Assembly (NCBI GenBank): GCA_035221665.1
Contig: CM069131.1
Span: 172,174,001 to 172,238,000, forward strand
Origin: Okamejei kenojei
Lineage: Eukaryota
Length of the DNA stretch: 64,000 bases
Reading direction: 5' to 3'
Position numbers and translations under genes: made by a program. Under the pieces are notes generated by a model. The model did no database searches. It had not been told where the DNA came from and was given only the letters and a program-made list of their open reading frames with translations. Each line of letters starts with the position of its first letter. Position 1 is the stretch's first letter. Below are positions 1 through 64,000 of the stretch, piece after piece.

Positions 1-2395
1 TGAGTACAGCAGGGGGCTGAGCACGCATTAAGGTGCTCCCGTGCTGATTGTTATCGAGGCTGACACATTTCCACCAATACGAACAGACTGTGGTCTGTGA
101 ATGAGGAGGTCGAAGATCCAATTGCAGAGGGATGCGCAGAGACCCAGTTCTGCGAGTTTGGTAACCAGCTTGGAGGGGATGATTGTGTTAAATGCCGAGC
201 TGTAGTCAATGAATACCTGACATATGAGTTTTTGTTGTCCAAGTGGTCCAGAGCGGAGTGGAGGGCCAGTGAGATCGCATCCACCGTTGATCTGTTGTGG
301 CAGTAAGCGAACTGCAGTGGGTCCAGGTTTTTGTCGAGGTAAGAGTTGATTTGCGCCATGATCAATCTCTCGAAGCACTTCATCACCACAGGCGTTAGTG
401 CCACAGGTCGATAGTCATTGAGGCACGTCACCTTGCTCTTCTTGGGCACCGGTATTATTGATGCCCTTTTGAAGCAGGTGGGAACCTCAGACCTCAGAAG
501 TGACAGGTTGAAAATGTCCGTAAAAACTCCAGCCAGTTTTTGGGTCCGCACAGGTTTTTAGAACACGACCAGGTATGCCATTAGGTCCAGACGCTTTTCG
601 AGGGTTCACCCCTCTGAAGGATTTCCTAACATCGGCCTCTGTGACTGAGACTGAAATACCATCACAGCGAATGAGGGCTCGGGAAGGCACATCGGTGTTC
701 TCCCTATCAAAGCATGCATAAAATGCATTGAGCTCATCAGGGAGTGATGTATCGCCGACATCCGAGCTGCCTCCTGGTTTCGCCTTGTAGGAGGTGATTG
801 CATTCCGTCCCCGCCACAGCTGCCGACCATCTGTCTCAACCTCCAGTTTGGAGCAGAACTCCCTTTTGGCCTTTTTGATGGCCTTACCAAGGTCGTATCT
901 GGACTTCGTGTAGACCACTGTATCATCAGACATGAATGCCCTGTGTCTGGTCTTCAGAAGAGTGCGGATCTCACAGTTTATCCAAGGTTTCTGATTGGGA
1001 AACACTCGGAAGGTTTTTGTAGGGATGCAGTCCTCCACACATTTCTTAATGAAGTCTGTAACGACTGTGGCGTATTCATTCAAATCCGTTGCTGAGTCCT
1101 TGAACATTGCCCAGTCTACAGACTCCAAACAGTCCTATAGTTGTTCCTCTGCCCACCCCCACCCACGACCAGCTCTCTACTGTCCTCACCTCTGGGGGTG
1201 CGCTCTTTAATTGCTGCCTGTAGGCAGGAAGAAGCAGCACTGCGGTATGGTCGGATTTACCGAAGTGAGGGCGAGGGATAGAACGATGGGCATTCTTGAT
1301 GGTGGTGTAGCAGTGGTCGAGGGTGTTTGGTCCTCTGGTGCAGCAGGAGACATGTTGGTGGAAGTTGGGGAGTGATTTCTTTAGGTTTTCCTTATTCAAG
1401 TCCCCAGTAATGGTGGTAAATGCCTCGGGGTAAGACGTCTGGTGTTTGTTGACCACGGCGTGCAGCTCCTCCAGTGCCAGACGGACGTCTGCCTGCGGTG
1501 GGGTGTAGACCGCGGTCAGGATGATGGAGGTGAATTCCCTCGGAAGGTAGAAGGGACGGCACTTCACTGCCAGATGTTCGAGATGTGGAGAGCAGGAGTT
1601 GGACAGGACTGCCACGTCTGAGCACCACGCAGAGTTGACTATGAAGCAGACGCCCCCTCCTCTCCCTTTCCCCGATGCCAGTGTACGGTCCATGCGGTGG
1701 ATGGAGAACCCTTCAGGCTGGACCCCTGAGTCTGGGGAGCTGGGGCTGAGCCATGTCTCTGTGAAACAGAACACAGCGCATTCCCTCAGCTCCCTTTGAT
1801 AAAGCAGTCTTGCCCTTGTCCTCCACTTTATTTTCAAGGGACTGTACATTGGCCAGTAGGATAGTAGGGAGAGGGGGCCGAAGTACCCTGCGCTTCAGTC
1901 TGACCTGAAGTCCTGCCCGCCGGCCACGTTTCCGGACACAATAGAGGCTTCCCCTTTGTTTCCAGGTACTGGGTTGACTGTATCTGCTGTTTCTGCGGAC
2001 CAGAGCTGCAACGGGAATTCCCTCACGGACGGCAGCTCCAGCTCCGTAACGAAAGGGGGTTCCCTCAGAGTCAGCAGCTCTAGCTTCATTTTTTCTGGGA
2101 TATCCAGCCTGTCGGCCCTGGAGGTCATCCTGGGGTTTCCAGGTGCCGTACCTGGGATCCTCAGTCGGGTCGGGAGTTTCTCAGCCAGCGTGGGAAAGTT
2201 TAAAGTCCGGGGCTCCCCGCAGCTGCGGGAGATCGCGAAATTTCCAACGCTTGCAGCTGCCCAAGCAGCCTGTCTGAAACGGCACCGATTACTGCCGTTT
2301 CCCTGATGCAGGTGAGTTGAGAGAAGTTGTAGGTAATTCTTTTCTGTTCTGGTGCTCTGCAAAGGTCGCCGCAGGCAGGCGCCATCTTGATATAC
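1..2395 (-). mobile_element. Rex1/Babar-clade LINE, 5' part (APE endonuclease plus N-terminal RT), frameshifted; continues left of the window
   Basis: Overlapping minus-strand ORFs give APE motifs (CFTETWL, GDLN, TRGPNTLDHCY, SDH) and RT motifs ([53 protein letters not shown]) typical of Rex1. 5' end is near CAAGATGGCGCC at 2389-2378. Confidence 0.93.
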
Positions 2396-2419
2396 GTAGC
2401 TCACAGTTTTACGGAATAG

Positions 2420-3010
2420 TTGGTGAATGGCCTGATGTCATCTTTCCACATCCTTAATGACCTAGAGCATGAGTGGCTAAGAACGAGCATTCAACTGATT
2501 TCAGCCAGAACTGTTGAGTGGGATGACCCATCTTCCTCTTCAAATCCCCCACCATCACAGAAGCCAGTATTTTAGTTCAATGGTTCAATTAATGATACTT
2601 TATTGTCACATGTACCTAGGTGCAGAGAAATTATTTTGCATACAGTTCAATAACAATTATTAAAAATGAATTTCACTATGCATTATTCCACGTGTTGGAA
2701 AGAAATAGCTGAGAGAATTGTGCAGAACATGACAGGGCAGCACATTTGACATTCCAGAATTAACAGTACCTTAAGCCAAGTGGTTCTAGCACTGTTATTA
2801 CATTGTCATCAACAACCAGCAGATGTGGTACAAAGGCATGTCACATCCAGTCCACATAATTACCGTCTCTTCTTTGTTAACAATAAGGTGTTGGAAAGTG
2901 TCATCAAGCAGCACTTAATCACCAATACTCATTGTGTTTTTCCAGGGTAACTTGAATCTTGATCTCATTAGACTCATGGACCAAACATGGGTCATAAACC
3001 TGATCTTCAG
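2420..3010. mobile_element. Old LINE RT relic (+) with a Rex1-type 3' tail fragment (-) at ~2575-2650
   Basis: Degenerate similarity to the LINE at 32860-34900. TTTATTGTCACATGTACC is the reverse complement of the tail motif at 5416-5430. Confidence 0.5.
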
Positions 3011-3808
3011 AAGTGCGTGAGAGTAACATTTGACTGATTGAGACATCAACAAACATTGCTAAAACAGAAAAAGTAGTTGGAGTCATTCCTTTCACAAAAC
3101 AGGGATGTTTCTGTTTGTTAGAGATGCTCAATTAATTAGTTTCCGTCTGACATATGATCAGAAGTGAGTTATGTTTGTCGACAATCTCACAATGTTCACT
3201 TTTAATCATAGCTCCTCTGCAAAACCCATTGTGCTTGCATACAGGACCAAACTGAAATGGATCTCCTGAATAAGAGTTAATTGTCAGCAATGTATTTGTC
3301 TCTTATGGGTTTTGAGGAGTAGAAGCTTCCAGTGTATGTGTGGGGAAATATGTTTGACAATCATGTGATGAGCTAATTGAGGATCTGGGATGGTAGAAAT
3401 TACTTTCACTGCTAAAGTATTTTGTGAACTAGGGTTTTGTTTTCAAGGTTACAACTTTGACAGCATCATTAGATGCAAGTGTCATTTTATTGTTTATTTT
3501 CCTACTTTGGTTGGAGCTATATGGGCATGCCTTAATAAAACCAATTCCAAGCAAATGTGTTTAGATTGACATTTTCCAATATTGTGCTTGCATCACTAAT
3601 TGATGAGCAGTTATTTATTAATGAGGAATGAGTACGTTCCACTCGGTCATTTGATCAAGAAGAGCACCAAATTAAATGTTGCCAGTATTTAGTAACATTT
3701 TAGTGAAGTGTCAACAATATTTTATTTTTATTGCTTTTCATTTAATTTTACTATGAATGCATTTGGCAACAAAACTTTTATATTCTTGTTGCATTTGTAA
3801 TTTGACAG

Positions 3809-3984
3809 GTAATTGAATGTACTGAAGGTTATATTGGTTCGTGAAAGCTGCAGCTGCCATGGAGGCCTATGAATAAGAACAGGGATGCAGTGCGACAACC
3901 AGGGAGTGCATGGGGAATATTGACACGGGGAATAAAAAGCCTCCAATGCTTGCCAGTGTGAGCAGTGGAAAAGAAACAACTACC
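3809..3984 (+). other. FAM53A: Probable 5'UTR part of the first coding exon of FAM53A
   Basis: A pyrimidine-rich acceptor ...tttgacag ends at 3808, and sequence runs uninterrupted to the conserved ATG at 3985. The acceptor choice is inferred. Confidence 0.6.
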
Positions 3985-4062
3985 ATGGTAACACTAATCA
4001 CAGAAAAGTTGCAGAACCAAAGCCTGCAGGATATGACGTGCCAAGCCTACGGCATTAATCTG
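3985..4062 (+). CDS. FAM53A: FAM53A first coding exon (MVTLITEKLQNQSLQDMTCQAYGINL)
   Basis: accATGg Kozak context. Matches the recalled FAM53A N-terminus MVTLITEKLQSQSL. Donor CTG|gtaaga, phase 0. Confidence 0.93.
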
Positions 4063-4679
4063 GTAAGAGTTTCACAAACTTCCTCGGATAACTCTAGCTG
4101 TGATTCGTGCAATTTAACATATCCTTTGTGCTAATTCTGGTTGCTCTCTTCTTTCATGAGGGAGAGAGCTTGCTAAGTGACTTTGAATTATCAACTGTGT
4201 TGTATTAGTGCTTCCATTGCTGAGTTTCACATCTCCCTTGAATAAGAGTCCAGATGGTCTGTTTGCTTTTATCATATTTCCATTTTGGAAGGGCAGACAA
4301 TTGCTCTGGAATGTTCCATCTAATAGTGTGACTAGTTGGGGATCAGAACTTTTGTCATTTGAGGTTTAGATTTTCATGTGGAGATATTTTATGAATGGTA
4401 ACTTTCCAGTTTACACAGGTTGGCAATGAAGCCTTAAGAGCTTAATGAATATGAAATGTTAATTGAAAAATGAAATAGATGCACAATCTTGATCTGGATA
4501 AGATGGGCGGCTATTTTCTTATTCTTTTTGATAAAGAATTAAGGACAGATTTTAAGTATGGGGCAGGAAAAGTGGTGTGGGATTAGAATATGAGTACTTT
4601 TAAAATAACAGGTGGCAGGAATGAAGCAGGAAAAGGGTAGATCCACTTGGGCTCCTGTGACATGACTCTAAGTAGATCA

Positions 4680-5460
4680 CCGGTTGCCGTTGTCAGCAAT
4701 GGCGGCCTCGCCTACAGTGTCTTTTTGCTTTTTTTTGGCATTTTTAGTGTGTTTTATAATTAAAATGTATGTGTTTCTGTTCTCTGGGTTTGTTTTATGT
4801 GGGGAGGGTGGCTGGGGTCAGGGGAAACTTTTTTTAATCTTTTGCCTTGCCGGAGATGCAATATTTTTACGGATCATATCTCTGGTCGCTCTGCGGCCTA
4901 ACATCATGGAGCTGGCGGCCTTGCTCAAGACTGACTTTGAGCCCCATCATGGGGCCGTGGACTTGCCATCGGAACCTGCGATCGCTTGCCTGGGATTGAC
5001 GCTCCAACCACGGCCTACGTATTTCAACATCGAGGAGCTCGCAGTCTCGGGTAGGAACTTATGTCGGGAAGCTCCAAGCCACAGGAAGTGCGACGAGCCC
5101 AGACTTGGGTATCCAATCGCCCGGCGCGGGGAACTGAGATCCCCCCCCCCCCGATGCGAGAGCTTGATCGCCCCGATGCGAAGGGCTCGACCGCCGGTTG
5201 CGGGAGTCAAGATTCCCCGACAACGGAAGATACGAGTACCCCGACCGCGGGAGAACAAAGAAGGGAAGAAGACTATACTTTTTTTGCCTTCCATCCAGTG
5301 AGGTATGTGGGGGAGTCGCTGTGGTGGATGTTCACGTTAAAAAACATATTTGGGTGTCTTGTTGCTCTTTATTGGTATGACTGTATGGCAATCTAAATTT
5401 CATTGTACCTTAATTGGTACATGTGACAATATACAAAACCTTGAAACCTTGAACCTTGAA
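4680..5460 (+). mobile_element. Unclassified GC/CpG-rich non-autonomous retroelement with Rex1-like 3' tail
   Basis: Abrupt CpG-rich block. It ends in TTTCATTGTACC-TTAATT-GGTACATGTGACAATA plus (CTTGAAAC)n-like repeats, resembling the Rex1 tails elsewhere in the window. Confidence 0.65.
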
Positions 5461-5995
5461 TCAAGCAGCCATTTTAATCTGCTCTGCTCCGCTGTTCAAT
5501 AACACATGGTTGATCTTGTTCTTCACAAGTTTCCTACCTGATCCTCGCATCCCTTGTACCCACGGTCATCAGTTTTAATAGCTAAGCACATAAAGCCTTC
5601 TGGGGTAAAGCATCCAAAGATTTCACCGTTTTGCATAAATAAATTTCTCCTTGTCGCGATCTTTAACGCCCAACTTCTTCTCCCAAAGCTTTCGTCTTGA
5701 GTCTTAGATTCACAACCAGTGGTAAAATCTTAATATTTGTGTTTTGACCACAATATTTTGGAATATTGGATCTTTCAAAATTCCATCATTTGCCTCCTGT
5801 GATTTTGCATGCTCTCTCTATGATCCAGGTAATATGCGTGGCTTTGCAGGTTAATTGACCATTGTAAAAGTTGGATGGTTGCATATGGGGGAGTTGATGG
5901 GAATGAAAGGAAGATGTGGTTAATTAAGTGGGTACCAGTGGTCAGTGTGCACTTGGGAGGGCTGAAGGGCCTGTCTCCATGCTGTATGAATCTGA
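5460..5995. mobile_element. Degraded CR1 3' end (-) and partial HE1 SINE (+)
   Basis: Degenerate similarity to the CR1 tail and to the HE1 3' half (GGGCTGAAGGGCCTGTCTCCATGCTGTATG). Confidence 0.55.
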
Positions 5996-7239
5996 CTTTA
6001 AAATCCTGACTTTTGAACAATTGGCTTTGTCATGCCATGTAGTGTTTTGCAGCTTTCAAAGATTCTTAATTTGTTGTTAGGTTCTGTGCTTTATAAGCTT
6101 TTTACCTATTAGCAAAAATAATTTCATTCCACATGAACTAGGCAGTCTGTGCACTGCTCCTGTCAGTACCATTAAGTAAGAATTTGCTCCACTTTTTCTC
6201 CTACCTGACAGAAATGCATATCCTTTGCTTAAACTGACTAAACTTGCCAGTCACAGAATTCGAGGCAAGACGTGAACCTGTAGCCATGCTGTGCCAGTTG
6301 ATGCTTGTAAATGTTGTTTTTATGGGAGATTGTATCTTTTAATCAGAAATGTTTATCAGAGCGCTATCCTGAAAACTGGGAGTGGTAGGTTATTGACATT
6401 CTTATTTACTAGATATACTGATAACTTTTAAAGAAGGTCAAAAATGTACCTTTGTTTTATTGCCTTTGAAAGGGTAGTATCCATGTCGAGATAATCATTT
6501 AATTAAAAAAAGGGAAGGTCTATTGATCGTCGAGTTAACATTTGACATCTTCACATGGGTAGTGCGCAGGTAATCCACGAAAGGTTAAATATTCACAGAT
6601 ATTTGATCACATTTCTTTAACTAAATTATTGACTTGAATTTAATGGTTTGCAGTGAATGAGTGGCACTTGTTGCTCATCGTATTTACAGCTGCCCACAGA
6701 CTTCTGTCAGGTTTTGAGTTAATAACTAGATTAGGGCCCTAACCAGAAGTGAGGCAAAATAAATAACTTAAAGTAAAGTCACAGAAAGCAAGAAAAAATA
6801 GTTTGAAAGAGATGTGTAAGAGCCAAAGATAAAAGTAATTGAAGATTGATTCTAGATTTAAAGATCCAGCAGTAATTAAATATACAAAAGAATAAACTAT
6901 GCACTGGAAAAGTTATTTTTCATTGCTAGAAGTCAATTTTAGTTGTAAACAAGACTTGCCATCTGATTATTTTTAATTTGTGAATGGACTAGGCATTTTC
7001 TTTACCATTTAAGGATATCTAATGAGTAATGCACTTCATGTACTTTAATGAAAAAAATCTAATTCTTAATTTCTGTTTAACTGTGCATGTGCTGAACACT
7101 TTATTCCACAATAACAGGATGTAGAGGCCACTGATCATGTTCGTACCGCAATCTTGTTAAATTGATAAACACAAAATATCTTGAGGAATATGAAAGCATA
7201 TTTATCGCTTTATTGTATTATATTAAGTTGAACAAGTAC

Positions 7240-8937
7240 TTTGGATCTGTCTTCATTAGGGAAGACACAATCTCCCAGATGTACTAGTGGCCAGAGGACC
7301 TAGGGTGGCGGAGGAACTGAAGGAAATTCACTTTAGGCAGGAAATGGTGTTGGTAGACTAATGGAACTGAATGCTGATAAATCCCCAGGGACTGATGGTC
7401 TGCATCCAAAGGTACTCAAGGAAGTGGCTCTAGAAATGGTGGATGCATTGGTGATCATTTTCCAATGTTCTGTAGAATGAGGATCAGTTCCTGTGGATTG
7501 GAAGGCTAATATCCCACTTTTTAAGAAAGGCGGGAGAGAAAAAACAGGGAATTATAGACCAGTTAGCCTGACATCGGTGGTGGGGAAGATGCTGGAGTCA
7601 ATTATAAAAGGTGAAATACTGGCATATTTGGATAGCAGTAGCAGGATCGATCGATCTGATTCAGCATGGATTTACGAAGAGAAAATCATGCTTGACTAAT
7701 CTTCTGGAATTTGAGGATGTAATTAGGAAAATGGACAAGGGAGAGTCAGTGGATGTAATGTACCTGGACTTTCAGAAAGCCGTTGATAAGGTCCCACAAA
7801 GGAGATTAGTGTGCAAAATTAGAGCATGTGGTATTGGGGGTACGGTACTGACATGGATAGAAAATTGGTTGGCAGACAGGAAACGGAGTAGGGATTAATG
7901 GGTCCCTTTCAGAATGGCAGGCAGTGACTAATGGGGTAGCGCAAGGCTCGGTTCTGGGACTGCAGCTATTTACAATATACATTAATGATTTAGATGAAGG
8001 GATTACAAGTAACATTAGCAAATTTGCAGATGACACAGAGCTGGGTGGCAGTGTGAACTAAGGAGGAAGCAATGAGGATGCAGGGTGACTTGGACAGGTT
8101 GGGTGAGTGTGCAGATGCATGGCAGATGCAGTTTAATGTGGATAAATGTGAAGTTAACCACTTTGGTGGCAAAAACAGGAAGGCAGATTATCTGAATGGT
8201 GTAAAGTTGGGAAAAGGGGAAGTACAATGAGATCTGGGGGTCCTTGTTCATCAGTCACTGAAAGTAAGCATGCAGGTAAAGCAGGCAATGAAGAAAGCTA
8301 ATGGCATGTTGGCCTTCATAACAAGAGCAGTTGAGTATAGGAGCAAAAAGGTCCTTCTGCAGTTGTACAGAGCCCTAGTGAGACCACACCTGGAGTATTG
8401 TGTGCAGTTTTGGTCTCCAAATTAGAGGAAGGACATTCTTGATATTGAGGGAGTGCAGCATATGTTCACAAGGTTAATTCCCGAGATGGCGGGACTGTCA
8501 TATGTTGTTAGCATAGGCTTGCATACATTGGAATTTAGAAGGATGAGAGGGAATCTTATTGAAACATATAAGATTATTAAGGTATTGGACACGCTAGAGG
8601 CAGGAAACATGTTCGCGATGTTGGGAGAGTCCAGAACCAGGGGCTACAGTTTAAGAATAAGGGGTTGGCCATTTAGAACGGAGATGAGGTAAAACCTTTT
8701 CCCCCAGAGAGTTGTGAATCTCTGGAATTCTCTGCCTTAAGGCAGTGGAGGCCAATTCTCTGGATGTTTTCAAGATAGTTAGATAGAGCTCTTAAAGATA
8801 GCGGAGTCAAGGGGTATGGGGAGAAGGCAGGAAATGGGTACCGATTGTGGATGATTAGCCATGATCTCAGTGAATGGCGGTGCTGGCTAGAAGGGCCAAA
8901 TGGCCTACTCCTGCACCTATTGTCTGTTGTCTATTGC
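7240..8937 (+). mobile_element. CR1 LINE, 5'-truncated, RT region to 3' tail, frameshifted
   Basis: Fragments KTGNYRPVSLTSVVGKMLE, QHGFTKRKSCLTNLLEF, DVMYLDFQKA, KFADDT, LVRPHLEYCVQFWSP. 3' UTR GGCCTACTCCTGCACCT plus short-repeat tail. Confidence 0.93.
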
Positions 8938-9201
8938 ATATTATGGAAGGCTCTGTTCTCTACCAAACAATTCCAAGGCTGATCTTTGGTGTTCCTGCTA
9001 TTTAGGGCCAACCCTACTACTATATTTTCATTGCTTATGGAAAAAATAACTGGTTTTATATTTAAATTATATTTTTAGTATCACAATACTTTTGAATTGT
9101 GTTGGCTTTTATGCAGCAAACATTGCAACTGTTTAGCCTGTACTATTTTCACTGTGATTTCCCCCCCCCCCCTAAAATAATGTCTATATATATCTACACA
9201 A

Positions 9202-9503
9202 GGGCACTTGGTGGCTCAGCGGTAGAGTTGCTGCCTTAGTGCCAAAGACCTGGATTCGATCATGGCTACGGGTACTTGTCTGTATGGAGTTTGTATGTTC
9301 TCCCTATGTCCTGCGTCTAGGTCCTTTGGTTTCTTCCCACACTCCAAAGACGTACAGGTTTGTAGGCTAATAGGCTTGGTATAGTTGTAAATTGTCCCTA
9401 GTGTGTGTAGGATAGTGTGCAGCGATTGCTAGTCGGCACGGACGTGATAGGCCAACGGGCAAATTTTCTGAATGCTCCATTGCTGCTATCTCCAAACCAA
9501 ACA
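9202..9503 (+). mobile_element. tRNA-derived HE1-like V-SINE
   Basis: A-box TGGCTCAGCGG (9212-9222), B-box-like GGATTCGATC (~9252), V-domain CTGTATGGAGTTTGTATGTTCTCCC. Confidence 0.85.
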
Positions 9504-10149
9504 TATTTACGGTGTTGGGATAAAAATTCAATTCTCAGTCCTTAAGCTAACGTGATGGTGTTTGCGGGCTATTTTATTTTACTAGCTAATTGTATTGTGC
9601 TGTGTGGAAAAGATGTGGTTTTATTATGAACCAAACTATCAAGTGGAACATACAAGGTTTGTCTGTGGGCTATCTGTTTATCAATTTTGAGTGTATGTGT
9701 GCAGAATTGCCTCCTCGGCTTGAACTGCAGTGGCTTTTGAACCTACAGCCTTTTGATTTAACATGTTCCATGTGCGTATAGATTTTTTTGGTGGTACATG
9801 TAGATTGAACAAGGACTAATTTGTCATTAATCTTGAGGGAAGCTGCTTTGACCATGCCTAATCTGGAGGAATGACTGCATAATGAGCATAGGATTGTAAA
9901 TGTCAAAAGATCAGATTAATATATCGTTATCTGTTTGCTCTTGGGAGTAAAGGCGTTACAGGGCAGAATATTGTATTGTTCACGCAGCAATGAATATTGG
10001 TGGAATATGGGATTTGCCTATGGGATTGGGTCTTGTTGATATTGAAAAAGAGTACATCATACTGTACAGAGGAACATTACAACACTATCTTGTTGTCTGT
10101 TGTAATTTGGAATCCCAGTGTCTAATTATTACACGGCAAGACCCCATAG

Positions 10150-10495
10150 GTGTCCCCCTCCCCACCCTTCTCATCTAACCAACCTTCTTCCGTCTCCCCC
10201 ACTGAATTTTTACCCTTTTGCCTTCTCCACCTATCACCTCCAGTCTTGGTATCTCCACATTTATCTCCCCCATCTGACTTGCCTGACTTCTCTCTCCCAG
10301 CTGTATCACCCCCTCCCAATCTGTATTCGCCTATCACTTGCCAACTCTTGACCCACCCTGCCCCCCCGCCACTTTCTACAAGCTATCTCTCCTTTAATAG
10401 ATCAGTCTGAAAGGTCCTGACCCGAAACATCATCTATTTTCCTCCACAGATGCTGACTGACCAGCTGAGCTCATCTTGCCTCTTGTTTCTTTTGC
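10150..10495 (+). mobile_element. Penelope-like element 3'/pLTR relic with degenerate hammerhead core
   Basis: A C/T-rich tract precedes CAGTCTGAAAGGTCCTGACCCGAAACATC and the GATGCTG...CTGAG tail shared with 27765-27861. Confidence 0.65.
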
Positions 10496-11859
10496 TCACA
10501 AAGTATTGACCAGATAATCTGTATGATCTCCTCAATGTACTGTCCAGAATGTCAAAGATGTTTAATGCTATGAATATCACCTGGTTTGGCTTCAAATTGC
10601 GAATCATACTGACTTGTAAGCATGGTTTGTTCATGGTTGTATATTAGTATCCTGGCACCTCTTTGTAACACCTTCATGGGGATACTGTCCATACTTAGAG
10701 TAGTTGAAGATATCAGTGTAACTTAATCTCATTGGTGATTAAAAAAAACAATGTACTTTTATTTTGTCTGTTTACCGTTAGTTTGCTGATACTCTACCCT
10801 TGCTAAGATCTATCCTCAGTCTTGTGCCCTTATCTTGGGCAGTAATCTTTATATTCCACTTATCAATTGACCTTTTGAATTGCATATTTCCACTATTGAT
10901 TCCCTTCTATTTGCCCCGGCCATTCCACTTTCTGAATTTGTCAAACTTGATTTCCTTTCCATACTCTAATCACTTAGAGTTGGTATGCATTTTAATTTTC
11001 TGAATGCTCCACTGCTACTATATATTAATAATGGATTCCAGTAATTAAATACGTCTGGTTCTCTAGCCTAGATTATCGCCCTCCCTCCTTATCGAATAAG
11101 GCTTTTATTTTTGTAGTTTCACTGGGATATTTTCAAAATGTTGGGAAGTTTGAAAGGTCACGACCAATACCGAGTAAGTCTGCAGTTACTTTGAAACTTT
11201 TCAATGGAGCAAATCAGATTCATCCTTTGTCAAATTAATTTTTTTCTTGAGTAAATTGATTTAAGCTCCAGTTGGTCTTTATACCCTGATTTTCTGCAAT
11301 TGATGGGATGCCTTTAGATCAATACAAATTATTTCCTCATAGTTTCTGCTAATTCTCTACACCCCATTATTAATTTTAAAGTCTCAATCTTTATACGATT
11401 AATGTTTGGCTTCCCACTTCGTTACTAGTCGTTAAATTTCTTCCTCCTTTATCTCCTAGTAGCTTTCGCTCATCTATTACTCCCTATGTGGCAACCTTTG
11501 CAGCTGCAGAACCTTTCCCACTCTCCTGCCTGCTACTCGTCTTTACTTCATGTGGCAGTCACAGATGCTTCATCCTTCTGGGGGAGACCTTATTCATAGG
11601 ATATATTGTTGATAAGAACAATGAAATATCTCAAATGCAGGCACGGATTAACTCTGTCTCACTTTTTAGTCTATTGGCCAATTTATCCAACTCTGACTTT
11701 TTTAATTGCCCATGTTTAAGTAAGACGAATATCAGCCTCAAGCTGAATGTGAAATTTGTGTTATGATCAGTCTTCCCCATAGGATCCTTTACCATAAGAT
11801 CATTAAACCCATCTTTTTTACGAGTCACCAGATAAGTAAATAAGTTAATCAGTTCTCGG

Positions 11860-12060
11860 AACAGAATTGGGTCATTTGGCCAGTCAACTCTACTCCGCCG
11901 ATCTATCTTTTCCTCAGATCTAAATTTGCAGAGAATTCCACAGACTCACAACTCTCTGTGTGAAAAAGTTTTTCCTCATCTCCGTTCTAAATGGCTTACC
12001 CCCTATTCTTAAACTCTGGCCCCTCTTTCTAATAGGCAAAGATATCAGAGGGTGTGGGGA
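11860..12060 (-). mobile_element. CR1 3' fragment
   Basis: AGAGAATTCCACAGACTCACAACTCTCTGTGTGAAAAAG matches CR1 copies at 44200 and 8700 (reverse complement). Confidence 0.75.
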
Positions 12061-12100
12061 GGGAAAAGAGTTGTTCTGTGAAGTTATATCACAGGTCAAT

Positions 12101-12207
12101 CACAATTTAAAAAGCTGAATGCCCATTTTCTCTAGGCACAGTAATAAAAACATGTTTTTGGCATTTACAAGCTAAATGAGAATAGGCATTCAGCTTTTTA
12201 AATTGTG
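12101..12207. repeat. 30-bp imperfect inverted repeat around a central palindrome
   Basis: 12101-12130 is the reverse complement of 12178-12207 with 2 mismatches. AAAAACATGTTTTT lies in the spacer. Confidence 0.85.
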
Positions 12208-13524
12208 GTTTTAAATTGGAATGAGAAAGGACAAGGCAAATGAGTGGATATTCTTGCAGTCATGATGAGGGAACACTGGCAATATATTGGCATCTGTGGA
12301 TTACATCTTTTATGAAGCAAGAAGCTGAATTTAAGACATTTAGAGTACTTTTCAGATGGTGCTGAGCACTTTCTGAAGTGTTAATTCAGTTGACTGCATC
12401 ATTTCTATGTGGTCAATTACTGCAAATGCAGACTGAAATGCAGTGCATGTGAACAGGGTGGAAATCAGAAGCTTGACTTTTAGGGTTTTGACACTTTGAG
12501 GTTACCACACAACCATTGCCTTGACTGAAGTAGACAGATAATGTGTTGTTGGGTTGTGGAAATTGAGGGTGTTCAGAAGATTGCGCACTTGTGAAAAGTT
12601 TGCTTGCTTTTCTTTAAAAGCAGATAGCGATATTAATGCGACCATAGAGATTCAGTTGACCTTTTCAAAATATTTTCTTCCTCAATATTGGAATTTTCCC
12701 AAAGCATTTTTGACAGTGGTCCATTGATTTGTTGATGTGAAAGCCATCTTGGCTGGTGTCGTTAAATTTCTAAGATGTTGAATTTGGCCAAAGGGAGCGT
12801 TCATTTGCTTGCTCAGTTTTTATTTAATGGTGAGTTTGAGGAGCTGAATCTATTGAATCACCTTTCACCCTTTTTGATTAAAGAGGAAAACTATTCCACG
12901 AACAAGGAGACAACTTCCAAATATTGCTGTATAAACCAGGTTTCCTTGTCTACCCATGTCTCCAGCTTGCTTTTCAAGGTTTCGGGTCTTTTTAGATTTT
13001 GTCAAATTTCTGTTCTCTATATCGATCTATTTTAATCCGTTTCCAGAAAAGTGCTCTAAAGAAGGTTGCCAATTGCTCCTTGTATAACAAATCGTTTCTC
13101 TTTTGTTTACATTGCATTATTTTTCTTTGCACATCCAGAGACAAGGTTAGAATTGCTTCCCTAAAGCTGGCAGCTAGGTTTTTGAAAGGACCATTAATTT
13201 AAAAAAAAGCTGTTTCCATTGGTTTTTGGCTCCATATGCCTAATATGCTTCAATCGCTTTACTTAAACTCATTCAATTATAAATCACACCGCAAGGACTG
13301 ATAAATAGCTGCCAGATAAAATTACGCTTTTTTGCTGGTCTACTTTCTCAAGCATATTTCAATGTTTTATTTTCCAAAAGGAAGTTGGCATTAATTTTGA
13401 TTTGGCACCCAAAATATTTAAAATCTCATAGCACATTTTTGTTTAGACTCCACCACAAATAAAATACATAATCTTCCATAACTATCTGCACCAGAGTAAA
13501 GTATACTAAACTTTTAATAAGGTA

Positions 13525-13667
13525 ATTAGTACGGTGTCGGGGTTATGGGGAAAAGGCTGGAGAATGGGGGTAGAAGGGCGAGATAGATCAGCCATGATTG
13601 AATGGTGGAGAAGACTTGATGGGCCGAATGGCCTTTCTGCTCCAATCACCGATGAACTTATGACTTA
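13525..13667 (+). mobile_element. CR1 3' tail fragment
   Basis: GGGGTTATGGGGAAAAGGC...GATCAGCCATGATTGAATGG...GGGCCGAATGGCCT. Confidence 0.75.
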
Positions 13668-14849
13668 AAATGAGACTTAATGTCCACCCTTACTTGCGTA
13701 AATTGGCTGTGACTTGTAATTAGCAAACCCATCTTTCGAGAAGAACATCCAGGTTTCATTCTGCACAAGAGGCAAATTCATCTTTAAAATTACATTCCCC
13801 AGCAACAAATGTAAAAACCTCTAAGGATTTTACTGGCACTCAGAACTTAAATATTAGTCCAAGAAATACTGGTAGTGTGATCATGGGTTTGCTGAGAATT
13901 TACAGTATGTTGTTAAATCTCTTGAAGCTTGTAAAATACTCTTGTTGGAGTTGACTGTTTTTCACTATTAAGGTTGAATTGAAGAGTTTAGCTGGACATC
14001 AATTCTACTTTTAAAGAGACTACTTTTCCCTTTTGTAATATCACTGGTTATTGATTCTCCCCCCCCCCCCCCCCCCCAAAACTATTGGACTATCTGGAGC
14101 TTAAGGCAAATCTTGAGCTTTGCAAAACTAGGTTTTTCCACCTCTTGGCAATACAATTAGCGTCTGTCATAAACAATTTTCTTTTGACACCTGCCATTCT
14201 GCTTCGGGTTGGTTTTTGACGAGTTTTAACTGTAGCTCTGTAGGGAATTGCAAGAAATCATATGTTTAATTGCATGCCATTCAATTAAGTGTTTAGGTAC
14301 GGACACTTAAATTAATTATTTAGAAGTTATTACCCGTGGCAAAGTTGGTCATTTAGAGCAGTCAGGCAAACAGATATTTCTGAGCTTCTGGATGATTTTG
14401 GTGTATTACTGCAAACATTCACCTCGTGTTATTGACAATCAGAGATTTTAAATAGTATGACTACTGTTCAGTAATTGTATCCAGAATTGTTCAGATGCCT
14501 TCTCCCACATTTGAAGACTATTAAACTTCAATTTAAGGTCTTTTAAGTTTCATTACATTTGTCTTGGGGTTCAAGTGAAGCTGTTGACCTAAAGCATTGG
14601 CTGTCACCCTCTCCGCACATGACGCGATTGCTGAATTTTTCCGTGATTTGCTGCTTTTATTTCTAATGATACAATGCCATCAGTATTTTGGTTTTGTCAT
14701 CTAGGTTTTTTCCTAACGTGGATCCAGGAACCATGAGTTAAGAATCATGTGTTTTGAATTTTGCACAAGCAAAATTTCAATTTCTTGAAAATTCAGCCTT
14801 TCCAGCCTTTGTTTTCTCTCCCACTACTTTTATTCTGTATTGAAATAAC

Positions 14850-16200
14850 CAAGTCTTTGGCCAACAGTGTAGGGGAGTGATCGGTCTGTAATCCTTGCTG
14901 TTTATTATTATAATAATACAACTTTGTAAATGTAGGAGGTATGATTATTAAGTTTGCAGATTTCACAAAATTGGTGTTATTGATCTTAGGATCTGAGGAT
15001 AGTGTTCAACTACAGAGTGATATTGATCAGCTGGTAAGTTGTTGAGCAGGTCATTATCAGATGGAATCTAATCCTGATAAGTGTGAGGTGATGATATTTG
15101 ATGAGGTCAAATATAGGTTGGGTATATATCATTAATGGTAGGACCCAAAGGCATATTGAAGTACAGAATCCATGTGAACAAGTCCAAAGATCCCTGAAGG
15201 TTGCAACATGGATATAGTGATGAGGATGGAGCATGGACTGGTTGCCTTCATTATCTAGGGCATGAGAATACAAGAGCACGGAGGCCTTGTGTAGCTTATT
15301 AAAACATTGGTAAAGGCACAAAAGGAATATTGTGTGCGGTTCTGATCACTGAGGGGTGATTGGAGAGGGTGCAGAGGAGATTCACGGGTTGCTACCAGGG
15401 ATGTGGAAGAGGCTGGATAATCTAGGTTTGGTTTAAAGGAGATCCAACCTAGACTATCCAGGTAGCATCCCGGTGAATCTCCTCTGCACCCTATCCAATG
15501 GAGTAGAGGAGGCTGAGAGGTGACCTGATGGAGCTATACAGAATTATGAGAGGTAACGTTAGTGTTGATAGTAAGGAATGCTTCATCAAGGCATAGGTGC
15601 CTTGAGACCAGACAGCATAGGCTTAATGAGTGAGCTTTGGCGGGAAACTGTGGAAGAGATGATTGATGTCTGGAGCACTGCCTGAGAAGATGGCACTCTC
15701 AAAACATAAGCATCTGGATGAGCATTTGAATTACCAAAGCATGAAGGCTATGGACCAAGAAATGGAATGATTATAGATGAACACTTTTAGGAAGGATTTG
15801 TTTCTATGCACTGTATTTGTTTCGATGCAATGCGACTGACTGGAATAAAGTGTTCTCAGGGTGTAATGTATAGTGCACTCCTACTGTCTTTCTTGCTGTT
15901 CCTCTTGGTTGATCCCAGAGACTTTTGATTCTTGATTGTCCTTGCTTTTATACCCTATGTATCTATAGAGAAACCCCAGAATTATGCTTGGCTTATTAAC
16001 CACATTTTCAACCTGCCCTGCCACTTTCAATGATTTGTGCGCACGTAATTCCAGGTCACTTTGCTCTTGCACCTCTTCGAGAATGTACCTTTAATTATAC
16101 GTTGCCTTCCATTCTTCCTATCGAGACACTAACCTTTACATTTATCTACGTTAAACCATCTACCATGAACCAGCCCATTCCTCCAGCTTGACAATATCCT
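14850..16200. mobile_element. Old CR1 fragments (+ ~14850-15815, - ~15845-16200)
   Basis: Degenerate KFAD and EYCVRF motifs. Contains a fold-back inversion at 15359-15499. Confidence 0.7.
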
Positions 16201-16716
16201 GTATGCATTCAAGGAATGTGGGCTGTGTGGGCTGAGCCATCATTTAATTGCAGATCATGGTTACCCATGAAAAGATGGTGTGAGCTGCTACCTTGAACTG
16301 CTGCAGCTCCTGGAGGTGCTGTAAGGGAAGGAGTTCCAAGATTTAGTCCCAGCAGCACCAAAGGAATATTTCCAAGTCGGGATGCTGTGTGTGATTTGGA
16401 GGGTAACTTCCAATGGTCATGTTCCTGTACTTTTGTTACCCATCCATGTCTATCTAGCTGGTAGAGGGACTTGGATTTGGAAGGTGCTGTCTGAGGAGCC
16501 TCGGTGACTGCTTGCAGTGGATCCATGTAGAAAGTATAAAACGGTAACTGTAGTGGAGTGGGAGATGGGTTGTGGATGGGGTACCTTTTGAGCGTGCTGA
16601 GTTTTGTTGAGCTACTTGAGTTCTGCTGAAGCTGTATTCATCCAGGCAACGGGAGAGTATTCAATCACCTGACTGGAGCTGTGTCGATGGTGGACAGGCT
16701 TTGCAGCTTATTGGTG

Positions 16717-17275
16717 TAGTTTAGTGACACGGCATGGAAACTGGCCCATTCACTAGTTCTATCCTACACACTAGGGGCAATTTACAGAAACCAATTGACC
16801 TGCGCACCTGCATGTCTTTGGAACATGGGAGCAAACCTGAACATCCGGAGAAAACCCTAGTGGTCACAGGGAAAGCTTGGAATCTCCATACCGATGGCAC
16901 CCGTAGTCAGGATCGAACTTGGGTATCTGACGCTGTAATAGCCCTGTTGCACAGTACGAGTTCATTCCAAGAGCTCTCCCGAGTTTAAAAAAAAAATCAA
17001 ACTCGTGGTAAGCACGGAGAATTTACATAGCGGGTATGTCGGAGCTCGGGGTCTTAGCGCTAAAGGCAGGTACTCGGGAATACTCGCTAACAGCAGGTAA
17101 GCACGGGTAGACCCCTGAAGATTTTTCAACATGATGAAAAATGTCCACGAGAGCCCCGAGTACCGACGAGTGGCCATTACCGTAAATCTCCGAGTTTGAA
17201 TCAGGGCAAACTCGGGAGAACTCTTAGAATGAACTCGTACCGTGGGACAGGGGTTTTCGGCAGTAACTATCAGTA
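16717..17275 (-). mobile_element. HE1-like SINE interrupted by a MITE
   Basis: Reverse complement of the 9202 element, split at GCTGTAA|GGCAG. Confidence 0.8.
16940..17254. mobile_element. MITE (~315 bp) with ~45-bp terminal inverted repeats, possibly PIF/Harbinger type
   Basis: CCCTGTTGCACAGTACGAGTTCATTCCAAGAGCTCTCCCGAGTTT pairs with AAACTCGGGAGAACTCTTAGAATGAACTCGTACCGTGGGACAGGG. Inserted next to TAA. Confidence 0.85.
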
Positions 17276-18195
17276 TATGTTGCACAATTTCTTGCCTCTG
17301 ATCTGCTCTTTCAGTACATAGCTTGTGCAGCTCTGTTGTTGGTCAGTGGTAACCTAGGATATTGATGTAATGCCATTGAATTTCTCTTGGTTATTGTTAT
17401 TGTCTGGCATTTATGTGGTATGACTGTTACTACCTGTCAGATTCTTGCTGCATTAAATGTGGACTGTTTCGTTACCCGAGGAGTCACAAATGATGCTGAA
17501 CATTATTCAATCATCAGTGACCATCCCCACTTCTGACTTTACAATCAAACAAGGTCATTGTTGAAGGCTGAGCCTAGGACACTACCCTGTGCAACTTCTG
17601 CAAAGTTATCTTGGTCCTGAAATGATTTGACCTCCAGCCACCACAACCAATGTCATTTACGCTAGATATGATTCCAGGAGAGTTTTCCCTCTGATTTCAA
17701 TTAACTAGAATTTTAGCCAGGGCTTCATGATGCCCTACTCAATTAAAAGCTGCCTTTATGTCAAGGTCAGTTTACTCCACCTCTGAAGTTCAGCTCTGTT
17801 GTTTGGGACAATGAGGTCAGGAGCGAAGTGTCTTTGACCCCCAAATTGAGCTTCTGTGAGCACGTTGCTAAGCAAGTGCCACTTGATAGCACTATTGATT
17901 AGCACTTCCATTACTTTGCTGCTGCAATCCATCACTATCCTTCCTGACAGTTGAGAACATTTTGAAGCCTTGTGTCATCTGCAAATGTCGACATTGTTGC
18001 TTGCACTCCCAAGTCTCAGTCATTAATAGATTTTTTTTTAATGATCCCAATACTGGTCTCCAGGAAAGGCCACCATTCACCTTTCTCCATTTTCTAAAAC
18101 AGTGCTTCACAATAACCATTGTCTTTTACTCAGCTGATTTTGTATGCTATCAATGTCCCTTTGTGTCAAATGTCTCAGCTTTGCTGATAAGCCTA

Positions 18196-18522
18196 GATAT
18201 TGAAACAAAGAAGGGTCTCAACCCAAACCATTGCCCATTCTTTCTCTCCAGAGATGATGCCTGTCCCGCTGAGTTGCGCCAGCATTTTGTGTCTATCTTC
18301 AGTGTAAACCAGCATCTGCAGTTCCTTCCTATGCAATGATCTGCAGATGCTGGTTTATGGAAATGAAAGACACAAAGTGCTGGAGTAACTCAGCGGATCG
18401 GGCAGCATCTCTCGAGAAATGGGATGGGTGACGTTTCAATTAATTACAGTTTTAGCCAGGGCCTGAAACGTCACCTATCCACGTTCTTCAGGGATGCTGT
18501 TGAGTTGCTCCAGCACTTGTTT
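18196..18522. mobile_element. Three alternating (+,-,+) Penelope-pLTR/hammerhead-type units within one TSD
   Basis: 16-bp duplication TTTGCTGATAAG(C/T)CTA at 18180-18195 and 18523-18538. Confidence 0.8.
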
Positions 18523-19074
18523 TTTGCTGATAAGTCTATTGATTGTCACCTTCTGAAAAGCTTTCTACTAGTCTATGTGCAACACGTTTTGGGCATCACT
18601 CTCATCCTTTCTATCCTTTGGCTCATCAAAAAATGTAAATCAGTTATTTTATGCAGTACTACAATAAAAACTGTTGTGTGGATACAAATTCATAGCTGAT
18701 GTACTGAAATATTGCTTTTGGCACAACTGACTGAATTAATGGTGCCCATTTTTCTTTGAACGGAGTCAAATGCTCAGTGAGTCCACTGCTCCACCTCTAT
18801 TCTTTACAGATTTTATGTACTTCATTTTGGCAGAGAAATAGGCTGGGTGATTTGCAGATTTTGTTGGGTTAGTGCTTAGCTTGTGCTTGCAGGCGGCAAT
18901 AAAAATCCTATTTATTGTGTAAATGAGCGCTATTGAGGTTTTTAAGGAAGCTGATAAATGTATGCATTTAGAACTCTAGGAACTCATGCATTTGGATGGT
19001 CTGCATTATTAGCAGTATTGCACATTGATGCTTAATGACAACACATCTGTGCAAGAGGATAATGCTTAGCAATG

Positions 19075-19346
19075 TTTTTAGTTTAGTGTAGAGATTAGGC
19101 ATAGAAACTGGCCCTTCGGCCATCGATCACTAGTTCTGTCCCACACAGTAGGGGCAATTTACAGAAAGCGATTAACCTACAAACCTGCACGTCTTTGGAA
19201 TCTCGGGGAAACCGGAGAGCCTGGAGAAAACCCACGCAATCATAGGTGTGATACACAAGTTCTTCATAGACAGCGCCCGTAGTCAGGATTGAACCCGGGT
19301 GTCTGGCACTGTGAGGGAGAAGCTCCATTGCTGTGCCACTGTCTGC
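19075..19346 (-). mobile_element. HE1-like SINE
   Basis: Reverse complement of the tRNA head and V-domain. Confidence 0.85.
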
Positions 19347-19757
19347 TTTTGTTTCTGTTTTAAAGATATGAAGAATATATTTTGATATCCACGATGGTTT
19401 GCTAGTTCATATAATTTAGGTTCCTCTTGGTTTATACTTGGGGTAAGCTTGGCATGATTATGTGAAATGGGTCAAAGGTTCATTTTGTGAGTGCAATTGT
19501 ATGTATGCATGTTTCTGATGATCCAGACTCTTTAAAAGATGGTATCAATTAATGTTTAGATATTTTTGTAATGTTCTTTAGGTATTGCTATATCTTCAAC
19601 AATGTTCTTAAATGATAATGTTACAGAATATTACAGAATTTGTTGTTAACCTTTAAGAAGTATAGATGGATTTTTCTGTATTAGTTGAACAACTGATTAT
19701 TAAATACCTGATATGCTCTTCCACCTAGGGCAGATGAATGCTTCCTCACTAAAATGA

Positions 19758-20710
19758 TTGTTTAGTTTAGAGATACAGCGCGGAAACAGGCCCTTCAGCA
19801 CACAGAGTCATTGTCGCACATTGACACTACCCTACACAAGAGACAATTTACATTTGTAACAAGCTAATTAACCTACAAACTTGTACGTCATTGGAGTGTG
19901 GGAGGAATGTGAAGATACAAACCGAAGGTATAGCAGGCAGTGAAAAAAGCTAATGGCATGTTGGCCTTCATAACAAGAGGATTTGAGTATAGGAGCAAAG
20001 ATCTCCTGCGGTTATACAGGGCCCTGGTGAGACCACACCTGGAGTATTGTATGCAGTTTTGGTCTCCTAATTTGAGGACGGACATTCTTGCTATTGTGGG
20101 AGTGCAGCGTAGGTTCACGAGGTTAATTTTGTGGGATTGTCATATGATGAAAGAATGGAACGACTGGGCTTGTATTCACTGGAATTGAGAAGGATGAGAG
20201 GGAATCTTATAGAAACATATAGAATTATTAACGGATTGGGCAAGCTTAATGCAGGAAACATGTTCCCGATGTTGGGAGAGTCCAGAACCAGGGCCACAAT
20301 TTAAGAATAAGGGGTAGGCCATTTAGAACCGAGATGAGGAAAAAGTTTTTCACCCAGAGTTGTGAATTTATGGAATTATCTGCCACCGAAGGCAATGGAG
20401 GCTGATTCACTTGATGCATTCAAAAGAGAGTTAGATAGAGCCCTTAGAGCTAGCGGAATCAAGGGATATGAGGAGAAGGCAGGAACGGAGCACTGATTGT
20501 GGATGATCAGCCATGATCACATTGAATGGCGGTGCTGGCTCGAATGGCCGAATAGCTTCTTCTGCACCTATTTTCAATGTTTCAATCTCGGCGAGAACCC
20601 ACGCAGGTCACGGGGAAAACGTGCAAACTCCGTATAGGCAAGCACCTGTAGTCATAATGGAACAGGGCTTATAAGGTAGCTACTATAACGCTGCCCAGCT
20701 TGCCGCCCTA
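19758..20710 (-). mobile_element. HE1-like SINE split by a CR1 insertion
   Basis: SINE halves join at AAACCGAAG|CTCGG around the CR1. Confidence 0.8.
19926..20586 (+). mobile_element. CR1 3' fragment
   Basis: KKANGMLAFITRGFEYRSK, LVRPHLEYCMQFWSP, plus the 3' tail. Confidence 0.9.
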
Positions 20711-20971
20711 AGTTAACAATCTTTTGCCGTAACTTTTGTGATTCAGAGTGCTGTTCAGATCGAGTTTACTGAGGATTCTTAAGTTTTGTGTAGTATACAT
20801 TTGTCCAAAAAGAGCATTTTAAAAGGCCTTTGGCCTTGTGGCAAACAAGAAAATATAAAGCTAATAATTCCTGGCCCAAATCTCCCCTTGAATGTATAAC
20901 CATGATAACTGCTGACTCCACCATCTTTATTTCTGCAGTGTTCAATTGTTTTTCTCTTTGGTTCCTTTCAG

Positions 20972-21026
20972 CACTCAACTGACAAACTGAATGAAAGTGG
21001 CAGCTTGTTTCCATTTGAAATTGAGG
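20972..21026 (+). CDS. FAM53A: FAM53A second coding exon (HSTDKLNESGSLFPFEIE + 1 nt), absent from the ORF track
   Basis: Polypyrimidine tract and ttcag acceptor, G|gtaagg donor. Phase 0 in and phase 1 out fit both neighbours. Resembles the recalled human segment YSAETLNKSGRLFPLEL. Confidence 0.9.
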
Positions 21027-21239
21027 GTAAGGTTTTCTTTCATTTTTCTCCCCAGTGTTATAGTGCTATAGTGTTAAAAAAAAAAGTATTGCAGAATTCT
21101 TACAACTTTTTAGCAACTGCTGCTTCAGTGAGAAGTACCATAATACAGTGAATTCCTAAGGAAAATGAACCCATTTCAACATTTAGTTTGATCATATGTA
21201 TGTCAAAAGTTACCCACTTTTGTCCATATCCTTTGGCAG

Positions 21240-21830
21240 GATGGCTGCTTGTAATCGATATCAACAATCTGGATGAGTGTGTAAAAGACACGATTAGTAA
21301 GTTTGCAGAAGACACCTAAATTAGGTGGAATCGTAGACACTGAAGATGGTTATCAAGAAATAGTGGGATTTTGATCAACTGGATAAGTGGGCCAGTGAAA
21401 GGTAGAAGGAATTTAATTCAGATGTGTAAGATGTTGCATTTTGGGAAGTCAAACTGTGGGCAAGAGGTTCACAGTGAACAGAAGGGCATGTGGATTATTG
21501 TAGGGCAGAAGGATCTCGGGAGTACAAATGATTCCCTGAAAGTGGTGTAACAGGTAGATGGGGTAGTGAAGATAGCTTTTGGTACGAAGATGCTGGCAGA
21601 CACTCCATACATAATGCTGAAGTAACTCAGCGGGACAGGCAGCATCTCTGCATAGAAGAATGGGTGACGTTTTGGGTTGAGACCAGTCTGAAGAAAGGTC
21701 CCACCCCAAAACGTTGCCCATTCCTTCTATCTTGAGTTACACCAGCTTTTTGTGTCTTCAGTGTAAACCAGCATCTGCAGTTCCTTCCTACAAAGCTTTT
21801 GGTGCGCTGGCTTTCATGAGCATCAGATTG
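21240..21830 (+). mobile_element. Old CR1 fragment interrupted by a head-to-head hammerhead-type insert (21587-21793)
   Basis: ISKFAEDT relic. 13-bp duplication AGCTTTTGGT(A/G)CG at 21574-21586 and 21794-21806. Confidence 0.8.
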
Positions 21831-22114
21831 TGTAGAATGGCCAGGTAAATGCAACCTTTTTGTCACCTGCCTGCACAAACGAGATTTGAGGTAATTTTCC
21901 AAATGCTGGAAGAAGTTACCAGATTGTTAATCCCGAGGCATGATATAATGGTCTATGGTTGTGACCAGAAATCTCACTGGGAAGTTTAAACTTCATTAAA
22001 TTATTTGAAATTTAACGGCAGGCATTATAAATGCTGGCCATTTAATTAATGGATTGTTTTTGTTTAGAAACAAATCTGGTTAATTATCTTTCAATGGAAC
22101 AAACCTCTTTGGTC

Positions 22115-22245
22115 TGTAGAGGAGGGAACTGCAGTTGCTGTTACACTGAAAAGATACTCAAAATACTGGAGAAATTCAGCGGTTCAGGCAGCATCTCTGG
22201 GTAGAAGGAATAGGTGATGTTTCGGGTTGAGACCCTTCAGTCTTC
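22115..22245 (-). mobile_element. Penelope-pLTR/hammerhead-type short unit
   Basis: GGAACTGCAG...CAGGCAGCATCTCTGG...GGTGATGTTTCGGGTTGAGACCCTTCAG. Confidence 0.75.
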
Positions 22246-22512
22246 TTAGGTAGTCTATTATGCAAATAAATATACTCTGCAATGTGGCTGACTTGAAAGG
22301 CCTGCAAACTACTCAAAGATAAAGTGGACAGGCAATAGTTGCCCACATACACAAAAGAAAAAAACATCTATGTTGTGTCATGGAACTTGTGTGAACCGCT
22401 GCTACTTTCTCCCGCTATTGCAATGCACAAGTCTTGGCAAGCTTTTTTACATGTCTTGAGAATAATGTTTTTAACTTTGACCTTGTTAGTTAGCGTAAGT
22501 CACAAACCACTT

Positions 22513-22618
22513 GCAAGAATAGTGACGTGCTTATTGTGAAAAGCTATTGCATGAAGGAATAGGCGACTCGGGTCGAGACCCTTCTTCAGCAAGAATAGTG
22601 ACGTGCTTATTGTGAAAA
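22513..22618 (-). repeat. 30-bp direct duplication flanking a 46-bp hammerhead-type fragment
   Basis: GCAAGAATAGTGACGTGCTTATTGTGAAAA at 22513-22542 and 22589-22618. Confidence 0.9.
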
Positions 22619-23796
22619 TAACTTGTAATTTTTTTGCAATCTGGGCTTTCAGCCTTTGAGTGTCAGCCAGTGAAAAGCCACCTTGCAGCTTTTTAATCAA
22701 CAGTGGAGGAAAGACAGATAGGCAAGATTTAAGAAAAAAGGAGGGACAAAATGAAAGAGCGAAATGAAGGCTAATCTACAAATCGGGTAAACTTAATGGT
22801 AGGCAAGTAAAAGTGAAGAATAAAACTTTTTTCAAAATAATTACTACTATCATGGTTTATATTAATGTTTCTAGTTACATTTTACTCGGTGGGGAACTTA
22901 ACGCAGTTAATTGGCTCATAATAATGGGATATTCCTTGGATCTGTAGCTAATTTAAAATTGTGGCTAGATGGTGCATTTGGCCAAATATTGCCCAGTGAC
23001 AGTAATGTACAGTAATACCATACTAAAGAAAAGTGTATTAATTATTACCACCTCTGTGAAATCCTGAGCCTAGTATTCTCTCCTTAAATTAATGTTGATG
23101 TTTCATCATAAAATGTGCTCTGCTTGAATTAACTTGCTATCCAAAATTATGTGCACATTATTTTGGTTTGAGTGGAAATGTAAACTTTTTCTTCTGTTCA
23201 AATTGGGATAATTAACACTTTGCTTGAATTTGATTGAAGGTTTACCGTAATTCTTAAAGGTAACGGATCACAGAACCAGTTTTACATAGCCCGATGTTTA
23301 CATTTATGACAATTTTTTAACGTGCACTTTATCCTTGCCTTTCTCAAAGTGGATAATAATTTAGGGAAAAGAGGAATAGGCCAGTTGCCATATTACCCGT
23401 AGAATTCTTGTAGTGCTTCAGTGCCTTTATTTTCAGTGACATTTAAATGTGACGCACTTAATCCAGAAAGAGAATGTATTTCATCTAGTATGGTTAAAAT
23501 GTGTACAATACAGTATTTGCATGTGCTGGCCAAGGATGTACAGTGTGCACGACTAATTGAAACAAGATGCTTCGTCCCCTTTTTTCCCCACATCCTAATT
23601 AAGATAGAAAATAAAGGTTGACTGATGAGATGGCCTTGTTGATTTAGTTTTATTGGTTAATGATGTTCCAGAATAAGGTGTCATTGGACCATGTGTTGTA
23701 TGTATGAATAATCATGGATGTATCCATTGTCCATTGCAAATTGTTCATGCAGAGGCTTGAGAAATTATTAACCATGTTTTCCCTTTTCTCTAACAG

Positions 23797-24593
23797 AAGG
23801 AAGTCCATGGGCAGTAGTTAATAGGACTTGTCCGATTAAAGCTGAAACAAACCGTAATGTGGCTTTTCCTTTTTCAACGTGCCTAGCTGACCACGTTGGG
23901 TTACAATGGCAGATCGGCATGAATAAAACCTCTGTCTCTGGCTGGATCAGTGAGCTGAATCTCAATGAGAACTCGAGTGTTCCCTTGGCCCCTCCCACAA
24001 AACGGCATTGTAGGTCTCTCTCGGAGCCTGATGAATTGTCCCGATGCCGCTCCCCATGGAAACCCTGTAGTTCCAGGGTCTGGACTCCTGTGTCGAAACG
24101 TCGGTGCAACAGTGGTGGCAGCGCAACTTTGCAACGCTGCAACAGCCATGGAAGTGCCACACTGGAACGAAGCACAAGCATCAATATTCTCCAGCATACC
24201 AGTAAACACACGCTTTCTCTCAACAACAGTATATTTAATATCACCAGCTTCAATACTTCACCAGTACCAAGGCCCTCCTCTGCCAGCAGCGGTTTTGTAG
24301 ACAGCAGCGAGGGAAGCACATCAAGTGTTCGTTGGAACTCTACAGGACCCTTTGATTTTAACCCAAGGCGGCGGCTGTCACTTTCGCAGGAGCACATTAC
24401 AGAGACGGCAAATCTCTTGCCTTCAGCGAGCAGCTCGCCCACCTCCACGCCAGAGTTGAGCCGCCGGCAGGGATTGCTGCGATGCCGCTCCCAGCCTTGC
24501 GTGCTGAATGAAAGGAAATGTGGGCTAAAACGCAGGCGGGAGGAAGATGTCAGGTGGACACGGCCCTCTTTAGATTTCCTAAAGATGACCAGA
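23797..24593 (+). CDS. FAM53A: FAM53A large third coding exon
   Basis: Acceptor ttttctctaacag|, donor AGA|gtaagt. FAM53 motifs APPTKRHCRSLSEP, VWTPVSKRRC, PRPSSASSGFVDSSEGS, LLRCRSQPCVL and KRRREEDVRWTRPSLDFLKMT are closest to FAM53A. Confidence 0.96.
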
Positions 24594-27500
24594 GTAAGTA
24601 GGGGAATGTCTTTTTTCCAATAATGCTGATAAATGCTAACATCATAGTTTACATTTCGGCTGAAATGGTGTATCAATAGTTTATTTGCCAGAATTATGCA
24701 AGATGATGTAAGTTAGCATTTTAAACAACTCCGTTCTGAGTTCCAGCTTGGCTTGTCAAAGGTGCATTCTAGCACTCTAGTCTAATTAAAATACTTTATA
24801 TAATCCACACTTATTTTTCTAGGGTCTGGCCGTCAACATTCAGTTTAAAATGATATTGCAAAGTTTGTTCAGCTCCATGCCCTGGACCTCTGGCCCTAGT
24901 TTTATAAGTTTTAAAAAGCTTTGATCGAGGGATGTTTTATGATGCAGTTATGTACAAACTCGCAATTATGCAACAATGATGTTGACTGTAAGTGCTAATT
25001 AAGGCTATCAGCTATGTCGAAAAAGAAAATCATCACGGGGTTTGAGGCAGCTATGACGAGCATGGTGAGCTGAATGACAAGTCTTATTTGCCACAAATGT
25101 GTAGGCATTCTTTGTTCCAGTCATTCTCCTGTCTAGGAGTCGTCAGTATGCAATTTGCAAAATCTTTCTGGTAAACGAGTATGAAATGTGCAGCCATTCA
25201 ATGGATAAAATGCTCGGCTGCACAGCGGGTCTCTCCATACCACACTGTTTGAGCCCAGGGGTTCATGGGACCTGAAACCAGGCATCTTTCGGTGTGGTAA
25301 CGAGGCAAGATGTTCTTGTCTGTGGGAATAGTTCGATCTTAAATCATGCACCATAATGATGCTGTCTACTGTAGCGGTCATTGGTAGCCTGATCCACATA
25401 AGGCCTCAGAGGAGTTTAGAACAAAGCACCTTTCAAATAGATTTAAAAACATGGAAGAGATATCAGATTATCTCAAGTTGGTTTTCTCTCTCAATTTTGT
25501 GCACAAGTTGGGAAGCCATTTTGTTGGCAGTACCAGTAAATGATTCAGAGTTTGCTGGTCTCAAGCCTGTCCTCATGTTTTCTGTGTTTCAATGTTTTCT
25601 CATTGTTTAATATGCTTCTTCATCAGCAGATGATAGGAAGCATTTAGCGAAAGTGGAATGTAAGCTCCTTCCTGTTGCCTGAATTCATTTCAAGTGTTTT
25701 ATACCAATATTTTCCCTTTTTGGTACTTTGTTGGTTAGATTTTTTGCTATTCTTGCCTTCACACCTTTGATACAACATCCTACTTGTAGCTGCTGAGCTG
25801 CCTCAAATGTGGCTATTCCAAGTTTAGGCTGGGCAGCTTACTGTCACTTAAAATACCCGAAGGGAAAAATAAGTGGATGAATATGGCAATGGGATTTGCT
25901 GAAACATGATAGGAAGGATATGGAGAATAAATATGGTAGTTTAGCCTAGCTCAAAGACTTGTACTCTGAAACTACCATCTATGGAAATTGATATTTCAAG
26001 TTATTAACAATGTAGAGATTTTCTGACTCGCCACTCATCTGCTTTGTCAATATTAAGATCCACTCTGCAAATTGCTTGGCAGCCTGAGTCAAATATAGAT
26101 GGAGGAATTGGATTTCCAAACTCAGAACTACTCAGAACCACAACTGGCCACACTAAACCAAACCAAACTAAGATGATGCTAACTGCAATCGTCACCAGGC
26201 AGTGTTTTTGCTGTTGAGTGATACTGAGTTTCAGTAAACCCCAAAGTATTGAGATTAAGGAGGTAAACTTGGTGTTTGACGTTGCAGTGCGTATCTGGAA
26301 ATGACTGCAGTTGTTAGTCCAGATCAATACTGAACGGTGGCCCTGAGGCAGCATTCCAGACCCAGTCCTCCATATGCATGTGGTGGAAGTAGAGATATTT
26401 AGGCTAGGCTTAGGCTATTCTCCAGCAAAATGAAAGTTGACCATCTCTCCTCAACTGAATGAAACCTCGTGTAGGTTTAATCATTTTGGGATTGTCATTG
26501 ACCAGCACTCAATTTGTGTGCAACAACCATGCAACCATTCATAGGCTGAGGGATCATGCAGCATGCAATTTACACAAATCCCCTTCCTCTATCTGCAGAA
26601 CACAAGTTAAAAGCACAGAAAATACCATTTTAACACTTGTGTCAGAATGAAGTAGTTGTATTTGTCAGGATGGGAAAAGCTGCAATAACACTCAAGTCTC
26701 AAAATTGTGCAGGGCAAAGCCGACAGCATAATTGAATCTGTTCTTTTCCACGCCGACGTGGGCAGACATGTAGTTAAGTCTCTGTCAAATGTGCACTGTC
26801 AAAGACATGAATCCTCGTCACTTGCCGATTGGACACCATTCTGGTCCCAGAACTACATCCAATAAAACTGAGGTTCAGGGCACCAATATTTTTTTAGGAA
26901 TGGGTTATAAATGTCAGGTTTGCCTATGATTGCAATATGCAGTATTCTTTTTCACTGCCATTCAGTACTGTATTTAAATCCACTGAAATGAGTACTTGAC
27001 TGGTAAATAGAAATTGAAGTTATAAACTAAATCATTTATGTTGCTCAGGTCCATTTTACCCATTATTGCTCAAGTTGTGCCATACCTCGCTTCTCGCATC
27101 ACGAGATGGACCATGCGACTTCCTTCGGCAAGGTTACGGTTGGAAGGGACTGTTTCCTAATTAACTCATCATGTGACCGTCCTGCCGAGCTCCTGCTCCC
27201 TGGACCTGGAATAAGTGGAGTTTTAACTACCTGCCACTGGAATTTTCTTGGCCATCCTTGCAGCATGTCTACATTCCACCCCACAAACTACAGACCGCTA
27301 CATTTAGCCTTGAAATGAAGTATAGCAAGGCCTTGTTCATAATAGCTGAGAACTTTGATTAGGTACATCTCAAGAATGTGCTACCCAAATACTAGCAGCA
27401 CATCACTTGTCCTTCCAAAGTGCAAACAGCCTTGACCACTACTACACAACCATCAAAGACTCCTACTACTCACCAACCACACTTTAGAAGCTGATCATCT

Positions 27501-27764
27501 AGCTGTGCTTCTATGTTCTGCTTACAAGCAGAAACTGAAGCGGGATAGTTATACAGTGCTGGTGGGAGGAAACATATGAGGTCTTTTGTGACAGCGTTCG
27601 GTCGATGGACTGGTCCAAATGTGTAATCCATTGCCATTATAGACCTCATCAGTAAATGTGTAGCGTGTATGCCAAAGAGGACAGTAGTGTCTCCAAGCGG
27701 AAACCATGGATGAACCACGAAGGCCCAAGTCTGTAGTGTTCATCAAATGATCCCCAATAGTAGA

Positions 27765-27861
27765 TCAGTCTGAAGAAGGGTCTCGACCCGAAACGTCGCC
27801 TATTTCCTTCGCTCCATAGATGCTGCCTCACCTGCTGAGTTTTTCCATCATTTTTGTTTAC
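27765..27861 (+). ncRNA. ~97-bp Penelope-derived unit with an intact minimal type I hammerhead core
   Basis: CTGAAGA(27770-76)-A-GGGTCTCGACCC-GAAAC-GTC(27795-97). 13-bp TSD CCCCAAT(A/G)GTAGA. Confidence 0.7.
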
Positions 27862-29095
27862 CCCCAATGGTAGAAGGTATGTTTATATATGACCTCTGAA
27901 AAACCATCAAGGATGCCAAGAGAGAATTCGTAACCATGCTAGAGTCATGAGATAACTGTATGGACACCTGACAGTTGTATTAAAACTTGTATGCTGTAAT
28001 GTGCTACAAAGTGTAGTCACACAGTATTTTTGGCAACAACATGTCCATTCCTGATGAATGTGATATGTTCAATGGTTGCCTTTAACAGAAGGTCTGTGGA
28101 ATAACGTTTGGATACGCCTGTATGTACTCTCACTGAAGCAGATGTCAAATTGGCTTTCCTAGGAGTGCGGAAAGCAACCGGCCCGGATGGAGTTCCCGTC
28201 TGTGTCTACAGGGTCTGCACTAACCAGCTGGCAGGAGTATTCACAAAATACTTTAACATCCTACTTGGCTTTCTCCTTGCTTTGAGGTTCTCACTTACTT
28301 TAAGAAGACTACCATCCTGATGCCAGCATGGTAGAATGCCTCAATGACTACCATCCAGTGGGTCTGGCATCCACAGTAATTAAATGCTTCAAGAGGCTGG
28401 TCATGGCGCGCATCAACCCAGCCCCTCAAACAACGCTGATCCACTGCAGTTTGCTTACTGTCACAACAAGTCTACAGCAGACGCCATATCTCACAGGCGA
28501 CAAAATATCCTCCACATTAATTCTCAACACCGGTGCCCTGCAAGGATGTATTCTTGGTCCCTTGCTATACACCCTATACACTCAGGAATGTGCAGCCAAA
28601 TTCCGCTCGAACTACGTCTACGAGTTGTAGATGGCACCACTGTAGTGGACGTGATCTTGAACAGTGGTAAGGAGTGCAAAGGGGAGAGAGTGCTTAGTAA
28701 CATGGTGTCAAGATGACATCCTCTGCCTTCATGTCAGAAAGTTGAAGGAGCTAATTGACTTGTGGAAGCAATGTGGAGTACATGCCCCAAACAGCACCAG
28801 TGGTGCTGAAGTTAAAATGGCCAAGAGCTTCATGCTCCTAAATGTAAATACCACCAACAATCTGTCCTTGACCAACCTCTTTGAAGCCACTGCCAAAAAT
28901 CACACTGACATTTCTACTTGAGGAGACTGGAAATTGTATGCATCTTCAACAGGGTAGTACCACAGCTTGGTTTGGGAACAGCTCTGTCCAAGGTCTCAAG
29001 AATTGCAGAGTTGTGGATGTAGCTCAGTTTAACTCACAGACCAATCTCCCCTCCATATACTCTGTCTGCAGTTCATGCTGTTTTGGTAATGCAGT

Positions 29096-30084
29096 TGTTA
29101 AACTGAGTTCTTTTGTCAATCTAAATTAAAGAAAATTTGACTCAAACACTTGTTGCTGTTGAAATCGAATCTTTACTCAGTGCTGGATAATTCTCTACAC
29201 CTTCCAACACAGAGCTGAAAGCTCCGGGGCAGGTCCAGAGAATTGGTGACTCTGGTACAAACTCAAGGCATTATATAGGCATTAGACATTTCTGATACAG
29301 AGGGTATGACAAACTAGTAACCAATCATCTGAGTCCTTCTAGTGATTTACAACAGCAGTCACATGACCCCCCCCTTCTCTGGCCTCATCTGGCCAAGCAT
29401 ACATGGGTCGTAAATCTGTCAACTTAATTGATGATAAGGGTTTTGTGCCAGGATACAGCTTCATTCTAACTTACAGACTCCCCTTTTCCTGCTATCTCTG
29501 GGAGATGGCATTTCAATCTCATCTGCAAGGCCTTTTACAAATATTACAGAATAAAGGGTAAATTTACAACTTCAGACCATTACCTCAAAAGGACTTTCTA
29601 AAAACAGAAGGGTCACAAATCCATCAATCTGATTCTTTCCTCTCCAAGCATCGGATCCCTTATCTCAACCTCATTATAATTTAACATAGTCAAAGCTAAC
29701 TACAGAGTCTATTATATTTCAGCATAAACAGCCATAACCCTTCATCTATATGTCACACTCAGAGCTCAGGAATGTGCCATAGAGAAAGAGCAGATGACCT
29801 CTGGCCTGAGAAGAGGCCCTATTCAGCAATCGATTCTTCAACACAAAATTATCTCAAATACAATTTCCTCCAGCGTTATAATTGCCTCAAAGCAATAAAC
29901 CAAGCTATGCAGGTTCAGATTAGTGTTTCTATGTTTTGATTCATCTGTTCCCTGTATGTGTTTCTTTGTACTTTATTTCTTCAGGAGGCATGTGTTTCTG
30001 AAAACCTTAAGCTTTTCTCTTGCAAATTACCTAGCTTATATGAAAGTCACAATCCGAGCGGTTCTATTATATGGTATTTCCGCA
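29096..30084 (-). mobile_element. Solo LTR (989 bp), ERV- or Gypsy-type
   Basis: TG...CA ends. 4-bp TSD CAGT at 29092-29095 and 30085-30088, with Rex1 resuming in register. Minus-strand order is CCAAT (~29321), TATATAA (29277-29271), AGTAAA (29177-29172). Confidence 0.82.
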
Positions 30085-31185
30085 CAGTCAACATAATCGA
30101 GGCCCTTTTCACCCTGGTCATTCCCTCTTTTCCCCGCTCCCATCGGGCAGAAGATTCAAAAGCATGAGAGCAGGAACCACTCAATTCAGAAACAGCTTCT
30201 TCCCTTCTGATATCTGACCTCTGAACAGTCCTCCCAGAAGCTACGGTATAGTCTTGGTTTTCCAGCCAACCTTATTGGAAACATTGGACGTTTTCTCTGT
30301 GATGCTACAATGTTCTAAAACAAAGTCTGCACTCCAGTACTTTTCTCCTTGCACTACCTATTGTACTCGTGATTAGTTTTATTTGACTGGAGAGCTTGCA
30401 AACAAAAACTTTTTCATTATCTCAGTACACGTGCACACAGTACACAATAATAAACCAATAAATCAAGTTTCATGAGTACCTTTACAATGCATGGCACAAA
30501 TTATCTTAAAACTAGCATGAAATAACATTCAGTTGGGGTAAACAGCATTTTACATTCAGCACGTCACAAATTATTGCTATCAGCTAATGAGGCAAAAAGT
30601 AAGAAATTGGCTGAATCAAATGTTTTCATGGATTTTTTGAGCTGATGAGGTTTTAGTTTTTGAAGACAAGTGCATGTTAGAAAGAGGGTTGACACTGAGC
30701 GCAAGCAAATTGGTTTTCCACTGAATAACTTTCAGCATATATCTTGGTTCAATCTGTTGATTGAATAAAGGCAGCCTTACTGGTTTCTGAGCTCTTACTG
30801 GTTTCAAAGAGCATTCTTCCTTGTGTTACTTTGTGGGTGGAAAAGGAATTTCAGTTTTCAGAATTTAAAGTTTTACTGCTGCCTTGGATGAGTCTACATG
30901 AAAATTGATGTTCACTGGTGACAATTGTAAGATATTTTTCACTCGCTAGGAATTTATTTCATAAGTATTAGTTTTAGGGAGATCATTTGTTCTTGAATCT
31001 TAGTGCTCTGGCTATAATGAGTGGTTTCTATATCCAGTTTATGGCAACTCCAGGTCCTCCAAGAAGTGCAATTTTTTTCCTACACTACGGAAGTTCGAGT
31101 ACCAGAAATTCTACTCTTGTGATGCACAAAGGAAGTCGAGCAGACTGCTTTTGCCTAGTAATGTTCACAACTCTTATTGTGTGAA

Positions 31186-31460
31186 GGGTAACACGGTGGT
31201 AGAGGTGCTGCCTCAGTGCCAAAGACTTGGGTTGCTCATGAATTTGGGTGCTGTCTTTGTACATACTCCCTGTACAGGTGCTCAGTTTCCCTCCTTCATC
31301 CCAAAGATGTACAAATTTGTAGGTTAATTGCCCTATAAAATTGTCCCTAATGTGTAGGAAGTGGATGAAAGAATGGGATAATACCGATCTCGTGTGAACA
31401 TTGATGGTCGACATGGATTCAGTTTTCCGAAGGTCCTATTTCCATCTCCAAACTAAACAC
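31186..31460 (+). mobile_element. HE1-like SINE
   Basis: Similar to 9202-9503. Confidence 0.8.
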
Positions 31461-31499
31461 TTCAGACCCTTAAAAACCACAAAAATAAACTAAGTGTAG

Positions 31500-32620
31500 T
31501 CACTTTTGAAGATAGGAAATGCAACCATTAATTTGTGTAGAGTGCAATTGTGCAAAACGTATGCAGTAATAACTGTCTTCTGCTTTAGATATATTGATCG
31601 GGGATAAATATTGACCAGGGCATGTGGGGCAATAACTCCTTTTTGAAGCAACATCATGGTATATCTTTTGATGGAGCTGCAGGAAGGATGTCATTAAAAT
31701 TGAAAGGGGGCAAAAAAGATTTACATGTAAGTTAGTGGATGTGAAAGGTATGAGTGAAAAGGTCTGGATATGCTGGATAAGGTCTCTTTTTACCCTGGAT
31801 TGTAGGAGTGATGACCTAATAGGGGGTTTATAAAATAATACGGGGTATGGATAAATTGAATAGCCACAGTATTTTGCCCAGGATAATAAGAGTCTAAAAC
31901 TAGAGGGCATTGTTTAAAGGTGAGTGGGGTAAGATTGAAAAGGGACTTGGGGGTAATTTTTTCCAGAGGGTGGTGTATGCTTGAGTAGAGCTGTCATAGG
32001 AAGTGAAACATTAATTGAACATTAATACCCCTCCATCTGTTATTTGCACTTTATTAATTTATTAATTAATGTGTGTATTTAAGTATATAATTGTAGTCAA
32101 TGCCTACTATGTTCTGTTGTGCTATGCAAAGAAATAATTTCATTGTCCTGTCAGGGACACATGACTAAACTCTTTTGACTTTGAGTTTGACTTTGAAAGA
32201 GGTGGGTACAAATGCACCATTTAAAAGAAACCTGGACAGGTATCGATAGGAAAAGTTTGAAGTGTTATAATTATTAGGCATATGCAAGATGCAAGTCTGA
32301 AGAAGGGTCTCAACCCGACATCACCCAATCCTCTCCAGAGATGCTGCCTGTCCCGCTGAGTTACTCCAGCATTTTGTGTCTATCCATATGTGCAAATGGG
32401 ACAAGCTTGGTTGAGCGACTTGGTTGGAGTGGATGATCAGCTCTTGCTCTAAGAGATCAGATGGAGACCCCAGTTTGATCTTATCTGAAATGAGGCTGCT
32501 TTGACAGCTTGTAGTGCTCCTTCTGTAATGTAGTGAAGTGACAGGTAAGGGGATGGGACTCAGCTCCCTGGATTAAGGCTTGAGTTCACATGCTTATAAC
32601 TTGGTGGGTACCACCAGATA
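31500..32620. mobile_element. Nested relics: DeuSINE-like (-; ~31500-31680 and ~32450-32620), CR1 (+), Rex1 tail and a hammerhead-type unit (~32293-32385)
   Basis: Deu-domain-like GGGGATAAATATTGACCAGG. CR1 motifs. AGTCTGAAGAAGGGTCTCAACCCG. Confidence 0.6.
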
Positions 32621-32859
32621 AACCACAGTAATGATCTTTTGGTCTTTTAATTCCAATGAAACAGGATGTATTTGAAGCATTTTTTCACTGGAAAATTCAT
32701 GTTTATTATAGAGCTTGTTATTATGAAATGCCTGTTTCACAAGCCTTGTGTCAGGCATGTGCATGATGCAGCCTGACCGTAGGAGTTCATTGTGTAATCC
32801 GAGCCATGCTGTAGACCGAGGGAAGACAGAGCCCTTGTTTATTCAAGGACTTCACAGGC

Positions 32860-34900
32860 TGAGCTCGCAGTTAGTTGCCCATCCCTAATTGCACTTGAAG
32901 GTGGTGTTAAGCTGTTGTCTTGGACAGTACTTGGCGGTGTGGGTATTCCGCAATGCTGATAGGGAGGTAGCTCCTGGATTTTGTCCCAGTGGCGGGTGAA
33001 GGAACAAAGATACATTTCCAAGTCAGGTCTGCATCATGAAAGACATCTTGGATAGTGGTGTTCCCAGGCTCTTGCTGCCCTTGTTCCACTAGCTAGTCAA
33101 GGCTAAGAGTTTGGAAGGCACTGAGGAGTCTAAGCTGCTGCTGCACCACACACTGGTGGTGGAGTCAGTTTATGGTTGTGGACAGGGTGCATATCATACA
33201 GGATGTTATTTTTCTTGAGTGTTAAAGTTGCATTAATTAGGGCAGATGCAAATATTCCATCATACCAGGACTTCAGCCTTGGAGACAGGTAGGGTTTGGG
33301 TAGTTGGGAGTTGAGTTCAGGTTCAGGAACAGTTTCTACCCTACAGCCATCAGGCTACTAAACACTACAACCTCGTATGAACTCTGAACTACAATAGACA
33401 TTATTGCACTATTATTGTTTGTTTTTTGAGTGTGTGTATATATAGCTATATGGATATATAGATATATGAGTATGTGTGTGTGTATATATACACACTGCAC
33501 TTTTTTCTCTCGTTTATCATATTATTTACAGTGTACTATGTTTACATATTCTGTGCTGCAGCAGGTAAGAATTTTGTTGTTCTCTCTGGGGCATAAGACA
33601 ATAAAACACTCTTGACTGGAGTTCATCACTACAGGAATTCTAATCTCTGGCCTGCTCTGGTGGCTGCATTGTATGTATGACTGCTCCAGTTCAGCTTCTG
33701 GTCAATGGTAATCCCCTGGATATTGTTAATGGGGAATTTCGTGATGGTAATGTCATTGAATGTCATAGGCAATAGTTGGATTTTCATTTGATGGATATTC
33801 ATTGCCTGGCACTTGTGCGGCACGAGTATTGCTTGCCCCCGATCACTCCAGGCCTGGATATTGTCCAGGTGTTGCTGCTTTTGAATGTGGACTGCTTCAT
33901 TATCTGAGGAATCACATGCTCATGAATAGTGTGCAAACATCAATGAACGTTGTACTTCTGACCATACGATTGCAGGAAGATTATTGATAAAGTAGCTGAA
34001 AATGGTCAGGTGTGGGACACTACTAAGGAACTCTTTCAGAGATGTTCTGTGAGTGAAATGATTGAACTCCAACTATGCCAGCCATCCTTTTGTGCTCAAT
34101 GTGATTCCAACTGGCAAAGGGTTTCCCCTGATGTCCCATTGACTTCCGATTAACTCTGGCTCCTTGACGCCATACCTAAATTAATTTGCCTTTGTCAACG
34201 GCAGTTGCTCTCACTTCACTTCTGGAGTTCAACTCTTTGGTTCATGCTTGGACCAAAGCTGTAATGAGGCAAAGAGCCGAGGGACTTTGGTGGTACGTGA
34301 AGTGAGCTGCTTTGACCATGTTGTTCCTAAGCAAGTGCTACTTGATAGCATCATCAATTATCCCGTCGATCACTTTAGTCAAAGGTGGGTTGGGGTGGTA
34401 ATTGGCTTGGTTGCATTTGGCCCCTTTCATCGGGATTGGAAGTAATGGGGCATTTTTCCATATTGTTAGGTAGATGCCAAAGTTGTACCAGTACTGAAGC
34501 AGTTCGGCCCAGATTATGGCAAGTTATGAAATGCTATTGTCAGAATGTTGTCGGGGCCCATACACTTTTCTTGACAACTTGGAATGGATCAATTCGGCTG
34601 AAGACCACCATCCGTCATGCTGGAAATCTGGAGGAGGCCAAGATGATTCTCTTGGCTCCTTTGGCTGAAGATTCTTGCAAATGTTTCGGCTTTTCCCTTT
34701 TGCACTGATGTGAAAATCATTGTGAACTCAGTGCGCAGATGTTGATCAGCGGACTTGCCTGTCTTGGATGCTTTGAATGTTGCTGAATGTATGCATGTAT
34801 GTGCCTCATTACACTCATGACATTGTGAATCGAGAGACATGAGTTTGAGGGGAATTGTTTGTTAGTAAGTACAAAATGACTGGCTCTTCTAAACATGTTG
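32860..34900 (-). mobile_element. CR1/L2-group LINE 3' half, decayed, with a Rex1 tail inserted at ~33318-33620
   Basis: GITIDQKLNWSSH...ATRAGQRL and KAETFARIFSQ peptides. 3' UTR TTGCCCATCCCTAATTGC. Confidence 0.8.
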
Positions 34901-35689
34901 CTGGTTTGAGTTGTGGCTAAGATTCCAGTCAAAGATTACTCTAATGTATGTCATGGTGAGGGATGCATCTGCCTCAAGCTGTGGACATTCAAACCATGAA
35001 ATGTCTAATATAAGCTGTCAGTAACGTGTTTAGTTTCCAGCTCTCTTATGCTGATGTAGGACTTGACAATGTTGTAAGTGGATATGGTGCAATACTTTGA
35101 CAGATGATGGAGAGAAAGGCAAAGAATTTGTGTTTTCTTTAAAAATTATGCTTGGTAAACGTGCAATCCTATCACTCAACTACTTTCACGATGTTTCAAA
35201 TACAAACAATGGCATTGCAACAACAAGCACGCAACCCCTTGGTTCATGTACAAGTTAATAGATGTTTAATCAACTCTTCAATATGCCTGAAAAGCAATTA
35301 AAAAAAATAGAAAATCTTTAGTGCTCACCACTCTTCAGGAAGATGTAAAAGCTTAATAAATTGTGTGAAATAACTGGCATTCTTAATATACACTACATTA
35401 ATAATTGACTTTCAGAGTGATGAACAATATTTGGTAATATATTGGTAAATCTGACAATGTCACAGGCAAAATGCAACTGATGCAGACTGACCTTGTTTTG
35501 AGACTTGTCGCGTGTAACATTTGGTGTGCTTTGAAAAGCCATGCAACCTGGTTGAAACCTTGTTGGTTTTCTAGCATAACTGTGGTTGAGAAATGATGGT
35601 CGCGCTGAGTTAGAAATGTCCTGATTTTATTGCACATGTTGTCCGAAAGGTTTTAGGCTGCTAGATCTATTGCAAATCAGTTACACGCA

Positions 35690-35980
35690 GCCACAAACGC
35701 CAGGTTCATTTGCACTGCCAGTTTCTTCCCAGCTGTTATCAGGCAACTGAACCATCCTGCCACAACTAGCGAGCAGTCCTTAACTACTATCTACCTCATT
35801 GGAGACCCTCGGACTATCTTTGATCGGACTATACTGGCTTTGTCTTGCACTAAATGTTATTCACTTTATCTGTACACTGCGAATGCCTCAATTGTAATCG
35901 TGTGTTGTCTTTTCACTGACTGGTTAGTACGTAAGAAAAGCTTTTCACTAGCTCTGTACAGGTGACAAACTAAACTAATG
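35690..35980 (+). mobile_element. Rex1-type LINE 3' tail
   Basis: CAGTTTCTTCCCAGCTGTTATCAGGCAACTGAA...GTACAGGTGACAAACTAAACT. Confidence 0.7.
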
Positions 35981-36579
35981 AAACATTGCGTTCACAAGGA
36001 CCTTGCACCCTGTCATCTTAATGAATTAAAACAGTTGGCAGGTGGTTGAGGCTGTGTTGTGTGTAGGTTATACCCTATTCATTTCAGTGAACAAGCTACT
36101 GACTGTAATGGCAACCTTGTAATGGCCATGATGCAGAGTGGTGAAGCCTATATTTTAATCTCAATCGGGTTTTATGTACTCTTTTGTTACATTTGCCAAT
36201 TTTTTAATTGATCAAGTTATATTTGCATCCGTTTTTAAAGTAGTAAACTGAAATGAATTGTGTGCATAATTGGTCCATTGTCACTTAAGTAAGAATTTAA
36301 GAGTGTATTTTCATTAATCCCTTTTAGAAATCCAAGAATATCATATTGCCACTGGATAACCGTTGCAGTATGTGTTCCAGGAACCATGCAATTTTTACTG
36401 AACATTTATTTCAACGGTATGATGTATAGGAAGCCAGTGATAGCAATAAAAAAGGAGGGGAAATTTCTGTTTCAACCCATTAAATGTAAAAATAAATAAT
36501 TTAAATATCCTGATCTTCCTTTTATTGCCATACTTGAGTTACTGACAAGTCTTACCTCATCTCATTCTTTGGTGCAGTT

Positions 36580-36830
36580 ATTTGGTGCAGATAAGCTGAG
36601 AACGCATCCTTGCAGACAACCGTGTTGAGGATTATTGTAGAGGAAAATTTGTCACTGTTTGTCAGGTAGTCGAGGATTCAGTTGCGGAGGGGAGTGCGGA
36701 CTCCAAGTTTGGAGGTGAGCTTGGTTTGGTTAATGGCATTGAAAGCAGAGTCAGAACCAATGAATAGGGGGTCTGAGTCTGTGACCGGGAGTGGTGGAGG
36801 GTCTGAGTCTACCAATAGAGGTCTGAGGAA
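36580..36830 (-). mobile_element. Rex1 RT fragment
   Basis: Reverse complement of the IGSDSAFNAIKP/LRNWILDYL and LNTVVCKDA-like segments. Confidence 0.6.
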
Positions 36831-37119
36831 GATATTTGCAATATCTCAAGTTCCTGTTCACAATATCTCAAGTTCCTGTTCCTTTTCAATTCACACTGTT
36901 TTGCCAGAGGTAAATAGGCAGTCAGCAGAAAGATTTGAATTGTTTGTTGTTTTGTGACATGGTGCATGTTGTCAATGACTGTTCACGTGTTGGCGCATCA
37001 CTGACTATTAAGTAGCCAGTGGAAAGTTGCTGACTATTCGTGGAGGAGATACACGTGGCCTTGGACGATAACTTCAACTAGATCTGAACCATCTTGGTGT
37101 AGAAGGCAGCTACCCAGAT

Positions 37120-37845
37120 TGAACATAGAAAGTGCAACACAGGAACATGCCCTTTCAACCTTGATGTGTGTGCTGAATGTGATACCAAGTTAAACTAGCC
37201 CTTTCTCCCTACACATGATCCATATCCCATCATAACCTGTATGTTCATGTGCCTGTCTAAATTTCTCTTAAATATTACTATTGTATCTGCTTCCAGTATC
37301 CTCCATGGCAGTGGATTCCAGGCACCTACCACTTCCAGTTTAAAAAAATCATGCCTTGTTAAATCTTTAAACATCTCCCCTCACACGGTAAATATATCTC
37401 CTCTTGTTTTTGACCTTTCCACCGTCAAAGGGACAAAGACTCTATACCTTTTCCAAGCTTCTCATAATTCTATCAGGTTGCCTCTCAGCCTCCAATATTC
37501 CGGGAAAAACAATCCCAAATTTGTCTAACCTCCTCTCCTGCTCGCTAATACCCTCTAATCCTTAGTGAATACTGATAAGATTTATTTAGTACCTTGCTCA
37601 CAACCTCTGGTTCTAGACATAAATCCCCTCCTTTGTCCTTGACTCGTTCTATCATCTTCCTAGCTACCCACTTGTTTTTAATACGTATATAAATTGTTTT
37701 TGGATTTTCCTTACTCCTGCTTACAAAGGACATTTCATGGCACCCTTTAGGCCTTCCTGATTCCTGTCTTCATATTCCTTCAGGGCCCTGTCTGATTTCA
37801 GCTCCCTAAACCCTGCATAAGCTTCCTTTTTCTTTTTGACTTATT
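37120..37845 (-). mobile_element. Old CR1 fragments
   Basis: CR1 3' tail plus SKENPKTIYIRIKNK-like ORF2 relic. Confidence 0.7.
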
Positions 37846-39089
37846 AGATGTGCAGGCAGCAGAATTGCAAGTTTGGATGATGAATGTTGTCTTTCTGAAG
37901 TAGCTTTCAAATTCCTTCAACTGTAGTTCACCGCCGTGTATTAGCTAGCGTGACTGAGGTCTGTGAGGTTCCACTGCAGCATTTAGATACTGAAAGCTGC
38001 CGCTTGTATACAATGAAAATTGAAACATTGGGCACCAGAGGTGGCTTCTTTGCACTTAAATGTTGATTGCAACTTCTGCAATAAAAAGGGTGAGACCTAT
38101 GGAAATAAAAACCTGTACTATTTGTGCCAGAATTTTTCTAGCTTAAGGATAAATGCATGCCACTCAATCCACCAAGCATTTTCATTATGCATGCCAGTCG
38201 GACTCCCTTTGTAGCCTGGCACATCAATGTTGAATTGGCTGCAGCTGAACTTGTATCCAGTCTTATTCACAGATAACCTGACTTTGTAATAATAGCCACC
38301 ACCATCTCTTGCATGAAGCTGAGGAGATGCAGATGGATTTGTCAAAACCCAGTTCTTTCACTTTCTAGTTTTCTCCTGCTGCCTCAGTTCCCGCAAGAGG
38401 GAATGGTGCATGTCATGGACTGCTGTGCAGTTGGTTTGCAATGTCATTATCATGGTTGACCACCCAACAATGTTTTGAAGCTGAGATGTTGACGTAAGTA
38501 AGGCTTACTGCTGTGCTAAGCATATGGAGGTTGCAGTGGGAACCTATACAAATGTGTGAATTGATTGCTGTTGGGCTAATTGACCAGTGAAGGTAGTGAA
38601 GTGGTTTTGGGAAAAGGTTTTTCAAGATTCATTCATTGACCTCGATAATATGTGCGAGTTCAATGAACTCCCTGCTACCATTGAGCTCGAGTCAAAGCAT
38701 CGACTACTTTCTGTTCCCCATGGTCTTTGAGAATATGTCTGGAAAGTCTCCTACATCACCAAGGGCCTCCCTTATTTCTCTCTAGCTTCTGAAAAACTGG
38801 GACTCCATTCACTCCCAAAGGAGATTATTTTGGTACCAAGTCATTTGTTCCATTGCCAGCCTTGGTATCTTTCATTCCTCGTCTCAAGTGGATGCTGAAT
38901 TGTTACAAAACTTGAGTTAGTTTGAGCTGCAACCATTGCTTGTGTAATTAAAAGATTTTAAAACATTAGTTTGCCGTGTTGCTTCTGAGCATTTTAAATG
39001 AGCACATTTGATTATAGCAATTTTGTATTGTGGCAATATGCCAAGACCACTGCTGTTCTACTTGAATTTGATGATGTATATATTTAGGT

Positions 39090-40290
39090 CCTAGAACATG
39101 ATACTAAAGTATTAAAACAGGCCCTTCAGCCCACCATATCTGTGTCAACCATATTTCCAATCTAATGATCCCATCAGCTTGCATGCTCCTCCCTTTCTGT
39201 TCAGGTGCCTGTCTAAATTGGGACAGCCCAATGGTGCAGCAGTAGGGCTACTGCCTTACAGCGCACCAGACCCGGTTCGATAATGACTGGGGTACTATCT
39301 GTTCGGAGTTTGTACATTCACTCCATGACCACATAGGTTTCTCTGGGTGCTCTGATTTTCACCTATAGTCCAAAGGCATGCAGGTTTGTAGGCTTGTAAA
39401 TTGCCAAGTGTGAAGGATGCAAAACTGGCTCGAACATGGAACTGGAGTACTGCCATTGTATACTTTTTCATTTGAACTCTCAAAACGCATCACCTCACAT
39501 TTGCCTGGATTAAACTCCATCTGCCTTTCCGCTATACTAATTTTCAACTGATCTCTATCCTGCTGTGTCCTTTGACAACCTTCCTCACTATCTGCCAACT
39601 CAAACAATTTTTGTCTCTGCAAGCTTACTAATGAGCCCACCCTACATTTTCATCCATATCATTACAAAGAGAACCCAGCACTAATTCTCTCCGAACACTA
39701 CTGGCCACAGACAATCAGAATAACACCCATCTACTACTTCCCTCTAAATAATTTACCAACTTAATGTGAGTCTCAAGTGATTTAATCTCCTGGGCCAGCC
39801 TATCATGAGGAATTTTGTTGAATGCTTTACTAAAATCCATGTGGACCACATCCACTGCTATTTCTTCATCAGTCACCTTTAGGGTCTCGTATAGGACGTC
39901 ACTCACTTCCTGTAGCTCTATGTATTAATTCCTTTCTTTGTTAATAAATAGACCTAACCTTTCCCCTAGCTATCCTATTTTAATACATTTATAAAAGGCC
40001 TTTGGGATTCTCCTTTATACTATTTGTCAAGGAAATAATCAAGGCCCTTTTTGTCCTTCAAGTTCTTTCCTGCTCTGTGCCTCAATGATCTTGTAAGATT
40101 TAAGCTACCTAATCCTGATACATACATCCTTTTCCTTTTTGACTAAGCTTACAATATCTCCTGTCACCCAAGGTTCCTGAACCATGCCATCATTATCTTT
40201 CATTCTCCCAATGAAAGGAGTATGTTGCTCCTAAACTCTAATCAGCTGGCTTTTAAAAGACCCACATGCCAGATGTAGATTTAACCAACC
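39090..40290 (-). mobile_element. Old CR1 fragments with an HE1 SINE (+) inserted at ~39221-39445
   Basis: VDVVHMDFSKAFNKIPH and QMEFNPGKCEVM peptides. SINE A/B boxes TGGTGCAGCAG and GGTTCGAT. Confidence 0.78.
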
Positions 40291-41914
40291 CCCCCACCCC
40301 CACCCCCACTCCTTCCCCACACTGCTCTCCCCAGTTCTTGTGTAATACTGTTGGAATTGGCCGGCTTCAACAAGATGTGCATGTTTCTCATCTCACAGCC
40401 GTTTTCCTGCAACAAGCCATTAGTAGCATGCCAAGGTGGCCTTGTAGTCATCTAAAATTCAGAAAGCGGTTTATCAATCAGTGTGTATGAATAAACTCTG
40501 GTTTGAAACCCAATTGTAATGTTATAGTTAATATTCTGAATCTAGTTTAGTTTGATCGTTCCATGGTGGAAAGGTTGAGAGTAAGAGTTGGACGTTTGTG
40601 GCCAGCACTACAGGAGATAATAATTGATGAGTCTTTTTTAAAGGTTAAAGTGTTGCTTTTAAAGAATCAGCTGTTTTCATTTCCTGCGGTGGTTGGCATC
40701 TGCTGGCAACGTTTAAGCCAGGTGACCTTTTTATATTTTGGAATAGAGCCATGGATGTAGATGGACATTTTAGCTGCATAAGGACATTAAAGCCTAATCT
40801 TGACTGTATTCATGGGTGGAAATCTTCAGGCAGTGATCACTGTGGGTGCAAAAACAGGAACAACAGGAAGTTCAGTTTATATTTTGGCAACCTTACGGCA
40901 AAAGATACTACATCTAATAGTAACACTCAGCACTTTGGCTGAATTTTGTAACTGAATGCAGATTGGGAGCCTTAAAACTGCTTTGCATATATTCAGTAGT
41001 AGTTTTTCCTTTGAGAAGATGCTGGATTCCTATTAACATTTACTGATCTGCCATTTATTAACATGTATTGCTTCGAATGGTTTGATACCCTCCTGATATC
41101 AGAGAGGATAGGTTAATGCTCGATAGCAAAATGTCAGTTCTGAAAACCAGTGTGGCATGCTTTAGTTATTTGTATCCCCAAAAACTTACATTTTGAATTG
41201 CAATAATCCATTCTGTACCTTCCCTTAAGCAAGCACTGGAGGCAAATAGATTTAAAATGTAAAGTTTTCCATTTAAACTTCAGTTGGAGAACTTCTTTTT
41301 CTCCCAGTGCGCAAGCCATGATGAAAACTGGTTTCCAAGTAAAGTTGACCCGAATTAAGTAAGGGAAGGGGGAAGTTAGAAAACAAACTTGCAAAGTTAC
41401 TTGTAGAAAGGTGCAAGTTAGTGAGAATAAGGATGTTTTGAGAGAATAGACTTTGTGGTAGCTTTCTGTGCTGCTTGATCCTCTGGCAAAAGCAGAAAGG
41501 TTGGGTGCTAATAATTCTAGAATTGCACAGTCAGACACTGATGGCAATTGTAATTACTAATGGTTTGTGACACCTGTCGGCTTGGATCAAATACAAAGTC
41601 ATGGTTATATGTTTTGGTTTCTACAAACTGAAAACCAGTGTTGAGATTGCACATCACGACAATTGCAAATTGCTGTTTCCCATTGTTGCAGCAACTGAAT
41701 TAAAAATTGGTGCATACGTCTCAACTTTACAAGTCTGTGGTTGCAGCATATTCGCCACAATGTGTTTTTCCTATTCATAAACTATTTGTTGCAATTTTTA
41801 CACTAGTTTACTAAGTATTATGCATTTTGTTGCTTTCAGACGTCTATCTAATATTGTCCTGGTTGTTGTCTGCCTTGAACTTTAATCTCCCAAACACATA
41901 TTACTTTCAAACCA

Positions 41915-43498
41915 CAGTGCCCTCCATAATGTTTGGGACAAAGACCCATTTATTTATTTGCCTCTCTACTCAATTTGAGATTTGTAATAGGAAAAAAATC
42001 ACATCTGGTTAAAGTGCACATTGTCGGATTTTAATGAAGGCCATTTTTATACATTTTGGTTTCACCATGTAGAAATAACAGCTGTGTTTATACATAGTCG
42101 TCTTCCCCCCCCCCCCCCCCACACACATTTCAGGGCACCATAATGTTTGGGACACTTGGCTTCACAGTTGTTTATAATTGCTCAGGTGTGTTTAATTGCC
42201 TCATTAATGCAGGTGGAAAAGAGAGCTCTCAGCATCCAGTCTTTCCTCCAGTCTTTCCATCACCTTTGGAAACTTTTATTGCTGTTTATCAACATGAGGA
42301 CAAGTTGTGCTAATGAAAGTCAAAGAAGCCATTATGAGACTGAGAAGCTAGAATAAAACTGTTAGAGACAGCAGACAACCCTTCGGCTTACCAAAATCAA
42401 CTTACTAACCACAATAGCACTGGCAGACCAAGGAAGACCATCACAGCTGATGACAGAAGAATTCTCTCTATAATTAAAGAAAAATCCCCAAACATCTGCC
42501 CGCCAGATCAGAAAGACTCTCCAGGAGTCAGGTGTGGATTTGTCAATGACAACTGTCCGCAGAAGACTTCATGAACAGAAATACAGAGGCCGCAAAAATA
42601 GGATGACCAGGTTACAGTTTGCCAAGAAGTACTTAAACGAACAACCAAAGTTCTGGAAAAAGGTCTTGTGGACAGATGAAACGAAGATTTACTTATATCA
42701 GAGTGATGGCAAGAGCAAAGTATGGAGGAGAGAAGGAACTGCCCAAGATCCAAAGCATACCACCTCATCTGTGAAACATGGTGGTGGGGGTGTTATGGCC
42801 TGGGCTTGTATGGCTGCTGAAGGTACTGGCTCACTTATCTTCATTGATGATACAACTGCTGATGGCAGTAGCATAATGAATTTTGAAGACACATCCTATC
42901 TGCTCAAGTTCAAACAAATGCCTCAAAACTCATTGGTCGGGGGTTCATTCTACAGGAAAACAGTGATCCCAAACATACTGCTAAAGCAACAAATGATTTT
43001 TTCCAAAGCTAAAAAATGGTCAATTCTTGAGTGGCCAAGTCAATCACCCGATCTGAACCCAGCCTTTTATATGCTGAAGAGAAAACTGAAGAGGACTAGC
43101 CCCCAAAACAAACATACGCTTAAGATGGCTGCAATACTGGCCTTGCAGAGCATCACCCAAGAAGACACCCAGCAACTGGTGATGTCCATGAATCGCAGAC
43201 TACAAGCATTCATTGCATGCAAAGATGATGCAACAAAATACTAAACATGACTACTTTCATTTACATGACATTGCTGTGTCCCAAACATTATGGTGCCCCA
43301 AAATGGGGGTCTATGTATAAACACTGCTGTAATTTCTACATGGTGAACCCAAAATGTTTAAAAATGGCCTTTATTGATATCTGACGATGTGCGCTTTAAC
43401 CACATGTGATTTTTTTTTCCATTACAAATCTCAAATTGTGGAGTGCAGAGGCAAATAAATAAATAATGGGTCTGTGCCAAACATTATGGAGGGCACTG
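41915..43498 (+). mobile_element. Tc1/mariner DNA transposon, IR/DR type, near full length, transposase pseudogene
   Basis: CAGTGCCCTCCATAATGTTTGG...CCAAACATTATGGAGGGCACTG|TA. ~230-bp IRs with inner repeats. VLWTDETK, VKHGGGGVMAW, WPSQSPDLNP. Confidence 0.95.
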
Positions 43499-44002
43499 TA
43501 TAGCCCAATTGCAACAGATTATATTCACTGTTTTTATTGACCTATATCATTGCTTGTTTTTTCCTCTTACTGCACACTGGCATTAAAACACTTGTTTCCT
43601 ATGCAGCCACTTATTTTTCTAACCAGGTCTGGCTAGATAACAGCACAGCTCAGAGTTATTACATGTTTAAGGGTCTGACCTTCACAGTGATAGCATTCCA
43701 AATAAATCGCAAATAGCTACAATTACAAGGTGGACAACACATTCTATCTATCTGAATAGATTATGCAGCAGAGTCCCAGTCATACAGTTTGGAAACAGAC
43801 TGCTCATCCCAACTTGCCCATGCCAGTAATTTGGAATGAATGGTCTTGATACGTGTTTCTTTCAAAAATAAAATTGTGGCCTTCCATAAATTACAAGAAC
43901 CTGCACCAAGCAATTTCCTCTTGTAAATATTTCAGGATTATTTTGCTAGTGCGTCCAGAGCTTCAATTCACTCTTAACAAGAGCAGCATTATTTTCTTTG
44001 CA

Positions 44003-44483
44003 TACATAGAAACATAGAAATTAGGTGCAGGAACAGGCCATTCGGCCCTTCGAGCCTGCACCGCCATTCAATATGATCATGGCTGATCATCCAACTCAAT
44101 ATCCTGTATCTGCCTTCTCTCCATACCCTCTGATCCCTTCAGCCACAAGGACCACATCCAACTCCCTCTTAAATATGGCCAACGAACTGGCCTCAACTAT
44201 CTTCTGTGGCAGAGAATTCCACAGATTCACCACTCTCTGTGTGAAAAACGATTTTCTCATCTCGGTCCTAAACGACTTCCCCCTTATCCTTAAACTGTGA
44301 CCCCTTGTCCTGGACTTCCCCAACATCGGGAACAATCTTCCTGCATCTAGCCTGTCCAACCCCTTAAGAATTTTGTAAGTCTCTATGAGATCACCCCTCA
44401 ATCTTCTAAATTCCAGCGAGTACAAGCCGAGTCTATCCAGTCTTTCTTCATATGGAAGTCGTGCCATCCCAGGAATCATTCTG
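44003..44483 (-). mobile_element. CR1 3' fragment, relatively young
   Basis: Open 127-aa C-terminal ORF2 (YEERLDRLGLYSLEFRRLRGDLIE) and (CATAGAAA)n tail. Confidence 0.92.
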
Positions 44484-44974
44484 GTATATGTGCATTATGA
44501 CCTTACTGCAGGTCGATGTGCCTTTGGTAAAGTTAATGACAGCTTTATCTTTATAAGGGTCCTCAGTTATCACAAGTCATCAGTTGCTGATAGTACTGCT
44601 GAGCTTTCATCTCTGCCAAGTATTACTACCAAATGCCAATTCAAATTTTCTGTTTTCCCAATTCCGTTATGGCATTGATATTTCACCATCTCCCACTTAC
44701 CTTTCCCTCCATCCCCCAAAGAAAAGTTGCAATGCTTCACTTCTGCTTGATACCTTCACACTGATGTGTAGATAGTTTTGAAAATAGGTTTGAAGTTTTT
44801 TATATTTTCATTTTATTTCCCATGCTTTTCTAAAAATGCTCTGATATTGGGGCTAGTGCTTCTGATTTTCAGGTACCTATGGTTTTACGTTTGTGGATTT
44901 TTAGGGAAGAGGTATAATGCACAATTCTCTTCAAAGACCAGCAATAATTTGGATAGTGAATCTAAGCTGTTTTT

Positions 44975-45460
44975 AGAAACATAGAAAATAGGTGCGGGAG
45001 TAGGCCAGCCCCGAGGATTTTCGGATACGGAATGGGAGGGGGAGTTGAAGTGCTGAGCCACCGGGAGGTTGGGTTGGTTAATGCGGACCGAGCTGAGGTG
45101 TTCGGCGAAACGATCGGCAAGCCTCCGCTTGGTCTCACCGATATAGATCATCTGGCATCTGGAGCAGCGGATGCAGTAGAGGAGGTTGGAGGAGGTGCAG
45201 GTGAACCTCTGTCGAACCTGGAAGGACTGCTTGGGTCCCTGAAAGGAGTGGAGGGGGGAGGTGAAGGGACAAGTGTAGCATTTCTTGCAGTTGCAAGGGA
45301 AAGTGCCCGGGAAAGGGGTTAGGCCATTCGGCTCTTCGAGCCAGCACCGCCATTCAATATGATCCCTTGATTCCGTTAGCCCTAAGAGCTATATCCAACT
45401 CTCTCTTGAAAACATCCAGTGAATTGGCTTCCACTGCCTTCTGTGGCAGAGTTCCACTTC
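44975..45460 (-). mobile_element. CR1 3' tail split by a Penelope fragment
   Basis: GAAACATAGAAAATAGGTGC...TAGGCCA|TTCGGC. Confidence 0.8.
45008..45319 (-). mobile_element. Penelope-like element internal fragment: Cys-rich linker plus GIY-YIG endonuclease
   Basis: Open frame PGTFPCNCKKCYTC...SSNLLYCIRCSRCQMIYIGETKRRLADRFAEHL...VAQHFN. 7-bp duplication TAGGCCA. Confidence 0.9.
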
Positions 45461-46699
45461 CAACATTTTCCATTGTTATCCTGCTGTGAGATCAATTAGT
45501 GAACAACTGTCGCTAGACTGCCAGAATATTTCTTGACCAACCGAACATGGAAAGGGTAAAAATGAGACATGTCTTTTGTTTTTTTTGATTTTACATATTA
45601 CCCTCATATTAAATTCTTCCTTTTTGTGATTCTGTTTTTTTCCAAAATGGCAGAAGCTTTGTATTGATCAGCAGTGAACATAACAGCAATTATTCATGAC
45701 GTTTAGATTTAATAATAGTTTTGCAGAAGCATGACATTACATTCCACTGATAATGCAACATCATTCCTGTCATTTGTTCAACTAGGTATGTGTTGAAATA
45801 GTCCATTGCTACATCAATTTATAATTTAAAGATTAAGCTTTATCATTAAAGGTGATTGTTTAGTGCAAATTATATTTTGAAGTAAAAGTTCCATGCTGAC
45901 AGACCACTCTCTGAACATAGATCTTCAGTGAACATGAAGTTTTGAGTCTCTGCAGCAATGTGCTGCAACTGCTGCTCAAGGTCACACCATTGACCACATT
46001 GACCACTGTTGACCACATGTCTGTTGCTTTTTTGAGTGAAGCCTTATTGACATTTTATCAGTGATGGATCTGTAGCTCTCTTATCTATGATACACAAATG
46101 TAATGACACCTCACTTCATTGTTGTGGGATGGAAAGCATTCAAAGTTAAGATGTATATGTGGCATCTTCAGACCATACATTTGTTAGGCTTGTTTACCAT
46201 TCGGGGTCTTGCATGTTCCCGATATTTTGTAGAGCAGTGAGGTCTTAATATTCATCTAAACGGTTGGAAATTAAGTTAATATCTTAACTAAAGGCCAGCA
46301 TGTCGGACCCTGCAGTTTTTTTTGTGCTCTGAAATGCTATGTTCTTAAATTATATGCTTAAATTCCAGAAAAGGTACTATCGGGGAGTGGAAGGTGAAAA
46401 ATGTGACCGCTATTATGACTCTGCTAGTTTCCCACACCATGTCTGCCCTTTAATTTTAATATTCTTGACATGGACAGTTGATTTTGGGTCTTGCAGCAGG
46501 CTGTGCGTGACTAGCAGTAACTTATTTTTTGCACGGTGCTTCTAAAGTGGGAGAAGTCCAATGATGCTTGACGGAATAATAACACAAATTGGCATGGCAT
46601 AAATGAGAGTACTGTCATTGGAATCAAACACTTTTAGTCAGAGTTAAATTTTAAAAGGATTTTCTAGAAATTTGAAACAGCCAAAGGTTTTATAGTTCT

Positions 46700-47005
46700 T
46701 AGTTTTAGAGATACAGCATGGAAACATGGCCAATCTAGTCCATGCCGACCATTGATCACCCATTCATAAAAGTTCTATCTTATTCCACTTTCTCATCCAC
46801 TCCGTGCACGTTAGGGGCAATTTTTACAGAGGACAATTAACCTACAAAGCCACTCGTCTTTGGGAAGTGGGAAGAAAGCTGGAGCACCTGGAGGAATTCC
46901 ACGCAATCACAGAGAATGTGCCAACTCTACACAGACAGAACCAGAGGTCGGGATTGAAATAGTCTATGGCACCATGAGGAAACAGCTCTGCCATCTTCAC
47001 TACTG
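46700..47005 (-). mobile_element. HE1-like SINE
   Basis: Similar to 19075-19346. Confidence 0.8.
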
Positions 47006-48592
47006 TTGATCAATAATGATCGTGGCACCTGATGAAGCAAATTATATAGGCAGTAGCAAACAACGCTGATATTTACAATCCAAAATTGGAGAATATTTTC
47101 TTTATGCATTTTCTAACCCCAATTTACATAAAATCCAAATAGTATTGGATAAGGATAACTGTCTCAAAGTAGTCAGATGGTAATAGAAAGGCATGTTTAT
47201 GTTTTTATCCATTTTTATAAAAATGAGAAGGTCTGGCATTGGGAATATATATGCCTAGCATTTGTTTTAAGTATACTTAATACATTTCCACAATTAACAA
47301 TCTATCTATTCCAAACCAGTAAATGACTATGTCAGATATTTGTTGCTATCTCCACAGATCCAGAGATAGTGCACTCCAGAGATTCAGATAATGCATGTAG
47401 AATTGCTGGGTGCATTCTGGCACACCTGCAAGTGTACTAAGGCAAATTCTACAGAATTGTATTAAAGAACCCGCATAACCTCAATATTGCCTCATTATTG
47501 TTTTTCTCTTTTATTGCTCTAAACGGGCTGTTGTTTTAACTTCTGTTTTGCTCACTATAAAAGCTCCAATATTCTCTATAACTCTCATGCCTAGGTTTCA
47601 CATTGAACTGACCACGTGTAAATTGAGGGAACAAAATCTTGGCCTATTTCACCGTAGATAATTATGCATGTGTTGTATTGCATAAGTCTTCATAAAATGT
47701 CAGAATTTGTACATTATCCAGTTCCCAGCAGCTGTTAGACAATTCTGAATCCTGACGACATATCTGTTGCTTCAAAATGCAAGGCAATGAAAAAACATTT
47801 GGCAGTTTTCAAGTACATTTCAGATTTTCATTTGGAGAAGATGGTGAATACTTATACCATACACAGTGTGCTTTGCACGCTGTCAACTTTGACCTGGTGA
47901 AGGAAGGTGTGATGCTGCATATACCTGTACTAGTTACCTTCAGCCAAAATTTGGGCGTGCAAACATAAATTTGCCAAATTCCTCTCGAGCCCTTGGATGG
48001 CATACATGATATTAATAATTTATCATGCATCATACCTCTGCCTTGCATAATGTTGCGTTCACTGACATGTTTCAAAAATATAACAACCCACAGTTACTCT
48101 TTGGACTAAGAGTTGTACATTAAACTGTGTAGATTGAAGTAGTTTATCATTCATCTTTGATATATACTGAGTTTGTAAGGGCAGTCATGGGATACTACTA
48201 ATTTTTGGGCAAGGGACAATAAGTGTAGGTAAGGTGTCAGTTTAGGTTGGGGATAATGGGACCTCTTGTTAAATCGCCCAATGAACCTCCCTTTTGCACG
48301 AGTGCTAATCAGAGATTAACCCAATACTTGATCCACATATCTGGCTGCATACATTGAATTGAAACCCCGATTAAATGGATGGATGAGTTGTCCTGTATGA
48401 CACAGGCTTGGCAATTAGCCAGACCGCACAGCCTGAGTTTCATTCAGCAGATGTCATTGCAGCAGCTTCCTGCTGAAGTAAACGGCTTTGAGTTTGCTTC
48501 AGGAATCAAGCAGAGATGGTGTTGAAACCAGTAAATTGACTTTTTAGATTGCAGACCTAGATTCACCACCACTTCAGGACTTTACCACTTCA

Positions 48593-49514
48593 GGATGACA
48601 CAAAGCTGGGGGAAAATATTAGCTGTGAGGAGGATGCTAGGAGACTGCTAGGTGACTTGGATAGGCTGGGTGGGTGGGCAAATGCATGGCAGATGCAGTA
48701 TAATGTGGATAAATGTGAGGTATTCCGCTTTGGTGGCAAAAACAGGAAAGTAGACAATTATCTGAATAGTGGCCAATTAGGAAGATGGGAGATGCAACGA
48801 GACCTGGGTGTCATGGTACACCAGTCATTGAAAGTAGGCATGCAGGTGCAGCAGGCAGTGAAGAAAGCGAATGGTATGTTAGCATTCATAGCAAAAGGAT
48901 TTGAGTATAGGAACGGGGAGGTTCTACTGCAGTTGTATAGGGTCTTGGTGAGACCACACCTGCAGTATTGAGTACAGTTTTGGTCTCCAAATCTGAGGAA
49001 AGACATTATTGCCATGAGTACAGAGAAGGTTCACCAGACTGATTCCTGGGATGTCAGGATTTTCATATGAAGAAAGACTGGATAGACTCGGCTTGTACTC
49101 GCTAGAATTTAGAAGATTGAGGGGGGATCTTATAGTAACTTACAAAATTCTTAAGGGGTTGGACAGGCTAGATGCAGGAAGATTGTTCCCGATGTTGGGG
49201 AAGTCCAGAACAAGGGGTCACAGTTTAAGGAAAAGGGGGAAATCTTTTAGGACCGAGATGAGAAAAACATTTTTCATACAGTGTGGTGAGTCTCTGGAAT
49301 TCTCTGCCACAGAAGGTATTTGAGGCCAATTCATTGGCTATATTTAAGAGGGAGTTAGATGTGGCCCTTGTGGCTAAAGGGATCAGGGGGTATGGAGAGA
49401 AGGCAGGTACGGGATACTGAGTTGGATGATCAGCCATGATCATATTGAATAGCGGTGCAGGCTCGATGAGCTGAATGGCCTACGCCTGCACCTATTTTCT
49501 ATGTTTCTATGTTT
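48593..49514 (+). mobile_element. CR1 3' fragment
   Basis: DDTKLG, WQMQYNVDKCEV, LVRPHL peptides and a (TTTCTATG)n tail. Confidence 0.92.
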
Positions 49515-49719
49515 AAGCATTAGATATTCTTCCTTGAAACTTCATACTACCAATATCATGTAAAATGGAAAGTCAAGTTTTACACAAAGGGTGGTGGGTG
49601 TATGGAATGAGCTGACGAGCAACAAATGGATGTATGGAACGAGGTACAGAAAAGGGACCAACAATGGGAGGACTGGAAGTGTATTGGAGAGGGGACTATG
49701 GGGTGAAGATTGTGGGCTC

Positions 49720-50350
49720 AATAAGCCTGCTTATCCATGTAACTGTCCAGATGTCTTTTAAATGTTATACTTGCTTCCTCTACCTCCTCTGGCAGCTTAT
49801 TCCCTATACCCACCACACCACATGCACAGCTGATCAAGAATCTGTTGTAGTGTTAGATAACCATCGTCACTATCTGAAGCCATCCATTGTAGAGTGATCT
49901 GCAAAGTTACTAATCATGCCTTGTACATTCTCATTTGAAACGTTGATATAAACCGCAAACACCATTCAGCCCAGCAGCGAGCACTGAGTCACACCTCACA
50001 TCGTAGGCCTTCAGTCCATAAAACTCTCTTCTACCACTCTGTTTCCTTCCATGAAGCCAATTCTGTATCCAGTTAGCTAGCTCTCCCTGGTTCCCATGCC
50101 ATCAAGAGCAGTCTACCATGTGGAACCTCATCAAAGGCCTTGGTAAACTCCATATGCACAACGTCTACAGCCTTGCCCTTGCTACCCTTTTTAGTTATCT
50201 CTTCAATCAAATTTGTAAGAGAAAATCTCCCATGTACAAAACCATGCTGTCTATCCTTAATCAGCCCATGTCTATGCAAATGTGTATATCCCTCAGAATC
50301 CTCTCCAGTAACTTAGTTACCACATATGTTAGGCTAAATGGTTTGCAGCT
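49720..50350 (-). mobile_element. Old CR1 fragments
   Basis: QHGFVHGRFSLTNLIE, AVDVVHMEFTKAFDEVPH. Confidence 0.75.
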
Positions 50351-51379
50351 TTTCCTCGCTAGGAAAAGGAAACCAAATGAAGGGTATTTAAAACCATTTT
50401 AACAATGCACTTTTAAGCTATAAACAAAACAAAAATACAATTTGTGATCTTAAAGCCCCTCATAACTGGAGCGAGGCAGCAAATAACAATGTCCTTTATC
50501 ATCCTTTTGTTCTTTCTTCATATATTTCCTGAAAGTGTTAATGCATGGCTCATGAACCTGTCATTCTTATGTTTTAATTTCACACAAAAGTTATTACCTT
50601 ATATCAATCCACAAGTGATTATTTTTCTTCATATGGGCCTCTCCTATTCTCCTCCCCTCAATAATATCTGGTAGTGGATTTATTTAAACCCTGACCAGCT
50701 GTCTGTTTAGCATGTTTAAAGGGCAGGCAACATTAGATTGCATATGGAAGCTGGACACAATCATGCAGCCGTGTGTTTAAGCTAATGTGAACATTGCAGT
50801 ATTCAATCAGTATCGGCTTAATTTTGGCAAGCGCTCATTTGTCTGTTATAGGCTTTCATAAAGTTTTATTAGTGCTATTTTGGTATGTAATGATAATTAG
50901 ATAGGCAATACTAATGACAAATTTGCCAAGGATGCACAATCAAACTGCTATTAATAGAATTTATTTTATCTTGTTCACCCTAGAGTTCCAGGTGGGAAAA
51001 GGGCTTCCTCTTTGGCCGAGTTAGTCATCTGTGTGTGGACTGTTGAGATTAAAGATTTTGGTTTATTTTGGTTTATATACCTTGCTACCTCCAGCGTGCT
51101 GTCAGGAATTTGAGTTGCCATATCTGTGTGGTTAGGATGAATAAATATGCAATGGTTTCTCCTTGGGCTCCTCAGATTGCTCCTCTATCCAGCCCCCAAT
51201 GTGTTATGGGTGTGTGCATTCCTTGGTGACTGGTGAGACAGTTTTCACGGTAAGCCCCTCAAAGACTTTTCCTGTTCAAAACGTTCCCGTTTTTCAAGTG
51301 CTTTTTACAAGGGATTCTTCCTCTTCATCCCATACTTGGTCAGGAGCTCATCATTTGAAGTCCTCATGTGACTATCATT

Positions 51380-53230
51380 AAGTTTGATTATAAAAGCTGG
51401 GAAGTTATATTGCAGCTGTACAAAATGTTGGTTAGGCTATATTTGGAGTTTTGCATACAGTTCTGGTCATTACATTACAGGAGGAATGCGGAGGCTTTGG
51501 AGAGGTTCGCCACATTGCCTCGATTGGAAATATTGCCTGGAAGGAGAGGTTAGACAAACTTGGGATTGTTTTCTCTGGAGCGATGGAGGCTGCGGGAGGA
51601 ATTTAAAGGCAGTGGGGGGAAAAATTAAAATGGTGTTGAGATTATGGCTGGATAAACCGTATTACTGGGCGATGAGGCTTGCCCGAGTACCAACTGTTTG
51701 TTAATTTGTTTTGTAAATGCAGTAAAATATGAAGTTTCGTAACCATGTAAACATTGTTTGCATCATTGGTAATGAACAAATGAAGGAACCTTTGGTATTG
51801 ATTTATTATTGTCACATGTACCGTGCGATACAGTGAAACTTTGTTTTGCGTGCTATCCGGAGAGATCATACCTTACATGAATACAGTCAAACCATACGCA
51901 AATACAAGCAGTGGAAAAAATAAAAATAAATAGTGCAGAAGAAAGTGTTACAGCCACAGAGAAAGTGCAGATTAATAAAAACAAAATGGCCACACAAGCT
52001 AGGTTGGGAGATTGGGACTACACCCGTAGTTTGAGACTTGTATTCAATTCAATAGTCTAATAATAGCATGAAGAAGCTATTCGTAAATATGATGCTATGT
52101 GCTTTCAAGCTTTGGTATCTCATGCCTGATGGTTGAGGGGAAAAGAGGTAATAACTGGGATGCAAGTGGTCCTTGATTATGTAAGTGCGTTTATTGGCCA
52201 AGTATTCACATACAAGGAATTTGCCTTGGTGCTCCGCCCACAAGTAACAACATGACATACAGTGACAGTTACGAATGACTCCGAAAATTATGTTGGCTGC
52301 CCCAAGGTAGCGTGGTGCAGATAAGATGAGCGGGAGAAGAGGCATGGACTGAGTTGCGTCCACAACTCTGCATTTTCTTGCTGTTTAGTGCAGCGCAATT
52401 GCCAAACCAAGTTACGATGCATTGGAATCGGAATGAAATTGTAACGTACGTAATTTAACGTACAGTGGATATCTGTAAATCAGTCTCTTTTGCATTAATA
52501 ATGCCTTTGTGTTTGGCTTGTGCAATGTGAGTTTAACTCTCTAGAATGTATCTTTTTTAGTATTTCAATTACCTAAATTTTTAGAAATGCCATCCTTTCA
52601 ATTCAAAAAGTGTAGCAACATTAATGTGGTGTAATAGCTGTATAATAATTATATGGAGAACAATCCTTGGTGTAGAATTATGATCCACTACCTATGCGTG
52701 GCAAAGCAAAATATGCCATATTCTGAACATTACTTTGTACATAGAACATAGAATGGTACAGCACAAGAACCCACAAAGTCTGTTTGAACATGACGCCAAG
52801 ATAATCGCTTATCTACCTGCATACAACCCATATCCCTCCATTCCCCGCATTTCCAGGTGCCTTTACAAGTCGTTTGAATGCCATTAACATATCTGCTTCA
52901 ACCACCACCCCCGGCATTGCGTTCTCTCCATTAAATTCTACTCCTCTCACCTTAAAATATCCCCACAATTTGACTTTTCAATCCTGAATAAAAGATTCTG
53001 TCCACCCTATGTATGCTTCCTACAATTTTATACTCTTATATTAGGTTTCCCTGTAACCTCTGACATTCCAGAGAAAACAATCCAAGTCGGTCTAACCTTG
53101 TAGCTAATCCACCCTAATCCATGCATCATTGTGGTAAACCACCTCGGCACCCTTTCCAAAGTTTCCATCTTTCCAGTAATGGGACTACCAGAACTGCACA
53201 TAATGCACCGGATCCATCTGTACATCATGC
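51380..53230. mobile_element. Cluster of decayed CR1 (+ ~51380-51640; - ~52735-53230) and Rex1 3' (- ~51790-52430) fragments
   Basis: LYKMLVRLYLEFCIQFWS peptide. Tail TTATTGTCACATGTACC. ACATAGAACATAGAA tail. Confidence 0.7.
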
Positions 53231-54411
53231 TGTTAAGGGTCATGCCATTAATTATGCTCATAGGTCATACTATTAATGAGAAGTATCTTACTTCACCAAA
53301 ATTTCTATCCAGCATTGTTGCTGGAGCAGAAATAATTCTGTAGTGCAATTTTCAGTGCAATACCACAACAATTGCATCTAATCTTCCTGTAGTTGCAGCA
53401 TGGTACAGTGAAAGATGTAGGAGTGTAATTTTTGCAAGCAAGCACCACAGCTGAGTATCAGACTGCACCTACCAGCAGTCTGGCCTACCACAACGGATGG
53501 TCTACCTATAAGAACAAATGAGTAACAGCGGTGAATAGAAATTACAGTTGACCACTAGCATCTGTTAAATTGCTTATATATGCTGTTAACTAGGCTGTTG
53601 GTTGAACTTTTGGTTATGTAATTAAAAACAGCCTTTTGTATACTGGATGGAAGTATAATTGTTAATAATAATCTATGCTACTAACTTGCTTTATATACAT
53701 CTTTACATTGCACCTGAAGTATCCAATTGTTTTGAACTTCATTTTAACAGAATTCAGACCAACAATTGGCTTATATTCATAGTGACATTCACATCCTTAT
53801 TTCCAAATTCCTTAATTGATTCTGTAGCAATCAAGTTTCTGCACATGCCACAGCCACAATGTGCACATGACATGCATTTGACTGACTGACGAAGGTCGAT
53901 TAGCCTTCATTGTTCTTGATTCATATGCTCTGTACCACCTCCAGCCCACCATCTCTCCAAGTTACTTCCCCTTCTGCAATCTTGTCAGCTTGATTATTCC
54001 CAATTTTAAACATGTTACCTTTGGTGGCTGACTTCTATTACCAAGCACTTAAACCAATTTATCAATCAATTCTCCACCTTTACTCTTCTCCTTTAGGTGC
54101 TCCTTAGAATCTACCTCTGGCCTTGCTTTTGATCCTCAACTCTTGTCAAGTTTAATTTGATATTGCTCCCTTCAAACTCGCATGGATCTTTTTTGTGTAT
54201 AAAAGGGAATCTAAACTCTCGTCTGCTTATATCATTTCCATATGTGTAGGAGTTTATGGGATGTTATAATCTTTTAACTTCAGCCCAAATTTACCATTGG
54301 AATACTTCCATTTATTTAATAGCAAAGCCGTCTTTCTAAAGAAACACTAATAACAGTTACTTTAAATATGCAGTTTACAGCAAGTTTATCTAATTCCAAA
54401 ATTACTCCACT

Positions 54412-54555
54412 AATAAAGATGCTAAGTGCCGGAGAAACTCAGCAGGTAAGGCAGCATCTTGGAGCACGTGGACAGGTGACGTTTTGTGTCGGCTGACCCT
54501 TTGAGTTACTCCAGCATTTTGTCCTTTTTTGTAAACCAGCATCTGCAGTTCCTCA
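54412..54555. mobile_element. Inverted pair of Penelope-pLTR/hammerhead-type fragments
   Basis: GGAGAAACTCAG...GGTGACGTTT followed by TGAGTTACTCCAGCATTTTG...CAGCATCTGCAGTTCC. Confidence 0.7.
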
Positions 54556-56230
54556 ATTCTCTCTTCACTTCGAATGTTGGGCAGTATTTTTTTCAGACTG
54601 AATATTGATTTTTTAAAAAAAAATCCATTTAATTCTAATAAATGCTGATTTTAGTAAAGGCACCTATTCGTCCTATGACAGAATGCCAATGCATTTTAGA
54701 AGGGGAGGCAGACAAGAAAAGTTGCATCTTTTAGGTCTCTAACCTTGGATGATTTCACTTGGAGCAAATCAATGCCGTCCACAGTTTGTTTCAGCAATTC
54801 ATTTCTTGGGGTGTTATGGGAGGGGTTGCATATTGCTATGAGGAATGCTGGCAGAGGAGAAAATCTCTCTATGCTTGTTTTTATTTTTAAGTACGCCAGC
54901 TTGAAGTCCGTTGTGTGGCTATTAAACGACATCTGCATCCATTTAGTTGTGATATGCTTCATTCTCTTATAGCATGCTGGGCCTTGCAATTGAGACGCAT
55001 TTCAAGCCATAACAATTACAGTGACAGTGAGAGGGCATCACAAGGATACAAGTAATCAGAGTAAAAATATTAAGACAAAAACTCTGCATGACAATTGTTG
55101 CAATCAGCATTGTTTAATTAAAATTATAACAAGATACCTTTATGTATATATCAGCGTTAACCTCTGTTTTTGGTGCACTCGAAAGCACTTACAGTGCCCT
55201 CCATAATGTTTATTTGTCTCTGTACTACACAATTTGAGATATGTAATAGAAAAAATCTATTACAGCTGATGACAGATGAATTCTCTCGAAAATAAAGAAA
55301 AATCCCCAAACCCCTGTCTGACTGATCAGAAACGCTCTTCAGGAGTCAGGTGTGAATTTGTCAATGACCACTACCCGCTGAAGACTTCATGAATAGAAAT
55401 GCAGAGGCTAATCTGCAAGATGCAAACCACTGATTAGCTGCAAACATAGGATGGCCAGGTTACAGTTTGCCAAGAAGTACTTAAAAGATCAACCACAGTT
55501 CTGGAAAATGGTCTTGTGGACAGATGAGATGAAGATTAATTTATATCGGAGTGATGGCAAGAGCAAAGTATGGAAGAGAGGAGGAACTGCCCAAGATCCA
55601 AAGCATTCCACCTCATCTGTGAATCACAGTGGTGGGGGTGTTATGGCCTGGGCATGTATGGCTGATGAAGGTACTGGGTCGCTTATCTTCATTAATGATA
55701 CAACTGCTGATGGTAGTAGCATAATGAATTCTGAAGTGTATCAACGCATCCTATCTGCTCAAGTTCAAATGAATGTCTCAAAACTCATTGGCCGGCGGTT
55801 CATTGTACCGCAAGACAATGATCCCAAACATACTGCTAAAGCAACTAAGGAGTTTTTCAAAGCTAAATGATGGTCAATTCTTGAGTGGCCAAGTCAATCA
55901 CCCGATCTGAGCTCATTTGAGCATGCCTTTTATATGCTGAAGAGAAAACTGAAGGGGACTAGCCCCCAAAACAAGCATAAGCTAAAGATGGCTGTAATAC
56001 AGGCCTGACATGGCATCACCAGAAAAGACACCCAGCAACTGGTGATGGCCATGAATCACAGACTTCAGGCAGTCATTACATGCAAAGGATATGAAACAAA
56101 ATACTAAACATGAATACTTTCATTTACATGACATTGCTGTGTCCCAAACATTATGGTGCCCTGAAATGGGGGGACTATGTATAAATACTGCTGTCTATGT
56201 ATAAATACTACATGGTGAAACCTAAATGTA

Positions 56231-56364
56231 TCTTCTTGCATAGGGTGTGCACAGCCTAAAGTTGTAAAATAACTTGTTCTGTTTGATCTTCCGTTTGTGC
56301 ACACCGGGTTGATTGCATTCGTTGAAACAGGGTGGACCGCGTGAAGGTTGTAATCTCCCACCCC
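56231..56364 (-). mobile_element. 134-bp retroposon with an HDV-like ribozyme head (copy 1), inserted in the Tc1 right IR
   Basis: TSD ACC(T/A)AAATGTA at 56220-56230 and 56365-56375. GAA-type tail. Second copy at 61068-61197. Confidence 0.88.
56311..56364 (-). ncRNA. Predicted minimal HDV-like (CPEB3-like) self-cleaving ribozyme
   Basis: P1 GGGGUGG/CCACCCU (G1-U wobble), P2 GAUUACA/UGCAAUC, P3 ACC/GGU, L3 UUCACGC, GU, J4/2 ACGAA. Confidence 0.8.
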
Positions 56365-56519
56365 ACCAAAATGTATACAAATGGCCTTTATTAAAATCTG
56401 ACAATGTGCACTTTAACCAGATGTGATGATTTCTATTACAAATCTCATTGTGGAGTACAGAGGCAAATAAATAAATGATGGGTATTTGTCCCAAACATTA
56501 TGGAGGGCATTGTAAGTAA

Positions 56520-56645
56520 GGAATGTGCAGGGAGGAACTGCAGATGCTAGTTTACACCGAAGAAAGACACAGAATGCTGGAGTAACTCAGTGGGACAGGC
56601 ATCATCTTCTGGAGAAAAGGAATTGGTGACATTTTGGGTTGAGTC
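56520..56645 (-). mobile_element. Penelope-pLTR/hammerhead-type short unit
   Basis: GGAACTGCAGATGCT...GCTGGAGTAACTCAG...GGTGACATTTTGGGTTGAG. Confidence 0.75.
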
Positions 56646-56689
56646 ACTTTTTTCAACCTTCATCAGATTCAACGCAGGAAGTACATTTA

Positions 56690-57012
56690 AAGTTATGTGA
56701 GATGTAGGAAACACTGCAGTCAATAAGCATACAGCCAGTTCTCTCAAACAACATTGTGAGCATGAAGTTTGGCTTCAGTAACGTTACTTGAAGGGTTAAT
56801 ACTGACCTCATTTAAAATAAAATGGTATGGGATATCTGGTGGGCCAGACGGAGGAGGGAGACTTGGTTAACCTCATCGACAGGCAACACTTTCAACAGTG
56901 CAATGACCATTCATTGATTTGGGCAATCTTGGCATCCATTCTGAAAACTGGAGTGGGACTTGAATGCACAATTCTGATTTAGATAACAAATGCCACTAAG
57001 TTACTGCTGACA
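56690..57012 (-). mobile_element. Ancient DeuSINE (SacSINE1/AmnSINE1-like) relic
   Basis: ATGTAGGAAACACTGCAGTCAAT...CACTTTCAACAGTGCA...CTGGAGTGGGACTTGAA resembles the recalled Deu domain and tRNA head. Confidence 0.6.
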
Positions 57013-58658
57013 TTGATAATACCAGGGCGATAGAAATTTCAGTTGTTAAAACAGTTTAGTAAAATGTTCTTTGTCAATTTTCCACCCAAAATCATTAATA
57101 CTAGCTGGGGCCCAAGCACCCATTCCCTGTGGTGCTATCTGCCATATGGGGAAGAATACCTGTTTGTTCCTGTTATCTGTCTCTTGGCTCTCAACTAGTT
57201 TTTAATCCCATTCCAGTATATTAACCCAATCCTATCTATGTGCTTTAGTGTTATACACTAACCATGGGCCTTATCTAAAGTATTCTGAATGTGGAAATAC
57301 ACCACAAATTCCAGAAATCAAAATACCTTGATTAAATATTTATAAGCAAAATACTGAGTGCTAACAATCTGAAACAATAACAAAAAATACAAACACTAAG
57401 CAGGTCAAACAGCATTCAAGAATGGTTAGTTTTTCAGGTCAATGAACTTTCAATAAACTGCTTGGTGATTGACAGAATTACATGTATTGAACTATCCATG
57501 TTAGAAGTCAATAGCACTGCAGAATTGATTCCGTTTTTACATAACCAAACCTGTGTGAGAGAATCTTGTCCACTCACCCAGTGGCTAAAGATTTGAATCT
57601 CGTAAAATGTCTCTCTACATAGCTCCCTTGCTTGTTTAAAAAACCTGTAGCGAATATTATAATAATTGCATGCTACTAATAGTTTAATTTTACCTGACTA
57701 ATTTTGAACTCTTGTCACAATTCTAAGTTTGGAAAGTAAAAACATAGGTGCTGAAATAGCAATTTGGGTGTGGAGTTTAAGTCTGCTATTTAAATATCAC
57801 TTCAGATTTCAGAAAGTAATCATGAAGAGCTGTTAGCAATCAAGTTATCAGTCATTTATTTAGATGTATATTGTTGCTTTGCGTTCGTTTTGCATTGACC
57901 TTTGACTTCATGGCACAGATCCACGGGTGAGTTTCCACTGGAACTATTCGCTGTAGTGGAAAGTTTTAATATTTATTCTCCTTGGTTTGCATTCAAATTG
58001 TACAGCTGTCGTTTTAACCAAACCCTTCTCTTTGCAATGTTGTGGGTTTTGTTTCAGGATCTTGCATTTCACATCATTGTGGTTTCAAAGTTCAGCTTGA
58101 TATTGGCTCAGCAAAACCTTTGCTAAGCAAAACTAGAAAAGCCTGTGCTGAAGTCATAAAGAAACTAAGTTCACAGGCAGTTTTTTCAAATTTAAATCTT
58201 TGTTTGGGATGTTTGTGATGTTTTTGTGGGCTTTTATACAGAATGGCTTTCCTACAAACCAAATTAATGCCAAACCTTTGAAGGTTACAGTGTAATATTT
58301 CAAAGCCCAACAAAGGTGAATTAATACCAGTCCAGTGCAAGCTGTGGAATTTTGATGTTTTGCATTTTAAAAGGTGAATACCAATGGAGCCTCCTCCAGT
58401 GTCAGTGCTGGCAGGTTCACACAGCCCACAGTTCATTGTTCTAACCCCTGGAGTGCTAAGAATGAGCCCAGCTGGGTTAATTGAGTGCGAGACCAGACAC
58501 TGGATTGGTTGCGAAGAATGATGGCTGCAAAGCTGGGCTGGGAATGAAATAGAAAGCAATGACTGACCTACATCCTGCTCTTTTGAAAGCAACACCAAGC
58601 AGCTCTAACATGGTGAGGTCAACAAGTGAAGCAGCTGGCATGAGACCTCCTAGAGACA

Positions 58659-58686
58659 CGGGGGGGGGGGGGGGGGGGGGGGGGGG
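58659..58686. repeat. Poly-G run (~27 nt); similar poly-C runs at ~5141, ~9161, ~14060 and ~42106
   Basis: Directly visible. Confidence 0.9.
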
Positions 58687-60049
58687 TCAAAGAGAACTTT
58701 GTAAATAGTGTTGTTTTACTATATTTTCTCATTGCAAGGTGAATATCTCTTAATGAAAGTGATTCTATGCAGTATTTTGGAGGATATTTTCATAAGAATG
58801 CAAAAGCTACCCTGTCATTTTTATTCATCAGGTTACTTACTTTATCATAACGGACAGTTTTATTGTAATAGCCAACGACCCAACTGACTGAAATGCTGGA
58901 AGAAGTATGTAGTCATTGTGAAAGTATTGAGTAAACGGTTTATGTAGCTACTTTTGGTATTAGTCATCGGCCTTTTAACGTACTACGAAGGCACTCTTAG
59001 AAGTCTGTGCTGAATTCAGGCGGAGTGATTTATGAAGTACACTGAATAAGAAATGTGTTCTAGGATTTCAGAAAGGTCTATAAAAAGATTTTACAGCTTG
59101 TGAACATCTATTGAGGAACTGGAGAGAGAGACTATTATACTACACAGTTGCTTAAAAGTTGCCTTAGCTGAACTATCAACTATCTCCCCCTCTTGTCCTT
59201 GCAAATAAAACTAGCTTTACATCTGTTTAACATCCAAATGTATTTTAAGATGATCAAACGGTTAACCTCTTTTTACATTGTTTTAAAAAGAAAAAAGTTT
59301 GCGACTATTTCTCCAGAAGACTGGAAAAGTAAAAGCGATGCGATTGGTTTAATTGCATTTTTCAGGCCAATTGTATGCTTTTGCTTATGAACATAGAATA
59401 TTTCAGATATAAATTTTGTGGGTGGTTTTGGTGCCTTCCCCTTTTCCTTTAAATTTCTTCCAGTCCAATAAACTAAACTAAACTAAGCCCTTAAATTTCT
59501 TCCAGAATATAATATGTCAACATATGGCTGGTGTGATGGTTTCTGCGTGACAGATCTTATCAGGGCTGACTGTGATGCAGTAAACTTGACCACCTATCTC
59601 GGTTTAAAGCTCTATTTTTACAAGCACTATTTAGTGTTGCCAAACCTTTTATACAGCAGTTAACTTTGCTAGTCCTGGTTTGCCATTGTTAAAGCAAGCC
59701 AGTACCAGCATATTCTGGCTCGCTCTGCTGAAACTGAAGCAAAACAGGCCACTATGAATGTATGTACGGTTCAGTATTAACCGTTGAATGGCAACTGAAC
59801 GCTGATGGCAGTGAGGAACCGACAGATCGGCCTTAACAGCATTATGTTACAGACAATTCTTCAAAATTAAGTTATCAGGTTGCATTTTGAGCAGAATAAT
59901 AACCATTTTGCATCAGTACAGAAACATAATTGTTCAATTAACTATTTAAAATCCCATGACTTCAGCTCCCTGAAGCTTCAGGACTGTACTTGCCATGTTT
60001 ACATTTCCAAAATGCCTGACATAGCCCATATCTTTTGATAAGGTTTCTG

Positions 60050-60830
60050 AGCCTAAATTCGGGAACAGTTTCTACCTCACTGTTACCAGACTATTGAATA
60101 GTTCTCCCATAAGCTAGTTCCGATCTCTCAACCTACCTCATGTGGGGCTTGCACATTTTAATGGTCTACTTTCTCTGCTTATATAATACTGTAACAGGAT
60201 ATTCTGCACTCTGGTATTTTTCTCTTTGCACTACTTGTACTTGTGTATGTGCACTACTTGTACTTGTGTATGTGCACCTATGTGCACATTTTTCAGGATT
60301 TGCTAACTTGCAAGTACCATTAACTTCATGCAAGTGCCTGCAGATGCAATTAATGTTGATTGCAAATGTTAGTTATTTTAATACTTCACTGTTTTGACCA
60401 AGACATCCCGACATACCTTTCAGCAAAACTGTTATAACATAAGAGTTGTGATCACCCTACTCATCCTTAGGCTGACAACCAACTATTTTGTCATGCTAAC
60501 TTTAAGGGTCTAAGTTGGTGTCTGACGGTATGACACAAACTTATTCATCTCGTTCCTGCGCAATAGCTCATTGTTGTAAAACTTGGTGTCAACGGCAAAC
60601 TTAAAGATCGAGCTACAGTTGTACTAGACATCGTCATGGATGTACAAGGAGCGGAGTAAGGGACTGATCACACAACCCTGAAGGACACCAGTGCTCGGAG
60701 TCAGGATGGAGGAACTGTGACCAATTCTAACTGAGTCTGCCAGTCAAGAAGTCCTGAAGCCAGTTAGCAGATGGATGTCCCAAGCCATGGTCCAAAGGTT
60801 TAGGGATGAGCTTATTCGATATCATTAGGT
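60050..60830. mobile_element. Rex1-type tail (+, ~60050-60280, with a short tandem duplication) and RT fragment (-, ~60500-60830)
   Basis: TTCGGGAACAGTTTCTACC tail. Minus strand reads GVLQGCVISPLLRSLYIHDD...KFAVDTK. Confidence 0.6.
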
Positions 60831-61067
60831 TGTTCGCTGCTCTCCCTCAATTTCCCTTTCCATCCCATGGCCGTAATCAGACAAACATGCTTCTCCCTCT
60901 TGTACATGTGCATAGGGGCTGCGGTAGGAATGTGGGACAGGAATTGTTGGGGGTAAACCTTGGACATGTTTAAACATCAGAGTACTAACATTAAAAAACC
61001 AGCCACTTCATTTTGAATTGACCACCATTTTGGTGTACTGCATATTGTATTGCATGCATTTTCCTGT

Positions 61068-61197
61068 CTTCTTTCGTGTGGCGTGCACAGCCTAAAGTTG
61101 TAGGACAACTTGTTCTATTTGATCTTCCGTTTGTGCATGTCGAGTTGATTGCATGTCTAAACAGGGCGGACCACGTGAAGGTTGCGATCTTCCACCC
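61068..61197 (-). mobile_element. 130-bp retroposon with an HDV-like ribozyme head (copy 2)
   Basis: Perfect 13-bp TSD TGCATTTTCCTGT at 61055-61067 and 61198-61210. Colinear with 56231-56364. Confidence 0.9.
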
Positions 61198-61289
61198 TGC
61201 ATTTTCCTGTAGTTTTCTTTTACTTATACTTGTTTTATTATTTTTGCGATCCAACCCTAACTTAAAAGATTTTGTTTGACCTTAAGCTT

Positions 61290-61812
61290 ATTCACAAGTT
61301 CACACGTTATAGTAGAATTATGCCATTCGGCCCATCAAGTCTACTCCGCCATTCAATCATGGCTGATCTCTGCCTCCTAATCCTATTTTCCTGCCTGCTC
61401 CCCATAACCCTTGACAACTGTTCTAATTAAGAGTTTCTGCCTTAAAAATATCCACTGACAGCCCTCTGTGGCAATGAGTTCTACTGATTAACCACCAGAT
61501 GACTAAAGAAGTTCCTCCGCGCCTCCTTTCTAAAAGGCCGCCCTTTAATTCTGAGGCTACAACTTCTGGTCCAAGACTCTCCCACCCGTGGAAACATCCT
61601 TTCCACATCCACTCTATCTATGCCTTTCATTATTCTGTAAGTTTCAATGAGGTCCCCCATCAACCTTCTGAAGTCCAGTGAGTAGAGGCCCAGTGCTGTC
61701 AAACGCTCATATCCTAACCCAATCATTCCTGGAATCATTCTTGTAAACATCCTCTGGACCCTCTCCAGAGCCATAACGACCTTACTCAGATGTGGGACCC
61801 AAATTTGCTCAG
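61290..61812 (-). mobile_element. CR1 3' fragment
   Basis: LERVQRMFTRMIPG...LGLYSLDFRRLMGDLIETY. Confidence 0.88.
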
Positions 61813-63859
61813 TTATCATTAATTTATCTCTGATAACTTGCATTTTCCACATTCAATTCATAATTACCTGTGTCACCTAGATAAGTATATTCAAAGAAAT
61901 TGAAAACTTAAGACTGGTCTGGAAGTTTTTGTGAGTTGTACAATTACTCTCTTAACCTAATGATGAATCTTATTCCCACTGACAAGCTGGTATGCTCCTT
62001 ATACTGTGGGAGTCGGCTTCTGTTTGCAGATTAGCGTTGCTGCTATACTACAATGTGAGATTTGTGCTTTAGTTGAGGAAGCTGATTTGTGATGTTTTCT
62101 ATTCTATCCTTTCATAATTGATTCTGAGATTAAATCTACAGTGAAAGTTGCCTCTTGTCAGTTCGGTCGCCGTTTTCGGTAACTGGAGGATCGTATGAGG
62201 AGCTTTTCTGTGAGATAATTTATTTGATGAATTTACTAGAATCAGATACAATGATTCTGGTATAAACATATTTATTGATGAGATTGTTTATACATTATGG
62301 AGATTGAGCAGGAACAATGAGACTGAGGAGCAGCCTTTGTGTGCTTGTTTACTGCACCCACAATGTAAATTTTTATGGTTTTGTTTCTACTTTTTATGCA
62401 AATAAGCACCTGGGGCTAGATGGTAAAATCTGTGAAGATGAACTTCAAGTGGATAGCTCTACAGTTCTGGAGATTATCACCTGTATATGTTTCATTAAAA
62501 ACTTAACAATGATGTCTAATAATCATAAAAATAAATTATGGGACAATGGACTACAGTTAAATATCAGAAAATTATTCTCATGGGATTGAACATAAATGGA
62601 TGCAGGAGTAAGCTATCTCAGCTTCTGTCTGCTCATGGCTGATCTTATATTTATGTGTCTCATTGTTGCACAAACCCCTATCCTTTGTGTGAAAATCTTT
62701 CGATCTATCTTGAATATACTTCAACTGTTGCACAATGTACACAACTGTAAATCGATGTGTTGAAGATAATGATATTGACCCTTGATGCAGAAGCATTATA
62801 GTATAAAGAGAAATGATATCGTTTTGACTCCTGGCCATACTCCCAATGTCAAATGTGTTGATTTATCTTCAAATGAGTATGCTGTGTGGTGGAGCAGTTT
62901 TAATTAAAAAAAAGTATCTTAATAGGCAATAACTTATTGCAACTGAGATCCTTGGCGGTGCGGTGAGGTGCAGTGTTCTTAAATCCTAGGGCCATTTGAA
63001 AATCTCTCTGAAGGAAGTTTCGTCCAAGGTCTCTATTGGAATATGCAATCCATTACCCAAAACCGGAGCGCCTTTTGCTGAATGAGCATCTTACTGCGTG
63101 CGGAAGCCTCTCAGGTGTGAAGCACGTCACGCTGCCAAGCGGTGGCGGCGAGAAGAGTTAATTTGGAGGCTCTCGGGGCCGGGCTCTCGGATGGCAGCTG
63201 CATCTCCTCACATTGCCGTTGTCTGCTGAGGGAAGAGAAAGGCTGGCAGCAGCTGCTTCCACTTTGCATTTCCCTCTCTGTAATTTAGTTTGGTCTAACA
63301 GAGTGAACTTGTTACAAAATATCATTAGGTTTAATGAGCTTGAGACTTGGCAAGCGGCTCCTGGATAAAGCTGCCAGCAATGATTATTTTCAGCTGGCTT
63401 ATTGCAGTTAATGAGCATTTCTGCATCAGTCTTACCTTCCTGCAGATCGCCCATTTATTGTCCACCATTTAAAAAAAAAAAAAAGTAGATTTGGATAGCG
63501 ATGGATTTAATTCAAAAGCTGAAATATTGCAAGGAACATATATTGATTCAGTTGTTTAGAATTGTCAGTAAAAGGGCCACAAGTAAAAAGATTCCCTTGA
63601 ACTTGTGGAGTGAATCAATTGAGAACATATACCAAGAGGAAAACTTCTAGGATAGTCGTCTAACTAGGAAATCGGCTAATTGGAAGAGCACACTCCGAGC
63701 TTGAATTGTACTTCATTGTCACGTGCCTACTTTTAGTCTGCAACTCAGTAAAATCTTGCTTTACCAGAGGACAAATACACCCAAGTACAAGAATGTAAGA
63801 ATAGTAGATTTTACTGAGGCAGTACACGAGTATTGACCATTTAGTACCAATTCTGTTGA

Positions 63860-64000
63860 GTTAATATGTATAAGTTGTACAACCTAGCACAATAGGTTGT
63901 ACAATGGAATTGGTGGCTGAGCAGAGGGATCTCGGAATGCAAGTAAATAATTCCCTGAAAGTGGTGTAGCAGGTAGATTGGGCGATGAAGGTTCTTGGCA
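63860..64000 (+). mobile_element. CR1 fragment running off the window
   Basis: GAGCAGAGGGATCTCGGAATGCAAGTA...TTCCCTGAAAGTGG, as at 21505-21560. Confidence 0.65.

What the first reader, a model, noticed from the sequence alone, without database searches (positions are those of the whole stretch)
56220..56375. Tiny retroposon whose head is an HDV-like self-cleaving ribozyme
Seen (minus strand): GGGGUGG-GA-GAUUACA-ACC-UUCACGC-GGU-CCACCCU-GUUUCA-ACGAA-UGCAAUC. This is the nested double-pseudoknot order P1-P2-P3-L3-P3'-P1'-J4/2-P2'. It has a G1-U wobble and a C75-equivalent at 56321. The element's 5' end, fixed by the TSD, falls exactly on the predicted cleavage site G1. About 80 nt with a stem-loop and a GAA tail follow. 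Known: HDV-like ribozymes trim the 5' ends of R2, RTE and ingi/L1Tc RNAs and their short derivatives. Inferred: a promoterless ~130-nt SINE-like parasite that cuts itself out of host read-through transcripts and is reverse-transcribed by a Vingi/ingi- or RTE-type LINE. I do not know of such a family described in cartilaginous fish.
Basis: partly seen in the sequence, partly recalled or inferred. Interest (0 to 1): 0.9.

Follow-up and report, generated by a model that had tools for sequence, protein, structure and literature searches.

The report
Tiny ribozyme-headed jumping element
A 134-letter jumping element with over ten thousand copies is a cut-down version of a 3-kb retrotransposon and begins with a very small, probably self-cutting RNA; related elements begin with an RNA almost identical to the human CPEB3 ribozyme, hinting that this ribozyme came from such an element.

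Summary
Confirmed. Minus-strand 56364-56231 is a 134-nt retroposon with an 11-nt target-site duplication, inserted in a Tc1-like transposon whose other copies show the empty site. Four 25-nt head patterns give 10,066 exact genome matches; 77 of 88 copies picked on the 3' end alone start at nt 1-5. I found the driver: a 3.04-kb APE+RT LINE without RNase H (Vingi type) sharing nt 1-79 and the last 42 nt. So it is an internally deleted LINE (like NARTc, RIME, R2 SIDE, Vingi-1_EE derivatives), a known kind, not a true SINE. Nt 1-54 fit an HDV-like fold lacking P4; related LINEs carry the fold with compensatory changes at 14 of 18 pair positions and an invariant catalytic C. Cleavage and 'promoterless' are untested; this copy has a P2 mismatch. 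Beyond the known kind: a P4-less ribozyme in an animal genome; 9 of 13 LINE 5' inversions start at nt 70-78; and Vingi 5' ends nearly match the mammalian CPEB3 ribozyme (Rfam 55.6 bits), suggesting its origin. The scan earlier noted a different, fungal ribozyme-headed retroposon.

The parts
56231..56364 (-). Whole short element, 134 nt, G1 at 56364, ends in a short GAA tail
56311..56364 (-). Predicted 54-nt HDV-like ribozyme without P4 (P1 56364-56358/56335-56329; P2 56355-56349/56317-56311, one mismatch in this copy; P3 56348-56346/56338-56336; L3 56345-56339; 5-nt loop in place of P4 56326-56322)
56321..56321 (-). C44, equivalent of the catalytic C75 (HDV) / C57 (CPEB3)
   Evidence: invariant column in alignment A2; register of Rfam alignment; role of C75/C57 from PMC9901934 passages
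56286..56310 (-). Rest of the LINE-derived 5' part (nt 55-79); nt 70-78 is the hot spot where LINE 5' inversions start
56273..56285 (-). About 13-nt linker at the deletion junction, partly a short duplication of the preceding letters (by eye)
   Evidence: (table 5c)
56231..56272 (-). LINE-derived 3' part (nt 93-134): last codons and stop codon (56258-56256) of the LINE ORF, 3' UTR and GAA tail
56365..56375 (-). Target-site duplication, 5' copy
56220..56230 (-). Target-site duplication, 3' copy (1 mismatch)
55192..56512 (+). Host Tc1/mariner-like DNA transposon into which the element inserted
61066..61198 (-). Second, older copy of the same family with a 12-nt duplication; two letters after C44 deleted, so probably dead

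Best explanation
The element is a non-autonomous, internally deleted derivative of a Vingi-type LINE of the same genome. It keeps the LINE's first ~79 nt and last ~42 nt (shown). A copy transcribed from upstream folds its first 54 nt into a P4-less HDV-like double pseudoknot and cuts 5' of G1 using C44, leaving an RNA that starts at G1 (inferred from structure, covariation and the known chemistry of the family). The LINE's APE-RT protein binds the shared 3' end and copies the RNA by target-primed reverse transcription, giving 7-17-nt duplications and a GAA tail (products shown, steps from established non-LTR biology). The protein probably also holds the RNA just behind the ribozyme (nt 70-78) near the second DNA nick, which would explain the inversion hot spot and why both ends are kept (inferred). 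Most genomic copies, probably including this one with its P2 mismatch, are decaying fossils.
For: Full-length LINE L114/L122, 3,044 nt, starts at the same G1 and ends in the same tail; APE and RT domains, no RNase H hit; shared ends aligned; contigs of three public runs join the two ends skipping about 2,930 nt. 77 of 88 short copies chosen on the 3' end start at nt 1-5, 73 at nt 1-3; in 58 of 69 with a duplication call it ends within -2..+3 of G1. Related LINEs: descriptor hits in 7 of 24 upstream regions, 0 of 24 with C changed to A, G or U, 0 of 24 reverse strands, 0 of 24 ORF-internal regions. Ten heads: 166 of 169 cells paired, two-sided changes at 14 of 18 positions. Frequent non-decay variants in nt 1-54 sit at nt 8, 32, 42, 45, all free or pair-keeping. 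Genome-wide at nt 44-45: CG 3,165, CT 5,467, CA 1,004, TG 430: the neighbour varies, loss of C44 is rarest. Of 9 copies with one extra 5' letter none has G, the mark expected from a cap.
Against: No cleavage assay and no RNA start data. Rfam support for the family's own head is below threshold. The ten heads were selected for fitting the fold, so their pairing is partly circular; 17 of 24 upstream regions missed the relaxed descriptor (some end too early, are truncated, or belong to the RNase H-bearing outgroup; four were recovered by the strict descriptor, Rfam or eye). A 134-nt RNA is often copied in full whatever makes its 5' end. 11 of 88 copies are 5'-truncated. Three of the four tolerated changes are at CpG sites, and CA:TG asymmetry may have other causes. 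Only 21 of 77 copies keep every pair and core letter. G37-U38 could pair with A43-C44 around a UUCG loop and hide the catalytic C (by eye).
Confidence: 0.8

Rival explanations
1. Same bipartite Vingi derivative, but G1 is set mainly by an internal promoter in the first ~79 nt; the ribozyme, having lost P4, is weak or vestigial, or works beside the promoter as in L1Tc.
For: The 77-nt head of L1Tc/NARTc and ingi/RIME acts as both promoter and ribozyme (PMC4035085 passages); the shared 5' part here is about the same length and runs 25 nt beyond the ribozyme; all related heads parsed keep a P4 region of 16-35 nt while this one has 7.
Against: P4-less HDV-like ribozymes are active in vitro and C-dependent (PMC10879173 passages); masters changed only tolerated positions; no extra 5' G in 9 of 9 single-letter additions.
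Confidence: 0.17
2. A conventional Pol III SINE (tRNA-like head) that only resembles a ribozyme by chance.
For: Size, copy number and a UUCGA motif reminiscent of a tRNA T-loop (by eye).
Against: ARAGORN finds no tRNA in 5 of 5 loci; the head is the 5' end of a protein-coding LINE; related LINE heads covary in the HDV fold.
Confidence: 0.03

Closest known systems
Vingi-1_EE non-autonomous derivatives and bipartite non-autonomous LINEs (Kojima 2018, PMC5786205, passages and supplement search)
   Same: Only the 5' and 3' ends of a Vingi LINE, made by internal deletion; the paper names RTE, Ingi, Vingi and R2 as the clades that do this.
   Different: [quoted passage not shown] The 2011 Vingi paper was not held.
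NARTc/L1Tc, RIME/ingi, NARTco, SIDER (trypanosomatids) and R2 SIDEs (PMC4035085, passages; PMC3414825, listing only)
   Same: Short deletion derivatives headed by the parent's HDV-like ribozyme, several shown to cleave.
   Different: 77-nt heads with P4; parents encode RNase H or are site-specific R2; this head is 54 nt, has no P4, and sits in an animal genome at over 10,000 copies.
Minimal HDV-like (drz-Mtgn, theta) ribozymes (PMC10879173, passages)
   Same: Double pseudoknot lacking P4, catalytic C in J4/2.
   Different: Reported from metagenomes and gut phages beside tRNAs; that paper's search of human, mouse, protist and bacterial genomes gave 12 bacterial theta hits only. Here the context is a retroposon 5' end.
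Mammalian CPEB3 ribozyme (Rfam RF00622)
   Same: Identical L3, J1/4 and J4/2 letters to the main short-element type (Rfam consensus); a relative's 5' end scores 55.6 bits, gathering 35.
   Different: CPEB3 is a single intronic copy with P4 and other P1/P2/P3 letters; the window's own head does not hit RF00622.

Membership tests
Bipartite non-autonomous LINE (SIDE) | 5' end shared with an autonomous LINE of the same genome | tested here: met
   nt 8-79 align to LINE head L093; L114 starts at G1
Bipartite non-autonomous LINE (SIDE) | 3' end and tail shared with that LINE; coding region deleted | tested here: met
   nt 93-134 align to LINE 3' end incl. stop codon; joints skipping about 2,930 nt
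Bipartite non-autonomous LINE (SIDE) | Target-site duplications and microsatellite tail of TPRT | tested here: met
   duplication called in 69 of 77 full-length copies; median 12 nt among the 58 that abut G1; empty sites
Vingi clade (partner LINE) | Compact single-ORF APE+RT element of about 3 kb without RNase H (definition from PMC13708176 passages) | tested here: met
   3,044 nt; Pfam APE and RT, no RNase H in 7 of 7 fragments nor in intact 75%-identical P0001, 1,019 aa
Vingi clade (partner LINE) | RT phylogeny: groups with named Vingi, sister to RNase H-bearing Ingi | tested here: inconclusive
   L100 lies in a 26-row clade (100/100) apart from 6 rows, two of which were shown to carry RNase H; no named Vingi protein was available; the link to the name rests on L174's head resembling Vingi-2_Gav as printed in a supplement (by eye); midpoint root
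HDV-like ribozyme | Nested double pseudoknot P1/P2/P3/P1.1 in the right order | tested here: met
   descriptor parse of L009 and window copy; single C22-G37 P1.1 pair as in the CPEB3 type (recalled)
HDV-like ribozyme | Conserved core (L3 U20/G25, catalytic C, J4/2 A) with covarying helices | tested here: met
   invariant columns C18, T20, C22, G25, G28, C44, A46 in 12 rows; 14 of 18 positions with two-sided change; controls 0 of 24
HDV-like ribozyme | Reaches an Rfam gathering score | tested here: not met
   15.9 bits against 44 for L004; no hit for the window copy. The models include P4, which this head lacks
HDV-like ribozyme | Mg2+- and C-dependent self-cleavage 5' of G1 | not testable with these tools
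   needs an in vitro assay
tRNA-derived SINE (SINE2) | tRNA-derived head with Pol III boxes | tested here: not met
   0 tRNA genes in 5 of 5 loci; head is LINE-derived

The most novel reading that the evidence does not exclude
Vingi retrotransposons as a clade start with HDV-like ribozymes; this family has shrunk its ribozyme to an active 54-nt P4-less form and seeded thousands of intact copies in one animal genome; and the mammalian CPEB3 ribozyme is the exapted 5' end of an ancient Vingi element. Basis for the last point: the head of Vingi-type contig L174 matches the Rfam CPEB3 consensus at 35 of its first 37 letters; Vingi-2_Gav nt 2-74, printed in the supplement of PMC5786205, matches it at 38 of 40 letters through the start of P4 and 13 of 13 after it (compared by eye); the helix letters involved vary freely among other heads, so convergence is unlikely; a Vingi fossil (X12_LINE) is listed for the human genome. 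No held paper contains both 'CPEB3' and 'Vingi'.
Probability: 0.6. Interest if true: 0.85.

Novelty: new variant of a known kind. Interest (0 to 1): 0.66.

Why it matters
The element is a 134-nt natural minimal donor for a Vingi enzyme, a class now being engineered for gene insertion with 5' and 3' UTR donors; it shows which end sequences suffice, and the inversion hot spot points to where the protein grips the 5' RNA. If it cleaves, it places minimal P4-less HDV-like ribozymes, so far reported from phages and metagenomes, in an animal genome by the thousand, where sense-strand intronic copies could cut host pre-mRNAs. The near identity of Vingi heads with the CPEB3 ribozyme makes the origin of the best-studied human ribozyme directly testable.

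Tried and rejected
DNA search of the own genome with the 62-nt 3' end returned nothing because common words are skipped; a pattern was used instead. Rfam on the window copy: four chance hits, no ribozyme. Sequencing runs: no RNA holder listed; three contig runs of one study, probably DNA, so nothing on expression or RNA ends; whether their organism is the window's species is unknown. Covariation inside the family: none among frequent variants, rejected as a test. tRNA head: none. The bacterial promoter scan is irrelevant to this host and not used. MAFFT misregistered P2' in L138, so covariation was counted on descriptor-registered segments and L138, L133, L146 (end of contig) and L175 (duplicate of L174) were left out. 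RTE as partner: rejected, the partner groups with 1,000-aa single-ORF elements and apart from RTE-type architecture only by domain and similarity evidence; no RTE row was in the tree. Ruminski 2011 and Kojima 2011 were not held, so what they say about Vingi ribozymes is unseen. Paper searches; none of the listings names this family or a Vingi ribozyme; Dfam, Repbase and patents could not be searched. Earlier scan notes: no look-alike sequence, nothing for this genome or for CPEB3.

Full report
Observation. An 11-nt duplication with one mismatch (56375-56365, 56230-56220) brackets 134 nt. The element interrupts a Tc1-like transposon (55192-56512), and both other window copies of that transposon show the site once, so the insertion and its ends are fixed independently of any RNA model. 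A second, more decayed copy lies at 61066-61198. The nearest coding exon found belongs to the FAM53 family, on the opposite strand 32 kb away. I did not test the host taxon.

Copy number and 5' end. The window copy drew 2,607 candidates, 40 scored, at 90-93% identity apart from itself. A 29-nt 3' pattern matches 2,298 places exactly, the reversed control 0. Four 25-nt head patterns match 3,165 + 1,004 + 430 + 5,467 = 10,066 places, a lower bound; 28 of 88 sampled copies match one exactly, which extrapolates roughly to 30,000. To avoid selecting for full length I took the first 90 of the 100 listed 3'-pattern places: 2 are LINE ends, 88 are short elements; 73 start at nt 1-3, 4 at nt 4-5, 11 deeper. 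A duplication was called in 69 of the 77, ending within -2..+3 of G1 in 58 (median 12 nt). The largest subtype (CT at nt 44-45) is under-sampled by this pattern.

The driver. A flank of locus L024 held a coding 3' end sharing the element's last letters, stop codon included. Two searches walked it upstream (758 and 48 candidates). L114/L122 is a full-length 3,044-nt copy with its own duplication that starts at the same G1. Its fragments hit APE and RT families and not RNase H; the best homologue is an intact 1,019-aa protein, 75% identical, on a 3.3-kb contig, and most of the 120 listed are about 1,000 aa on 3-4-kb contigs. In an RT tree of 32 rows the LINE sits in a 26-row clade (100/100) apart from six rows, two of which carry RNase H. 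This fits the definition of Vingi (PMC13708176, passages), though no named Vingi protein was in the tree. The short element aligns to the LINE over nt 8-79 and 93-134, and contigs of three public runs join the LINE's ends skipping about 2,930 nt. It is therefore an internally deleted LINE.

The ribozyme. Nt 1-54 parse as P1 (7 bp), GA, P2 (7 bp), P3 (3 bp), a 7-nt L3, G37-U38, five letters where P4 would be, then C44-N-A-A. Rfam is lukewarm: nothing for the window copy, 15.9 bits over exactly nt 1-54 for L004. Stronger evidence comes from relatives in metagenome contigs (75 loci). Of 24 with an N-terminal match, 7 upstream regions (6 distinct) fit a relaxed descriptor, against 0 of 24 for each changed catalytic letter, the reverse strand and ORF-internal DNA; L142 fitted the strict descriptor, and L131 and L170 gave weak Rfam HDV-type hits. 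In ten registered heads 166 of 169 cells pair and 14 of 18 positions change on both sides; the set is selected for fit, which the controls only partly offset. All nine relatives keep 16-35 letters for J1/4+P4; this family has 7. Inside the genome the frequent variants that look inherited from masters are nt 8 (J1/2), 32 (wobble to Watson-Crick), 42 (loop) and 45. Nt 45 is U in 13 of 14 LINE heads, and G, A or U in short copies, while C44 loss stays lowest (430 TG against 1,004 CA; 1 against 11 among 29 top hits). That this position is free in HDV ribozymes is recalled, and agrees with G/U/C variation across. CpG decay confounds this partly. 21 of 77 copies keep every pair and core letter; the window copy does not.

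Mechanism. Shown: shared ends, duplications, tail, fixed start, conserved fold. Inferred: cleavage at G1 from upstream transcripts and copying in trans by the LINE protein. Of 9 copies with a single extra 5' letter none has G, which a reverse-transcribed cap would leave: a weak sign of an uncapped RNA. An internal promoter cannot be excluded, since the homologous L1Tc head does both jobs (PMC4035085, passages).

Inversion hot spot. Among 60 LINE loci (57 distinct places) 13 have an inverted 5' segment (L100 and L110, ambiguous or of another kind, left out). Nine start at nt 70-78 and run back to nt 1-19, then jump far downstream; the other four start at 229, 297, 357 and 831. The inverted heads carry the LINE's U45, so they come from LINE RNA. 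A duplication around the whole insert was clear in 5 of the 9, weak in 1, not found in 3, with 2-4-letter microhomology by eye. This is twin priming (PMC2912911, passages) with a preferred second priming site just behind the ribozyme, suggesting the protein holds that RNA segment at the second nick. One paper search listed four papers, none by title on this.

Comparison with what is known. [quoted passage not shown] NARTc, NARTco and SIDER heads cleave in vitro. P4-less ribozymes are described from metagenomes and phages (PMC10879173, passages). So the kind is known; the clade, the minimal head and the copy number are the variant. Two key papers were not held, and repeat databases and patents could not be searched, so prior annotation is quite possible.

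CPEB3 lead. The 5' end of contig elements L174/L175 (one element, Vingi-type ORF behind it) scores 55.6 bits on the mammalian CPEB3 ribozyme model (gathering 35, E 2.2e-12). The supplement of PMC5786205 (term search, 6 places read) prints the 5' ends of Vingi-2_Gav, Vingi-4_Crp, Vingi-1_BF, a stretch of Vingi-2_SPur and SINE2-1_AMi; by eye Vingi-2_Gav matches the Rfam consensus at 38 of 40 and 13 of 13 letters outside the P4 loop. The paper's main text has no 'CPEB3'; no held paper has both words; term searches in PMC8233481, PMC10919898 and PMC8256844 (passages only) gave no retroposon origin for CPEB3, and the last says such ribozymes may spread by retrotransposition. A bioRxiv ribozyme survey (passages) has no 'Vingi' or 'shark'. 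The window's own head shares only the core with CPEB3.

Verdict. A real, ordinary-in-kind Vingi deletion derivative with an unusually small, probably active HDV-like head; interest rests on the minimal ribozyme, the inversion hot spot and the CPEB3 link.

Noticed in passing
L174:3117-3190 and L175:2199-2272; supplement of PMC5786205: Vingi-type 5' ends nearly identical to the mammalian CPEB3 ribozyme (55.6 bits on RF00622), suggesting CPEB3's ribozyme is an exapted Vingi head.
   Followed up: partly
L063, L066, L068, L079, L084, L089, L095, L103, L117 (5' junctions): Truncated LINE copies carry an inverted ribozyme head starting at nt 70-78: a twin-priming hot spot.
   Followed up: partly
L133:423-566: A relative's head looks HDV-like by eye but with a very long insertion in L3 and a bulged P1; missed by both descriptors.
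   Followed up: no
window 56306-56296 and 56254-56244 (nt 59-69 and 111-121): In the short RNA the LINE's 5' and 3' parts pair into an 11-bp stem (fold of L004); both arms share a 6-nt palindrome, so part may be chance. The arms are 3 kb apart in the LINE.
   Followed up: partly
L107:345-484 and L109:1334-1472: Short elements inserted into copies of their own parent LINE, with duplications.
   Followed up: no
L223, just upstream of G1: A piece matching the element's middle (about nt 72-92) is joined directly to G1 with no duplication found, possibly a template jump.
   Followed up: no
L050 and L057: Two independent copies truncated by 3 nt have near-identical target duplications that contain a match to the P1 3' strand.
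   Followed up: no
window 23772-24623 (+): Large exon of a FAM53-family gene (Pfam PF15242); both window copies of the element are on the opposite strand.
   Followed up: no
window 55192-56512, 42440-43500, 41914-42155: Three copies or pieces of a Tc1/mariner-like transposon.
   Followed up: partly
window 51-1894 (-), 44096-44494, 44885-45388, 48561-48971: Fragments of other retroelement ORFs (endonuclease/RT-like, CR1-like and GIY-YIG-like by eye), unrelated to the finding.
   Followed up: no

Follow-up and report, generated by a model that had tools for sequence, protein, structure and literature searches.

The insert and its host gene

The window analysed here, a stretch of 64,000 nucleotides from the genome of Okamejei kenojei, contains exons of the gene FAM53A and, in the last intron of that gene, two copies of a short retroposon, called the mini-element in what follows. 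Each is flanked by a target-site duplication (TSD).

3910..4062 and 20972..21025, plus strand: FAM53A exons placed by homolog mapping
23778..24596, plus strand: large coding exon of FAM53A (PF15242, E 1e-102; named protein matches)
83271..83603 (window-equivalent, beyond the window), plus strand: last coding exon of FAM53A, placed by homolog mapping
56232..56364, minus strand: copy 1, old subfamily, with G+1 and J4/2 present and one P2 mismatch
56365..56376 and 56220..56231: TSD of copy 1, 12 bp with one mismatch
61068..61197, minus strand: copy 2, young subfamily, 130 nt, 95–97% identical to 39 other best genome matches
61055..61067, plus strand: TSD copy on the 3' (tail) side of copy 2, identical at 13 of 13 bases to 61198–61210
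61198..61210, plus strand: TSD copy on the 5' side of copy 2; base 61198 is also ribozyme +1 (A, not G)

The exons were placed by mapping six homologs onto 164 kb around the window, and the large exon finds its best named matches in FAM53A of ray (95%) and sharks (90–91%). Because all FAM53A exons lie on the plus strand and the last coding one falls at 83271–83603, the last intron, which is 58.7 kb long (to window-equivalent 83270), houses both minus-strand copies in antisense, the orientation given in an earlier note on this DNA. A third copy, structurally intact and in sense, lies at window-equivalent 94136–94270, 10.5 kb beyond the stop codon of FAM53A.

On the minus strand, copy 2 starts with the G-rich strand of P1 and ends in a short (AAG)n tail. 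It matches copy 1 at 111 of 133 nt (83% identity, E 4e-35, match span 56231–56363), and the two belong to different subfamilies. Their flanks differ, so they are separate insertions; with its perfect 13-bp repeat and flanks of its own, copy 2 is the second, independent insertion that the earlier note had taken it to be. The statement that the copies agree in start, length and tail fails on length, which is 130–131 nt in copy 2 against 133 nt in copy 1. The perfect 13-bp TSD stands as regards identity, but the A at 61198 occupies the +1 position of the predicted ribozyme. If G+1 is absent, the TSD measures 13 bp; if it has become A, the TSD measures 12 bp. Contigs of three other organisms cross both copy 2 junctions, extending from the unique flank 22–25 nt into the element, and no empty-site joint occurs among the 15 of 38 joints listed. 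As 22–25 nt is shorter than the 31-nt bridging rule, this is only a hint that the insertion is shared with other organisms. The ribozyme of copy 1 has one broken P2 pair and one L3 change; with this pair broken and a mismatch in its TSD, copy 1 is not a clean intact control. Taken alone, copy 2 is ordinary and probably dead.

The window holds other repeats, whose labels we take from the look of their motifs: a broken LINE that opens the window (1–2440, minus strand) and bears motifs of APE and RT, and two Tc1/mariner-like transposase fragments in the FAM53A intron (42474–43244 and 55412–55870, both plus strand). Between the two copies, 57900–60500 is repeat-poor; it contains a sequence resembling a 3' splice site near 58057, has polyA signals at 59204 and 59467, and could be an alternative last exon of FAM53A.

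A dispersed family of mini-elements

A 33-place pattern from the 3' part of the mini-element has 4,863 exact matches in the genome (2,400 + 2,463), and a 28-place pattern from the ribozyme core has 8,590 (4,301 + 4,289), the reversed control giving none in either case. Of the 58 copies that the first list places in the initial 20 Mb of contig 1, 25 recur on the second, and recapture puts the family at ~19,900 copies, an estimate that is likely a lower bound. A DNA search with the 61-nt 3' part gave no matches, its words being too common. Sequence related to the mini-element occurs in contigs of several other organisms.

The 158 copies that were aligned comprise best-match and pattern loci, their flanks and the FAM53A region; ~40 of them were chosen for similarity to copy 2 or for the J4/2 deletion described below. 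A TSD of at least 8 bp with at most one mismatch flanks 134 of the 158, against 2 of 470 shuffled pairings, and the TSD length distribution, a check proposed in the earlier note, has its mode at 11–12 bp. The insertions are independent and TSD-flanked, and the mini-element has no coding capacity. Among 30 copies chosen by their 3' end alone, 28 begin at the predicted cleavage G. G occupies +1 in 137 of the 158 aligned copies, and where A is found there it follows a C in 7 of 9 cases (copies starting at position 1 or 2), which fits CpG decay. The discrete mobile family proposed from two copies is borne out by the 4,863 and 8,590 exact matches and the 134 TSDs.

The aligned copies fall into a young (104) and an old (54) subfamily. 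Copies picked by their 3' end lie at a median of 2.3% (n = 57, young) and 3.5% (n = 47, old) from the reference, distances that are biased low by the exact-match selection of copies. That the family is active now finds no backing in these data: the median difference of young copies from the reference is 2.3%, and each of the 11 long copies of the parent LINE that were examined is broken.

At one locus (L215:1225-1359) a young mini-element with its own TSD sits inside the ORF start of a copy of the parent, LINE F, so mini-elements moved after that LINE F copy had inserted. A second mini family, H, of ~165 nt, is found at L368–L371 (G000:C1:7839731, C31:24532819, C1:7367673 and C1:8173675). Its head is CPEB3-like and lacks P4, its ends are predicted to form a 5'-3' helix of their own, and its tail is (AAG)n. 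The ~95-nt element at L362 (G000:C24:11947458), in which a head of the family G type is joined almost directly to an (AAG)n tail, is possibly a third mini family. Two pairs of loci on contig C7, L012/L013 and L109/L112, have identical flanks in opposite orientation, which points to local segmental duplications.

The parent LINE

Both ends of the mini-element are found in LINE F, and copy 2 divides accordingly.

61129..61198, minus strand: part from the 5' end of LINE F (nt 1–72; intact copy against LINE F, 87–95% over 1–72)
61068..61108, minus strand: part from the 3' end of LINE F, namely last ORF codons, stop, 3' UTR and (AAG)n tail

LINE F copies that keep their 5' end start with the first 72 nt of the mini-element (87–95%), followed by a 5' UTR and the APE domain. 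At the other end, a pattern guessed from the last codons of families A–E (see below) has 343 exact matches, and nearly all of the 100 LINE F 3' ends listed read W-M-S-T-L-D-L-Q-L-stop and then run into the mini-element's own 3' end; the 3' part is 90% identical to L201 over 42 nt. About 20 nt in the middle are only partly traceable to LINE F. Since the parent shares the first 72 and last ~40 nt, the mini-element is, to judge from sequence, a bipartite non-autonomous LINE of the SIDE type.

Fragments of LINE F carry APE and RT domains (Pfam). The closest homolog, P0121, is a single ORF of 1,019 aa with PF00078, PF14529 and PF03372 only and no RNase H, and long LINE F copies cover up to 991 of its 1,019 residues. 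No intact parent ORF was found among the 11 long LINE F copies examined (out of 33 N-terminal matches), each having 3–17 stops, so no working driver was found. In L201, L211, L232, L218, L161 and L188 the ribozyme-bearing 5' end of LINE F is inverted relative to the body, an arrangement that resembles twin-priming inversions.

The search ran from a weak endonuclease match at L109, a degenerate single-ORF LINE with a tail of the same kind, to five families, A–E, and from these to F. Families A–E each begin with a G-rich HDV-like fold, and A, B and C, whose 3' ends were found, end in (AAG)n. As direct parents these Vingi-like families are ruled out, as their ends differ. The 30 best PF14529 loci gave a two-ORF Nimb/I-like family without the mini-element head. 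The labels Nimb and CR1 at other loci are presumed from the look of the motifs: L091 (G000:C2:28224000-28230500) holds an apparently intact two-ORF Nimb/I-like LINE with a 1,276-aa open frame, and L092 and L093 apparently intact two-ORF CR1-like LINEs with 1,000-aa open frames.

Vingi elements have a compact single ORF with APE and RT and no RNase H (PMC13708176), and P0121 fits this description. In a tree of APE domains, F groups with P0121 (100/99); the backbone is unresolved, a long Nimb-like branch is drawn inside, and the tree holds no named Vingi reference. The head of sister family G closely matches, by eye, the 5' ends of Vingi-2_Gav, Vingi-2_SPur and Vingi-1_BF in the supplement of PMC5786205, and the head of F, compared in the same way, has only L3, the bases after P1 and J4/2 in common with the named Vingi 5' ends. 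From its anatomy and the resemblance of its sister's head, LINE F probably belongs to the Vingi clade.

The predicted ribozyme head

The 5' part of the mini-element can be folded as a small self-cleaving ribozyme, which in copy 2 is damaged.

61147..61198, minus strand: predicted P4-less HDV/CPEB3-type ribozyme, damaged (from sequence, alignments, sister-family covariation and a weak RF02682 alignment of an intact copy)
61198–61192 with 61169–61163, minus strand: P1
61189–61183 with 61153–61147, minus strand: P2, one C-A mismatch
61182–61170, minus strand: P3 and L3
61162, minus strand: G of the single-pair P1.1
61155, minus strand: putative catalytic C
Between 61155 and 61154, minus strand: J4/2, 2 nt missing

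In the family head, P1 pairs positions 1–7 with 30–36, P2 10–16 with 48–54 and P3 17–19 with 27–29, and the fold is completed by an L3 of 7 nt, one isolated pair between C22 and G37, six looped bases where P4 would lie and C44-(U/G)-A-A. Comparison of eight heads from seven families (F being counted twice, as LINE and as mini-element) supports this predicted HDV-like fold: P1 and P3 are paired in 96.3% of 80 cells, and 19 cells carry two-sided changes. None of 500 shuffles was as good, and slid registers gave 47–59%, a lenient control because the structure was derived from the same sequences. By eye, P2 is fully paired in all seven families, with a different sequence in each. The earlier note had held that the two copies have their P2 mismatches at different positions and that the consensus P2 is perfect, and both points are right: copy 2 has C for T at position 13 and copy 1 A for G at 14, and the majority strands GATTGCA and TGCAATC pair, with 147–156 of the 158 copies agreeing at each position.

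A single-pair P1.1 is sufficient in CPEB3. In the alignment, the C of the C22-G37 pair is present in 156 of the 158 copies and the G in 154, the same bases as in the RF00622 consensus. The putative catalytic C, which opens a J4/2 of four bases, is present in 147 of the 158, and in minimal HDV-like ribozymes the catalytic C is likewise the first base of J4/2 (PMC10879173). Variants above 10% occur only at head positions 8, 32, 41, 42 and 45, where they break neither a pair nor the catalytic C. As the variants that spread are confined to positions that keep the fold, the source copies would have needed a working ribozyme.

The loss of 2 nt from J4/2 in copy 2 is real. Its young subfamily reads CUAA rather than the CGAA of copy 1, so the lost bases are UA. 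Genome-wide, 8,590 exact matches have J4/2 intact and 9 have it deleted, on both subfamily backgrounds, which marks the deletion as a recurrent dead end and rules it out as an amplifying sub-lineage. Pairing rules divide the 158 copies into 66 that are intact, 45 with mild and 47 with severe damage. The severe class includes copy 2, which lacks G+1, two bases of J4/2 and one of the P2 pairs and is probably inactive, as had been proposed.

A P4 stem is absent from the mini-element, with only six bases between P1.1 and the catalytic C; P4 is dispensable in minimal members, and the region is longer in sister families A, B, C, D and G. Rfam at its cut-off gave no matches in the 64-kb window, and a permissive scan of 56000–61400 gave 10 weak matches, none on the element. 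The best Rfam score of an intact copy is 16 bits, to RF02682 (cut-off 44), and no family reaches its cut-off. Pseudoknot-free folding energy is unremarkable (z 0.5 and -0.9). A GU-UUCG-AC hairpin in the head could sequester the catalytic C. Position 29 is changed from U to C in 6 of the 158 copies (L031, L032, L035, L037 and L043 among them), which are otherwise full-length; the change turns the first P3 pair into A-C and is possibly a minor propagated variant.

A predicted helix between the two ends

Directly after the ribozyme and directly before the tail lie two segments that are predicted to pair.

61132..61141, minus strand: 5' arm of the predicted long-range helix, pairing with 61080–61089
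61080..61089, minus strand: 3' arm (duplex tests)

At least 8 of the 10 pairs are kept in 145 of the 158 mini-element copies. For each of the LINEs A, B, C and F, the best partner of the 35 nt that follow P2 is the terminal 35 nt of the same family, the own-family means of -13.9, -15.2, -20.7 and -15.3 kcal/mol being lowest in 4 of 4 rows, in B narrowly. Shuffled 3' ends did better than single LINE examples of A, B, C and F in 104, 21, 0 and 13 of 300 trials, better than mini F in 4 of 500, mini H in 16 of 500 and a cleaner LINE F pair in 1 of 500. Mini F pairs with the end of H at -15.2, against -17.7 with its own. Taken together, these tests give moderate support to a predicted pairing of the two ends in every family tested.

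Nature and origin of the mini-element

Ribozyme-headed, two-ended derivatives of LINEs are established (PMC3414825, PMC4035085, PMC5786205), and origin by internal deletion of a Vingi-like LINE makes the mini-element a known kind of element, a point that the earlier note had missed. Like the Vingi-1_EE derivatives, Bov-A and RTESINE (PMC5786205), it has only the 5' and 3' ends of a LINE, no ORF, no small-RNA head and a microsatellite tail. Such bipartite elements occur in four clades, RTE, Ingi, Vingi and R2, and the section on them in that paper does not place Vingi among the ribozyme-bearing clades; here there is a predicted P4-less ribozyme head, in a cartilaginous fish, at ~20,000 copies. 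The R2 SIDEs of Drosophila likewise join a 5' HDV-like ribozyme to a LINE 3' end and are mobilised in trans, but they are rDNA-specific and rare, whereas the mini-element is dispersed, abundant and driven by an APE-type LINE (PMC3414825). NARTc, RIME and SIDER of the L1Tc/ingi clade are short sister-clade derivatives with an HDV-like ribozyme at +1 that is active in vitro; they are trypanosomatid, and their 77-nt Pr77 has P4 and promoter activity, in contrast to the 54-nt predicted head without P4 (PMC4035085). Minimal HDV-like and theta ribozymes also have a shortened P4/L4 and the catalytic C first in J4/2, but are phage and metagenomic, often beside tRNAs, rather than the head of a vertebrate retroposon (PMC10879173). 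In the literature covered, which is mostly open access, there is no account of this mini-element family, of a Vingi ribozyme or of a Vingi origin of CPEB3.

Observed in the copies and families compared are an anatomy in two parts, a parent LINE, TSDs, a constant 5' start and a fold that covaries. Copy 2 is very probably a non-autonomous retroposon, itself likely inactive, that is made of ~72 bases from the start and ~40 from the end of a single-ORF LINE, probably of the Vingi clade, and that has a predicted minimal HDV/CPEB3-type ribozyme as its 5' end. A copy would be transcribed inside a host read-through RNA, and its ribozyme would cut just 5' of G+1 and so release a 5' end of unit length. 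The stretch that follows the ribozyme directly would pair with the one directly ahead of the tail, the endonuclease and RT of the LINE would bind the LINE-derived ends in trans, and target-primed reverse transcription, primed at the (AAG)n tail, would leave TSDs of 11–12 bp. The losses in copy 2 (G+1, a P2 pair and half of J4/2) likely came after or during insertion, and an antisense copy 2 would be unable to cut FAM53A pre-mRNA in any case.

The 28 full-length starts among 30 copies would equally be produced by an internal promoter starting at +1, the ribozyme being slow or secondary. Pr77 of L1Tc is both promoter and ribozyme (PMC4035085), and a head without P4 would suit this explanation too. 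It is nevertheless unlikely to be the main cause of the fixed 5' end: seven families share the pairing pattern and not the P1/P2 sequence, as is to be expected of an RNA structure more than of a DNA motif, and the variants that have spread avoid paired and catalytic positions. That the mini-element is an ordinary SINE, with an independent small-RNA head, a borrowed LINE tail and a ribozyme-like fold arising by chance, might be argued from the lack of an Rfam ribozyme match at cut-off and the unremarkable pseudoknot-free folding energy. This is hardly credible, as the head is LINE F's own 5' end, which contradicts it, and the fold covaries across the heads of sister LINEs.

The weight of these observations rests on the family and its testable selection signal rather than on copy 2. 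With this family, Vingi would join the LINE clades that carry a 5' ribozyme, and a 54-nt, P4-less predicted ribozyme would sit at ~20,000 places in a vertebrate genome, where the numbers of intact and broken copies make selection against intronic self-cleavage directly testable given gene annotation. The predicted helix and ribozyme would define the minimal cis elements of a clade that already supplies UTRs for RNA-templated gene insertion (PMC13708176).

Orientation in introns

The earlier note had suggested that sense copies able to cut pre-mRNA are purged. The T-over-A skew of repeat-masked flanks, read on the element strand, was used as a proxy for the transcribed strand. In the introns of FAM53A, a calibration on one gene, the sense-strand skew is +0.065 and positive in 8 of 8 bins; strand asymmetries in fish are unlike those of mammals (PMC2927911), and the correlation between left and right flanks is only r 0.26. 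Of the 158 copies 11 were left out, 3 in the calibration region and 8 with <600 unmasked bases, and the remaining 147 have a mean skew of -0.012 ± 0.005. By class, the skew is -0.025 in intact copies (43 of 60 negative), -0.018 in mildly damaged ones (27 of 42) and +0.011 in severely damaged ones (20 of 45). It follows ribozyme damage (rho 0.24, p 0.004; a permutation test of intact against damaged copies gives p 0.023) and shows no link to mutations outside the ribozyme (rho -0.06), and the sign pattern persists 2.5–5 kb away.

The trend is fragile. It loses significance when only single-copy loci are taken (rho 0.16, p 0.11), when repeats are left unmasked (p 0.12) and when the padding is 1 kb (p 0.15), and most of the loci come from one 36-Mb stretch and are not independent. 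Copies of the old subfamily show no bias (25 of 50 negative), a first test on 52 short loci gave a mean of -0.010 (p 0.36), GC skew gave no signal, and control repeats, only 16 in number, have a skew of -0.006 ± 0.013. Neighbouring copies share their orientation in 79 of 139 cases (p 0.07), and in 36 of 69 in the list with intact J4/2.

An intronic ribozyme lowers splicing if it is fast but not if it is slow (Fong 2009, cited in PMC10919898), which makes a purging mechanism plausible. If cleavage here is slower than splicing, intact sense copies would be tolerated and the antisense pair in FAM53A would be chance. Such neutrality is a serious possibility, if a little short of an even one: slow ribozymes leave splicing unaffected, the p values of 0.11–0.15 in the variant tests, the even split of the old subfamily and the weak co-orientation of neighbours agree with it, and so does the intact third copy lying in sense beyond FAM53A. 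Against it stand the ordering of the skew by damage class, the flat result for mutations elsewhere in the element and the persistence of the pattern at 2.5–5 kb. On the flank-skew proxy, removal of working ribozymes from the sense strand of introns is somewhat favoured; the suggested purging keeps its trend by damage class, but the trend gives way with choice of loci, masking and padding.

Sister family G and the CPEB3 ribozyme

The mammalian CPEB3 ribozyme (RF00622) shares with the mini-element an identical L3, the bases after P1, the single-pair P1.1 and an intronic setting, but it is single-copy, in sense and conserved, whereas the mini-element is multicopy, mobile, without P4 and below the RF00622 cut-off (PMC10919898). 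Sister heads come close to matching the CPEB3 ribozyme and so provide a possible origin for it. A broader proposal, tentative and with the odds slightly against it, would be that the Vingi clade begins with an HDV/CPEB3-type ribozyme and a family-specific 5'-3' helix, that mammals domesticated a Vingi 5' end as their CPEB3 ribozyme, and that the ~20,000 copies form a natural experiment in which selection by the host clears intronic sense strands of working ribozymes and leaves damaged ones in place. Such a ribozyme and helix, if real, would explain why Vingi LINEs spawn two-ended mini-elements. Vingi remnants are present in the human genome (PMC5753468).

In the present genome, 30 of 59 scored sites exceed the RF00622 cut-off, the top one at 66.8 bits. 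Heads of family G score 53–67 bits (L344:1512-1575, L347 and L349/L361; G000:C14:40547617, C27:9511932 and C14:7155335). In L344, L347 and L349, 3 of the 15 best loci, the head is followed ~130 nt on by the start of a Vingi-like APE domain, and one of these three continues through RT.
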